Notes: generated by a model not told the origin, from the letters alone. A stretch of 63,162 nucleotides of DNA, filler included, from Neolecta irregularis DAH-3 (GCA_001929475.1; 5 parts of 5 records of this genome joined end to end with filler, not necessarily neighbours in it); one strand, 5' to 3'; positions 1 to 63,162 are shown, numbered from the whole stretch's first letter. Made by a program: numbers and translations.

Positions 1-141
1 CAACAGCCGCTAGAGCACTCTCCAGGCGGGCTCTTCGGCGGGTGTGCGGCGTAGTAATCTGCCCGAGTGCCTGCCGCCGGACAACTCTCCGACGGACGAA
101 CGGTTCAGATTTCTTCGACGGACGGGCGGTTGGACTCACTG
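1..141. repeat. GC-rich dispersed repeat fragment with a hAT/MITE-like terminus
   Basis: Aligns by eye with 35931-36131 (AACAGCC-GCTAGAGCACTCTCCAGGCGGG vs AACAGCCTGCAAGAGCACTCTCCAGGTGGG). Both copies end in TGGACWCACTG, which reads CAGTG on the minus strand. Confidence 0.6.
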
Positions 142-531
142 ACTGCCTCTCGCACAAACAGCAACGCTACCGGGTAACAGCCCGGATCCACATTTGTGCT
201 ACATGTAAGCCACTTTCTGGGATATCCGCTAGATGACAATCGGATTACTTTGGACATCGGATAGATGTAACATTCTTTCTATTTCAACAAACTAGATAAG
301 CGAAGCCCAACCGCATTTGGCATGGCGGATTGCTCAACTCAAACCGGCGTCCCTTCCCCCGACTTGGCCTTCTCCACAACCACAATGTATTTGTGCCTTT
401 GAGTATCCTTGTTGCTGGACATGAATGATTCAACCGATATCTGCAGCTTATACTTCAATCTTTGATTTTATCTTGCAGTACCAGACTTTCAATTACTGAC
501 TCGCTCCAAATTATATCGTCACGCACCGCTT

Positions 532-3500
532 ATGTCTGGGTATATCCTCTCGCGTTTTCGCTTCTTTCTTATATTTGTCAGATCCCTGAAGGACCTGGTA
601 GAGAAGCTCAACGTCAGCTACTCGGCCACCGATCCCTTCTCTCCGCTTCCCCCAGAGCTGAAAGCATCCATTGAAGCCTACTTGCACAAACATCCTGATC
701 CAGAGCGATCCGATCAGCAAAAGCTGAATGACGAACTAAATATTTTTTACAAGTCCAAGGTCACTGTAGATCACCACCAGCTCAAGCACGTGTTCTTCCT
801 CTCGTGCTTGAGAAAGCTACAGCCTGCTCTCGCAAGATCAGATCTAATCGCGTGGTGGGACGTGTTGGTTAAGCCAACAATCGAGTACCTGGGCGACGGT
901 CCGGTTGGACAGACTTTGAAGAATTTACGGTCATTAGTATTGGGCGTTTTGGTATATGATGGAAACGAGGATGCAGATCGCGACGGTGAAAGAGAGAAAT
1001 CAGCCATCGCATTGAGGAAAAGATTGTTTGAGCTTTATATGAGTAAGACCAAATCAGTATCACCCGAAAGTACAGATCAACACATCAGTGAGGAGCAGCG
1101 AAAGTTCTGGACCGGCAGCATGGAAACCCTGATTATTGAATATGGAAAACGAAAACCCAAGGTACTCAATTCGGACTGTCATCACCCTGAAATTCTAGGA
1201 TTTCTTCCAATCTGTCGATTTATTTATTGTTCAGAAAGAATATCGCCTTCAAACGCTTAGTTTATTGTGCGGATACGTACGTCTCCAGGGGCCACATCTC
1301 CACCAAATCTTGCAAACTCCCCTCTTTGATCATCTGTTGGATTGTCTGCAAGTATGCTGAGCACCTTCTGGAATTTTCAGCTCATGTTATAGAATGACAC
1401 ATCCACTACAGTCATCTCGCTTGCCCTAACGATCATTGTTATGTTGATGCCGCATATATGTAATTCACTCAGCGCTTATTTACCCAGACTGTTCTATATC
1501 TATATTCGCGTGCTTTGCTGGGACCAGTTTGGTGGTCTTATGCGTAATGCAAATCTCGCTGAAACTAAATATGCGGAAGAAAATTCCGAGGTCTCATCCA
1601 AAAAAGATACTGGTTCCCCAGAAGTCTGGCAAAGGCTAGGTAGTTTAATTGCTATTTCGTCAAATTGATGGTCAGATTCTTCCTTTGATACAGCACCGAC
1701 TTCTACGCCAGATTGCTCCGAATTTTTCACTTTTATCTACGGTCTATACCCAGTCAACTTTTTTCATTTTATAAAACAGCCCCAGCAAGTCCTCAATGCT
1801 TTTCCAAAGGATGGCGAAATCGAAATCGATGAAGAATCGATTCGCTCGCGGAGCATGGTATCAAACCACTGTCTCTGATACTTGTCTCACGAATTTTAGC
1901 CGCTAATCGAGTGCCACACCATACATCCGAATTTTTTGATTTACACCGTCGAAACGGAGCTAACGGATCAGTCGAGATGGATCAAATTAGAACCTTCTGA
2001 TGTCGTTTCTATGTGCGTCCGGTTTAACACCGTCAATATGTCATCGGCTAGACAATCAGCTGATTTCGAAGAAGAGGAAGAAAGCTTCTCGGTGGTTGAG
2101 GAGATACCACGAGATAGTCATCTCTTTCCTGATGTTGGTGAAGCGACATCATTTCGAATAGAACCCGATCATAAAGCTTCTCGATTCTCCGCGCAAAACA
2201 GCCCGAGAACAAGCATATCCAGTCCAGAGTCTCGATTAGCTTCACCAGCATTTAAACCCAGATTGTCACCCGTACATTCTCCTGAACTCGTGGCCATTGA
2301 GGATAAACTCAATACCCCCGCAGTTGCAGAGAATGATAATCTTTCTTCCGGTCCAATCCGTCCCCGGGATAAGCAAAGCATAAGCTCTGGGAGCGAACAT
2401 TCCAAGGCTTCGTCGTCGCTACATGGAGTGGTATTGCATGAATTGAATACTAAGGATACCAATTTCCTCTCTTCACCAGCGATATCTCCTATAAATGTCG
2501 TGAGAAATCCAGCCCATCCCCCCGCTCCGAACAAATTAGAAGATTCTGTTGCGTTTCTCCAGAGAGAAGTGTTGTTACTTACCAACGAACTGAATTTTCA
2601 ACGCCATTTGAAATCTCAGTATCTCCAGCGCATAGGAAGGTTACAACGAGAACATATCCTTGATTCTGCTGTGGAGGCAGAGCGGCAATCATTGGTTCGT
2701 TCGGCTCTCCTTCAGAAATTTAATATTACATAGCATATCAGCGTCAAAGCACTCAAACAGCAACTTCGCGATAAAGACCGCCTCGTTCAAGAAACCCGCG
2801 AAAAATCTGTTTCGGCAAAGTCTCAGCGTCTGCGATGGGAGAAGGAAATCAATACGAAATTCAAGCAATTGCGAGAAGATAAGAAAGTCTGGCAAGCAGA
2901 GAAAGCCGACCTCGCTCAGCAATTGCAGCTTGCCAAAGAGGAGATTGAGGGTCTGTCTGCGGAGAAAGAGGATGCAACGTCTAAACTCGTCGAGTTGAAA
3001 CTTGAGCTAGAAAGTCTCCAGCCGGATTTGAAGCAGCTAGATGTTCAGAAGGAAACCATCTCGCTGTTACAGCAGGAATTGGAGGATTTTGATGAGCAAA
3101 ATGCGGATATTGAATCGTTGCAAAATCAGATTAATATCTCAGAAAAGAGGTGTTGCGAGCTTGAGATGCGTTTGCAAAGTGCAGCTCAGCAGATGGAGGA
3201 AACAGAAAAGTATATTCTTTTTTTAGCCATGATTTAATTATTCCAGCGAGTACATATCTATCATTCGAAGCCTTGAAGGGCGGCTCACCCATCACCTACA
3301 TACCACTGAACGACCAGAGCATACAAGGAACAACATCTATGAATCTGCCATTCAAAAAACTCAGTCAAAGTTTCAACACCTTCAAACAGCACACAATCAA
3401 TTAGTCGAAAAATGTCAATACCTAGAAGTCGAATGCGATAGATGTCACGCGGTGATCGAAAGTCTCGAACTTGATTTGCACAGAATAGAACACGAACTTC

Positions 3501-3955
3501 AAAGAAGCTTGGAACTTGATGCCGAAGGACCGCTCCAAACCCTTCGCATTAGCCAAAGAACCCCTCGGGTAGTAGAAGTTCACCCCAAATTGAGCCCAAC
3601 TTCCACTTTTCATCACTCTGATTATGCTGAACCAGCATTCACGAATGCAAGTGCAACAGCTGGTTCGTCGTTGTGCGATGGGGCCAGTATGCAATCAGCT
3701 GCTTCAATCGAGCGAAAACGCGCAGGTTCGAATATATATAAGAATCTAGTACAACCAGCTGCTCAAAAAACTCTTTCCAAGATTGAAAGTATAGGGCAGA
3801 CCCCCAAGTTTGGGTCAACGTCGCCGACAACTACGCTTTCAGAATTGTCTTTAAGTCATATATCAAGTGTTGATTCATCACCCATGAAAGATAAAGGGCC
3901 TAAGGCTCCCCCGCAGAGGATTTACGGCCGCGGGGGAGCTCAGAATATTAAGTGA
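532..3955 (+). CDS. TSC1: Hamartin / tuberous sclerosis 1 homolog (about 7 exons)
   Basis: Spliced start MSGSLKDL; motifs GPHLHQILQTPLFDHLLDCLQNDTST, FTFIYGLYPVNF and LQREVLLLTNELNFQRHLKSQYLQRIGRL; C-terminal coiled coil ending GRGGAQN. Confidence 0.95.
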
Positions 3956-4192
3956 GAGAGTATTAATATCTGAATTGATTGATTGCTATTTATTCCGCAA
4001 AGATGTTGAGCAAAATGATAAAAGTTTTATGTTTTTTCTTTTTTTTCTGGACTGTGGATCGTGGGATTTTCAAAGAATATGCGATAACAGGGCTGCAGAG
4101 AACTTCCCATTTGGATTTTGTAATCGAAACATCGTTTTACCCGGATAGCATGTATGAACTCTACTCAATTTGAAACTTTTATTATCAGTTCA

Positions 4193-4748
4193 TCACGATT
4201 TCCCCCTTCTATTTGTTGGTTCTTCTATGAACTCCTCCATCGTTTCCGGTTGTTGTGCGTAAAACTTCTTCATGACCCGTTCAGGCGGTTCGTCCAGTCC
4301 ACACTTTATAGCTTGAATTTTTGCATCAGCGTAATCCGTATATAATTTATTCCATCTAAAATAGTAAAAATATATAGGGGTATGCGTTCTGGGGAAAAAC
4401 ATACGGGTTCAAATTCTTGGGCACTTCAGGATAATAAAACGGCTTCTCAAATTCGACGATCGCTTTCTTCTTACTTGGCAGCCGGAATTTCCAATTCTCC
4501 CCTGGCTTTTTGGAATTGAACTTGGCCATATCTCCGTGGGATATTAAAGTTTTCACAGACTTGACCTCAAGTCCATAGATGTTCCACAGGTAGTCTTTGA
4601 TATCTAGTTTATTCACATTCAACGGAACATGGAATGCCGCAAAATTAGCTTGAAGATTCGGTTTTCGTAGAAGAGTGAATATGATATTTGGCAGGTAGAT
4701 TTTGTATCTTCCTGGACGGAAGGGTATGCGATTTACGGTGGAGGTCAT
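4193..4748 (-). CDS. MRP20: Mitochondrial ribosomal protein uL23m (2 exons)
   Basis: IYLPNIIFTLLR...FHVPLNVNKLDIKDYLWNIYGLEV...KKAIV is the L23 signature; one intron near 4354-4402. Confidence 0.9.
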
Positions 4749-4943
4749 TTGAATTGTGGACGTTAAAATTTTCGGATATTCCCGGAAGTCGACTTATCAC
4801 TATTTTGAAATGCCACCCACTATATTCTAAAAAAGGGAATATGTATTATTTTGGTGGAAATTAAAATATTGGGATATACTTTCGCGTTAACGCCACATAT
4901 TGCGTTCGGTGGGGTTTAATTCCACAAGTTATTCAATACACCA

Positions 4944-6602
4944 CTATTTTTTCCCAAACCAGCTGGTAATGGATTTCTGTCCCTGCCCAGAATTTTTGTC
5001 TTTTTTGCTTTTACTTGGAGCGGCATCGAATGTTGCTTTGGTCTTGTTACCTTGGTCCTTCTCACTTTCAGAGAAACTTTCCCATGCAGTTTCCTCTTTA
5101 GTCACTAAATATCCCTTTGCATCTTTACTTGTGACTTTCTTGGTGACCTTGCGTCGTCCGTGTTTACGTTCAGGAGCTGCTGGACCAGCACCAGGCCGAG
5201 ACTCTTGAACTGCTGCTTCCATTACAGTTTCTTGGGGAGGCTCTGGAATGTTCACGTCTTCCATTTCGGTATCTGAAACAATCAAGAACTAGATGGGAGA
5301 TAAAGTGACAACCTTCATCCATCAGCCTGGATAGAGCTTCTTCCTGCTCTTTACTTTGAGATTTTGCAGTTTCGTCATCTGCTTCTTGTGATCTGGTTAA
5401 TTTGAACCGGTCATAGGGAAAGATACCTCTGGGAGATTCGGATTTACGTGACGCCTTGTTTTTCTAAATCGTGAGCAGATGAAGCCAACTTCACTACTTT
5501 GGGTACAGCAACATCTTTCGATAGAGTCTTGTCTTTCTTGGACGCGGCCTTGAGATTTAGTTTATTTCAGACCTAAGATTCTACCTTGGCCGGCAATTCC
5601 GCAGCATGAATCGGGGAGGGATCTGTCTCTTCGATCTTTGGGGCAAGAAGCTTCTTCATAGTCGATTTTGAACCAAAGAAATTGGCAGCCATTTCTCTTT
5701 AATGGCTAAGTTGCATCAAATTGACAAAACATACTTCTTTGACGGATGTGCAGGTTTCTCCGCCTGCGAGTCAGACTCGAGTCGTGAGGGTTCTTCTGAA
5801 GCTTCGGGTCTGGTAACGGGGGCTACTCGTCTTTTTATTTGCACAGGCTGCTTTGTAGGGAGCAATCTGGCGGTGGAAACAGCTTTACGCTAGACATTTT
5901 AATGTAAAGATGGTCGAAGAGGGATACATGTGCTTCTGGGTTATAGACTGAACCGTATACCTTCGACATTTCCTCGGAGGAGATCAATTCGGGGTAGTTT
6001 ATTCGAATATCTTGCGAGACCGTAGCGAGCACGGTAAGATCCTGAAATTGAATTAATGAAAGCTGATTTTTGCTTCAAACCTTGAGTGGATTTGGCTCGA
6101 GACTATAGATGTGAATTGACGATATTTCAGCAAACGATGCTTTGGATTCTGACAATGTTGAGAATGGGAGAATAGTGATTTTCATACTATCGAGATCTTC
6201 CTCCGGTATCAGACTCACTGTCCGTACTCTGACATCCTGATCGTTCTCAACCGTCGAATCCTGAGTTTGAAGGGGACTACTGGAAGATTCGCGTGATCTC
6301 TTCAAGGTCTCTGGCAGTTTTTGGATGACAAATCCAGAAATGATATAGGTAGCATGAAGTTTATTGCCTTTCTCCAGCGAGACCATGTAGTATTCGTAAA
6401 GCATCCTTTGAAGGTTATTTAAGACGGATCGAGGAGATCGATACTCTTTGGCGCGATTGACATGACACTTTAATTCTCTACTCAGGAGACGATATGTAAC
6501 CTAACAGTTGTCAATATTTTTCAAGGTTACTTGAGTGACTACTAGACGTTTTTCGCTCACAATCCATTCGGCAAGTTTATGTAGATGGTCGTCCACAGTC
6601 AT
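4944..6602 (-). CDS. POL32: DNA polymerase delta subunit 3 (Pol32/Cdc27), multi-exon
   Basis: N-terminal VTYRLLSRELKCHVNRAK..MLYEY; C-terminal GYLVTKEETAWESFSE and PIP box QKSITSWF. Confidence 0.93.
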
Positions 6603-7099
6603 TTTACGAAAGAATTGGTTGTGGGTCAAGGTATTCAGAACTGTAATTTGTCAAAGTCGCCTATCGCGAATCACAATGTATACAAGAAACATTTGAGTAA
6701 TATTGAATAGTACAACATATCGATCTAGCAGTGGGTCAATTCAATATCTTCTTTTAGTGTAGTGTTTACTTCCAAAAAGAATCACTTTTCAGAAACCATA
6801 AAAAGTGTTTGCCAAACATTTGTAGTTTTCTTAGATTCTGATAATATCTCCTTTTGTAGTATACCTCCAAGCATGATTATTCTGCAATGAGACATGAGTC
6901 TGTTTGTGGATATTGTGAGCAGTTGTCTACACGAATTATGAAAATTACGAGCTATCGTCAGAGATTATCAGCAGTTTCCTTGCAAAGTTATCTTTACGCC
7001 AAGGTAATATCTCTACGTATAAAGAGCAATCCTAGGCAGAACAATGTTAAAACATCAAACTTTGACTATGGTAGACGATCGCTAGATTCCTCGTCCCAA

Positions 7100-7714
7100 C
7101 TAATATCTGTATTTGGTTGAGTAGTCTACAAGTCAGTATACTAAATTCACAAAGTGAGTGATTGCCTCTATTTGAAATCACCAACCCCTTTCCTTTCTTG
7201 GCTGATATAGGTCAAGGAAGTGCAAAAAACTCAAGTTCATACCTCCTTTATATACAGTCTCAATAATATCAATAAGCTCCTGCTTATCTTCAAGCACCCA
7301 GTTAATTTTATTGTTGTTGCCAGTACCCAGATCTGTATTTAGCATGTCCCGCTCCAAGCACACACACCCATCATCATATGCTTGTTGCGAAAGAAGAACA
7401 TAATGGTGTTTCGATCATAAAGTTCATACATCTGAGCTCTCAACCTCTTGCCCAACTGACACTCGTACCTTGTTAAAGTCTGAAACTTCGTCTATATCGA
7501 CGAGATAGATGACTGCAAAATTCTTGACCTTCTCAGCGATTTTGAGCAGTGCTTCGTCCTGCCGCATGCATTGGTCATCGGCATCACGACCAAACCGGAT
7601 CACGACAACTCGTTCTTCCTCACGGAGAATCGCCTGATCAACGTGCCTATGCTTTCAGATTGACCAAATGAATATTTACCATCCCGAATGGAGATGCGGG
7701 AGAACATAGGACAT
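7100..7714 (-). CDS. DIB1: U5 snRNP thioredoxin-like protein Dib1/Dim1
   Basis: MSYVLPHLHSGWHVDQAIL..VVIRFG, DLGTGNNNKINW, C-terminal DYSTKYRY; 5 short introns. Confidence 0.97.
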
Positions 7715-7785
7715 ACTGTTTTTATGTGTCGGAGTTTGGATATCGATAAACTTGTTGAAACAATTCGTCGATTTCTCCTCCAAAA

Positions 7786-8797
7786 ATGCCTTCTCTAGAT
7801 GATCCTAGGATAAACCTCGAAAGACTTCGATCTGAGCTTTTGAATATTCCTGGTACTGTTTCTCTAGGCCGTCGGTTTAGATCTCTGTTTGAACTGAAAT
7901 CTCTCGGTGCTGAAGGAAATAATCAAGCCATCGACGTGATTGCCCAAGGTATAACGAGATCTGTTAAACCATGCCAACTGTTTCAAGCATTTTCTGACAA
8001 ATCTGCGCTCTTGAAACATGAGCTTGCATTTGTTTTGGGTCAAACAGGAAATCTACATGCTGCTCAGTCGTTGACCAATATTCTCAAGGACGAATCAGAA
8101 GAGCCCATGGTCCGCCATGAGGTACGAAATTCATAAACTATTGCTGAAAAAAAACGGGCTGCTGAAGCCCTGGGAGCCCTTGGACATCTCAAGAGCGTAC
8201 CACTGTTGAAATATTATCTCGTGAACGATAAAGAAGAAGTAGTTCGACAGACTTGCGAGCTTGCAATCGCCCGAATCGAATGGGAACAATCAGAAGAACG
8301 CAAGCACGAAAATATCCAAAAGAGGCATTGAATCAATTATTACTAAATTCTGATCATCTAGTCTTTTCACCAGCGTTGATCCTGCACCCGCTTTGCCTAT
8401 TAATATCGATTCAGATGTAGAATCTCTCCTAACAACACTCAATGATCAGTCCTTGGAACTTTTCCACAGGTACAGAGCAATGTTTAGGCTCAGAGATATT
8501 GGTACTATTGCTGCTATGGACGCTTTAGCTAGTGGTTTTGATGACCCTTCTGCCCTTCTCAGACATGAAATTGCATATGTGTTTGGTCAACTTTCACATT
8601 CCCATTCAATTCCCGCTCTTTCAAAAGTTCTTCAAAATTCGCAAGAACTGGGAATGGTCAGACATGAGGCTGCTGAAGCTCTTGGAAGTATTGGGACCGA
8701 TGAAGTAATGGCAGTACTGAAGAAATTCGAGCATGATCCAGAGATTGTAGTATCTGAATCTGTGGTTGTTGCTCTCGACATGACAACAGAGCCTTGA
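7786..8797 (+). CDS. LIA1: Deoxyhypusine hydroxylase (4 exons)
   Basis: Four HE motifs ([35 protein letters not shown]) and the SVDPAP linker. Confidence 0.97.
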
Positions 8798-8932
8798 AAA
8801 AAGATATCTGACTTATGTCGTTGTGCACACGAAATCTGTTATTTTCTGACTTGTGCTATACATAAAGGATTGTTAGGACTATAGAATGAGCCAGATACAG
8901 TTCATATTAAGCCGGCGTTGATGTTCAAAATA

Positions 8933-9402
8933 TTAGTTGTTTGAACTGAATTTAAAGCTATCAATTAACATCGCCATACCCATCTCTAATACTTACGCAC
9001 AACGTGGACATTCGTAAAATACAGTTGCTCCTTCATCTGCGCTGCGCAGTTGAAGAGTATGGAAGCTCATTTCTTCATTACCACACTTTGGGCACTTTTC
9101 CTTGATCTTGATTTTTAACGACTTTATCGATTTTCACAGTCAAACCATCGCAGTTTCTTCTTTCTCATTTGTATTCAGTTGATTCACTGCTGATCTCTTT
9201 AGCCTTAAAAGGGAGGGAAATGCCAAAGGAACTGATTTAGTAACGACTTCGATATTGCTGAACTCTTCCTGATCAGTGAATTTCCCCTGATAAACATACT
9301 CTCAGCAGGTAAAACATATTTACAGAGCTCACATTCGATATCTCCTTCTCCAATAACCTCTAGCAGATTGCCGCAATCTGGGCAGAATATCAGCCCGGAC
9401 AT
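8933..9402 (-). CDS. RPA12: RNA polymerase I subunit A12 (4 exons)
   Basis: N-terminal FCPDCGNLL zinc ribbon; C-terminal [32 protein letters not shown]. Confidence 0.96.
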
Positions 9403-9821
9403 TCTGGATGGTTTGATCTCGATCAAGCCATTAAAAAGAATCATCAACGTGACTTCCCAAGAAAAATGACGGGGCGCTATTATCGATAAGCCTTGTTCAT
9501 GCAAACTATTATGCCTGAGAAGTATACCAATGCGATCAAGATATTTTCTTCCATTAAACTAGATACTTATTCAATTGCTGAATATATTTTGCAGTACAAT
9601 ACTTTTTGTGCGAAATTCTAGTTTCCGCCTTGGTTTGCTTTTAAATTTGATGCCCATGCTTTAATCAAGTTGTTTAGTCTTGAGCATGAATATGTAGCGT
9701 ATTTACTCTCTTTGATATAGCTAGAAAGCTACTACTGTGAGTAATAGAGAAAGTCAAAGTTGTTTGATAAATGTCAATATATTTACGGCAGACCAAAGCG
9801 CTAAACACTACTAAAAATCAA

Positions 9822-11651
9822 TCATTTGTGCTCAAAAATACTGCTCAAGTAGAAAGGGTTGTTTCCGTCTTTGAAGATCAGCAAAGGCTTTCGCTTAGCT
9901 AAATCCAAGATCACTCTCGCAAATTCAGAATTCGCCCAAGAAAACCAAGATCTTGTAAACATCCCTAAGTTATTGACATTTACTGACTCATGAATTAATC
10001 CCAGTCCATAAGTACTTTCCTTGATAAAATTCAAGAGCTCAAGGATTTCGTTATCATTATCAGTTGTCGAGATCTGTTGAAGTAAACTCATCGGCCATGC
10101 ATTCCTTAGGCCAACATGAGGGCCGCCGATGCCCTTAAAAACGGATCCCTGAAGATAATAAGGATTTCCAGTTTTCGAGAGGATAGCTTTTCGAGTATTC
10201 TGGTAGACTTGATCTTCTTTTTTCAGGAACCCTAGACGTGGCAGGGAGAGCAAGCTGGGAATGTTGGCATCATCTGCAAGATTAAACTGGATACTAGGAA
10301 ACAATACCCATGATTATTCGCCCTCCATAGCCATCAACTTCATAAGCAAAAATCTTTCCAAAGACAGGATGTTCGAAAATCGCATGTTCTTCAATCCCTT
10401 TTCGAACACTATTACTAGTTTCCTGAGCAAATGTGGCAAGTTCATTCTTTCCAATCTTACTTAACAATTGGCTTATTTTCTCCAGTTGGACAGCCATCAT
10501 CGCGTTCACCGGGATGAGAAATGGAAGGATCGTAGAATCATCGCTGGGTCGAAAGGAGCTTTTTATCAACGAGGTACCCGTATTGACAGGATATCCAATT
10601 CCGTTCAGCGCGAGAGTTTCTGTTGCAAGAGTTGTCGTTCGTTCAAACAAATATTCCGGAAAATTTGGCGAATTGTCACTTGTAAAAGTTGGCATTTGTT
10701 GATCCCTGATAACATCAAAAATACTCTCGATAGCTCTAATCCAAGCATCATCCATGAATTTTGTGTCTCTGGTCGCTGTATAATATTCGTTGGAGAGATC
10801 GAGGAATGACGCAAGACTATCCAGTTCGTATTTACATTCAAAAACGACTTTCCGATTTGGCGGCGGATACACACGGTCAGCGTAGCCACTTCCCGCAGGT
10901 GGAATATTACTTTCCGGCGGTGCATTAAAGGCGTTACAGTATGGTGATGATATAATATAATCTGCCTAAAAGTCAATCTTGTCCTAGTAAAGCTGCGTAC
11001 TTGCATTCGGATTGCACCCAAGACTAGCTTTCTCAGATTCTCGTCATAGTGCAATAGGTCAATATACGGTTGAAGTTGATTTGCCGAATCTCGTAGCCAC
11101 TGGGCATTACTTTCCAGTCAGTCATTCCAACCCCCTTGAGACATTACATGTCGCCCTAAGGTGTGAATTTAACTACAAGGCAGCAGCAATCATACTGTAG
11201 TGATAAATGCCTTTGGATCATCACCCAAGACATACCATCTGATAGTAGTATCCAAAGTGTTGGGAAAACAATTCTCAAACATTCTCGCAAGGTCATTATC
11301 CTTCATTCGTGACGTAACCTCTTCAATTACCTTCTCAACTGCGGGTGACTGGAATGTCCGGCACTCTTTCTTCGGTCGTTGAAAAGCCAGCTGTAATGGA
11401 CCTTATATCAGTCCAATGTAACGGGTTTGACTACCGTTCGAATAAGGGAGATGACGAATACCAGCGTATTGACTATATGGTGGGCAGCGAGCTCCAGGGT
11501 AAGGAGCAGAAACATCCTGATATTGGGATATACGAGAAGGAGGAGGCCAGTTGTCGAAATTGTATTCATTTAAATTATCGTTCGATTTGAATGTAAGAAG
11601 CATGAAAATCACGAACAATATCAACATCCCGACTCTTTGCCACTTGCGCAT
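9822..11651 (-). CDS. Glycoside hydrolase family 125 (DUF1237, Mug157-like) with N-terminal membrane anchor
   Basis: FENCFPNTLDTT, ECKYELDSLASF, SFRPSDD, AYEVDGYG, DDANIPSLLSLP, GGPHVG, FTRSWFSWANSEF. Confidence 0.93.
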
Positions 11652-12605
11652 ATTCAGAGAGGACTATCCCAGATTAGCACCGTTTATTCAGACTGCATTC
11701 TTCTCTCATAAACAATCGCTCAGAAGGATATGTGAGGGGCAGGATAGGTTGCCTTTATATTTGGGTTGCGATCATCACGCTTCGGATATATGTATTCCCG
11801 GCCGGTCCATCCCATATTTGCTAAGACCAGAGCCTAATGATTTACTCAAATGGGAGCGTAGAATAGTTCCAACGCCTGGAATTCAAACCCTTCTTTATCA
11901 TCATTTTCCAATTCACCAAGGTGGTTGAACCGAATGTCATGTGGATGCCTTTGTCCTTAGACCTATGAATTAAGCGTTTCTAATTTTCACTTCTCCAAAT
12001 CTACCAGTAAATCGAAAAGTGTAGCGAAAATGCCTATAATTGCTTTTATAAAACTTTTTGCAATTTGGGGTTGAAAGCCTTGGTTTAGCCCTGCGCTATT
12101 GCAAGGTTAAGAGAGAGGTCCATTCCAATAATATCCCCTCGCTTGTCTAAATATTTAGTACGCTATCCTCTGTAATAAGATAGAAGAATGACATGGGAGT
12201 AACTAGAATATAGGAGTCTTGCAGGAAAATTTTGCTTCACGTATTTCTATTTGTGACATTCATGGAAGATTGATATATCGCGGTATGATATATATATATA
12301 GAGAAAATGGCATAAAACAATGTACAAGAGCCTTTGGAATTATAAGAGTTCGAGAACAAGTTGGCCAATTTGGTAAAATGTCACACCCAAAGACAAAGTG
12401 GACTAGCTAGAACAGACACAGAATGGTAATCGCTATTGGATGGTTGGGGGAATAGCCTAGTGACGTTGGCTCTAATAAAGGTTATTCATGTCGTTGATAA
12501 TGTCACAGATGGGGTTGTCGATGGTACATCATTACAAGAGAACACCAGACCATTTGACCCGGTTCAAACCCTCCTGTTTGATTACTCCTACTTCAGCAAT
12601 AAATA

Positions 12606-14080
12606 TCAAGCGGATTCCTCATCAAAATAATCCCATAACGTATCAAACATTTCTGAATCTTCGCTTTTAATTCCTGTAGATATCCCTTCCGCAGTCAAAG
12701 GTGACACATTGGTATCCTTCCAGTCATTCCAGAGCGTATGTAGTTCATTCTCAGCAGTAGTTTCTTCCAATATAACAGCGAATATAGCGTCAAGGCCACC
12801 TGCTCCAGGGACGCCACAGCCAAGCACGCCATTTATTTGCCCACAGACATCGAGCAAAGATGTCTGTTCGGGCGGTTCAATGGGTGTGCCAGATAATTCG
12901 CCTATTGTTCGGAGATATCGACGGTTGTTCTGTTGGTTAGTGATTGTTCATTGAATATTTATCTACTTGAAAATGCCTCCGTATTTCGTCGAATAGATGA
13001 CAAAAGGGAATATTCGTGACCGATTTGCCCTCTGAGATTTCTTTCACGCTTTGATCGTAGTCGATGGGAGACTCCCCGATGGCCTGAGTCAATTTCTCAA
13101 ATGCCTTAATTAACCGGCTATTCGATTCGCCGAGATTTGTCCACAAGGTTTCTGCCATGTCGCGAGCCTCTGCCTTCCAAGCCAAAACCTTTCTAACCAT
13201 GCTCGGTGTCTCAGATCCAGCATCAACGTCTGCCATAACAACCCTCACCCCTCGAGGCAGAGAAATACTCTCAATCTCCGAGTCCCAAGTTGAGTTGACC
13301 ATCAATTTAACCTGATCCGCAAATTCTTGACCATTCATTTCTCGAGAGCTTGGAAAATTGGATCGCGAGGATGTGCTGTACACACAACTCCCATAGGTAG
13401 CAGCAGCAACGTCGAAACCACTACCAATTTTGCCTTGTGCAGCACAATGTGCCAGCTGGGCACAATTATTTATGATGCGTTTCCCCTGATTTGACTCAAG
13501 ATTGATTGAATCATTGAAATGAGTGAGAAGAGCGCCGGTAAGACTAGTGATAAGAGCAGCCGAAGATCCAAGGCCAGTTTTATTGACCTGTGATAGCGTG
13601 TGATCCAAGGGGCTGAACTGAGGGAGAGATTTGCGGTACGTATAGGCATCTTCACCTTGTGGTACCGCACGAGAATAATATTCGTTATCAGCGTAGATGG
13701 AAATTGTAAGATCGGAAGACTTGAACGGCGAGAGATATGCAAAAACGTGTTCTATTGCTTGCTGTGCAAACGCATTCTTGGTTACTCCTGATCTAGAATG
13801 ATGAGGGTGGATACTCAGCACAACTTTGATACGTCTGTTCTATGGTCACAGAGGAATCGTCACCGAGGGAGCACGTATACACCCATTGCGCATCTTTAAA
13901 CTGTGGAGATTTGACTATTACGGTGAAAATCGATGACTGTGGTCCGGATGAGGGTTGTAGAACGGCGTATATACGGGCAGACAGAGCTACAACGAGACTC
14001 TTATAGGCCGAATGGAGTACGAGGTAACCGCCAGCTACAAGAGCTTTTCCTGGCGCAGACACCACGGTAAGTCCAGACAT
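12606..14080 (-). CDS. ERG8: Phosphomevalonate kinase (3 exons)
   Basis: SAPGKALVAGGYLVL, KTGLGSSAA, HCAAQGKIGSGFDVAAA, GVPGAGGLDA. Confidence 0.96.
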
Positions 14081-14382
14081 ATTCTGGGCCTGAATAACGC
14101 CAAAAAGATGAGTTTTTGTATGGTAGAGTATGGGGAGCCGCAGTTCATAAAAACGGGTTTCGGGACTCCGAAGTTTGCTAATCGGGTAAACCCGGCGTGG
14201 CTTCTGTATATAGCGAAAACTTTTACTTTCACTGCGTAAACCAACAAAATCACCGTACCTCGTCCAACTCTTTCTACCAATTTTGTCTTCTTTCCTCTTT
14301 CTACCTAGGCGAAGGTCTCTCTGATCTATATGGTTTTGTTTGAAAGCCATGCTGATTGCTGTTTAGGCCTGTTGACTTGGGC

Positions 14383-17300
14383 ATGGTTTACATAAAAGGA
14401 TCCGCGTTCGCTAATTTTGTCCGCAATGGCTTCCAAAAACATCTTTTCGCCGGATCGTCGCAGCCTGTTTCACCCGGAACGTCATATTTCACCTCAAATG
14501 TCGCCACTATCGGGGCTCAGTTAAAACTGCAGCTAGGCACAACCCAGTCCCATCCTACCAGCGGCAGTCAGTCGTTTTTTGGTAGTCAGGGAACTGGACA
14601 TACTGCTCAGCACGGCCAGCCTTTTTGGGCTACTTCAAATCCCCTACTCCCAGCTTGTACTTTGGACGAAAGGAACAAAGACCGAGAGTCAAGGCTATCT
14701 TCTATTAATCAACTCACCTTCACTTCTACCTTAGCCGGAAGAGTCCCTTCGTTTGCTCGAGAGTATTCAACACAAACATCTGTAACAAATACACTCACAT
14801 CCCCATTTCCTACTTCCCCGGAGCCTTCATTACCGGAAGATTCCAGGGCTATTGACTCGGACATTGATAATCCTACATTGACCGAAAATGATCTTCTCAT
14901 TGGCAAGTTCAGAAAATGGACGCGAGAAGGCAGTCTTGACCTTGTCATCGATGAGTACATTGTCATGAAAGCAGAAGGCCGCAAAATTCCAAAGGAGGTC
15001 TACAATAATGTCATCCATACACTCTGCAAAGTGCGTAAAGTTAGGTATTCTGAAGGCTCCTTAAGGCTTGCAATGTCAGTACTCGAGGATATGGAAGCCA
15101 ACGGCATCCAGCCAGACGGACGGTCCTATGCCCCGTTGATCAGTATCTATTGTGATCGAGATACAGGTCTTTATTCGGCACTTGAATCCTTGGACAATTC
15201 GCCCGATACAAATTCAGTACATTTCGAGCGTCGAAAGAGCGTTATCAGTTATAATATCTCAAAGGAGGGAATTAATTCGGCGCTGCGTCTATTTAATGCC
15301 GCGATCGCAAAGGGTGTTAAGCTTCCGATCTATGTATTCAACAGTCTCTTGAAGATAACCTCCAAAGCGGGCTGCATCGATGATATGATTACGATCTACT
15401 CTATTCTCGAAAATTCTAGCGTAGAAGCGGACGTACGGACCTATCAGATTTTAATAATGACATTCGGAGATGCCAATGACATTAAGTCAGCAGTCCTTAT
15501 CTATGAAGACTACAAGAAACGCGTCAACTGTTTACCTTCTCATGATGAATCATGGATTTATAACGCTTTGTTATATGCCTATTTTGCATGTAAAGACCCG
15601 ACTGGTGCAATCAAATTCTTCAAGAAAGTATATGAAGCGAACCCTTCGGCCGTCAAAACTGTTACATTGACTCTCATCTGTCAAGGTCTAAGCCAAAATG
15701 GCGATCATGAAGGGGCATATCTTTGGTTGGCTCGAATGATCACCGAGGAAAAAACAGAGAATCCTTCACTGATCATCTTGAGCCGACTCCTCCAAAATGC
15801 GGTTAATGATGGAAAATTAGAAATGGCACATAAACTGTTTGATCTTACCCCTCATATTAAGATCATCAACTCGCCGGGTGAAGGTTTCAGTCTCTATTCA
15901 AAGGCGTGCTTTCAACAGGGCAAGATCGAACGAGCTAAACAAGTTATCGAGTATACATCAGAGACAACATATTATCATACAGCTGATGTAGTCTCCGACG
16001 TCGTTCTAACACTTGCGAAGACCAAGCCCGATATTGCAATTTCCACGCTGGAGAAGGCTACTCGCGCTGCCATTCGAAGAAGTGGTAGTTTGACCTCGAC
16101 TCGATCATTGTATTTTCAACTAGGCGCTACTTTACTGGACGCACTTCGAGAACAATCTGACCTTACTAGTACAAGATTTAATAGAATTGTCGAATCGTTA
16201 CGTTGGTTCAGAAAAGAGACTAACGTTGATATCTCACTCTCTACAGCGAGAGCATTGTGTTATCTCTTTGAGCACAAAGATTTTCCCTCGTGCCTATTCA
16301 TGTATCGTCAAACTGTGGATTGGTTACTATTCGATTTCGAGCTTTTGAATCAAAGCAACCAACTACATGGCCTGTTAAGCAACACTTTTGAAGCTTGTCT
16401 CTTTGCGATCATGGGTCAGGGAGTGGTTATCATTCAGCTATTCCATAATTTCATCTCACAGTTTGTCGCCTCAACAGATAATCCAAAATTGATCCAAGCC
16501 TGGGAAAAATATCTCCATCCAGACGATGAACTCGTAAACGAATATCGCCCTGTTCGTAGCACATCTTTGCATCAAATTCCCGAGGATGCGTTGAAGAATA
16601 GGATAAAGACCCTTGGCAGTCTTGACTTTAGAGATGATGTCAATCATCGCTTCTTGTTCGCACCTGATGCTGCAAATCTGGTTACTTCGTTCATGGAATG
16701 GAGAGCAGCTAGCCAAAGAAACGCTAGAATCCATCCAGTCACTTACTTCAAACTCATGGAACGGCTAGCAAAGATTGGACGATTTGATCATGTTAGAGAG
16801 GTCTATGAACTGGCTAAAATTGGAATACCAACAGTCACCCACCCAGATTCGCTGCCGTTGATATGGGCATATGTGGAAAATTCCCTGCTGATTGCGGCGG
16901 CGTACGAAGGCGACTATCCCAGAACCCGCACACATCATCAGAATCTTATTAATTCGGGGTTCGCTCCAAACGCTAATGCATTCGCTGCTTGCATTCTGAA
17001 TCTCAAAGAATCAGGATTGAAAGACGAAGCTTCTGCTGCATTGAAATATCTCAACGAAGCTCTCTCTTTAGGTGTTTGTCCCAATACTTACCTTTACAAT
17101 GTCCTTATGTCCAAACTCGCCAAAGCTCGTCGTCTTGCTGATGTCATTGATTGTCTGGAAAAGATGCGAATGAATGGTATTCCGCCAAATCATATTACTT
17201 ACGGCGTTATTATCAACGTTTGCTGCCGAACGGATAACGAAGCTTTGGCAAGTCAATTCTTTACCGAGATGGATTCGATACAAAGCTACAAACACCGAGT

Positions 17301-17991
17301 CGCGCCGTATAACACCATGATGCAATATTACTCTCAAACAAAGCGAAACCGTCCGATGGTTCTTTATTATTACAATAGGATGCTTGCAAAGAAATGTTCT
17401 CCCACTGCGTTTTCATTCAAATTACTCCTCGAAGCGTACACTGCTCTGGAACCATTCGATTTCCCCACCGCCGAAATTCTCATGAATGAGATGGTTTCTG
17501 TTCATGGAATCAAACTCGAATCACAACATTATGCTGTCATTCTTCATTCAAAGGGTTGTGTTCTTAAGGACTTTGAAGGCGCAATGGCATATTACGATGC
17601 TATTGTGGATTTTAAAATCCCTATGGATGGCATCATGTATCAAGCCCTCTTCGAAATCTGTGTCGCGAATCGCCGGTTTGACAAAGTTGAAGAATTTCTC
17701 CAAAGGATGTCTACAGATAAAGTTTCGATGACCCCATATATTGCAAATATTCTGATTCACGCCTGGACAGTCCAGGGTGACATTAACAAGGCTCGAAATA
17801 TTTACGATCATCTGGCGATGACGAAAGAACCTTCGACCTACGAAGCTATGGCAAGAGCATATGTTGCTGTTGGCAATCATGATGCGGCTAAGAGTATTTT
17901 GGATGATATGGCAACTCGTCAGTTCCCACTGGCCGTCATGTCTACCGTTTCTGATCTTCTTACCGGGGCAGAAACAAGCAAGGTTTCTTAG
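14383..17991 (+). CDS. Large mitochondrial pentatricopeptide-repeat protein (Ppr5-like), intronless
   Basis: Many PPR motifs (YNNVIHTLCK, YNVLMSKLAKAR, TYGVIINVCCR, TYEAMARAY); first in-frame ATG at 14383. Ppr5 orthology is from recollection only. Confidence 0.9.
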   Translation: MVYIKGSAFANFVRNGFQKHLFAGSSQPVSPGTSYFTSNVATIGAQLKLQLGTTQSHPTSGSQSFFGSQGTGHTAQHGQPFWATSNPLLPACTLDERNKDRESRLSSINQLTFTSTLAGRVPSFAREYSTQTSVTNTLTSPFPTSPEPSLPEDSRAIDSDIDNPTLTENDLLIGKFRKWTREGSLDLVIDEYIVMKAEGRKIPKEVYNNVIHTLCKVRKVRYSEGSLRLAMSVLEDMEANGIQPDGRSYAPLISIYCDRDTGLYSALESLDNSPDTNSVHFERRKSVISYNISKEGINSALRLFNAAIAKGVKLPIYVFNSLLKITSKAGCIDDMITIYSILENSSVEADVRTYQILIMTFGDANDIKSAVLIYEDYKKRVNCLPSHDESWIYNALLYAYFACKDPTGAIKFFKKVYEANPSAVKTVTLTLICQGLSQNGDHEGAYLWLARMITEEKTENPSLIILSRLLQNAVNDGKLEMAHKLFDLTPHIKIINSPGEGFSLYSKACFQQGKIERAKQVIEYTSETTYYHTADVVSDVVLTLAKTKPDIAISTLEKATRAAIRRSGSLTSTRSLYFQLGATLLDALREQSDLTSTRFNRIVESLRWFRKETNVDISLSTARALCYLFEHKDFPSCLFMYRQTVDWLLFDFELLNQSNQLHGLLSNTFEACLFAIMGQGVVIIQLFHNFISQFVASTDNPKLIQAWEKYLHPDDELVNEYRPVRSTSLHQIPEDALKNRIKTLGSLDFRDDVNHRFLFAPDAANLVTSFMEWRAASQRNARIHPVTYFKLMERLAKIGRFDHVREVYELAKIGIPTVTHPDSLPLIWAYVENSLLIAAAYEGDYPRTRTHHQNLINSGFAPNANAFAACILNLKESGLKDEASAALKYLNEALSLGVCPNTYLYNVLMSKLAKARRLADVIDCLEKMRMNGIPPNHITYGVIINVCCRTDNEALASQFFTEMDSIQSYKHRVAPYNTMMQYYSQTKRNRPMVLYYYNRMLAKKCSPTAFSFKLLLEAYTALEPFDFPTAEILMNEMVSVHGIKLESQHYAVILHSKGCVLKDFEGAMAYYDAIVDFKIPMDGIMYQALFEICVANRRFDKVEEFLQRMSTDKVSMTPYIANILIHAWTVQGDINKARNIYDHLAMTKEPSTYEAMARAYVAVGNHDAAKSILDDMATRQFPLAVMSTVSDLLTGAETSKVS

Positions 17992-18168
17992 ACCGAATTC
18001 TCCATTATTTCTGCAACACGAATTGCGCCCGGTGTTTAAAAATATTGTATATAGTTATGTTTTCATTGTTGTTGAAACTTGGGCTCGGTGGAGTGATACT
18101 CGTTTCTTTAAAGCATGTTGATAGATCTAGATGAGAATATTGCAAAAATATGTTTACACAATCCATAA

Positions 18169-18945
18169 TTACGGACTTAATCTCTTCAATGTCCATTCAG
18201 AGTGGTTTCCATCTACACTTAGTTGTCTCTCGTATATAAATCTATCATGCAATCTATTATCTCGTCCCTGCCAAAATTCAATCTCATCGGGAATAATTCG
18301 CATTCCTCCCCAGAAAGGCGGTATGGGAATGTAGGCCATTCCCGCAAATTTGTTCTCCAACTCGGAGACTTTGGCATCTAATTCATCTCGGGAATGAAGG
18401 AGAGTGCTCTGAGCAGAGGCCCATGCTCCAATCCTAGATTTTCGCGGTCTGGTATCAAAGTACTCCTTTGATTCCTCCTGTGATAAATGTTCTGTGACGC
18501 CTTCAACACGGACTTGTCTCTGTAAGGGCTCCCACCAAAATGTCAGAGCGGCTCTCGGATTCGATTTTATATCTCTTGCTTTCTTACTTGTTTCCCAATT
18601 CGAGTAGAATACAAAGCCCTTGGAGTCGAGTTGTTTCAGTAGGACTGTACGGGATGAAACACGGCCGCTTGGAAGTTGGGATGTAGAAAGCGTAAGTGCC
18701 TCTGGAGAGGTGATCATCTCTGACGAGGAAGCCTGGTTGAACCATCGGTGAAATATCTGAAATGGGGTTTTCGGATTGAGTTGAGATTCAGAGAGAGAGC
18801 CTTTAGTGTATTGATACCGATCTGGGGCGAAAATAACTTTCTCCGGAGATTGCGGCAAAGTGGACATTCTATATGCTATCGTGATTTTCCTACTGCGGTT
18901 GACTGAAGAAACGAGTTTGGTGGTGAAGTAACTAGCTATTCTCAT
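18169..18945 (-). CDS. PDX3: Pyridoxamine 5'-phosphate oxidase
   Basis: SSRTVLLK, RQVRVEG, SRIGAWASAQS, EFWQGRDNRLHDRF; start could be 18945 or 18867. Confidence 0.96.
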   Translation of the reverse strand: MRIASYFTTKLVSSVNRSRKITIAYRMSTLPQSPEKVIFAPDRYQYTKGSLSESQLNPKTPFQIFHRWFNQASSSEMITSPEALTLSTSQLPSGRVSSRTVLLKQLDSKGFVFYSNWETSKKARDIKSNPRAALTFWWEPLQRQVRVEGVTEHLSQEESKEYFDTRPRKSRIGAWASAQSTLLHSRDELDAKVSELENKFAGMAYIPIPPFWGGMRIIPDEIEFWQGRDNRLHDRFIYERQLSVDGNHSEWTLKRLSP

Positions 18946-19042
18946 AAATGAAAACGCGCCATCCTGCTTATATATATACATATATTATATATATTTAAAT
19001 GTATCCAAAACTCCCAAACCCGCAAGTTGGACATCCAGCCCA

Positions 19043-19645
19043 TCAAACTCTATGCATATAATGCAAAAGAGCTCTCCGCTTCTCCATTTCCCGTTTATAT
19101 CGTTTGACAATGTCCCCCTGAGGCAACATAGTCTTGATTTCTTTGGTCTTCCTCTTTTTCCGCTTTACACCAAGACCGATAGTATCATTCTTGACTCGAC
19201 TAGCTTTTATCGGCTCTCGCGGACCCTGATTACCTTCCACACCTAGTCCACGTTCCTGGAGATGTGTCCAGCCCAGAGTCTCGAGATGCTGAAATCCAAA
19301 AGACGTGCGAGAGATATGCAGCGGGTTTAATGGAGCTTTTTGATGTTTGTGGGACGTTAAATGTGCCGTTGACATTACATGCTCTTTTTGAGATCCTTTG
19401 ATTTGCAACCCACATGTTGTGCAGGTTTCAAAATATGGTTCATCTGTGATTGGGATTGTAGATTCTGGTGTACGAGACGGATTCAGCGAACGATAAAACC
19501 GAGAAATTTCCGCTCCGGTGGCCTTTGATGACGGACGGGTTTCTGTTGATGGTTTAGATTGTTCAGTGCCGCCTTTAACGAACTTTACTCGTGGTGTTTT
19601 GCGAAAACCATATCCAAAAGATTTGGCGGTGTCGTGAGTAGACAT
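19043..19645 (-). CDS. G-patch protein with C2H2-like finger (GPANK1-like)
   Basis: CTTC..HVMSTAH followed by the G-patch GFQHLETLGW..GLGVEGNQG..PI..KNDTIGLG. Confidence 0.8.
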   Translation of the reverse strand: MSTHDTAKSFGYGFRKTPRVKFVKGGTEQSKPSTETRPSSKATGAEISRFYRSLNPSRTPESTIPITDEPYFETCTTCGLQIKGSQKEHVMSTAHLTSHKHQKAPLNPLHISRTSFGFQHLETLGWTHLQERGLGVEGNQGPREPIKASRVKNDTIGLGVKRKKRKTKEIKTMLPQGDIVKRYKREMEKRRALLHYMHRV

Positions 19646-19883
19646 GCGTAGAAACCTATCGAGACATGCGAGTATTTGATAACATGGCAAGTGTAATAAA
19701 TATATCAAAATGTATATTGACAGAAAAGTATATCTACAATTATTGAACAAAAAAGAAAATTTTCTGTAGTTTCATCCCCCTTCCTTTTCCCAAAGATGTG
19801 TTCCCTGCTAGAATGCTAAAAGGTCTCAATTTTGACAACCTGATGACCCAAATTAGATGCTCCACAGTAGCAAACAGAAGATG

Positions 19884-20987
19884 CTACAAGTCGGAAGAAT
19901 GTTCTGCATCGATATCATCGTCATCGTCCATTTTAACGCCTTTGTTGCCTTCAAGACTTTCGAGCGACGCTACAACTGTCCCGATAATTCGTTTTACACG
20001 ATCGTTTAAGATTGTTCGAGGGGGATATTCCTCATCTGTAAAGTCGGTTAGGCCTGAATTTAATTAGAGAAAATTATCAATGATCAATAACCTCGAGACG
20101 CGGCACCAGCACGTCTAGCTCTAGCTTCTTGTTCGTATCGTTGTTGTATGGCTCGATCTATACGCATGGCTGATTGTCAAAAGAAAAGTCCTCAAAGATG
20201 GTCTTACGAATGGCTAAAGTTACTCGAACAAGTTGGACCGTCAGTCGCATTCTTCCTACCACATCGAAATATGACAACGATCGTAGATGTCTTTGAACGC
20301 GATTCACACGGTGTAATTCTACAAGGAAAAGTACTGAATAAACTTGGGTAGCTGATCCATATTAGATGGACATGTGCAAATAAAGATACCCGTGACAAGC
20401 TCCCTCAATTTCTTGAATGAGTTTTCCACGCCGTCAATTGTATCTTCAGAAATAGCCAACCCAGGGTACGCACGCCCTAGTGTTTCGAAAGCATTTCTGA
20501 TTACTGAAAAGTCTCCATTTATAAATTCGTGAATAATGGCTGAGACAACGCCTTGGAGAGTATGTTCTCCTGCCAGAAAGTTTCGACTCAATGAGGGATT
20601 GAAAGAGTTGCTCTTTGCAGCTTTATCATAGTTGAGGCGAGAGGTTGGTACAGAGAGTATCTGATATGCGAATGAAACTTTTTGGAATGCGGATGTAGAT
20701 CTCGAGTTATTTTGAAATTTGTCCGGATGTATCAGACGACATTTCTTTTGATCAGTCAGCGATATATTTAACCACATACGTCAAGGTATGCTCTCCGCAA
20801 CTCTTCGCCGCTACAATTCCGTTTTACGTCCAAAAGTATATAAAGATCGTCCTCCTTGAGAATAGCTAAGCGTCAGCTGAAACTTGGGATAAAACGAACA
20901 TTCCACTATCTTTAATTTTTCTTGTGTCGATTTAGACTTCCATGGAGTAGCAGCTGCGCGCGGATTTGGAGCTTTAGTTGATGACAT
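19884..20987 (-). CDS. DnaJ-domain protein (fungal family), multi-exon
   Basis: DLYILLDV..ELRRAYL..RLIHPDK..AFQKVSFAYQILS J-domain; 3' exons reconstructed by eye. Confidence 0.85.
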
Positions 20988-21113
20988 TGTTGCAAATCGC
21001 GCAAAGTGAAGACTGCTCGGACTGGGTGTGCCGGTGTTTGTTGGCTACATAGAAAAAAGCATGTGAAGACACGTGCAAACTAACCTCCATCTTATGTCTC
21101 AACACACAAAATT

Positions 21114-24110
21114 ATGAATTATTTTACCCGGTTTGCATTGTACGAAACAAAGTCTCGCCTCTATCTTGTTGCTACTTCTCATGACGAATTGCACTGTAAG
21201 CTACTCAAGATTGAACGCGATGCAGAACCCCCACAACTCGGATTCGTCGAAGATGCCACGCTTTATACATATGAACAGCTGGCATCAATTCTGGCTGCTA
21301 TTGAGTCGGGGAGCAAGAGCGTGGTTGGTGGTTTCAGGAGGGTGTTGAACGCTTTTGCAATCCTGGGATTTATCCGTATGTCCATACCGACGAGTGGAAG
21401 TTGTTCATTCCAAAGAATTTACTTCCGGTTGGTACATTTCAGTCATAACAAAGCGAAAAACAGTCGCACTTCTCGGGGGTTACTATCTCTACCACATCGA
21501 AGCAACAGAGTTAATTCCGGTATCTTCCTCAAATGCAGGAAGATCGTCGTTCAAGGGGTCTGAAGAATCGAGGTGGATCGCATTTCCAAAGGCTACAATT
21601 TCTAACGGTTCAGATTCGTCAGTATCTTCCAAAACCTCGATCTTTCGAAAACTTTCTATTATAGTTATTCGTATGATATCACTCAAACTCTGCAACACAA
21701 TATTCTCCGTCTTAGAGCCAACCCGAATGCATTACCAGAATATAGTGACATGTTTGTCTGGAATCACTTTCTTATGCAACCTGCACAAGCCCTGCAGAAT
21801 CCTCAGGATTGGGTTCAACCAATCATCCACGGATTCATTGACCAAGCAAGTTGGTCATTCTGTCTTGGAGCCCAATTAATAAATCAGATGTCTCGGTGTA
21901 CGGTCGATCAGTCTTTATAACTGTGATCGCGCGAAGATCCCGCTACTTTGCCGGTGCTCGTTTTCTCAAACGAGGAGTCAATGATAAAGGTTTTGTTGCT
22001 AACGATGTCGAGACGGAACAGATTGTCGCAGATATGCAAACGACGAGCTTCCACGCACCTGGAGGCGCTCTATTCGCCAATCCCAATTATTCTTCTTATG
22101 TCCAGCATCGAGGAAGTATACCGTTATACTGGACGCAAGAGGGCACAAATATGACTCCAAAACCCCCGATTACCTGTATGCAAATTGGATTTAGCGTCTA
22201 CTAACAAAAGTAACCATTGCAGATCCGTTCTACCAGGCTGCCGCTTTACACTTTGATAATATGTTTGAAAGATACGGGGCTCCGTGTATTGTCTTGAACC
22301 TGGTCAAGGTATCAAGGTCATGTAGCAAAAAGATATCAAAACTACTAGTCCAGAGAGCGGATTCCACGAGAGTCGTTGCTATTATATGAATTCACCAAAC
22401 TTCTTGAATATCTCAATCAGTTTCTACCTCAAGATAGGAAAATCCAACATATTGCCTGGGATATGTCGAGAGCTTCAAAAGGGTATAATAATATATATGT
22501 GGCTGTCTTTCAAAGCAAGTCATTCGAGCGAAGTGATCGATACACTCGAAGATATAAGTCAACGGGTCTTGCAGACCACCGGTTTCTTTTACAGTGGACA
22601 AAGCCAAGCCTCGGATTATAACACGGGCCCAAGTATTCAATCCGGGGTGTGTCGAATGAATTGTATCGACTGCCTGGACCGGACCAATGCTGCTCAATTT
22701 GTCATTGGAAAACGTGCTCTTGGTTATCAAGTTTGTGTCTTGAGTTGATTAAGTTATTTAACGACATAGCTTCATGCTCTAGGAGTTATAAGTGAGCCAA
22801 AAATTAAATATGATTCGGACGCTGTAAACCTGTTGACTGAGTTGTACCATGATCACGGAGATACAATTGCATTGCAATACGGCGGATCGCACCTGGTAAA
22901 CACTATGGAAACCTATCGGAAAATCAATCAGGCAGGGTTCTCATAAAACCTTGGGGCACTAATGATTCAGTGGAGTAGTCATACGCGAGATATGATCGAA
23001 AGCATACGGCGCTTTTATAACAATTCGTTCTTGGGTATTTCTTGTTCACACCTCAATTGAAAGTATAGATAGTCAGCGTCAAGAAGCAATCAATTTGTTT
23101 CTTGGGAATTACGTTTTTGTTCACGGACAGCCAAAGATTTGGGAAATGCCTTCAGATCATCACCTCCATAACGACAGTTTAAAGTTCAAGGGTCTGCGTA
23201 GACAGTATCGTTCTGGTCCAGTACCCCTCTGATGGCGTAGTTACCAGCAATGGTGGACGCCGGCTAATCTCGAGAAGCCTGTCGTTGCACCACAAGGAAG
23301 CGTGTCGAAAGATGAACAACAGAAATTGATTGAAGCATACTGGACAGAGTATTACAGACCTCGTGTCTTATCATCCCTTTGCAAGGTTTTTGCTTATAAT
23401 GTTAATTCGACATTGCGTTATATTCCTGTGTATGAAAATACTTGTTGCGTATCTAATGAGCTGCGACAACAGACGGAATCGATTGGACCTCGGCCCTTTC
23501 AGACCTCATGCTTCAATTGAGAAAGATAGGCCCTCGAGCGGCGAGAAAAGACGGTTTACACCGGGTGATAGGTATGTTTCCAGTGTAGACGAATTTTACA
23601 AACTAGTCGTAAAATCCGTCTTTCACTGCATAGATGGCTGCCACATTCTCAGACAAAGGCTCGAAATATGGAAATCAGAAGTCATCCCGAGGTTTCATCT
23701 GAGAAAGAAGTAGTCGTTGTTCCTCAGCGGACAATGGAGGGTTTCGTTTCATCGTTGCTGAATCCTGTTGTTACTATGTCCGAGATGGCAGAGTATGAGC
23801 AGTAACGACTTCCCTTTCAAGGTTCTGCCGACAGACTAGATATATCACGCATCCACAACTACTTCCGCTTACCTCCTCTACGGATCTAGCTACAGCCCAT
23901 CCAGAATATTCACCATATGTCAATGAACTTTTCAAAGAAGGATCACATCAGGAAGATTTGACCTTGTTTGAAAAGTACGTGGATATGTCTGAGAAGCCTA
24001 TGCAGATGCAAGGCTCGTTAAATTCGCTTTGCGAGCTCGAGGAGAAGCGAAGAACTGCATATGCAGGATGGATCATTGGCAAAACTTTGGGTACGAAGCT
24101 CAAGGTATAA
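21114..24110 (+). CDS. FIG4: Polyphosphoinositide phosphatase (Sac domain), about 13 introns
   Basis: [35 protein letters not shown], catalytic [32 protein letters not shown]. Confidence 0.96.
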
Positions 24111-24245
24111 GCATTCTTGCGAATGACAATCGCATATTTGTAATGTATATATTACAGATATTGGCGTTGGACGATATTACTGAATTTTGATCTCCACGTT
24201 ACTCTCCACCTTGTATTTCAACAGGAACTCCATTTATGAGCCGCA

Positions 24246-24728
24246 ATGCCGCCGCCACAGAGATCATCTGGGGGAAAAGGTCTGGGAAAGGGGTTTCCGC
24301 AGAAACGGCACCGAAAAATTGTTAAAGTATTGAACCCAATTCTCAGTTCTGACGAATCACAGGACGCTATTTTTGGTATTTCGAAACCAGACATTCGGTT
24401 GGGCTTTTTTTTGGCTATTAATTGATTCAAGACGGATGGCACGGAGAGGAGGTGTCAAGCGAATCTCTGCAGGAATCTACAATGAAGCCCGAAAGGCGAT
24501 GCGTCAATTCTTGAAAGAGGTGTTTTTTTTCCTTGGTGGCAGTTTTATTAATCAACAGGTTCTTCATGATTGTACCATCTTTGTTGACCATTCGTCTCGA
24601 AAAACTATCACCGTTCGAGATGTTATCTATGCATTAAAGGTATTTCTATATGTATCATGATTGACAATTGCTAGCGTCGGGGACGTCCCATCTATGGGTT
24701 TGACCCGGACGTCACAAAAGCCTCATAG
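24246..24728 (+). CDS. Divergent histone H4 variant (H4E/hH4v-like), 5 exons
   Basis: Spliced product [112 protein letters not shown]. Confidence 0.9.
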
Positions 24729-24826
24729 CGACCGCTACACGTGATATGGGCGGTAGTGATAGAGACTGGTAGTTTTGTTCATGCGTGTTGCTTTTATTAT
24801 TATTTCTAATGGTGATGAATTGCATC

Positions 24827-26320
24827 TTATCTTGATAGCAAACTTTCTAGCTGTGGTTCCGCCTGGACTAATGCAATGATATCAGATTGAAGATCATTGC
24901 TGCATACAGTCTTTAGTAGCCGTGCGATTTCAATCAACTTTTGGCGAATTTGAGAAACCTGCTCAGAGTCTTGTTGCGATAAATTTCGAAAACATATAGA
25001 AATTGCTTTCAGTATTTTTGCGTGGTGATAATCTAGTCTCGGCCAGCACTTTGTACAAATCGTCAAGAGACATTGAACGCTTGAGGTGAGGTTTGATAGA
25101 TCATGATGTGCCAGAGGGTGTTGAAGTTGATCTGCAAGGATCTGGAGTGTGTTCTTGAATCAATAGAGGTATTTGATAACAGGTACCTTTAAATGCTTGA
25201 CATGATAAATCCCAGTCACTTGGACCAATTCATTCAACCAGCGAATAAGAGTGCAGATAATCTTGAGATATTCTCCCGCAAAAGCAACGCCTCTCTCGAT
25301 ACCCTCTCGATAAACCTGATCCAATAACTTTGCTCGACTCTGAATGTCATCCGGAAACCGAATTGCTGCAATTTGAAATAGACCGGCTAGTGCAACGTCG
25401 AGCAGTTCCGCAGAGTCGTCTTCAGGTGTAATTGTAGGGAGATACGTCAAGCAAACCATCAACGACTGCCAAAATAAATCTGCAAGCCCGCTTTTTTGGA
25501 CAATTGTTGGGTCAACGCGTTTCAGCACGACCAACAATATTTCACACCCTCGGATTTTAAAAGTGACAGAGATGTCTTGCAGCATTGTCACAACAGGAGG
25601 GATGATTAATGGCCATTGAGACACCATTTCTTCCGTCTGCAAGTCAGCTCGAGGCACTGAAACAAATACCGGTAAATTCCGTATAGTCCATTCAAGAATG
25701 GTGATAGTCTCAGCGTGAGCCTTCCAAGGATATTTAATATCCCGGTCTTGAGCATAAACGTATTCGGGGGCTGATTTTCGAGGGTAGGGATGAAGTCGTC
25801 CATGGTCTGTAATCTTGGAATTTTTAAGAAACCGCGGTTTGAGTTTATCCTGAAGAATAGCGGTGTATACGAAATTCTCGATATTATTGTTTTGCAGGAT
25901 TGTATTTGCGAGTTTCGTTGATACTGGAGTAGTCCACGGATCCTTATCTCGAGTATACGATGCTAGTGCGACGAACAAGTCTAATTTTATGTCTCTTTGT
26001 AATTCCAGTGGATATTTTTCCAACACAGCCTGTATGAATTCCAATATCTTTTCAGCTCGTGCCGAAAAGGCTTTCTCTGGCTCATGATCGACGACTACCA
26101 AGTAAGCCTATATCAGCAATATTCGCACCTTGGTAGAGTTTATCCTTGCCAAAAGATGATAAAGGTTTCAACAAGGGCACAGTTTTTTGAATTATTTGGT
26201 TCAGAAACTTGCTGGAAGGAAGCTGCATCGTAAATATACATTACATGGTACATATACTGGAGAAAGTCCGTTCTGGAGCTGATCAAGTAGACTTGGAATC
26301 AAATCGAATTCATCGGGCAT
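24827..26320 (-). CDS. TTI2: Tel2-interacting protein 2 (TTT complex)
   Basis: WPLIIPPVVTMLQD..KIRGCEIL, SGLADLFWQSL..CLTYLPTITP, CWPRLDYHHAKILKAI; 5' exon structure less certain. Confidence 0.82.
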
Positions 26321-26365
26321 AAGTATGACGTTGGGAGTATCAAAAATGCACGGATACATTTACAA

Positions 26366-27289
26366 TTAAAATTTCCCTTTCAAAACAAGATTTTCATATT
26401 CTGTGGCGGTACCATCTGGATTTTCCAACTGCCATTGCAAAAGGTTGTCCAAGGCGTTTTTAATCTCGGGGCCTGGTTGCAAATGAAGTAGATTGGCCAG
26501 CTTTTTCCCCTAGATGTTATATTATTGACGACAGATGTGTGTACATTGATGAGTGGTTTGAGGGCATAAGCTTCGCCTACGCCGTGGAAGGAAACTTGTC
26601 TTTCGAGGCGATTGTACATTTCCACAATTCTTTGGGCGTCTATTGAAGTTTCCAGAGATGAGTCAGTGGTATGTGCAAGATCGTATATAAACGACGAATT
26701 TACAATCAATGGCCAGTTCTTGCCTAGAACCCGAATAAGAAGACCTATTGATGTCAACAAATCATGCAAACAGGAAACAACCGGTTTCTAGACGAGAAAG
26801 TCCATTTTCTGATGAATAATTTCTGGAAGCGGCTTTGTGGACGTCTTGCATGTGCATGAAGCAGTGTTTAATAAAGTCCGAGTCGATTGTAGGCAACTTT
26901 AGTGCGTCGCGAACAGACACGACTGCTGCAATATGTTTTTGATCAGGACTAGGTTGATGAAGCCAGGGGAGAACAGCGGCAACAAGAAACAAGCGTCGTT
27001 GGGACACAGAATCTAGTTGAAGAGAGGAAAGGGGTTTCGACTCTAGTATCCATTTTACTATTTTGGCTGCGGAAGAAGCGAGCGTAGGATCAATAGATGT
27101 TTGCCATGTCGAGAAAACTGAATCGTACAGTCCATATTCGCAGATCATTCTAAGCGCATATTCCGGGTCGGGACCTACGATGTTATTATTACGAGATAGT
27201 AGCTACCTTTCAACATCTTGTTGACTTCTTCACCTACTCGTTCCCGACTGATTTTGAGTTTCAAAGCTTGCTAAAAGTTTAACAAGAGA
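26366..27289 (-). CDS. CCA1: CCA tRNA nucleotidyltransferase, 3' part (truncated at gap)
   Basis: ALKLKISRERVGEEVNKMLKGPDP and C-terminal LKPLINGKKL..PGPEI..WQLENP; stop TAA at 26366-26368. Confidence 0.9.
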
Positions 27290-27389
27290 NNNNNNNNNNN
27301 NNNNNNNNNNNNNNNNNNNNNNNNNNNNNNNNNTTAATTAATTAANNNNNNNNNNNNNNNNNNNNNNNNNNNNNNNNNNNNNNNNNNNN
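27290..27389. other. Artificial assembly linker
   Basis: N44-TTAATTAATTAA-N44, 100 bp, stops in all six frames. Confidence 0.98.
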
Positions 27390-28536
27390 CGTGTTCCTCT
27401 CCTAGCTCTACTAGACTAATCAAGTGTCTTCTATGATCCACGGCCTCCAAGGACTGCCGAAATGCCATGTATTGACATTCCCATGATACCGTGCCCGTCT
27501 TTCTGGGATAATACACTAGTATTTTCCTTCTTTGTATACAGATTACCACTAGGAAGCTTATTCGTTCCTCTGTATTCAGGTTTCTATGACGTTAGAGCTG
27601 GAGAAGACGATCTTTGCATATACTTGATCTTGAGTTTTTCTATAATGAAGCCCTGCTTATCCTTGTTGTTTTTATGTAGTACCATTGTATGCCCGTAATA
27701 TATAATTCATATACCGTTGGAAGGTCGCAGGGACATTACACAACCCTTGCGGCATCACGACCCATTCAAAAAGGCCATATGGGGTTTTGAATGCCGTTTT
27801 ATAAATATCTGGCTCGTGTACGTGTATTTGGTAGTAAGCATCTTTCAATTTTCCCTTTGAATTTAGCATTAGCTGCCGCCTGCAATAGTTCAGTCTGAAT
27901 ATAGGAGTTCGATCCTTAATTGTATAATCATTGGTTTTCTTATAGTCATGTATTATTCTTGGCATTGCTCCTTCTTTCTTTGCGATCATCGAGGTAGATG
28001 AGGAATATGGACTGGAAGAATACCGAATTCTACCCATTTTTAATGCATCATCGTGTTTTTAATTCTGCCTTCCATTTATGTGGAATATGATAAAAATATC
28101 TGCAAACCGTTTACGGACTTCACCGTTGAGTGAATTGTGGTTCGAACATTGACCAAAGAATCTTGTCTTTCGAAATGGCAAATACAAGTATCCTCAAACT
28201 CCTTCCCGAATCAAAATGGGAGCTAGGATTGCTGGCGGAAAGAATTTTGCTCAAGGGGCTCGAGCCTGGGCGGGTATGTTCTTTCATGGTTCATGTTCTT
28301 TTGACATATCTAGGCGGGTGCACTGACTTTTCAAAGGTTCCATTCATAATGACCTTAAAAAGCCTTACGGTTGAGAATTACCATCCCACTCGAGCCTATA
28401 GTTATAATGACCGATCTGGCATGCAGAACTCTGTGGTTATGAGTTGATGAGTTGAGGAATAGGTGAATAAAGTAGGCCAACTGAGTTAGAGAGTGAATTG
28501 TGTTTGATAATTATAAGAGAACCGCGCCTTGTTACA
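27390..28536 (-). mobile_element. Degenerate Ty3/gypsy retrotransposon remnant (RT region, possible LTR edge)
   Basis: YYQIHVHEPDIYKTAFKTPYGLFEWVVMPQGLCNVPATFQRYMN; frameshifted, YxDD not intact. TGTAACA on the minus strand at 28536 may be an LTR start (weak). Confidence 0.88.
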
Positions 28537-28694
28537 TCGCCCTTTCTTGGCTTTAGAGGTGTCTTGCCTTATTATTTAATGATTCAGAATAGAGGGTTGT
28601 ACGACGGTCAATAATCGAATATACATTTATAATAGAGCATAAAGACTAAGCACGCCCATTTATGAACAAAGAATCCTGGGCCCAGCTTTTGTAA

Positions 28695-29216
28695 TTATAA
28701 ACCAAGAGCACAAAGCTGTTTTTCCAATTCATCTAGCTGGTCCAATTTTAACAGTTGCTCTGGTATCAATGTATCTCCAGCATCCTGTTTTATTTTCAAT
28801 TCTTGAACCTGGCGGATCTTTTTTCTCAGATTTCGGGCTTTCTTTTCTTTATCTTGTGTATTGTCTTCTATCGATTCAGCCTCTGCAAGCTGAGTTTCAG
28901 GTCTGGCGGTCCCGTCAATCTCATATTGTTCACTCTTTGTCTTTCCTCGACTCCGTTTTTTCTTCTTTGGTGCTTCTTTAACCTTTTCTGCAGCCCCAGG
29001 CGGTAAATATTTCTTGTCACCGGGCTTTGGAGCATTCAATCGCTCGCGATAGGTAGCCGCTCGTTCATTTTGATAATGGCAAACGTCTTCGGCAGGGGTA
29101 TAACCAGGTCTCACTTTTCTTTCTTTCCGCTCAGATCCGTCTAATCGTTTTGATGGTACAATTATCCGAGATCCATCGGTTAGCGTAGAGATTCCAGAGG
29201 TTGATTGTTGAGACAT
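28695..29216 (-). CDS. PYM1: Partner of Y14 and Mago (WIBG family)
   Basis: IIVPSKRLDGSERKERKVRPGYTP and KKARNLRKKIRQVQELK...LIPEQLLKL. Confidence 0.9.
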   Translation of the reverse strand: MSQQSTSGISTLTDGSRIIVPSKRLDGSERKERKVRPGYTPAEDVCHYQNERAATYRERLNAPKPGDKKYLPPGAAEKVKEAPKKKKRSRGKTKSEQYEIDGTARPETQLAEAESIEDNTQDKEKKARNLRKKIRQVQELKIKQDAGDTLIPEQLLKLDQLDELEKQLCALGL

Positions 29217-29309
29217 TTAGTCGCAAGCGGAGTTTCTTTCCTTACTCTTTGACTTCCTAGACCCGATCAACTCCCCTTCTCCTATCTCTGAGAATTAGAA
29301 GCAATAAAG

Positions 29310-29613
29310 ATGGCGGTATGTTCTCTGTGTTGCACCTCTTTTGATTGCGCTAGCTCGCAAAGTCGATGTATAAGACATTTTTTAAACGGAATTCAGTATT
29401 CATGGGTACCGTCTTCGTTTCAGCTTTTATCTTCGAAATGTACGAGTCTGGGAATATACCACTGTTACTCATTCTCCAAGTGCCTACGATATGACAATGA
29501 TGAGCATCTATGATCGAATAAACAAGGGCGTATGTATTAGATTATCCCTAGGCGCTAACTTGTAGATGCAATGGAAAGATATCCGACACTTGTATATCCA
29601 GAGCGATAAATGA
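29310..29613 (+). CDS. QCR9: Cytochrome bc1 subunit 9 (4 exons; absent from the ORF track)
   Basis: Spliced MA|LAKSMYKTFFKRNSVFMGTVFVSAFIFE|IAYDMTMMSIYDRINKG|..QWKDIRHLYIQSDK. Confidence 0.93.
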
Positions 29614-29884
29614 TAACAAAAGCATATAATTTACAGTGAATAAGCGACTGTTGGAAATAAACTCATTTTGTTGTAAAAACCCCGTTAAAGACTATGGGCA
29701 TGTTATCCGTTCTTTACTGTAATTGCCATTTGAAACAGATTACCCATTTAGGCGGCTTTAGTCTGTATATTCTATATCCTACTAAATACTTGGAATCACC
29801 TTTCAACCACATAAGGTTAAATGTAAGATGGTATTCAGATTGTCGTTTCGAGGTCTCGCCCTGAATCTAATGCTTAGTGGTTCA

Positions 29885-30052
29885 TTAGGGTTAGGGTTAT
29901 TCCTACCCGCCTTGCCGGCCCGCTCGCCTGCCTCTCCCATCTCTCCTGCCTCGTGCGCCCGTCTCGCGAGCCTCGCCCGCCTCACTCTCCTGTCCCGTGC
30001 ATGTTTGGCCTGTTTTGCCCTCCCACCTGTCAGTTTCTTCTCGCCAATATTT
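29885..30052. repeat. (TTAGGG)2TTA followed by a C-rich low-complexity repeat related to 39920-40450
   Basis: Shares CCCATCTCTCCYGCCTC, TTTGGCCT and CAATATT blocks with 40350-40450. Confidence 0.55.
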
Positions 30053-30322
30053 AGATAAATATAAAGAATTATATACATAATATAGCCATAAACTTGCTAG
30101 TTAACATATTCTTGGGGTGCCTCAATGGAGTGCTCTGCAAGGCCATCGGGGATGGCGAGGGGCGCAAAGGGGGCGGTGTCTGCCATGTCGTCGAAGGGCA
30201 GCAGGCCCAGGGCGAGGCATAGTGCCAGCACTGGCACAGGGCGCAGGAGGCGAGCCGCAGGTGGTGCGCGTGGTCGAGGATGAAGACGGAGCGGGTGAGG
30301 GGAGACAAGTTGCAGGTACAGC

Positions 30323-30499
30323 TACACCCCAAATGACAAGACCTTATTTCCATCAAGACAATTACCATACCCAGGGCCAGTTGTTCCAGCAACAGGTCGC
30401 TATGAAGTGGAGCTAATTATCGATCGAAGGGTCAGGCAAAACAAGAAGCATTACCTGATAAAATGGAAAGGATGGCCTAATTCGGACAATGAATGGTGG
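30323..30499 (+). mobile_element. Chromovirus integrase C-terminal remnant with chromodomain
   Basis: YTPNDKTLFPSRQLPYPGPVVPATGRYEVELIIDRRVRQNKKHYLIKWKGWPNSDNEW. Confidence 0.88.
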
Positions 30500-31277
30500 T
30501 GTCAACTTCAGGGGGTGGCAGCTTCCACAGCGGTGAGCTTATATTATGAAACTTAGAAAGCTGTCTCACTTCGGAACTCCTAAGAAAATGCAACTAAAAC
30601 AGCACCACAAACATTTAGCACTCCACCAATGAAAAGAGTGGAGCTGCTGAATGATGCTTGAGCACGAACTAGAAGAATTAAAGAACCTTGTTTGTTGCTT
30701 TGAACAAGTAAAAGGAGATATGAGCTTTGTTTGACCTAGCAAAAAGAGATTGGAGCCACGCAAGAAGCATGCGTGTACTGAACGAACAGTGTAATTTTGC
30801 ATCCGACTCTGTAGCTTCAACAGCAACGGAGTATCCTAGGAAAGCGAGGGTATCCGTGACTTGGCTCGGTTAGCCCAGTTGCGTATATCATCTGTACTTG
30901 TATAGACACCCATAAATAGACACAATATACCCGGTTATTTTGCCGAACGTGCCATAGAAAATTACTAAATTATAGCCTATAGATTAAAAGCTGCAAGATT
31001 GGATGTCTGAGAATCTGCCGCAGCTGTCCTGTTTTCACTCGGTTTCAAACGCTTCAGCACCCAAAAGCCGAATTCTCAAATTTAAAGCTGCTTTGTCTAC
31101 CGCCATTTACAATATAATCTTGCTTGGAGTTGATTTGGCCTGTACTCCAAACACTCGCCGATCCAGAAATAGGCACTGGTGATCGAAACTACCCCTAACT
31201 TCCGACTATCTGCCTTCAATTTTCGCCACATTTCAGCTGAGTGCCGGAAACCACAGCTATACTTTCATTTAAAGACA

Positions 31278-33446
31278 ATGCGTCTATCTAATGTGCTTCT
31301 ACTGGTCTATGTCACCTCCACCAGCGCCGGCGGAGTATTATCCTCGGGACCCTTTATCCAGTGCGCCAGTGGACAGAATTCAATCCATATTTCCACCTTT
31401 TCGATTTCCTTTGACCAGGACTCGAATATCGCCACATTCGATGTGGAGGGAAACAGTGATAAGCAGCAGAATGTCACTGGTATACGCTCGACGTTTCATT
31501 TTTGCTGACTTTGAACAGGCTCGGTGGTAGTAACAGCGTACGGTAAACAAGTATACACAAATTCATTCGATCCATGCGCGTATGCATGTTTCTGATATAC
31601 ATGCTCATCTCTAGGGCTGACCACAGGGTTGCGCAGCTATGTCCAGTTCCCCAAGGATCCTTCCGCGCAGCAGGTTCAGTTAATGTCCCAGCAAATTTCG
31701 CGTCACAGATCCCAGAGGTGACGTTTAGTATTCCCAATCTCGACGGAGTAGCAGCATTGTCACTCACCAATATCAATGGAGACGTCGTTGCCTGTATTCA
31801 ATCCCAGATCGAAAACGGGAAATCCGTAGCTGTGCCTGGGGTCTCGTATGCTACATTCGGATTTGCAGCTGGAGCAGCTATTATTGGCAGCGTTAGTGCA
31901 ATTACAGGAGCCAGTGCCGCTGTCGGAACTGCTGGAGGTGCCGGAGCCGTTGTTGTGACAAGTCCAAGTGTCGGAGATCTTGTCTTTTGGTTCCAGGCCG
32001 TTGCTTTTAACGGAGCATTGTCTTTGAATTATCCCGCGGTTTATCGTACATATACACAAAACTTTGCATGGGCGACTGGGCTTGTCAGTTGGGGTACTAT
32101 GCAGAGAGAAATCGATAATTTTCGTGCAAAAACAGGAGGAAACACGGCGGCCAGTTCTTTGGATATTCTGTTGAATACGACGTTGATATACAGTATGAAC
32201 ACCACCAGTCTTACAAAGCGGGGGCTCTTGGATGAGCGTGATATCAAATATTCCACAGGCGGATCAACTAATCCATCTTCATCCGCCTCCTCGGACAAAA
32301 AAGGCTACTCAAAAATCGTCCATGGACTGACGGCATACGCCGAAGAACTCAAAGTTCCCTCAGAAAATACATTCATGACTGTTCTTTTAGTATTTCTTGC
32401 TGTTATTGCCTCTATAATTGTTTTTCTGCTCCTTGGGAAAGTCATTCTTGAAGTTTGGGCAATGACTGGTCACATCCCCAAGAAAGTTGAGAGTCTCCGC
32501 AAGAACTATTGGTCATTTCTTTCCGGCACAATTCTCAGAGTCGTATGCTACTCTTCACTTTAAAATTCTGATATTCAAGCTCCTGGTCGTCTATTCTACA
32601 TGGGTTCTGTTCTGCCTCTACCAATTCCGAAACGGAGACTCCTGGGCAGCCAATTTACTGGCAGGTGCTTCTCTCGCTGCATTCACCGGAGTGCTCCTCT
32701 TCTTTACAATCCGAATCTTCCGAGTTGCTCAACGAGCACGGCAGCAAGGCGGGGTGGAAGAATTATACAAGCACAAGCCCTTTATGAGGAAGTATGGAAT
32801 CTTTTATGATTCCTACAGATCAAGATTCTGGTGGTTTTTCGTTCCAGTCATCTTATATTCCGGTGTCAAGTCTTGTTTCATCGCTCTCGGTGATGGCCAC
32901 GGAATAGTTCAAGTTGGCGGGCAATTAGCTTGCGAGTTTTCTATGCTATTGTTACTATTCTGGGACCGACCTTTTGAAGGTCGCGGGGCAAACATCGTAA
33001 ACATTTCTATTTCATTTGTTCGGATTACAAGTCTTGCTTGCCTTTTTGTGTTTGTCAACGAACTGGGTATTTCTCTAAATTCCACCGACTCTAATATTGC
33101 AGGCTTCTCAGAAACGACCACCACGATAACAGGCGTAACACTCATCGCAATCCAGTCAACGCTAACCGTAATCCTTGGAATTTTAATCCTTATGAATGCA
33201 ATGATGCCCCTCTTCCGCGGAAGACGCAAATCTATACAGGAGAAAGAGCCAACTCTTCTAGACAAATCAACGGAACTGGATTTAGCAGAGAAGAGACGAA
33301 ACAGCGAGGGTTATGTTCTCACCCCAACCACCGACACTTTTATCCCCCACTCAGAAAGTCGACATGCTCTTACACACAGTCTAAGTGACACTACAATGGA
33401 AGAGTATTCCAACAGCTACAATCAGGATCATCGTTTTGGAAGATGA
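31278..33446 (+). CDS. FLC/Pkd2-family TRP-like channel (ML-like domain plus TM domain)
   Basis: Signal peptide; VVVTAYG..FDPC, QLCPVP, FSIPNLDG, YPAVYRTYTQNFAW, MQREIDNFRAKTGG; multiple TM helices. Confidence 0.93.
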
Positions 33447-33796
33447 TCTGGGATATGGTTGGCGCCGTTTTTTTCTTTTAGTCACATTTCCTGGAATCGT
33501 CTATCATTTATCGGAGTTGAGGATGCGGCATTGTCACCCATTTGAACGGGGCTATTTCTTTTTGCTATTACAGGACGTTGTTTTCTTTATTGGCACCCAG
33601 TTAGAATGGATCTATATTCTTATTTATGCCGGATGTCTGTTTCTTCAGGCTTCCAAATTGTGGCACTCTGAAACGAGGAACCATGAACTTGGCTGCATAA
33701 CGCATGCATGTTTGAAAGATCTCGAAACTAGTCAGGTCCGATTCACCAAGTTGATTATTGTATTCCACTCAATCCATAAACCCACATAAATACATA

Positions 33797-35132
33797 CTAG
33801 TGATCTTCATATATTTGGCAACAAAAGCCTCCAAGTGAAAGATGACTTTACTCCCTGTTCGGATTCGATGTTCCTATAGGAATTTAACTTGATATTGAGC
33901 TGCGCAGATAAATACGTAGAATGAAGCCCAGTGAATAACCTCTGCTTTCAAAGAGTCATCGGTCTTTGTGAGAAGCTGGAATAATAAAGTTTTGAGAATA
34001 ATGCTGGCCGGTATGCAATGTGTAAGCAGTTCATACATCATTCCTCGGACCTTTAATATTCTACTCCTCAGCAAACTTTTACGAGAACGGTATACGCTTG
34101 AGGGCTCTGTTCTCTAATCATCTCATCTGCGATCTGACTGATATACTCTTCCCAATCTGGGGGTGGGATTTTCGAATCGTCGGATAATCTGGGACTTGAT
34201 GACATCAGATTCTTACTTGAGTAAAGAATCATACTCTGCAGCTTGAACAGCTTCAAACATCAACAGGGCCCTTCTTAAATTTCGTTTACTTTCAATAGCA
34301 ATCCGTTCGGCTAGTTTCTCTGAGACTTTGATATGTTCCTTTGACGCAACATATTGGATCACTGTTCCTATTTCTTCGAGTGTCGGCGCGGGAACGCGGA
34401 TTAATAAACATCTGGAACGAATTGGACTTAGGATCTTGGAAGTTGAGTTTGCAATTAGAATTAATCGAATATTGGGCGAATATTTCTCCATCGTTCTCCG
34501 AAGAGCGGCTTGGGCATCCCGGGAAAGTTGGTCTGCTTCATTAATTACGACAACTTGTATATGAGCCGGGGGTGAATAAAAGAAAGCACCTTTGAACCTT
34601 TGTTTGGCTGCTAAATCGACTTGTTGAGTTTGAGCTACTTCTTTCAATAAATCTTGAATCACGATTCGATCATAATTTCCAACATCACTTTCTAATTAGT
34701 CCAAATACGCTTGTAGTTTCCGCACCTCGGTGTGATTTCTAAATGATAGACACTTGATACGATATTAACTTCGAGTTTTTTGTTGGATGCATTAACGAAT
34801 ACTCGTTGGACAATTTTCAGCTATCGGGTTACCATGGATATACCCAAGAAGCTGCACCTTTTCAACCCCCGGACCATATAGTTCTCTTAAAACACCAACT
34901 GTCCGCGTTTTTTTACCGGCTCCACTAGGTCCATATATTAATACATGCGGGAAATCTCCTGATGCTGCCTAATTTGGTGAGTTCGAAATATTGAATGGGT
35001 GATAGACCAGAGCGACCAATCGATCCGTGAGCCCTTGATGATAATGAAGATTCTGCAGTTGCTTTGGACGATACTTGTCGACCCAGCTGTCTGTCAGATG
35101 GTCGCTGAATTGATATGTTCTTACAGGGACAT
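33797..35132 (-). CDS. RFC5: Replication factor C subunit 5
   Basis: [55 protein letters not shown]. Confidence 0.97.
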
Positions 35133-35499
35133 GAATAATAATGGTGTGGAGTAAAACACGCACGCACCAAATACATCCCAGAAAGACTGGGAAAGTCAAA
35201 TGGAATTTCTCAAATTTTATTTACATACAACCCCAAAGCCCGCCTATCTATTTGAGTTCTTTCCTTTTGCAAAGAAATCAATCAGGGTGAGCCATTTGTC
35301 GTAAAGAAATACTCGACTGAGGATTTTCACCTAAAATGACGCTATCGGGCCTCCTTACTCAAGCTCACTCCTCCCCTCGTCCTCAACAATTTTTACTACC
35401 ATCAATCTCATTCTCAATTCACTATCATATCTATTTCGGCACGGTTCTGCTTCCGACGTCGGTCCTCTGTCTTTTCGAGAGTATCTTCGTACCGGGAGT

Positions 35500-35590
35500 A
35501 TGGGGCGTGCTGGTGCGGGCCGGTCAAAATAACCCGCCGGCGGCTGGCAGGTGGTCTTTTTGGACAATTAGGGTTAGCGTTAGGGTTAGG
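35500..35590. repeat. GC-rich repeat fragment followed by a telomere-like tract
   Basis: CCCGCCGGCGG..GGCAGGTGG is shared with 36093-36123; TTAGGGTTAGCGTTAGGGTTAGG at 35568-35590. Confidence 0.55.
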
Positions 35591-35930
35591 ATACAATATT
35601 CACTAAATAACCAAAATTACCAATATAAAATGATATCTATCTGGCCGTTTCTTTCGTTGGTGAAGTATGCTGCACAAACAAAGTTCATGTCGAATCATCC
35701 TGATCACTGTCACGTGATTGGTGACAAATCTTGCGAGCCTAACTTTGAGCAAATTGACATCAATTTAAAGTTGAACAACCAACCAACGTTTTCAAACGAA
35801 ACAACCACTATCGGGATCCGAATTTACAGGCGAAAATAATGGTCTGCCAACAAATTCAATACAAGAAAGTCAAAGGGGGACCTTTGAAGAAGCATCACAT
35901 GGAAGAAACTGCCAAACGGCCATACAACTT

Positions 35931-36131
35931 AACAGCCTGCAAGAGCACTCTCCAGGTGGGTGGTTGGATCTCTTGGTGAAGGCAGGAGGCATAAAAATCC
36001 GGCCGGAGAGGCCCCATCCGCCAGAGAGGCTCCGGAGGGTGGACATTTGAGATTTTTCCGGCAGGAGGGCGGCTTACTAATCCGCCTACCTGCCCGCCGG
36101 CGGCCCGCCAGCCGGGCAGGTGGACACACTG
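35931..36131. repeat. Second copy of the GC-rich hAT/MITE-like repeat
   Basis: Homologous to 1-141; ends TGGACACACTG. Confidence 0.6.
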
Positions 36132-36229
36132 AATTTTTAGTGTTAATGCAACTGGGTGTCTCGCCATATTGTAAGCATTGGAGAATATAAGCTAAATGTA
36201 AAAGAAAAGACATATTAATACACATTAAA

Positions 36230-36450
36230 TTACCAATTCACAAAGTCATTTGGACCCCAGCTTTGCTGGCACTGGGCTGCTGCAATAATATCTAGGTGAA
36301 GTTTAGATCGATGAGGCTCAAGCATATCACCGCCTCACTAAATGCTCTTTCACAATTAGCACATGATGCTGGTATTGTCAAGATATCAAGAGCTAGGCGA
36401 CTGAGAGTTGGATAGGTTAGTAATCTGGTAGTCGGTTCCAATCAATGCCA
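36230..36450 (-). mobile_element. hAT transposase C-terminal dimerisation-domain remnant
   Basis: YPTLSRLALDILTIPASCANCERAFSEA, then after a frameshift DMLEPHRSKLHLDIIAAAQCQQSW; stops upstream. Confidence 0.9.
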
Positions 36451-36657
36451 TCATGGTTTTCATCATCATTATTACGTTCAGGACCAGGGGTCGATATATC
36501 AATATCAATCTCGCTGAATGATATTTGTCAGCACACGACCTTAGGTTGAGCGCTGATGTGGACTTAGGTTGGATATGCTGCCGTAGATACCGTTAAAGAG
36601 AGTAACTACGTATATTGAATATCAGGTCAAAGCCTAGCCAGCTAATCTGGCTGGGCG

Positions 36658-36757
36658 NNNNNNNNNNNNNNNNNNNNNNNNNNNNNNNNNNNNNNNNNNN
36701 NTTAATTAATTAANNNNNNNNNNNNNNNNNNNNNNNNNNNNNNNNNNNNNNNNNNNN
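36658..36757. other. Artificial assembly linker
   Basis: N44-TTAATTAATTAA-N44. Confidence 0.98.
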
Positions 36758-36777
36758 CTCACTCACCCCCCCCGTAG

Positions 36778-38117
36778 ACTCCATGCTGCAAGAGTCGCCC
36801 CACCAGCGCTCAAACATCTACCAGGTCATGGAGCAGGTCTGCCTCCTCCGCGGCACTGAAATCCCCATCCCCGATGTATATCCCGCCCTGCCTGCCCCCC
36901 CTGACCCCCACCCCCAGATATACCGCGATGCCCCCGACGCCAGCAGCATTCCCATCCCGTCGCCCATTTTGCAGCCTGCAGATTCGCCCACAAACCCCGT
37001 CCAGTTCCTGCCAGAGGTCCCTCCCATGAGGCGAGGACGGCCTGCCGCTCGACTCCCTAGCTCTTCCGCCTCCAGAGGACACTCTGAACGGCCGTGCGTT
37101 GCCCACGATCACCCTCAGGCATCCTCCGGCTCGCCTCTAGGATCAACCGTCAGTCCTCTAGGATCAACCGTCAGTCCCCCGCCCTTGCACTCGCTCCAGC
37201 CCGCCGATATGGCCGCAAGATTTGCCCCCCGTCCCTTTGACCTCAATTCTGGCAGTTCGTTCAACTTTGCCGACACCCCCAGCTCATCCAACCCCTCTCC
37301 TACTAAAAATATCGAGGCCCTTGCAAACAGTTCCTTTACTGTTCGCTCGCCATTGTCAACCCATTCCGTTCGTCACAGTCTATCCCAAAACTCGAATGAA
37401 GTGACCGTCCCTGTATCGGTTGGTGACTTGTTTATCCACTCACCTACTCCGCACAGACCCAATATGATCTCCACAGGTACCATGACATCTCCTGCAGTCT
37501 CCCCGGCTTCGGCAAAGCTCACGAGCTCATCCCTCGACTTGCCAAATCGCGCAGCTTCCAGTCGTAATTCTCTACCATGTCCCCCTCGAGAACCAACCGC
37601 TTCAGAAGATTTGATCAACTTTGTGAATTCTAATGCTTCCAGGCAATCCGTTCGACCGGCGAGCGTACATATTGCATCGTACATGGACTTTCTTAGAGAC
37701 CTCGAATCGTCACCAAGCGGCATCATAAAGGCGGACCATTCGCGACCGCCATCCAGTCAAGCCACAGCGAGCAGCCGTCCCCATTCCAGTGGCAGTAGCA
37801 ATGCAGATCTTTCGCAATTCGATAAAGACACTCGCGAGCGACTGGAAGTCTACCGTCGCAGAGTAAAGGAAACAACCACTGAAAAGCTCGCTCCAACAAT
37901 CCTTCAAAACACCGTCCATCGCTTGTTGAATAAATCTTCCTCCGATAATGATTCCCCTCAACCAGAATCCCAGCGCAGCTCTTCCAAACCTCCAAAGCCC
38001 TACAAACCCGCAAGACTGATGGACAATGTTAAAAGTTCAGCCATTCCCCCAAAGACCGACAGACGCGACTTTGAAAAGGCCTTTGAGCAGCGGTTTCCAA
38101 GTGTGAATTCAAGCTAG
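36778..38117 (+). CDS. Ark1/Prk1-family Ser/Thr kinase, 3' part (5' lost at gap)
   Basis: End of kinase domain MLQESPHQRSNIYQV, MRRGRP motif, Ser/Pro-rich tail ending FEQRFPS; 21-bp duplication at 37134-37177. Confidence 0.8.
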
Positions 38118-38390
38118 AATCAGCGGTTAGGTTCTTTTGGCGTTTGAGGTATAGGAGAAAGTATTATTGGACACAAATGTGACTCGAATGAAAATGTGCA
38201 TTAATTATATGTTTTTTGGTGGTATCAACTGTGCCCTTTCTCTGAATTATGTACTTTCAAGCATTCGACTAACAGGGTAGTAAAGACAAGCCCGTAAATA
38301 ATCATTGTCACGCGCAGTATACGAGTTTCGTGTAGAGTTGTCTGGATTGTTGTTTCTGGGTGAGTATGGTTGTATTGCCTATGTACTCCA

Positions 38391-38500
38391 ATAAATTACG
38401 ATATTCAAGTATAAATTTGATATTCAAGCATAAATTTGATATTCAAGCATAAGATACTCGAGCATAAATTTGATATTCAAGCATAAATTTGATATTCAAG
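38391..38500. repeat. 19-bp minisatellite (ATAAATTTGATATTCAAGC), about 6 units
   Basis: Directly visible tandem array between convergent 3' ends; one shortened unit. Confidence 0.92.
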
Positions 38501-38532
38501 TAATCATGATATTTGGGCGACTGGCAAACGCT

Positions 38533-39724
38533 TTATAGCTTGCTCTTCCCTCCAAGAAAACCTTGAGCCTGTTTCAACTGCTCCACAGCTTCAGCAACAA
38601 TTTCTTCAACAATTTGCTTCGCCGGTTGGATCTCGGTAATTGCGGCTGCCACTTCGCCCATGAGAAACGGTCGAGAATTATCATAAGTTTCTTGAGAAAC
38701 TTCCAATCCAGACTTTTCGGCATCCTCCAAATCTTTGTCGCAGGGAATGATACCTTGAGAGGTAAATCTTTTGATATCTTCTTGCCGATTTTCTTCCCAA
38801 TTCATTATATATGGATTCTTTAGAACACGCAAAGGTCGGCCACTAATCAGTCATTAAAACGTACTTGAGTACCGGGCAAACGTGAAGATAACTGTACGGA
38901 TTGTGTCATCATACCCAGCTTTCAAGACAGCATCTTGATGATCTTTGGGTGCTCCAGACTCCTTGGCGCAAATGAATCGAGTTCCAATCCAAACTGCGGA
39001 TGCACCGTACATTAAAGCAGCTGCAAGAGATTTTCCGTCATTAATACCACCAGCAGCAACAACGAGGATGGGTTCGCCAGTCAATGGCATTTTGTGACCT
39101 TTAACAAGCTGAACAACTTGTGGAATGAGAATCGAAGTCGGAGTGCTGCCCTAGAAACTCAGTACACACGATGGAACGTAAAGCATACAGTATGACCACC
39201 GCCTTCAGTACCTTGAGCACAGATAATATCGACTCCGGCCTCAAGCGCCTTACGTACATGCTTTGGATGTCCAATCATGTTCATGACATAAATTCCATTC
39301 TGATGCAGTTTATCGACAATGACTTTTGGGGGAACGCCGATAGCCGACACAAAAAGCTTTGCTCCAGAATCAATGATAATCTCGACGAGTTCAGGCAAAG
39401 TTCCTTTAGTATAATCGTAATTTGTCTTTCTGGCGCTTCCGCCAACCTGGGGAATGAGCAGGTCGACGCCGAATGGAAGGTCTGGGCGTGCTAGATGTGA
39501 CTTTAAGTCCGAGATCTGCTCTCGAAGCATTGCAGGAGTATAGCCGTGACCTCCGATTACCCCAAGACCTCCGGCATTCGAGACTGCAGCGGCCAAGGTC
39601 GGCTGATATCGTCAGCATCTGGGGCTACAAAACCTAAAGATACATGACTGACGACATTCATGCCAGCCAAGATGACTGGATGTTTGATGCCAAAGATCTT
39701 TGTGAGAGGAGTAGTAATTGACAT
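38533..39724 (-). CDS. Nitronate monooxygenase / 2-nitropropane dioxygenase family, PTS1
   Basis: LAAAVSNAGGLGVIGG, AQGTEGGGHTG, VVAAGGINDG, VWIGTRF; ends SKL. Confidence 0.94.
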
Positions 39725-39919
39725 TGTGGAATAAAAAGGTGGCAATATGATCGGGAGATGTGCGACGTTTTAAAGCTAATCAAGATTGGTGAGCCGAGGC
39801 TAACGTGAAAAAAGCCACATTCTCAGCCCCATTGCTAGTTCTAGTCCCGATTCAGTCATTCCAGTCAGCTGTGTTCTCTGCTCATATATCCCCATCCGGC
39901 AATAAAGTCGGCAATTAAG

Positions 39920-40450
39920 CTCAGCGGCGAATTGCGCCTCCTCCCGTCCTGCCCGTCCCTCCCGTTCCGCCCGTCCTGCCCGTCCTGTTCGCGCGGCAGA
40001 CGGTATAGAGCGCGCGTGGCCGGTTCCGTAGACACCTGCGCGCGAAATATCAGCCGAGGCGCCCTACTGCGAAATGGAGGTGCAGGCGTTGAAGCTATTC
40101 GCACTCCCGTCCCGCCCGCCTCTCCCATCCCGCCCCTGCCTCCTCTCCCGTCCCGCACGTCCGGTCCTGTCTGGCCTATCCTGCACGTCCGGCCCTGTCT
40201 GGCCTATCCTGCACGTCCGGTCCCGCGCGTCCCTTCCGCCTCGCCCGTCCCGCTCGTCCTGCCCGTCCCGCCCGTCCCGCTCGTCCCGCCCTGCCCGTCA
40301 TGCCTGACCTGCCCCTCCCACTCATCCTGCCCGCCTCACGTGCCTCTCGCCCGCCCATCTCTCCCGCCTCTCCCATATTTCCTGCCTGGCTGGCCCATCT
40401 TTCCTGTCTCCCACACCCATTTGGCCTCCGCCCGCCTGTTCAATATTGGC
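39920..40450. repeat. GC-rich low-complexity element (CCCGTCC arrays), probably transposon-derived
   Basis: Arrays of CCCGTCCYG, exact duplication of CCTGTCTGGCCTATCCTGCACGTCCGG, and a unique core near 39990-40105. Confidence 0.75.
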
Positions 40451-40564
40451 AAATTGGCTATTTGGGTCTTGCCTTTTATGGATCACCTGTCTGCCCTGTA
40501 GATTGATTCAATAGCCTGTTTAACTAGTGGTCTACTAGTAATAATCTGCAAACAATAAAGTCTC

Positions 40565-41600
40565 CTAGTGAAAAAAGAAAACCACTGAACATACAAAGTA
40601 TACCAAAATAAACCTCATCAAGGTCCTATTTCCTATTCCAGAGTCGCTTTCGGAAACTGTAATAATATCAATCGTGCTTATATCAAAATGGTTTCCCACG
40701 ACGCTATTCCATAATCGAGATTGAGCTTTATTGGTTCCAAAGTTCTTCCCATATACTCTAAAGAGCACAAATGACACCATGTCGACAAGACATTTCACAA
40801 AAGGAGACCGTCCACTATCGCGCATATGATGGTAGAATTTGGACTGGGTATTTAGAGTGGGATCAGTTGCAGAAATAATCGGTTGATCGGACGGTACTGT
40901 ATCATAACGTACTCTTCGTTGCCGTATGAAACGATGAAAAGGTAAAAGTCTTTTCCATGGATAAACAATGACTTCTTTATTGGATCAAAAACGGTAGTGA
41001 AGTCTTTACCGATGTTGTGGCTGAATATATCGAGAAAAGCCAGTGCAATTATGTCTGAGAATTCCGAAGGTCCTGGCCATGATTTGAGGCCAACGGCGAT
41101 TTCTTTATCGATCGAATGTCTAGGGATTTTGCGAATGAATTACAGGAATATTTCAATAACAAGCATTCCTCGGCACATTTCTCTATAATTTGTACAAAGG
41201 CATCGTTAATTCCCTGAGCAAGAATAGCGGCCGATTCGCTTTCATCCGACCTAGTTTCCACCTCTGTGAAGTAATCGAAATATTAGGCGGCGCAATGGAG
41301 ATTCGTATGAAGCACGATCGACCACAAGATCTTTGACAACATGATGTAGGGTAATGGAGTGCGTAGAGTAAGGTTGCGGTATAAGCCTGTAGAGGAGAGT
41401 TGGGTAAAATCTCTCCACCACGGCATCAAGCCCTTTTCGCAAGGATTGTGCCGCTCCAGCTTTTCCTTGCTGTCTCTGAAAAAGCCACAACATTGTTGAT
41501 GCTGCTGGGAAGAGTCATCTGCGGGGATTTCTTTGGAACAAACCTATCTGAACCCAATCTAAATAGAACTACCCTTAATGTTTTCGTTGGACAGACCCAT
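40565..41600 (-). pseudogene. Fragmented coding-like sequence of unknown family
   Basis: Successive protein-like segments in shifting minus frames (LHHVVKDLVVDRASYE; AAILAQGINDAFVQII; FDPIKKSLFIHGKDFYLFIVSYGNEEYV); no recognisable domain. Confidence 0.35.
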
Positions 41601-41752
41601 GCGGAGCTTCAAACCCTCTGCAATATCTACTTCACTCGTCTCTCTTATTCGGACATTGTGAGTATCTGACCTCTCTGGTCTTCCACTGAGTCTTAAGATC
41701 GTATAGTAGCCAAGGGTCGTTAATAGTAATAACAGTTGGTATTAATATACAG

Positions 41753-42036
41753 TGTTAGGCCTAGCGCGCTAGTCGCGCTGGTTGCTACCCAAATAGCCAT
41801 CCTTGCGCGCCCTGTCCGGTCATCTGACTGATCCCTGTGGAACCCTTTCCACAAGGGAATCCCAAGTCTTGGACTGGGAGGGCGCCCACAGCTTGTGGCA
41901 TCCTCTATGTCTTACCCTGCTTGTACCGTTGTGTGGGGGCGGTGGGACTTGATAGTTCCCATAGACATGTCCTCTGACGTATTTCTAAACTCAACCACGA
42001 TAGATTATTTATTACTCCTTGACCCATTCAATAACA
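41753..42036. mobile_element. Candidate solo LTR (284 bp)
   Basis: Bounded by TGTTA...TAACA; flanks ATACAG/GTATAG are only an imperfect TSD. Confidence 0.5.
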
Positions 42037-42362
42037 GTATAGTTCTCTACCTCTATTTCTACGTTGTTCTGTAATGCTGAATATATGTCTGGAACAATGA
42101 AATACTGCCAAAATTGATGCCCACAATTCATAAATTTGCAATGTTGCTTTCTTTTTCACATATTCCTTGCGGTTGTCATGTAAGCCTGTGGAAATATACT
42201 TGATCTTGCTCGCTCATTGGATTGAAATTTTCGTGAATACATAGATGTCGTTAAATCACGGGACACGAAACCGCAGTCACAGGAACAATAACGAAAAATA
42301 AGACGAGCACCACCTCCACACCAAATCCCATATCGACGGCCCGCTCTGAATATTGGCAGTCC

Positions 42363-43395
42363 ATGTCCGTCGTTTCAAAGGTAAATATTAATTCGTCATG
42401 AGAACAATGTACTGATATGTTCCAGAATCTCTTTGACCTTCTGGGTAAATTTACAACTTGGCTATGCAGCTGTGTACTCATTTCTTTGAACAGGCAACGA
42501 CTCCGATGCGGAACAAGCTTCTACGAAAGCTGTTCCTAAAGAGACAGTTCTGATTACGAGTACCAAGAAGCGGGATTCAACTAGAGTCAATCCTTCCGAA
42601 CGAACGGCTCGAGGTGCCTATCCAGCTCGGGGATCTGCTCGAGGACCCAGTCTGTCTGGGAACGAAGCTGGTACATTTGTATATGGAGCAGGATGTCTAA
42701 CTGCGTAGCTTTTCGTGATCGAGAAGCCGGATCGAGCGCAAATCGCGATAAACCTGTTGATGAGCGATCGCGCGGTCGAGGCAGAGGACGGGGTTCCCGT
42801 GGTGGTCGAGGCAGAGATTTTGATCGGCGCTCAGGGTCTGGTCACATGTATCAATTGTTGCTTGGGTCGCTGTTGATAAGATAGCGACACCGATAAGTCA
42901 GTCCGCCAGGGCTGGGGAGATGAGTCGACTGCTCAACAAGACGGGGAGAACATCGCTTCTGATGACAAGAAAACCGAACGTGCGGAAGGAGCCAGCGACT
43001 CTGCTGCTCCTGCTGTGGAAGAAGACCGCTCCAAGACCCTGGATGAATATCTTGCGGAGCGGGCCGAGAAAGCCGCTGTGATTTCGAGGACTCTGGAGGC
43101 ACGGCGAGCCAACGAGGGGACTGACGAAAGCAAATGGAAGGACGCAGTGGAATTGACCAGAGACGACTCTGAGACGAAGGAATCTTATTTTGCAGCGAGA
43201 CAAAAGACCAGTGCCGGCCGTGCGAGACAGCGAAAAGAGAAGGTTGTTGTAGATATTGATCCGTCGCTTCCCCGCCGAGGACGGGGAAATGCTCGCGGAG
43301 GACAGCGTGGGAGCGGTCGCAGCTCCAATAAGCCGCACGATTCCAACACAGTCAACCTGCAGGACCAGAGTGCATTCCCGTCATTGGGAGCGTAG
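42363..43395 (+). CDS. STM1: Stm1/Oga1 (HABP4/SERBP1 family) ribosome-preservation factor
   Basis: MSVVSKNLFDLLGND, RGG-rich segment, FDRRSGSG, GWGDE, KTLDEYLAE, C-terminal FPSLG. Confidence 0.92.
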
Positions 43396-43504
43396 ACTTG
43401 TATGTAGTAGAGCAGTCATGTAGTAAGTGCGTATAGTGCAGTGCGTTTTGTACAGTGTGGAATACGTGTAGACGCGTATAGCTTGGATATTGATATGCAA
43501 TATA

Positions 43505-43680
43505 TGCGATATATACGTAAAAATGAATATGGCATGCATACAACATGTGCATATACGCAGAAATGAATATAGCATGCACAAAATGTGTATATGCGTAGAA
43601 ATGAATAGACAGTGGTTACGACGTCCGCATATACGTAGAAATGCATATAGCATTCATACAACATGAGTATATGCGTATAG
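43505..43680. repeat. Degenerate 38-40 bp minisatellite, about 4.5 units
   Basis: ATATACGYAGAAATGAATATRGCATGCAYA..CATGTG repeated; purine-pyrimidine alternating. Confidence 0.8.
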
Positions 43681-43966
43681 ACAGCATCAATATGTAGAGC
43701 AATTAGAACATACAGCAGCCAACACAACAGCTAAATCATGCCAATCAGCACCTATCCCGTCCGTTTGAATCTCTTGCAGAACGCGGTAGCATAGTGTCGA
43801 TGTACCAAGAGTACTGTAGAGTGAAGTAGAGGACGTTAGCATACAATACACAACGCTACACCATCATCCAGCCTCATCGGCCGCCAACCAACCTCCTCGT
43901 TCCCTCTTGCTCTTTTCTGTCCGCCCTCTCGAGCCGCCATACTCTATATTTTGCGTCCTGCGTCCA

Positions 43967-45297
43967 ATGCCCGCGGTCGACAGTACGTAATCCCTGGTGC
44001 TGCTACCGCTCATATTGTTTCTAGAGAATCCTTTCGTTGACGCAGATTCCAAAAACCCCTTCCGCAGATCTCCACTACTCGCCACCAACAACCCATTTAT
44101 CGATGTCTCAGAGCACCAGAGCACTTCCTCTTCGACCCGGTTGACAAAGGTTAAAACTTCTGTGGATTTCTTGGTGCATCCTTTCGCGCCCTAGCGTGTT
44201 GATTAGTCAGCCTGCCTCTTTGTCTGCCGAAAAAGAAGACCAACGCCGGTCCAGAAGCAGATCCACTATCGACCCTGAACATCCGGTTGGCTCTGCAAAA
44301 CCTTCGTCGTCTCGCCTCGCCTCGCCAAGGCAGCGCAGCAACTCAGAGTCTTCAGTCATGGATGACAAAAAGCAACGAGATCGTCTTCAACAAGGCAAAG
44401 ATCTAGACAGGGAAAAAGGGCGCGAGCGCCGTCATCATCGTAAAGAAAAAGAGGAAAAATCCAGATCCTCAAACAAGAAACGCGGCGAGAAATCGTCACT
44501 GTCAAAGAAGAAAGCACCTTTGGATAAGATTGATCGACTGGATGTTACCGGCCTCTATGGCTCTGGCTGTCCATCTCATGCGTTTTATTTATGCTAATGT
44601 CATAGTTCATCATGATGGCCCTTTCGACGCTTGCAATCCCCATCGTAACAAGAACCTTATGCGTGCTCCTGTGGCAGCTTTCCCGGAAGACAGCGCTAGC
44701 AATACTCTCAAAGGTGCTGGAAAGATTCCAGCACTAAACACGGATCAGTTTTACGGAGATCGAGATCCAGAAGCATTTAATGATTTCTCTGCAGGTCAAA
44801 ATACTGGTATTCGCTCGGAAACCAAATATAGACCTGGTCTCACTATTCATGCTGCTAGCTTTGATCCATCTCGAAATACCGAGCCAGTTCATGGCGACGA
44901 GTCTCTTGGACTTGGAACTTCGACCTTCCTTGAAGGCGCACCAGCAAGCAGGGTTGCCATGGAACGGCGAATTAGTGAAGAAGAATCTAATGGTCAAAGC
45001 AATAAGCTTGGAAGAAGCAAGAGCTTGGCCCAAAGATTCCGCGGAGTCAAATACGAAGCACCTGGTAGACCAGTTATTTCTCCTGGCAGTGCTGGCACCG
45101 CTAAAATTGGATCACCACCTTATTATCTCAACGACGAAATGAATCCGTTCGATGACATGAAAGATACCAGAGTCTCTGCCCATGAGAATACAAATAGTTT
45201 TCCTCTCACTACCGGGTCTCCTCCTAGAGGTGGTGCCTCTTTATTGTCTCGTGTTCGAAGTCTCAAGGTCAGTAACGCGCGAGGTCGAGATAAATGA
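43967..45297 (+). CDS. PAL1: Pal1 cell-morphology / endocytic protein
   Basis: Three N-terminal NPF motifs; LDKIDRLDVTGLYG, FHHDGPFDACNPHRN, HGDESLGLGTSTFLEGAPAS. Confidence 0.93.
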
Positions 45298-45596
45298 ACG
45301 ATGCATGTATGCATATCGGTCTAGATGATGGAGTTTCTGTTTGCTTTTCTCGATTCTTCCTAGTCTCATTTTCTTCTTTCAATATCAAGGTTTTTTCTAC
45401 GAGTCGATCGTTTTGTTTTGAAGGGCTAGGGTTGTTCTCTATCAAGGCTAAGTTTATGATCACTCTTTAAATCAAACGCTCTGTTGTATACCATAGATGA
45501 TTATCTTATAGTGGTCACGCGACTACTTGGAAAAGGTAAGACTGAGCATACCCCACCTTGCCACCTTGAACAGATTACTAGTGACTTTTATCCGCT

Positions 45597-47817
45597 ATGC
45601 CGTCGACCGCCAAGAGGCTTGCTCAGGTCGCCTCCCATATCTCCAATGCACAAACTTTGGTTTCAAACAACAATATAACGTACCACGATTTGAACCCTAC
45701 TGTTTTCCTACCACGGGCAGCGGCCATAGAGCCCAAGGCCCCAGCGATTGTCCATAAATCCTCTACGGGTCGAGATATCCGTCGTACATATCAAGAGTTT
45801 GCCGATCGTGCAAGAGGACTAGCTTATTTCATTAAACTCAAATGCGGCAATGGGAATATAGGTATTCTAGCACCCAACACACCGTTGCCTCTTGAAGTAT
45901 TCTTTGCGCAAGTCTTGAATCGAATCAAACACTGATCGATAGCGCCCCTGCCGCTGGCCGTGTGTTTGTCGCGGTCAATACACGACTGAAGCAGGAAGGT
46001 TGGTTGGTCTTGTCACCGCACTACCTGCTGACATGAAGAGGTTCAATACATTTTCAGTCACTCTTCATGTGATGTGATCTTTGCAGACCATGAATACATT
46101 CATTTATTGGAAGGATTCAACTGCTCAAGGATAATTCAAGATATTGATGATGATGGGGTTAAGGGTGATTACGAAGCTGCGATACTTGAAGGCCTATCGC
46201 TCGATAAAGGTCGCGGATGGGATGGCCTTGATATAGACACAGTGCACGAAAATGACACATTTACCGTATAACGACTCTCAACCAGCCCGAATTGATGAAA
46301 TAGATCGCCTATACATCTGGAACAACATCAACCCCGAAAGTTGTGACCCTGTTATGGATGTGTTGACATATCAGGGTGTCGAATGTACCTTAAGAGGGAC
46401 ATACCTTGCAGCAATGTCTAATGTAATCGAAAGCGGTCTAAATTTTGCAGATCCTCAAAATCACGGTTGCCGGTATCTGTGGATTTTACCCTTGTTCCAT
46501 GGTTAGTTCTTGAAAAACCCCCAAACTCACACTGTAGCTGTGGGTTGGACTTTTCCCTGGAGTGTTGTTTCTGTTCGAGGCTGTAATTTTTGCCTGCGAA
46601 ACGTTGATTATGATGAGGTTTGGAGGCTCTTGCGCGAGGAGAACATCACCCATTTCAACGCGGGTACAGGGACAATACGCAATAACTAAACATAGCACCT
46701 ACTGTGAATACCATGTTGGTACATCATCCAAAAGCTCAGAAATTGCCTCGCCAAGTTCAAGTTACAGTTGCAGGTGATTGATTCTTTTTGAAAAAGTTAA
46801 CATTAGCTTCACCGCCAAGTGCAAGTTTGTTTAAAGCAATGACGGATTTGAATCTGATGCCAGTCCACGTCTATGGGTAATTCTTTTATATTAGATTACA
46901 AGCTGATAAATAGCCTCACTGAAACCTATGGGTGACACATGGATGAAGATCGCATTGACCAGCAGGCCATGTACCAAGGGCTATTTCATGCCTGAATGGT
47001 TGAATCTTGACAAAAAGGAGATGTACCAAAAGATGGCGCGCCAGGGTCATGGATACATTCTCGCAAAACAACATCGAATTATCAAGGAAAAGCTTGTGAA
47101 AGACGAGAATGGCCATTTAGTTCTCGTTGACGTCCAAAAAAATGGTACTGAAATCGGCGAGGTAGTTTTTAAAGGTTCAATAGCTGTACCTATTTGATTG
47201 ACCTGATAGGCAATATCTTAATGAAGGGATACTTTAAAGATCCGGTGGCGACTGCTAAAGCATTTGAAGGAGTTCGTCTCCGGTTGTATGACTTGAATAT
47301 TGAATATTTAGGGCTGGTTTCATACGGGTGATCTTGCTGGTACGACTTGTATTTGAATAACGGTAACGCGTAGTTTGGCATTCTGACGGCTCTATCGAGA
47401 TCCAGGATAGGAGCAAAGATATCATTATTTCTGGAGGCGAGAATATCTCGACGATCGACGTGGAGTCTTGTATTCTGGGAAATCCTGCCGTTTTGGAATG
47501 TGCTGTGGTTGCCATACGTGACGACAAGTGGGGAGAACGGCCAAAAGCCTACGTTACGTATGGTTTGATCGTCATTTATAATCTAAGGCGCAGACTGAGA
47601 GATACCGCCAAGGGAAAAGTCGCTGGAGAGGATATCATTGTCTGGACGAAGAGCCGAATTGCTGGATTCAAGATTCCCCGCGAGGTAGAAATAGTTGATG
47701 AGCTTCCCAAGGTACCTGATTCCTCTCTGGTTTTGTTCATATCGATAGACCTCGACGGGCAAAGTCAAGAAGCATGTTTTGAGGGTGCTTGCTCGAAAGG
47801 GGATGTCGGGCAATTAA
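45597..47817 (+). CDS. AMP-binding acyl-CoA synthetase (AAE7-like), about 14 introns
   Basis: YTSGTTSTPKGV, LPLFH, YGLTETYGP, GWFHTGDLA, DRSKDIIISGGENIS, LPKTSTGK; PTS2-like RLAQVASHI. Confidence 0.93.
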
Positions 47818-48007
47818 ACATGGTTTTATTTATTCATTGAATATATCTGGACTTGACCATATTTGTAGTATTTGTATGCCATTCTGGATGTTTTAGAGTG
47901 ATGCGATATATTGCGGGTTGATGGAGGCACCCACGAGACCGGGTTGCTATCTTCCCTAGGACCCCATAAACACCAACATTGGTAGCCAGGCTATCTTTGA
48001 TCTATCC

Positions 48008-49799
48008 ATGTTTAGCCGCGGAAGCTCGAAGAGAATCCAGAATCTACTCCCTGGGCCTAAGCGGCTTGTTGTTGCGAATAACGATATGTCTGAACCTGGC
48101 GATACTTCCAGTTGCCAAAAGCCTTTATCGTTTCGGGATGCTCGTCGGCCGAGGACCGTGGATCTGTTGGAAGATCACGAACCAGTCTCGTTTGCGGCGA
48201 TGCTTCCTTCAGAGATTCTGCTATCGATTTTCAAATTCTGTACTTCACCGGCAGACCTGCGAGCCTGTTTGCTTGTATGCAAAACATGGTGTCGCTGTAG
48301 TGTGGATTTACTCTGGCTTCGTCCGTTTCTTTACAAAACAGAATCTCTAAATCGTATAATAGAGACGTTGGATTCCAATTCTACTCTCTTTCCCTACGCA
48401 TCTATGATCAAACGGCTCAACTTGACGATACTTGCCGAATATCTCAAAGATACCCATCTTGAATCGCTCTCGAAATGCAACCGTCTTGAGCGGCTCACGC
48501 TGGCTGGATGCAAACAAATCTCTACTGGTCCTCTGTGCAGGATACTGTTGAACAATCAACGTCTCTTGGCATTGGACATTACTGGCCTCGAGTCAATCAC
48601 GGACGATGTATTGCACATGATTTCCGAGTCGTGTCAGGAGATTCAAGGGTTAAATGCTACAAACTGCAAGCTGCTTCAAAATGGAGCGGTTTCTTCGGTG
48701 GCATTGAACTGTGGGCAGTTGCGCCGGGTATATGCCTTGAGAAAAGTGTTCTTATGTTAGGTCAAGTTTAGCGGATGCGAGCTCCTGACGGACGAAGCCG
48801 TCGGAGCGGTGGTTGTGCACTGTCCTCAGCTGCTGGAAATTGATCTCAACAACTGTTCCAAGATTACAGATATGTCTGTTGGTTCGATACTGGAGAATCT
48901 TTCCTCGCTGCGCGAAGTGCGGCTTGCGTTTTGCACGCTGATCAGCGATACGCCGTTTTATACGATGCAAGCGGAATCTTATGACCAGCTGCGGATTCTT
49001 GACCTGACATCGTGTGTTCGAATTACCGACGACAGTATTCAAAACATTGTGCATGCAGCTCCCAAACTACGAAACCTGGCATTGGCAAAATGCAGCAACA
49101 TTACGGACCGGGGGATTAAATATATCACCAAGCTTGGCAAGAACTTGCACTATTTGCACCTTGGGCACTGCAGCGCCGTTACGGACCGCAGCATCAGCTT
49201 GTTGGCCAAGACATGCAGCCGGCTGCGATACATTGATCTTGCGTGCTGCACGCAGATCACGGACAACAGTGTGATTGAGCTGTCGTACCTGCCCAAGCTG
49301 CGGCGGATCGGGCTGGTCAAGTGTGCTAACATTACTGATTTTGCGATTCTGTCGCTGGTGCGGAACAAGCCGTTTGAGGAGAGTGCGCTTGAGCGCGTGC
49401 ACTTGTCGTACTGCATCAACCTGACGCTGACGGTATGCATTTGGAGGAAGGGGGTTTACGGACTAGTCGATCCACCAGCTGGTGAATGCGTGCAAGCGGC
49501 TGACGCACCTCAGTCTGACGGGCGTGCCTGCGTTTATGCGGCCCGAGATTACGCGGCACTGCCGGCAGCCCCCGCCGGACTTTAATGCGCACCAGGCGGC
49601 GGTATTGTGAGTGTTCTGTGCGTGTTTCAGTGCTGAGCGGCGCAGCTGTGTGTTCAGCGGGGCGGGAGTCGGGCAGCTGCGCCACGAGCTGAACGAGCGG
49701 TATGCGGGGCCGCGGGGGCGAGCGGTGCCGCGGCCGCCGGGGTCGTCTAATGCGGGGGAGGATGTAGATATGGACGGGCAGTCTGGATCGGAGGACTAG
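48008..49799 (+). CDS. GRR1: SCF F-box/LRR protein Grr1/Pof2
   Basis: F-box LPSEILLSIF..VCKTW..LLWLRP; LRRs RLERLTL, LGKNLHYLHLGHC, LRRIGLVKC, LERVHLSYC; FCVFSG. Confidence 0.95.
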
Positions 49800-49969
49800 G
49801 ACAGTGTACACATTGAAATACAAGGGCGTTTGCAGGCGAATACAACGGGTGTATATGCGGCGGAGGGTTGGCGGGGGGCGGTATGGCGGTATAAAGGCGG
49901 CGGCGGGGGGCGCACACTCTCCGGGACCAGCCCACCGCACGCACGCACGATGACGATGGGCCTAGCAGC

Positions 49970-52464
49970 ATGAGCGCGGGCATGTCGCGACTGGACCGGC
50001 TGGTGCAGCTGCTGGAGACGGGATCGACGCAGGTGGTGCGCGAGACGGCGGGGCGGCAGCTGGCAGACGTGCTGCGCGCGCACCCGCACGAGCTGCACGG
50101 GCTGCTGCGGCGCGTGGGGCCGTTTCTGCGGGCGGGCCGCTGGGAGACGCGCAGTGCGGCGGCGGTCGCGCTGGGGCAGATTGCAGCGCTGGTGCCGTGC
50201 TGGACGGGTGCCGGGCCTGCGCTGGAACCGCCAGGTATTGTCCCCCGGTGCGTGGGTGCTACTACTTAGGTTGCGACTCTACGCCTTCGGGTACCGCTGC
50301 GCCTTCGGGTGCCGGTTGCGACTCTGCGCGGTCGGGCACAGGTCCTGCCGGCGCAGAACTGCTCGCGCTGGGCGCCTTCGACATCGCCGCCGTGCTCCGC
50401 CACGGGCGCAAGCTGGTCGGCAGCGCGGGCAAGGAATACGCGGTGCACCTCGAAGACCTGTCGCCGGGCGAGCGCCTGCTCCACCAGAAGCACAGCCTCA
50501 AGGCCCGCCTGGGCCTCGGCGGCGAGTTTATGGAAGACGGTTGTGTTCCCCGGCCTGCCGCGCTGACTGCTGACTGCTGCAGACGAGCTGGTTACAGCCG
50601 CCGACCTGATCGCGCCGCACAGCAGCAGCTCGCCCCTCGACAGCTCCCTGCCGCCCGATGCTGCAGTGCCGCCCGCCCCGCAGCCGCAGAATATCCCGCA
50701 GGCGCTCGGGGCCCGCCCGCACAGCACAACAACGCAGATTATCCCACAGGGCCTCAGTGCCCGCCAGCGCAACATGATGAAGCGCAAGGCAAAGCTCGAT
50801 GCCCGCGCAGGACCCACAAAGTACGCCGGTTTGTTTGCCCTGCTCACCCCCAGACACCGCGCGCTCGACCGCAAGCCCGACTCCGCGCTTGCACCGCCCA
50901 ACTGCCCGGACACAGGCACCACCCCCGCGCCAGAGCGCTTCACCGCCACGCCCCAGCCGCAGTCCGCCCGCGTCGTCGTGGCGCAGCACCACCACCAACA
51001 TCCGCCGCTTACCGCCGACACCGGCACCCGCTGGCCCTTTGAGGGCCTGCTCGACATCCTCCTCGTCGACCTCTTTGACCCGCGGTGGGAGATCCGCCAC
51101 GGCGCCGCCCTCGGCCTGCGGCAGCTCCTCCACAAACACGCCGACGGCGGCGGCCGCGTCCTCGGCTGCTCCGCGCTGCAAAACAGCCTGAACAACACCC
51201 GCTGGAAGCAGGACCTCGTCTGCCGCCTGTGCTGCCTCTTTGCGCTCGACCGCTTTGGCGACTACATCGCCGACACCGTCGTCGCGCCCATCCGCGAAAG
51301 CGCCGCGCAGGCCCTCGCGGCCCTCTTTGCGCACCTCGACCTGGCCTCGATCAGACTCACGTACAACGTCCTCGCGGCCCTGGCGCTGCAGCACGGCGGC
51401 GCGCCCAAGATCTGGGAAGCGTCCCACGGCGGCCTCCTCGGCCTCAAGTACCTCGTCGCCGTCCGCAGAGACATCGTCCTCGCCGACGACGCCCTCCTCG
51501 ACGGCATCGTCCACGCGGTCGTCTCCGGGCTCGCAGACGGCGACGACGACGTGCGCTCGGTCAGCGCCGCCACGCTCGTCCCCGTCGCAGACGAATTCGT
51601 CCGGCAGCGGCCAGACGCTGTAGACGGCCTCATGGACGTCGTCTGGGAGTGTCTCGCGGAAATCAAAGACGATCTCAGCGCCAGCACAGGAACAGTCATG
51701 GACCTCCTCGCCAAGCTCTGCTCCTTTCCCCAGGTCTTGGACTCGATGCAGCTCAAGGCAGACCTCGACCCGCAGTATCCCCGTCCTGGTCTCCCCCCTC
51801 TCACCCCCTAGGTACTCCTTCCGCGCTCGAATCCCCCGCCTCTATCCCTTCCTCCGGCACACCATCGCCAGCGTTCGCTCTGCCGTCCTGCGCGCTCTCC
51901 TCACCTTTATCGACATGCGCGGCGACGCCTGGATCGACGGCAAAATTCTCCGCCTCATCTACCAAAATATCCTCCTCGAAACAAACGACGTATAATTCTC
52001 CCCCTGCTCTCCCTAACTCGCAGAATATCTCAGAATTGTCTCTCGAGGTCTGGTCCGCCCTCGTCCGATCAAGCAGCCAAAACTCTTCCCCGCGTTTCCT
52101 ACAAGCATTAATGCCCCATATAGAGCCTCTATTCACTCTACTCCTCACACAAATCAGTGGTCCCAGGACTCCAGAGCCTCTCGATGCAACCCTCCTACTC
52201 CGCCCAACCGGCCAAGTCTACCAAATACCTAAACCCTTCAGCCTCCAATCACCCTCTTCAGAACCTCCCAAAAAACGTCGGAAAAATACAAAAATAGATT
52301 TAGCTCCCCATACGCACAACATCGATGCTCCAATGATCCATGGTGATATCGAACTCGTGGGCCTCGGAGCCGTATTGAGAGCACGGATTTCAGCTGCGAT
52401 TGCCATGGGCCGCGCCATTGCAATGTTTCCCGAACCAGACGCGTTTAGAATTTTCGAAAATTTC
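49970..52464 (+). CDS. MOT1: TBP-associated Snf2 ATPase Mot1, N-terminal HEAT region (truncated at gap)
   Basis: SRLDRLVQLLETGST, LSARQRNMMKRKAK, WEIRHGAALGLR, LDRFGDY..VVAPIRE, DDLSAST. Confidence 0.96.
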
Positions 52465-52564
52465 NNNNNNNNNNNNNNNNNNNNNNNNNNNNNNNNNNNN
52501 NNNNNNNNTTAATTAATTAANNNNNNNNNNNNNNNNNNNNNNNNNNNNNNNNNNNNNNNNNNNN
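52465..52564. other. Artificial assembly linker
   Basis: N44-TTAATTAATTAA-N44. Confidence 0.98.
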
Positions 52565-55500
52565 TTTTTCATATTACCCGAATTAATGGGGGGGTAACTT
52601 TTTGGGGGGGTAGGATTATGGGGGGGTAGGATTATGTGGGGGTAGGTTTGTATGGGCGGAATTTTTAATCTCAGACTTATGACAGTAATTATATTTTTAC
52701 CTCTATGTTGGATATGGGGGGGTATTATTTGAAGGGGGTGGGTTACTTCAGTCAAATGTATTGTAGTATAAGTCCTTTTTGGACCTGTCTTTTGGTTAAG
52801 TTTAGTCTTTATGACTTGGCTTTGGGTAAATTTTTGGTTATTACTCTCACTTGGACATTTTTTCAGCATGACCGAACTTTTTATAAAATTAACTTTAGAT
52901 AATTTCACTATAATAAAACCTTTATCAAAAGGTATTAATTTGCGGATCGCCACTGGGACTTGTCGTCCCATTCTACTCCATAGGCTCCTATAAGTCAGAG
53001 AACTGACTTTAGAGTAGTAATAATCACATCCTCTGGGCCACTTGGTGCACCCGTTTCTGTGACATTGCCCTTTGCCACGCCTGCCTTTGCCACTTTCTGC
53101 AGGTCGCCGCTTGCTCTCAGCGGGTCTGATTGGGACGTTCTCGCTTTTCCCCCAGCTTCTGGTGGGATTATTGGGTCTTTTGCACTTAGTATTTGTAATG
53201 GGACACTGGATCATACCCCTGGGTCTAATTAATCGTTCTCCGATAAAGAACGACGGGCATTGAATTGGGATGTGGTACAGTGAGTTGCAGGAGATGCAGC
53301 CTGACTTTACACCTGGTGGTGTAATCACTCCAGTCACTGTCCCTACCGTTAATCTTATCGTGTCTCCGGTATTGACCCGTGTATCAGACTTGCCACGAAT
53401 TAACCATTGCACCGGCCCTTCTTCAGGTTTCCGGCGTGGGGACTTTGGCCAGGTTTCATAAACAGAGACCCTTAGGTTTTTGAACCTTGATCGAATTGCC
53501 TTAAGGATTTGCACATTCGTAAAGTTGATTCGACCACGATCAGCTGGATTAATCGTAAATTTTAGCATCTTAAAGGGGGCCCAGTCAGCTCTCGCCTTTG
53601 CCGGCATGGTCCACTCAAACTGTGAAGCCGTATTATCCGGCCAAAACATTGTACCTGCAGTAGTTCTGCCCAACTTTTCCAGCATAAAGACTTGCTCGGC
53701 CTTAGACGGTGCTGTAACCATCAACATTTCTTTAAGAAATGGTTGAATTTCGCAGTTCGCATACTTCGGGTTCAGCTTCTCAAGGTGATCTCGAATAAAT
53801 GATATCGCTTCAAGGTATGACCATCCACGATGCTTAATTAACATGTATTCGTTACATGCCAGGCTTTTCACCTTTTCTCTAACTTGCCCAATGAACTCAA
53901 ATTTCGACGGTTCAAGAACTTTAGTCAGGGTGTCCATTGCATTTGCATGGATCGCTGTCATGAATGCTTCAGCAGTTTGTGCCTGCTCAGCATTATCACA
54001 AAGGATCTGGCGTTCCGGCAGCTCTTCAGTCCGAACCACTTTTGCATATGATGCCTTTGGCTTTAAGGTACCATCTTTGGTCAATATATTTGCTACACAC
54101 GTTAATTCTGCTTTAACGTGGTCCATACCTGGGGGTATGGATTTGTTCAGCTGGGCCTCTGCGAACTCAACTTCTGGGGGCTCAATACTCTTTCCACGAG
54201 ACTGTGCATCCCATTCTGCCTCACGCTTCTTTGATCGAGTAGAGGGTTCAGTATCCACATCCATATCCACAATGACCTCAAGATCACTGGTCTCATCATT
54301 CGAGAGAGGCTCTTCAAATGCATCTCTCTGGGCAAGTCTCTCAATCTTTCGAAGGACTGCAGCCAATCTTTTTCCCGCCGGTACATTATTCATCAGGGTC
54401 TTACAGGACTTGTCCGACATTGATTTCAACTTAGGGAACATCTCAAGCATCTGGGCTCGAATTTGGGTCGTACGCCCATTACAATGGGCGATTTGATTAA
54501 TGAGGTTCGCAAGAGTCTCACTTTCTGGGCCGATCGTGACTCGGCCCCTCTTCGCAAGTCTCTTGAACTCTTTAGTTGCCTGCATTGCAACTACAGGCGA
54601 AGTTCGGGGGTCAACAGGGGCAGATGAGGTATCCATATAGTAGAGGATAAATAGGCGCTGTAAAAATGCGAATATGGGTTCAGGTGGGACATAGACACAT
54701 GTATTTATGATAAACTTAGTCTTTGGTTCTAGTTTGCGGCTAATGCTATCTCGCCTTATCTTGGGTCTAATTTTTGACTTTGACGTGTTTATCTCTAATG
54801 CATAAAACCTGCATTTTCTTAGCTTACACTTTGACGCTGGCATACATGTAAGCTTTTTAAATAGATAATCCCTGTTAACTATTTTATTGCCTTGGACTTG
54901 GTTCGAGTCCTTTTCACTCAAGTTCACTATGGTCCAGATGTAATTCTGGACCAATTTATTCATGAAGGGGACATTATGCGGCCCCTTTACTGGGTAATAA
55001 TATATCATAAAACCAATATATTGGACTTGCTTTTTATGTAGATCTAGACTTTTCAGTAAATCTAACGCTAGATAAATCAAGTTCATCATGATACATGGGA
55101 TTTTTTCAATTATCCCTTTACTCCCGCATTTTTTCCCTTTACTTTGTACTGGTTTTTCTCCAGTTAAGTATGGGGTGTTCTCAGGCAATGTTGGGCTTTG
55201 GTTTGGCATATTCAGAGTTACAATGTTCACTGGCACACTCTTTAGGTTATGACGTATTGGTCCGTCAGTAGGTTGAGGTCTCTTTTCAACTAGATTTTGG
55301 GCTAAATCATTCAAGTTTATTAAGGTATACTGGGTTCTTTTATTCATACGCTCCTGTTTGCACATTGTATGTTGTCCATGGACTTGGTTCACTAACTTTG
55401 TCCTATTATGGCTCTGGGTCGGTTCATTGGGACTTAGCACCTCATAAGGCAAATTCGCAGATTTATAACCTATACACGATTCAATATATTGAACCTGTAT

Positions 55501-55737
55501 TTGGGATCTATTATGTACTAGATCCCTAACAGTAATATTTGCCGCCAGATAATATCTCCTTTGGTCTACCAGTGTGATACCGGTCATAAAGTGGGAACCC
55601 TCTACGCTTACCACTGGACACTGAGAGAGCCCAAATGTCATGCAGTATCCAGTGGGGGATACATCATATTCGGCCCCCCTGATCCCCACGGGTGGGTACT
55701 CCGAACTGCAACGTGTATTCAAAAGTTGTGCAGTCAT
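52565..55737 (-). mobile_element. Long intronless ORF with Gag/LINE-ORF1-like core; probable retroelement, open into the gap
   Basis: SYAKVV motif, RRM-like segment, then a CX2CX4HX4C knuckle CISCNSLYHIPIQC (53257-53298); A-rich coding strand; no RT, endonuclease or integrase motifs visible. Confidence 0.65.
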
Positions 55738-56515
55738 GGGTTAATCTTAGTGGTTCTCCACTAGCGAAGGCCTTTACATGGTCTAGATGGGTCATAATGG
55801 GGCACCGGCCAAAGCCTTGCTTACTGGCTAGGCTTTTTAGGATATCTTCTTGATCATATTCATGATTCATTAGTATATCACTTTTGTAGGACAAATCACT
55901 ATGCACACTTCACTAAGTTTACCATTCCATGTCTGGCATCCAGTGTCAGACAAATTCAACTTACAACCTCATGTACAGATTACAAGTCTGGTAGGTATAC
56001 TCTAATTGCTCTTTTTGGGTCAGGTCTCTCATAGGTCTTTAATGGGTCTATAGGTTTATTCATTCCACATTATCACATCACTCAACATGCTTAGCTGGGG
56101 TGTGTACATCACTGCATTAATGCATAGAGATGCTTCATGGGTAGAGTCTCATAGTCTACAGTTTGTCATTTGCCAGTTTTCCAATCTGTTTCCACCATGC
56201 ACCATGTGGGGGTTGACATTTAACTGGTGATTCACACTCATGGGTCATTAACTCAGCAAAATCCTTCATATAAGAGGATATAAGGTCTAGGGTCTAGCAT
56301 ACAGGTTCTATGGTCAAATTCGGCCTCTATGGGTCAACCTCCCCATGTCATTACTCAGATCCCTTGGTCTCCATAATTTTATGAAGTATACTTTTCAAGA
56401 ATTACCACCGTTATCCAAGTAGTAAAAAGTACATACCACTCCCGGAGGGAACTATAACTGATTTAATGAGCCATTCGCAGTTTCACTGTACAAGTTGCTT
56501 ATACTTAGACATGCA

Positions 56516-56615
56516 NNNNNNNNNNNNNNNNNNNNNNNNNNNNNNNNNNNNNNNNNNNNTTAATTAATTAANNNNNNNNNNNNNNNNNNNNNNNNNNNNN
56601 NNNNNNNNNNNNNNN
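56516..56615. other. Artificial assembly linker
   Basis: N44-TTAATTAATTAA-N44. Confidence 0.98.
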
Positions 56616-56924
56616 ATCCAAGCAAATCCAAACCAAATGAATCAGAGAGAAAAATAACTTGATTCTACCATCTATATCTTGATGATGTATATGATTTATA
56701 TGCCATTTTTGACCACAGGACTACAAGAGAAAGTCCCAACATCATGTCTTCTATTACAACATAACCAGATGTTATTCAATGAATTCACTTCAGAATCTCT
56801 TACTTGGATTCAAAAGTGGTAATCCTTGGGCGAGGCCAGTGGCACGGCCCATCCGCAGTGGTGGGGTACGCAGGGCAATCTTTTGCTCAATTGTAATAGC
56901 AGAGCGGCGTTTCATGTATTTTTT

Positions 56925-57056
56925 CTATAACGAATTTTGCATTAATCTAACGAACTTCGTTGTATGGTTTAAATTTGTTAAACCCCATACAACTCAATTT
57001 TGGCAGAGAGTTGGATTCGTTATAACGGGTAATTCGTTATACGGAGGTTCCCTATA
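56925..57056. mobile_element. pogo/Tigger-like terminal repeat remnant
   Basis: Minus strand reads TA|TAGGGAACCTCCGTATAACGAATTACCCGTTATAACGAAT with reiterated TATAACGAA; an inverted copy of the motif lies near 56927. Confidence 0.5.
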
Positions 57057-57477
57057 GCCAGGTTTGACTCTATATATATTTTGGAACATGGTGTTTGATA
57101 ATGTTGCCGGGCATATTTCCACCTTGTAATGATGGCATATATCCTCGTGATGTCAAATGCGAAACATATATGTAGATTACTATTTGTTTATTAGTCAAGT
57201 ACAGTGAAGAACGGGATGTCACGAAATTGTGTGATTGCATATAATCGCGGTGGGACGCGTTTCGCACACGTCCCTTTCGTCATCGCGACTCTAGGGTTTC
57301 AAAGTTTGAACAGTGGATGACATACCGACACAGTTACATTGGTGCTGAATAAAAATGCAAGATGATACAAAAGAGTTAAATTACATTCTTTAATAGTGTA
57401 CAAAAGAGAAAAGAAACAATAGAGACCCCCTCCAAATATAGACACGAAAACCAAGAGGAAACAACGTTGCACACACG

Positions 57478-57950
57478 CTATTTTTTGGCCTGTATAGTCT
57501 GTCCTTTGAGAAGACTCTTGTTGATATGGGGAAGAACACCACCGCCAGCTATAGTAGCTTTGATTAATGTATCAAGTTCCTCATCGCCTGAACAGTAAGC
57601 GAAGATACAGGTAGGATCAGGCGTACCTCTGATAGCTAGTTGCAAGTGCCTAGGGGTAATCCGCTTCACTTTGAGATCCTTGGCAGCGTTGCCTGCCAAT
57701 TCCAGGACTTCGGCAGTAAGATATTCTAAAACAGCGGTCGAGTAAATAGCAGCTGATGCTCCGATACGCATGTTGTTTTGAGTTCGTGCCTTCATAAATC
57801 GACGAATACGTCCAACAGGAAACTATATGTTAAAAGCCGCACGTGTTGATAGTATACCTGAAGACCAGCACGCGCAGAGTGAGATATCTGAGCGGTCTTG
57901 TCGCCTTTTGGCGCAGCTTTTCCGCCGTGTGATTTCCCTTTACCAGACAT
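57478..57950 (-). CDS. HTZ1: Histone H2A.Z (3 exons)
   Basis: [61 protein letters not shown]. Confidence 0.98.
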
Positions 57951-58036
57951 GTTTTTTTTGGCGAAGCTTGATAGAATGTTTGAAAGGGTGGTTGGAGTTT
58001 ACGAACGTTAGTTCCTCAAACTGGCTTGGCTGAATA

Positions 58037-58048
58037 ACGCGCGCGAAA
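58037..58048. promoter_or_regulatory. MCB/SCB-like element upstream of H2A.Z
   Basis: ACGCGCGCGAAA about 90 bp upstream of the HTZ1 ATG. Confidence 0.4.
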
Positions 58049-58567
58049 AAATCAAAGCCCGCTAATATCCCGATATTCCCTTAATTAGCCACCTGATTGA
58101 TTGTTTAGATATGGTGTATAATGACACGCAAAACGAGCTTTATTGTCTGAGATTATCGAGTAGGAACATGAGCTCTGGATCCGGAATGACTGCTTCGAAA
58201 TTTCTCTGCTTTGAGAATACGTATCAATTGGAAATCCCAGATATTGTACCACAGCATTTTTAAAGGAAACTTTCTTCCATTGAACATTCAAGTGCTGCAT
58301 TCTGTGAGGACAGGCTTCTTGACGTGTATTTTGAAGTCAAGACAAGATCAAACAACATGCCTATCTTTGAATTGGCGATCCGCAAGTTCTTGGGCAATAT
58401 TTCTTTACTTAGCCCATTGAAAACACTTGGAATTGAGCGTAGGCTATGGAGCCTCCATGGCAAAGATGGTGCTGTGCGTTGTTGAAACTGAGGTATGAAT
58501 GAATGATCTCATGGAGTTGCAGCAGTTGGTGGTTTTAAATCTTACATTTGACCCCACGTTCAAAAAG

Positions 58568-60582
58568 ATGATGATCGATATATCAACTCTTAGCAATTAT
58601 CCGGATGTGAGGACCGTAAACTTGGATTTGGTCCTTGATATTTCTTTTGAAAGGAAAGTCCTTTTTGGTTCTGTTGAACACACATTTGAGGTCAAGCACG
58701 ACATCGACGAAATTGTTCTTGACACGTCCTATTTGGATATCACATCCATTGCAAATGATGGCAAACCTCTTAAAGTATATTTAAGCTAAATGAATATTAT
58801 CTAAACCTCAGTTTGAGGTGAAACCTCGGCAAGAACCGTTGGGATCACCCTTGGTTATATCATTGGGCCGAACCTATACTACCGGGGAAAAGTTCAAGCT
58901 TAAAATTACATATTCGACGACTGAAAAATGTACAGCGCTGCAATGGCTTGCTCCTTCACAGACAGCTGGAAAGAAGAGCCCATATGTCTTCTCACAATGC
59001 GAGCCTGTACTATCATGACACTGCTTCAAGGCTGACAAAAAAGATTCATGCAAGGGCTCTTGTACCTTGTCAGGATACACCTAGCATTAAGAATACTTAT
59101 ACTGCTCGAATCAAGTCGCCTTTACCCGTTGTCACCTCTGCAATTATTGATCCTACTGAAGGTGACATTTATGTTTCCCATCAACCAGTCCCAATTCCAT
59201 CATATTTAATTGCTCTTGCAAGTATGGATTTCAGTAGGCCTATTATTTCTAATATATAGGTGGTGATCTCGTTAGTGCGTCTGTTGGACCTAGATCATTG
59301 GTGTTCACGGAACCGAGTATGCTTGATGCATGTAAATGGGAATTCGAGGCAGATGTCGAACGTTTCATCACCACTGCCGAGAAGCTGCTTATGCCGTATC
59401 CATGGGGAACCTACAACATTCTCGTTCTTCCGCCTTCCTTTCCATTTGGTGGTATGGAAAATCCAAATCTAACTTTTGTTACTCCAACACTTATCGCTGG
59501 TGATCGAAGCAATGTGGATGTCATTGCCCACGAATTAGCGCATAGCTTTTCGGGAAATCTTGTTACTAACAAATCATGGAAAGACTTTTGGTTAAATGAA
59601 GGCTGGACAACTTTTATTGAACGCAAACTTCAATCCAAGATTCACGGCGAAGCCACTGGTGAATTCTCTGCTATCATTGGATGGAAGGCTCTTCGTGAGA
59701 GTGTGGACCAATATGGAAAAGATCACGAATTCACAAAGTTGATGCCGAATCTTGAGGGAAAAGATCCTGACGACGCATTCTCAAGTGTCCCGTACGAAAA
59801 AGGATTCAATTTAATATATCACATCCAGACCGTCGTTGGGGGAGCGGAAATCTTTGAAAGATTCATGCCGGCCTATTTCACTAGATTCGAAAATCAAAGT
59901 ATATCTACTGCCGATTTCAAGGAGTACCTCTACGAATGGTTTGAGAGGCATCATGGCAAAGAAATGATTGAAAAACTCGATTCAATCGATTGGCATACTT
60001 GGTTTTATGGAACTGGAATGGTGTCGTCGTTCTTGATTTCTTGCATACTAATGAAAAGCCTCCTGTACAACCCGCCTTTGATACTTCCCTCGCACAAGTT
60101 GCGTATACTCTTGCTGGTCGCTGGAGCCATGCGCGAATAGAAGAAGATGGAATATTCAGCGATGATGATATCAAAGACTGGACTTCAGGCCAAAAGATTG
60201 TCTTTCTCGAGAGATTGAGTGATATTGATCCTCTACCGCATAAACTTGTCCAGTTACTGGATACAACATATGGTTTATCGAAAAGCAAAAATACAGAGAT
60301 CATTTCAAGGTACTTTGGGATCGCCATGAAAGCCAAATACGGGCCATCTTATAAAGAAGTCGTTGGTTGGCTTGATGGTGGCATAGGCAGAATGAAGTTT
60401 GTTAGGTATGTCATCGTTATAGAAGTGTTCTAATGTGAAGACCAGCATATCGACGGTTATATTACTGTGATGAAGAGCTTGCTAGAAAGACCTTTCTTCG
60501 AAATCAAAGCGCATATCATCCTATCTGCTATGCCATGATAAAGAAAGATCTGGGCTTGGATGTTGAAAGCGTCAAAATCTAA
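58568..60582 (+). CDS. LAP2: Leukotriene A4 hydrolase / M1 aminopeptidase
   Basis: DISTLSNY, SQCEPIHAR, PFGGMENP, HELAHSFSGN..WLNEG, VPYEKG, GRMKFVRP. Confidence 0.96.
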
Positions 60583-60843
60583 AGCACAGTATCAGACAGT
60601 GTTTTTTAAAAGATATTTATAGGTGCACAAAGAATATGAAGTGTGATTTCTCTTCCTAAATCGGTTTACTCGGGATCGCAGGGTGACCCTTGAGGAAGGT
60701 GCAAACCTCAACTCACCTACCAACCTTCCTCTTCCCAGCCTTCATTATTCTACCAGCCCAGCCCATCCGCTTGCAAAATTTTTGGTAGTTGTCGCCGGTA
60801 TTGGGTCCCTTTAGAGCATTACATCCAGAGTGTCATCGAATCC

Positions 60844-63162
60844 ATGAGTGCAATCGACGAGTTTGAAAAATTGCTTCAAGCGCTTTCCGCTTCCAAGAAT
60901 GGAATTTCAGCGTCGAAAATAAGCAGTATTAATGCGCTTGCTATTTCAAATGTTCAGGTCTGTATTCCTTTGCAGGGCTATGGTTATTATTCTTATCGGG
61001 ACCTGGAAACCATAGGCAAGGTTGACAGTATCCCATTCATGAGCCGATCTACCTACCTATTCTTTTAGCGGGTAGTAGTTTAGCTAACTCTTTGTAGGAA
61101 AGTTCGCGATTCGTAACCCTACTTTTCAAGCATTTCAAGAAAACTCCTGGCCCATTAAAATTGGGTGTCCTTTATGTTGTAGACTCGATATCTCGTGCTT
61201 ATTATGACCAAGCACGAAAAACCGGTCAGCCTTTGGATTCTACCGATGAGGGTACTTTTAGCGGAGGTCTCAGTAGGATTACAGCCGTAATCGAGAGTTT
61301 AATGAACGATGTAATTCTACACGCTCCTGAAGATCACAAGGTATGCCTGATTTTTTGACTCGAGTATCCGGGAGCATGAAGATTATGCGCGCTAGTTTCG
61401 AAAAGCAAAACATTTCCAAAACGACGTATATATCGATTGCTCCCGGTCCAAACATTCCCCGTCCTCTTATAAGCCCAGGAATTTTTGCTGACGGGGTTTC
61501 TTCTGTTATTTAGGACAAAGTAAAGAAATTATTAGATATCTGGGAAAAGGCCGGCACGTTTCCTCAAGATATAATGAACTCAATCCGCACGAAACATTTT
61601 TCTTCAGCTCCACTGGATTCCCCCGTTAGGACCAAACAAGGTTCGTCCGTTGAGCTCTATACCGAAGCACGGTTTGACCAAGTTGTGTAGTTCCATCGCA
61701 AGCAAATTCAGCATCAAATTGGACTTCAAATACTCAGCCTACAGCGCCGGCCAATACTGGTGCTATATTACAAGCGCTCGCAGCGTTGGCAAAGCAAAAA
61801 AATCAAACATCGGCAACAAATGTCACGCAGCCACTCCCCAATACGAATCAGTCTTTACTCTCCAATAACCAGTCGTCACTCTCGAATCAGTCTTTACTCT
61901 CCAATAATCAGTCGTCACTCTCGAATCAGTCTTCACTCCCCAGTAATCAATATTCACTTCCCAAAACGAATCAATCTTCACTCTCTAATACGAATCAATC
62001 TTCGCTGCAACAGCCGCAGAGGTTGCCGATCGTTGCACCACAGGTCCCTTTGACACTCGTTCAATCTGGTATATTGCCAGCGGCAATGTAAGTGCATGCC
62101 GGGTCCTATTTTCACATGTTGTAGTCCAAACCCTATGTCTGAGAATGCGACGCCATTTGCCCAACAGCAGGCTCTGCTTGCCCAGCTGCTTTTGTCGCAG
62201 GGGGTTGCTATAGACCAGATACAAGCCATTTTGTTGGCGAACTTGACACAGAATCAACGAGTGCAACCACCCATAAGCGACCGCGCGGGCGTTCCAGTTT
62301 TCTCGAGTGCAAAGCAACGCTCGGCTTCGCGTTCTCCTTCTCAAAACAAGTCCTACTCTCGGTCGAGGTCGAGATCCCGGACTCCGCCGGGGCGAAGGCA
62401 TTCCCCCAGCCGTAAGCGCAGACGCTCGCCGTCGTATGATGAATACCGCGGCCGGAGTCGCAGCCGGTCCCCGAGACGAAGGTCGAAAACGAGAACCCGG
62501 TCACCGAGCCGGTCTCCTAGCCCTCGGGGTCGAGCCCGAAGCCGGACGCCGCCTCGGCGCCGGGCCAGTGACAGACGTACGTCCAACGCTGTGCAGGCTA
62601 ATGCACCCGTGGCGGACAACAGCAAGGCTGTGGTGGCGCATCTGTTTGAGATGGACGCGAGCCTGGGCGCGGGAAACATCAAAGGTACCAACCCGCGCGG
62701 CGGGGCAGGCTGACGGGCAGTGCACAGCCGGACGCTGTTCATTGGCGGAGTGTCCTACACGTATGTGCGGCCGGGCGGCGGCTGACTCAGGCGGGCAGGG
62801 ACACGCAGCAGAGCATGGAGGCGCTGTTTGGCCGCTACGGCGCGGTGCAGAGCTGTGTGATCAACCACGACAAGCGCCACGCCTTCATCAAGATGCTGCG
62901 CCGCGAGGACGCCGTTGCGGCGAAGCACGGCCTGGACGGGCTCGCGTCGAGCGTCTCGCTGCGGGTGTGTTTCTGCGCCGCGATCCCTACCCCTAACCCC
63001 TCAGACCCGCTGGGGCGTCGGCTTTGGGCCGCGCGACTGCAGCGACTTTTCGACGGGGACGAGCGTGATTGCCATCTCGCGGCTGACCGACGCAGACCGC
63101 AAATGGCTGGTCACGGCGGAGCACGGCGGCACCGGCGGGCGGCCGCTGGTCGGCGGAATCGT
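60844..63162 (+). CDS. NRD1: Nrd1/Seb1 RNA-binding termination factor (CID, RS-rich, RRM); runs off the window
   Basis: CID KLGVLYVVDSISR and KLLDIWEK; RS tract; RRM SRTLFIGGV..KRHAFIKM; TRWGVGFGPRDCSD. Confidence 0.95.
61843..62005 (+). repeat. Coding tandem repeat (NQSLLSNNQSSLS-type) in the Nrd1 linker
   Basis: 39-bp unit CGAATCAGTCTTTACTCTCCAATAAYCAGTCGTCACTCT x2 plus degenerate 21-bp units. Confidence 0.85.

Follow-up and report, generated by a model that had tools for sequence, protein, structure and literature searches.

A segment of about 2.8 kb in the genome of Neolecta irregularis DAH-3, an ascomycete of an early-diverging lineage, takes in the last part of a GRR1-like gene and the first part of MOT1 and turned out to be a GC island in which nearly all silent sites are G or C, G prevailing on the displayed strand to the left and C to the right. 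Judged from its composition, the island may well be a long-lived meiotic double-strand-break hotspot, with a putative break zone at about 50240–50750 in the 5′ part of MOT1. It lies in a window of 63,162 nucleotides (the whole stretch of DNA analysed), which consists of five contigs separated by linkers of the form N44-TTAATTAATTAA-N44. The contig that carries the island ends at 52464, about 400 bp past it, and this end truncates both MOT1 and the right arm of the island. The features of the locus are as follows.

48008–49799, plus strand: GRR1-like F-box/LRR gene, four exons, Pfam F-box-like and LRR_4/LRR_6, open spliced frame with GT..AG introns
48728–48760, 49433–49478 and 49607–49645, plus strand: introns of the GRR1-like gene (RNA-like contig pieces at 48760–49431 and 49646–50232)
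49970–52464, plus strand: 5′ part of MOT1, 782 codons in five exons, DUF3535, truncated at the contig end
50235–50269, 50540–50582, 51775–51811 and 51990–52023, plus strand: introns of MOT1, from the spliced frame
49230–52060, no strand assigned: GC plateau, read from the bases at successive fourfold positions; it begins and ends abruptly near 49230 and 52060
48008–50334, plus strand: left arm, G-rich at silent sites, where T also exceeds A, and G-rich in introns and the spacer; it comprises the entire GRR1-like gene, the spacer and the first exon of MOT1
50337–52464, plus strand: right arm, C-rich, A over T, ending at the contig end
50240–50750, no strand assigned: central zone with fourfold G about equal to C (skew −0.02 in the bin at 50250 and 0.00 in the bin at 50500)

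The all-site GC content in 300-bp windows goes from 0.43–0.50 to 0.73 at 49850–50149 and is at least 0.62 throughout 49400–51949, while the 1-kb bins across the window are mostly at 0.38–0.49. At fourfold sites, the island has a GC of 0.76–1.00 in every bin except one (0.69, 13 sites), as compared to 0.42 in a background set of 21 hand-picked ORFs outside the peaks. The coding strands of these ORFs are C-biased, with a fourfold skew of −0.14 (range −0.38 to +0.33). The introns and the spacer of the island have a GC of 0.52–0.68, i.e., neutral sites are raised over 1–3 kb, as is expected of GC-biased gene conversion. The first-pass annotation had described a GC peak at about 49400–52000 that affects exons, introns and spacer alike, and the fourfold, intron and spacer values are all raised accordingly. 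As to the other content of the window, searches of its whole length for tRNA genes and Rfam families returned none, and a 1058-aa ORF on a small contig (52565–56515) revealed no Pfam family and no convincing neighbour, the best Atlas score being 0.78.

The all-site GC skew is +0.29 at 49700–49999, 0.00 at 50300–50599, −0.27 at 50750–51199 and −0.49 at 51950–52249, and the cumulative G − C sum has its maximum at 50445. The maximum-likelihood change point of G versus C at fourfold sites was located at 50334–50337 (2-unit support 50313–50349), in agreement with the earlier placing of a G-to-C flip near 50300. Fourfold counts are G124:C20 on the left (49250–50334) and G79:C228 on the right (50337–52300; Fisher p 6 × 10⁻³⁵); the jump at the switch amounts to about 56% for all sites and to more than 100% for fourfold sites. 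The switch lies 365 nt into MOT1 from the ATG, and exon 1 is G-biased against a C-biased background, so that neither transcription direction nor codon optimisation explains the flip, as the first-pass annotation had already argued.

When all fourfold sites are considered, the left side has G196:C58 and A42:T70 and the right side G84:C238 and A46:T28, the left–right difference in A/T having a p of 0.0015; the bin at 52000 shows C21:G1 at a fourfold GC of 0.51. The skew extends past the GC plateau on both flanks. The left outer flank (48008–49229) has G71:C38 and A32:T52 at fourfold sites and the right one (52061–52464) G7:C29 and A21:T15 (p 2 × 10⁻⁶ for G/C and 0.047 for A/T); thus the description of the flanks, with G and T prevailing on the left and C and A on the right, holds at these sites. 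The left arm reaches about 2.3 kb, the background being regained by about 48000, and the right arm at least 2.1 kb, up to the contig end. The G:C ratios of introns 2 and 3 of the GRR1-like gene are 16:8 and 16:7 and that of the spacer is 66:42, whereas MOT1 introns 1 to 4 have 11:9, 14:15, 5:20 and 4:14, in line with the reported G-rich intron on the left and the C-rich MOT1 intron near 51775. The introns and the spacer thus have the polarity seen at fourfold sites. This polarity is unchanged by reverse complement and is therefore a property of the locus itself. A further stretch of positive all-site skew, at 47000–47900, is not mutational, since its fourfold sites have G15:C18.

The best homologues of the MOT1 product are 47–57% identical to it and are named TATA-binding protein-associated factor mot1. 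In exon 1, Leu is encoded by CTG in 13 of 13 cases and Thr by ACG in five of five, whereas at 51420–51600 all nine Leu codons are CTC; the counts bear out the codon switch within one gene that had been noticed before. Over 51001–51774, CTC accounts for 33 of 43 Leu, GTC for 20 of 22 Val and GCC for 17 of 33 Ala codons. The protein is affected as well. Gly, Ala, Arg and Pro together make up 0.34–0.54 of seven of the ten 50-residue MOT1 blocks encoded by 49971–51546 and 0.26–0.30 of the other three, as compared to 0.22–0.37 in 12 orthologues. Conversely, Phe, Tyr, Met, Ile, Asn and Lys make up 0.04–0.20 of the same blocks vs. 0.14–0.23 in the orthologues and are lower in all ten. In the ortholog alignment, substitutions of the K>R and N>G type are found at conserved MOT1 columns. 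Beyond 51550 the composition is about that of the orthologues, the distortion being confined to the island. This shift toward amino acids with GC-rich codons, overriding weak selection, together with the GC rise, fits GC-biased gene conversion.

The integrity of the locus deserves attention, since the window concatenates draft contigs and the contig stops 400 bp after the island. An assembly chimera, a contaminant or a foreign insert, named as a refuting possibility in the first-pass annotation, nevertheless appears extremely improbable. GC climbs and drops gradually within a single contig, and the frames of two conserved fungal genes and their GT..AG introns are continuous across the island. 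A DNA contig of 6621 nt (43930–50550) assembled from a public run, X1, bridges the switch with 0 differences, and the word depth of X1 stays at 446.5 over all bins of 44094–50381, which shows a single-copy, contiguous locus. A spliced, RNA-like contig from a second run, X2, extends from 48760 to beyond 50232 and also matches with 0 differences. The two runs belong to a single study, X1 possibly being the source sample itself; X2 is labelled ‘DNA?’ yet skips GT..AG intervals, and its contig depth cannot rank expression. The contigs of organism B are identical over the island and thus yield no substitution spectrum, and only one variant is listed in it (50718 C/A). Moreover, a GC-rich donor would not change G-ending to C-ending codons in the middle of a gene. 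The composition of the island, its polarity, reach and neutrality, and its presence in independent reads are what is observed.

The hotspot reading implies the following course of events. After each break, 5′ resection would leave single the strand that runs with its 3′ end to the break, i.e., the plus strand on the left and the minus strand on the right. Damage or mis-repair of this single strand would strip it of C and A (C>N, A>N), and over many generations the plus strand would accumulate G and T to the left of the break and C and A to the right of it. GC-biased gene conversion in heteroduplex tracts on both sides would at the same time bring G or C to silent sites, introns, spacer and weakly constrained residues. 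The breaks, the conversion, the resection and the long-term stability of the site are what we infer; the central zone, 50240–50750, would be the break zone. At fourfold sites, C and A are indeed depleted on the strand with its 3′ end toward the centre, mirrored on both sides, and the reach of 1–2 kb per side and the symmetric centre, with G and C mixed over 50340–50750, also agree with such a process.

Several observations fit the hotspot reading less well. Hotspots of S. cerevisiae typically sit in promoter gaps, and some fungi reportedly have no GC bias in conversion. The centre of the island is about 400 bp inside a gene and not in the promoter gap at 49800–49969. The sign of the right arm is that of the ordinary coding-strand C bias, only its size being unusual. 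Finally, the edges of the plateau are sharp, whereas simple conversion-tract models (PMC3020949) predict an exponential decay of GC.

A cryptic bidirectional promoter or another transcription-linked element within MOT1, with divergent starts at about 50300–50700, could produce C to the right and G to the left. The background coding strands are C-biased (−0.14, as given above), and the sign would agree with the C bias reported at fungal 5′ ends and promoters by McLean and Tirosh (PMC3315797). That published effect is, however, modest and not tied to a GC rise, GC skew there being negatively correlated with GC content. A fourfold GC of up to 1.00 would stay unexplained, antisense transcription over the entire GRR1-like gene would be needed, and the RNA-like contig passes the centre spliced, with no sign of an internal start. 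We therefore hold this explanation to be unlikely. The skew of mammalian CpG-island promoters with R-loops, where transcription in either direction leaves a G-rich non-template strand past the start site, was rejected for its opposite sign: here the strand leading away from the centre is C-rich.

A related proposal is that the island is an extreme case of the gene-position skew of fungi, the coding strand being rich in G at 3′ ends and in C at 5′ ends; the first-pass annotation had not taken this published skew into account. The arrangement fits, as the GRR1-like gene, G-rich at its 3′ end, abuts the 5′ end of MOT1, which is mostly C-rich, and PMC3315797 describes the skew at fourfold sites and UTRs in most unicellular fungi. 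In the window, an all-site G-to-C change is found at 11 of 12 promoter-containing vs. two of six convergent junctions (p 0.02), a count made on a rough gene map, without one junction that contained N and three regions judged ambiguous. At fourfold sites this signal reduces to a uniform coding-strand C bias, and a general promoter-centred flip was rejected as an argument for any of the models: divergent and convergent junctions behave as such a bias predicts. Six ordinary tandem junctions, taken from the same rough map of the 63 kb and with the MOT1 junction excluded on purpose, revealed no fourfold flip (mean change −0.04, three of six positive), which suggests that the island is not the known fungal gene-end skew. 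Two all-site flips, at 43651 and 47951, likewise vanish at fourfold sites (G24:C23 and G15:C18) and were put down to amino-acid composition. Furthermore, the first 365 nt of MOT1 are G-biased rather than C-biased, the bin at 50000–50249, mostly exon 1, having G45:C8 at fourfold sites, and the GC rise is again unexplained. Gene position thus appears quite improbable as the cause.

The first-pass annotation had left the choice between a recombination hotspot and a fixed replication origin. Part of this stands: the feature is real, involves native single-copy genes and affects neutral sites. A fixed, efficient origin at the centre would give the observed sign, since the yeast leading strand is A/C-rich and the skew jumps from G to C from left to right. 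In S. cerevisiae, however, the jump is 9% and decays over half the distance between origins, about 20 kb (Marsolier-Kergoat 2012, PMC3459929, in the part of the text consulted), as compared to about 56% within 2–3 kb here, where the background level is regained within about 2.3 kb on the left. The same argument from amplitude and reach is used in that paper to reject a replication cause for jumps of 74% over 3 kb at C. albicans centromeres. The GC rise and the occurrence of three such features in 63 kb also speak against an origin, which we consider very unlikely, so this branch of the earlier interpretation is disfavoured.

Another possibility is that one fixed site, mitotically fragile or bound by a sequence-specific factor, is repeatedly broken, nicked or made single-stranded outside meiosis, with repair from the homologue and the same resection geometry. 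The composition shows a resection-type geometry and not a cell stage, and an exact 16-nt word is common to the centres of two peaks. Yet biased conversion can raise GC only if heteroduplex forms often between homologues that differ, a situation typical of meiosis, and nothing points to a site-specific nuclease or binding factor. Such a non-meiotic site is thus an improbable, if conceivable, source of the island.

The features that bear on further peaks and on the switch site are listed below.

36758–38117, plus strand: right half of a second peak, cut by the contig start, GC 0.58–0.66, C-rich
62100–63162, plus strand: left half of a third peak that the window end interrupts, with G in excess despite the C bias of the background, possible switch near 62950
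50269–50339, plus strand: degenerate tandem duplication that coincides with the switch, 26 nt twice (spacing 45, 85% alike) and 18 nt twice (spacing 18, 89% alike)
50386–50401, plus strand: 16-nt word that recurs without mismatch at 63115–63130 (minus strand) in the third peak

In the second peak, the first three 250-bp bins have fourfold C23:G5, C26:G7 and C18:G6, and third-position GC falls from 0.77 to 0.51. The third peak contains a gene with an RRM, presumably Nrd1/Seb1-like; its fourfold sites have G86:C51 and its introns G16:C12, G19:C10 and then G8:C17. As far as visible, both partial peaks share the polarity of the MOT1 island, which makes three such features in 63 kb, although two matches have a chance probability of 0.25. 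Random polarity, which had been named as a refutation, is thus not seen in the two other, truncated peaks of this window. The skew of the second half-peak points the same way as the background C bias of coding strands.

The tandem duplication sits in a variable linker of MOT1 that is gap-rich in the ortholog alignment; its place exactly at the switch is in keeping with the hotspot reading. The longest word common to the peaks is 17 nt, and a length of 16 was reached in one of 300 second-order Markov simulations; the 16-nt word is possibly a shared cis motif and is offered only as a lead. Another candidate, GTRTATATGCG, found in the MOT1 spacer and in repeats upstream of Pal1, was rejected, its three matches being reached in 16 of 100 shuffles.

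Taken more broadly, mirror-skewed GC islands might be fixed fossils of meiotic break hotspots that can be read from the sequence, and proteins of the MOT1 type might have been rewritten by hotspots of long stability. This general proposal is tentative, and we give it less credence than the reading of the island itself. Mapping of hotspots normally requires crosses, population data or break sequencing. If the proposal is true, a single genome would reveal where each hotspot lies, how wide its break zone is (about 0.5 kb in this island) and how far resection extends (1–2 kb in this island), and a signature giving both the site, by the GC peak, and the break geometry, by the mirror skew, would permit mapping from one assembly even in organisms that cannot be crossed. 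Hotspots would have to be stable enough to saturate silent sites and alter conserved proteins such as MOT1, and the 16-nt word in two island centres could be a cis element that fixes them in place. It would follow that strand-asymmetric mutagenesis, which is rare and de novo in humans, shapes standing composition where hotspots are stable, and that such pressure can push essential proteins off their conserved sequence. Local skews of fungal genomes that have lacked an explanation would also gain an alternative cause that is open to testing. A search of the literature outside subscription journals and supplements found no description of a G/C strand flip fixed at a GC peak or recombination hotspot of a fungus, and an earlier report may exist; the passages of PMC5698624 consulted contain nothing on strand skew.

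Known systems share some of these features, each in part; the comparisons below refer to those portions of the cited papers that were consulted. The gene-position skew of McLean and Tirosh (2011, PMC3315797) has in common with the island a G-rich 3′ end followed by a C-rich next gene and effects at both fourfold sites and amino acids; the island differs by its switch inside MOT1, an amplitude many times larger and the coupling to a GC peak. The yeast origins of Marsolier-Kergoat share the sign of the jump and the A/C-rich leading strand, but their amplitude and reach are those given above.

Centromeres occur once per chromosome and are not known to contain genes. Those of C. albicans (PMC3459929) resemble the island in large amplitude (74%) and short reach (about 3 kb), whereas the island lies in expressed genes and is one of three in 63 kb; judging from the text of that paper, the centromere jump appears to run opposite to that of the island. 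In gerbils, biased gene conversion has led to runaway GC regions (PMC7403616, PMC6573468), in which the local rise in GC is similarly extreme and changes conserved proteins in spite of selection. They are mammalian, and the ‘GC skew’ spoken of there apparently means GC enrichment and not an asymmetry of G vs. C between strands.

Sun et al. (2012, PMC3390403) studied GC-rich regions flanking and within MAT of Cryptococcus, which are likewise fungal GC peaks of kilobase scale and were verified experimentally as gene-conversion hotspots, with tracts of 0.56–2.1 kb; crosses and population data stand behind this link. These peaks lie between genes, and no G/C flip was found in the text consulted, whereas the Neolecta peak is mostly coding and far more extreme at silent sites. 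Hinch et al. (2023, PMC7615360) and Palsson et al. (2025, PMC11922761) described mutagenesis at human meiotic double-strand-break hotspots, where resection leaves the forward strand single to the left and the reverse strand to the right. C>N and A>N changes, which deplete the single strand of C and A, extend over 2 kb on the flanks, and asymmetry is absent from the central ±100 bp. The sign, the geometry, the reach of 1–2 kb and the symmetric centre are the same as in the island. In humans, such mutations arise de novo and are rare, and as PRDM9 hotspots are short-lived there they leave little trace in standing composition, whereas the Neolecta island would be a near-saturated and fixed counterpart in native genes.

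The island occupies the right-hand end of contig three (36758-52464) of five draft contigs, which are joined by linkers of the form N44-TTAATTAATTAA-N44 (N runs 27290-27389, 36658-36757, 52465-52564, and 56516-56615) and are not genomic neighbours. It extends over parts of two fungal genes on the same strand, the second of which is cut by the contig end:

47960-49585, F-box-like and LRR domains
48008-49799, GRR1-like gene, spliced model of 4 exons
49970-52464, MOT1, spliced model of 5 exons, truncated where the contig stops at 52464
51079-52464, DUF3535 (MOT1 middle domain)

All introns in both spliced models are GT..AG and 33-46 nt long. The largest MOT1 exon used as a query retrieves homologues annotated as TATA-binding protein-associated factor mot1, and even the best of those with a name, from Rhizina, Saitoella, Lipomyces, and Taphrina, are just 47-57% identical. 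The organism is accordingly an ascomycete with no close relative in that database.

The first-pass annotation had reported a GC peak with a sharp G-to-C strand flip near 50300 inside MOT1, and this was borne out. Over all sites, GC in 300-bp windows reaches 0.73 vs. about 0.43 elsewhere, and GC skew goes from +0.29 through 0 to -0.27 from left to right, with -0.49 on the right flank. GC at fourfold-degenerate sites (GC4) is 0.76-1.00 across ~49230-52060 with sharp edges, one exceptional bin of 13 sites having 0.69; the background GC4 is 0.42 in 21 ORFs hand-chosen outside the peaks from 52 listed. The fourfold G/C ratio flips at 50334-50337 (support 50313-50349), counts being G124:C20 to the left of this point and G79:C228 to the right of it (Fisher p 6e-35). 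The codon usage described in that annotation was reproduced: in MOT1 exon 1 Leu is CTG in 13/13 and Thr is ACG in 5/5 cases, and at 51420-51600 Leu is CTC in 9/9. Noncoding DNA behaves as the fourfold sites do, being G-rich on the left (GRR1-like introns G16:C8 and G16:C7, spacer G66:C42) and C-rich on the right (MOT1 introns G5:C20 and G4:C14). Between them, G equals C at fourfold sites in ~50340-50750, and the central introns have G:C of 11:9 and 14:15. Beyond the plateau, the outer flanks are, as claimed, G/T-rich on the left (fourfold G71:C38, A32:T52) and C/A-rich on the right (G7:C29, A21:T15), the skew reaching farther than the GC plateau on both sides. The island reveals no CpG depletion (observed/expected 1.13-1.16). 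Fourfold counts of A10 C18 G117 T8 at 49250-50249 and A17 C169 G47 T8 at 50750-51999 indicate that pyrimidines went to purines on the left and purines to pyrimidines on the right, which requires transversions such as C>G besides transitions. A degenerate tandem duplication (26 nt twice and 18 nt twice) is located exactly at the switch, in a variable linker of MOT1.

A chimeric assembly, named beforehand as an outcome contrary to this picture, is contradicted by two public sequencing runs, contigs of which cross the switch with 0 differences. A DNA contig of 6621 nt from run X1 spans 43930-50550, and a contig from run X2 extends from 48760 past 50232; the latter is probably spliced RNA, since it skips GT..AG intervals. 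The X1 word depth is constant, 446.5, over 44094-50381. The island is no artefact, the support being partly independent, as X1 and X2 belong to a single study and X1 may be the source sample. Position 50718, inside the island, reveals a C/A difference: X1 has both letters, with A in 321/838 depth units, and X2 has A alone, hence two alleles in the sample or samples. A cryptic bidirectional promoter inside MOT1 would give the right skew sign in fungi; however, the RNA contig gives no indication of one, and a GC4 near 1 would be left unexplained.

The protein encoded by the island was compared in an alignment of the spliced MOT1 with 12 named, diverse homologues out of 120 listed (first 1000 residues each). 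Gly, Ala, Arg, and Pro make up 0.34-0.54 of 7 of the 10 50-residue island blocks and 0.26-0.30 of the other three, as compared to 0.22-0.37 in orthologues. Phe, Tyr, Met, Ile, Asn, and Lys are low in all ten (0.04-0.20 vs. 0.14-0.23). Past 51550 the fractions of both residue classes converge with those of the orthologues. In conserved alignment columns, MOT1 has Arg for Lys and Gly or Arg for Asn.

PMC3315797 describes, for most unicellular fungi, coding strands with a C bias at 5′ ends and a G bias at 3′ ends, fourfold sites included. Such gene-position skew predicts a G-rich GRR1-like 3′ end followed by a C-rich MOT1, as observed, and over all sites a G-to-C change is found at 11/12 promoter-containing junctions vs. 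2/6 convergent ones (rough ORF-based gene map, one junction dropped for N and three ambiguous regions omitted). At fourfold sites, with the MOT1 junction deliberately excluded, the six ordinary tandem junctions nevertheless show a mean change of -0.04, 3/6 being positive. Divergent junctions change positively and convergent ones negatively, which follows from a uniform C bias of coding strands (G550:C728, skew4, the fourfold GC skew, -0.14, in the 21 background ORFs of the window), with no local process needed. Moreover, the first 365 nt of MOT1 are G-biased, contrary to the published 5′ pattern. Since tandem junctions are flat at fourfold sites and the MOT1 5′ end is G-biased, the island is a discrete feature and no tail of a gene-end gradient. 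At 43651 and 47951, where the next-strongest flips over all sites occur, fourfold counts are G24:C23 and G15:C18, and amino-acid composition is the cause of the flips. Four AT-rich repeat copies of ~40 nt (43511-43675), upstream of a Pal1-domain gene, sit at an all-site G-to-C flip that is absent at fourfold sites (G24:C23 to its left).

The start of the third contig is GC-rich (0.58-0.66), with fourfold counts of C23:G5, C26:G7, and C18:G6 and GC at codon third positions (GC3) dropping from 0.77 to 0.51. This stretch resembles a GC peak of which the right half is present; its skew has the background direction, so that the case is weaker. In the RRM gene on the + strand that closes the window, GC climbs to 0.70, with fourfold G86:C51 vs. 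a C-biased background; its introns have, in order, G16:C12, G19:C10, and G8:C17, a change suggestive of a switch close to 62950. The polarity of an island is unchanged by reverse complement, so contig orientation is irrelevant. Random polarity, another contrary outcome named in advance, was not observed among the visible islands: 3/3 agree, two of them partial, and for these two the probability of agreeing by chance is 0.25. An exact 16-nt word occurs in the central zones of two islands, at 50386-50401 (+) and 63115-63130 (-), on opposite strands and in different reading frames. A shared word of at least 16 nt appeared in 1/300 second-order Markov simulations of both peaks; this one may be either a cis motif or a coincidence.

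Repeats of other kinds are also present. The region 39900-42000 is a high-copy repeat with many variant copies (X1 depth 1980-11021 over four bins vs. ~446 in the flanks); at 39931-40339 there is a C/T-rich array of 9-nt period, CCCGTCCyG-like, with GC of at most 0.76 and skew of -0.48. As a low-complexity repeat, 39900-42000 was rejected as a MOT1-type island. An AT-rich tandem array of 19-nt period (TTTGATATTCAAGCATAAA-like, 6 overlapping copies) occupies 38378-38519 between convergent genes at 38117 and 38536, and one RNA-like contig omits 53 nt within it. The small, separate contig 52565-56515 begins with G-run repeats (GGGGGGGTAGGATTAT-like, 52590-52720), and its lone ORF, 52566-55740 (-), of 1058 aa matches no Pfam family, and its Atlas neighbours are unconvincing (best score 0.78). 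This orphan may belong to a mobile or terminal element.

The first-pass annotation proposed a stable recombination hotspot or a fixed origin, and the two halves fared differently. A fixed replication origin at the island centre would have the right sign, yeast leading strands being A/C-rich, but a part of PMC3459929 puts yeast origin jumps at 9%, fading across ~20 kb. On the same argument of amplitude and reach, its author rejected replication for the C. albicans centromere jumps (74%, 3 kb). An origin would also leave the GC rise unexplained. The composition, of the sign and scale seen at human breaks, makes us lean slightly towards a stable meiotic double-strand-break hotspot. A meiotic break with resected 5′ ends would leave the + strand single-stranded to its left and the - strand single-stranded to its right. 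If the exposed strand then lost C and A, the left would become G/T-rich and the right C/A-rich. The GC rise would need a GC-favouring force, for which biased gene conversion is the established candidate. Cryptococcus GC peaks have been linked to conversion through crosses, according to a passage of PMC3390403. Nick-directed mismatch repair that removes the invading strand, together with G.T-specific repair, may be a second route to both GC rise and skew, and would favour G, not C, on the invading strand. The tandem duplication at the switch, a single case, fits error-prone repair of a break. A recurrent non-meiotic break at a fixed site is a further alternative, as composition alone fits either cell stage. 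Against the hotspot count the intragenic centre, outside the 170-bp promoter gap, the sharp-edged GC plateau with no smooth decay, and the fact that a single island is complete.

Hotspots with GC peaks and breaks with strand-asymmetric mutation are each already known. No report of the two features fused as a fixed, near-saturated mirror skew in native fungal genes was found in full-text searches, supplements and subscription journals aside. Human de novo mutations up to 2 kb from hotspot centres are described in a section of PMC7615360 as C>N and A>N on the single strand, with the central +/-100 bp symmetric, and a passage of PMC11922761 confirms the strand-asymmetric pattern for non-crossovers in humans. 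Human break hotspots and the Neolecta island thus share the same pattern, the same scale, and a symmetric centre.
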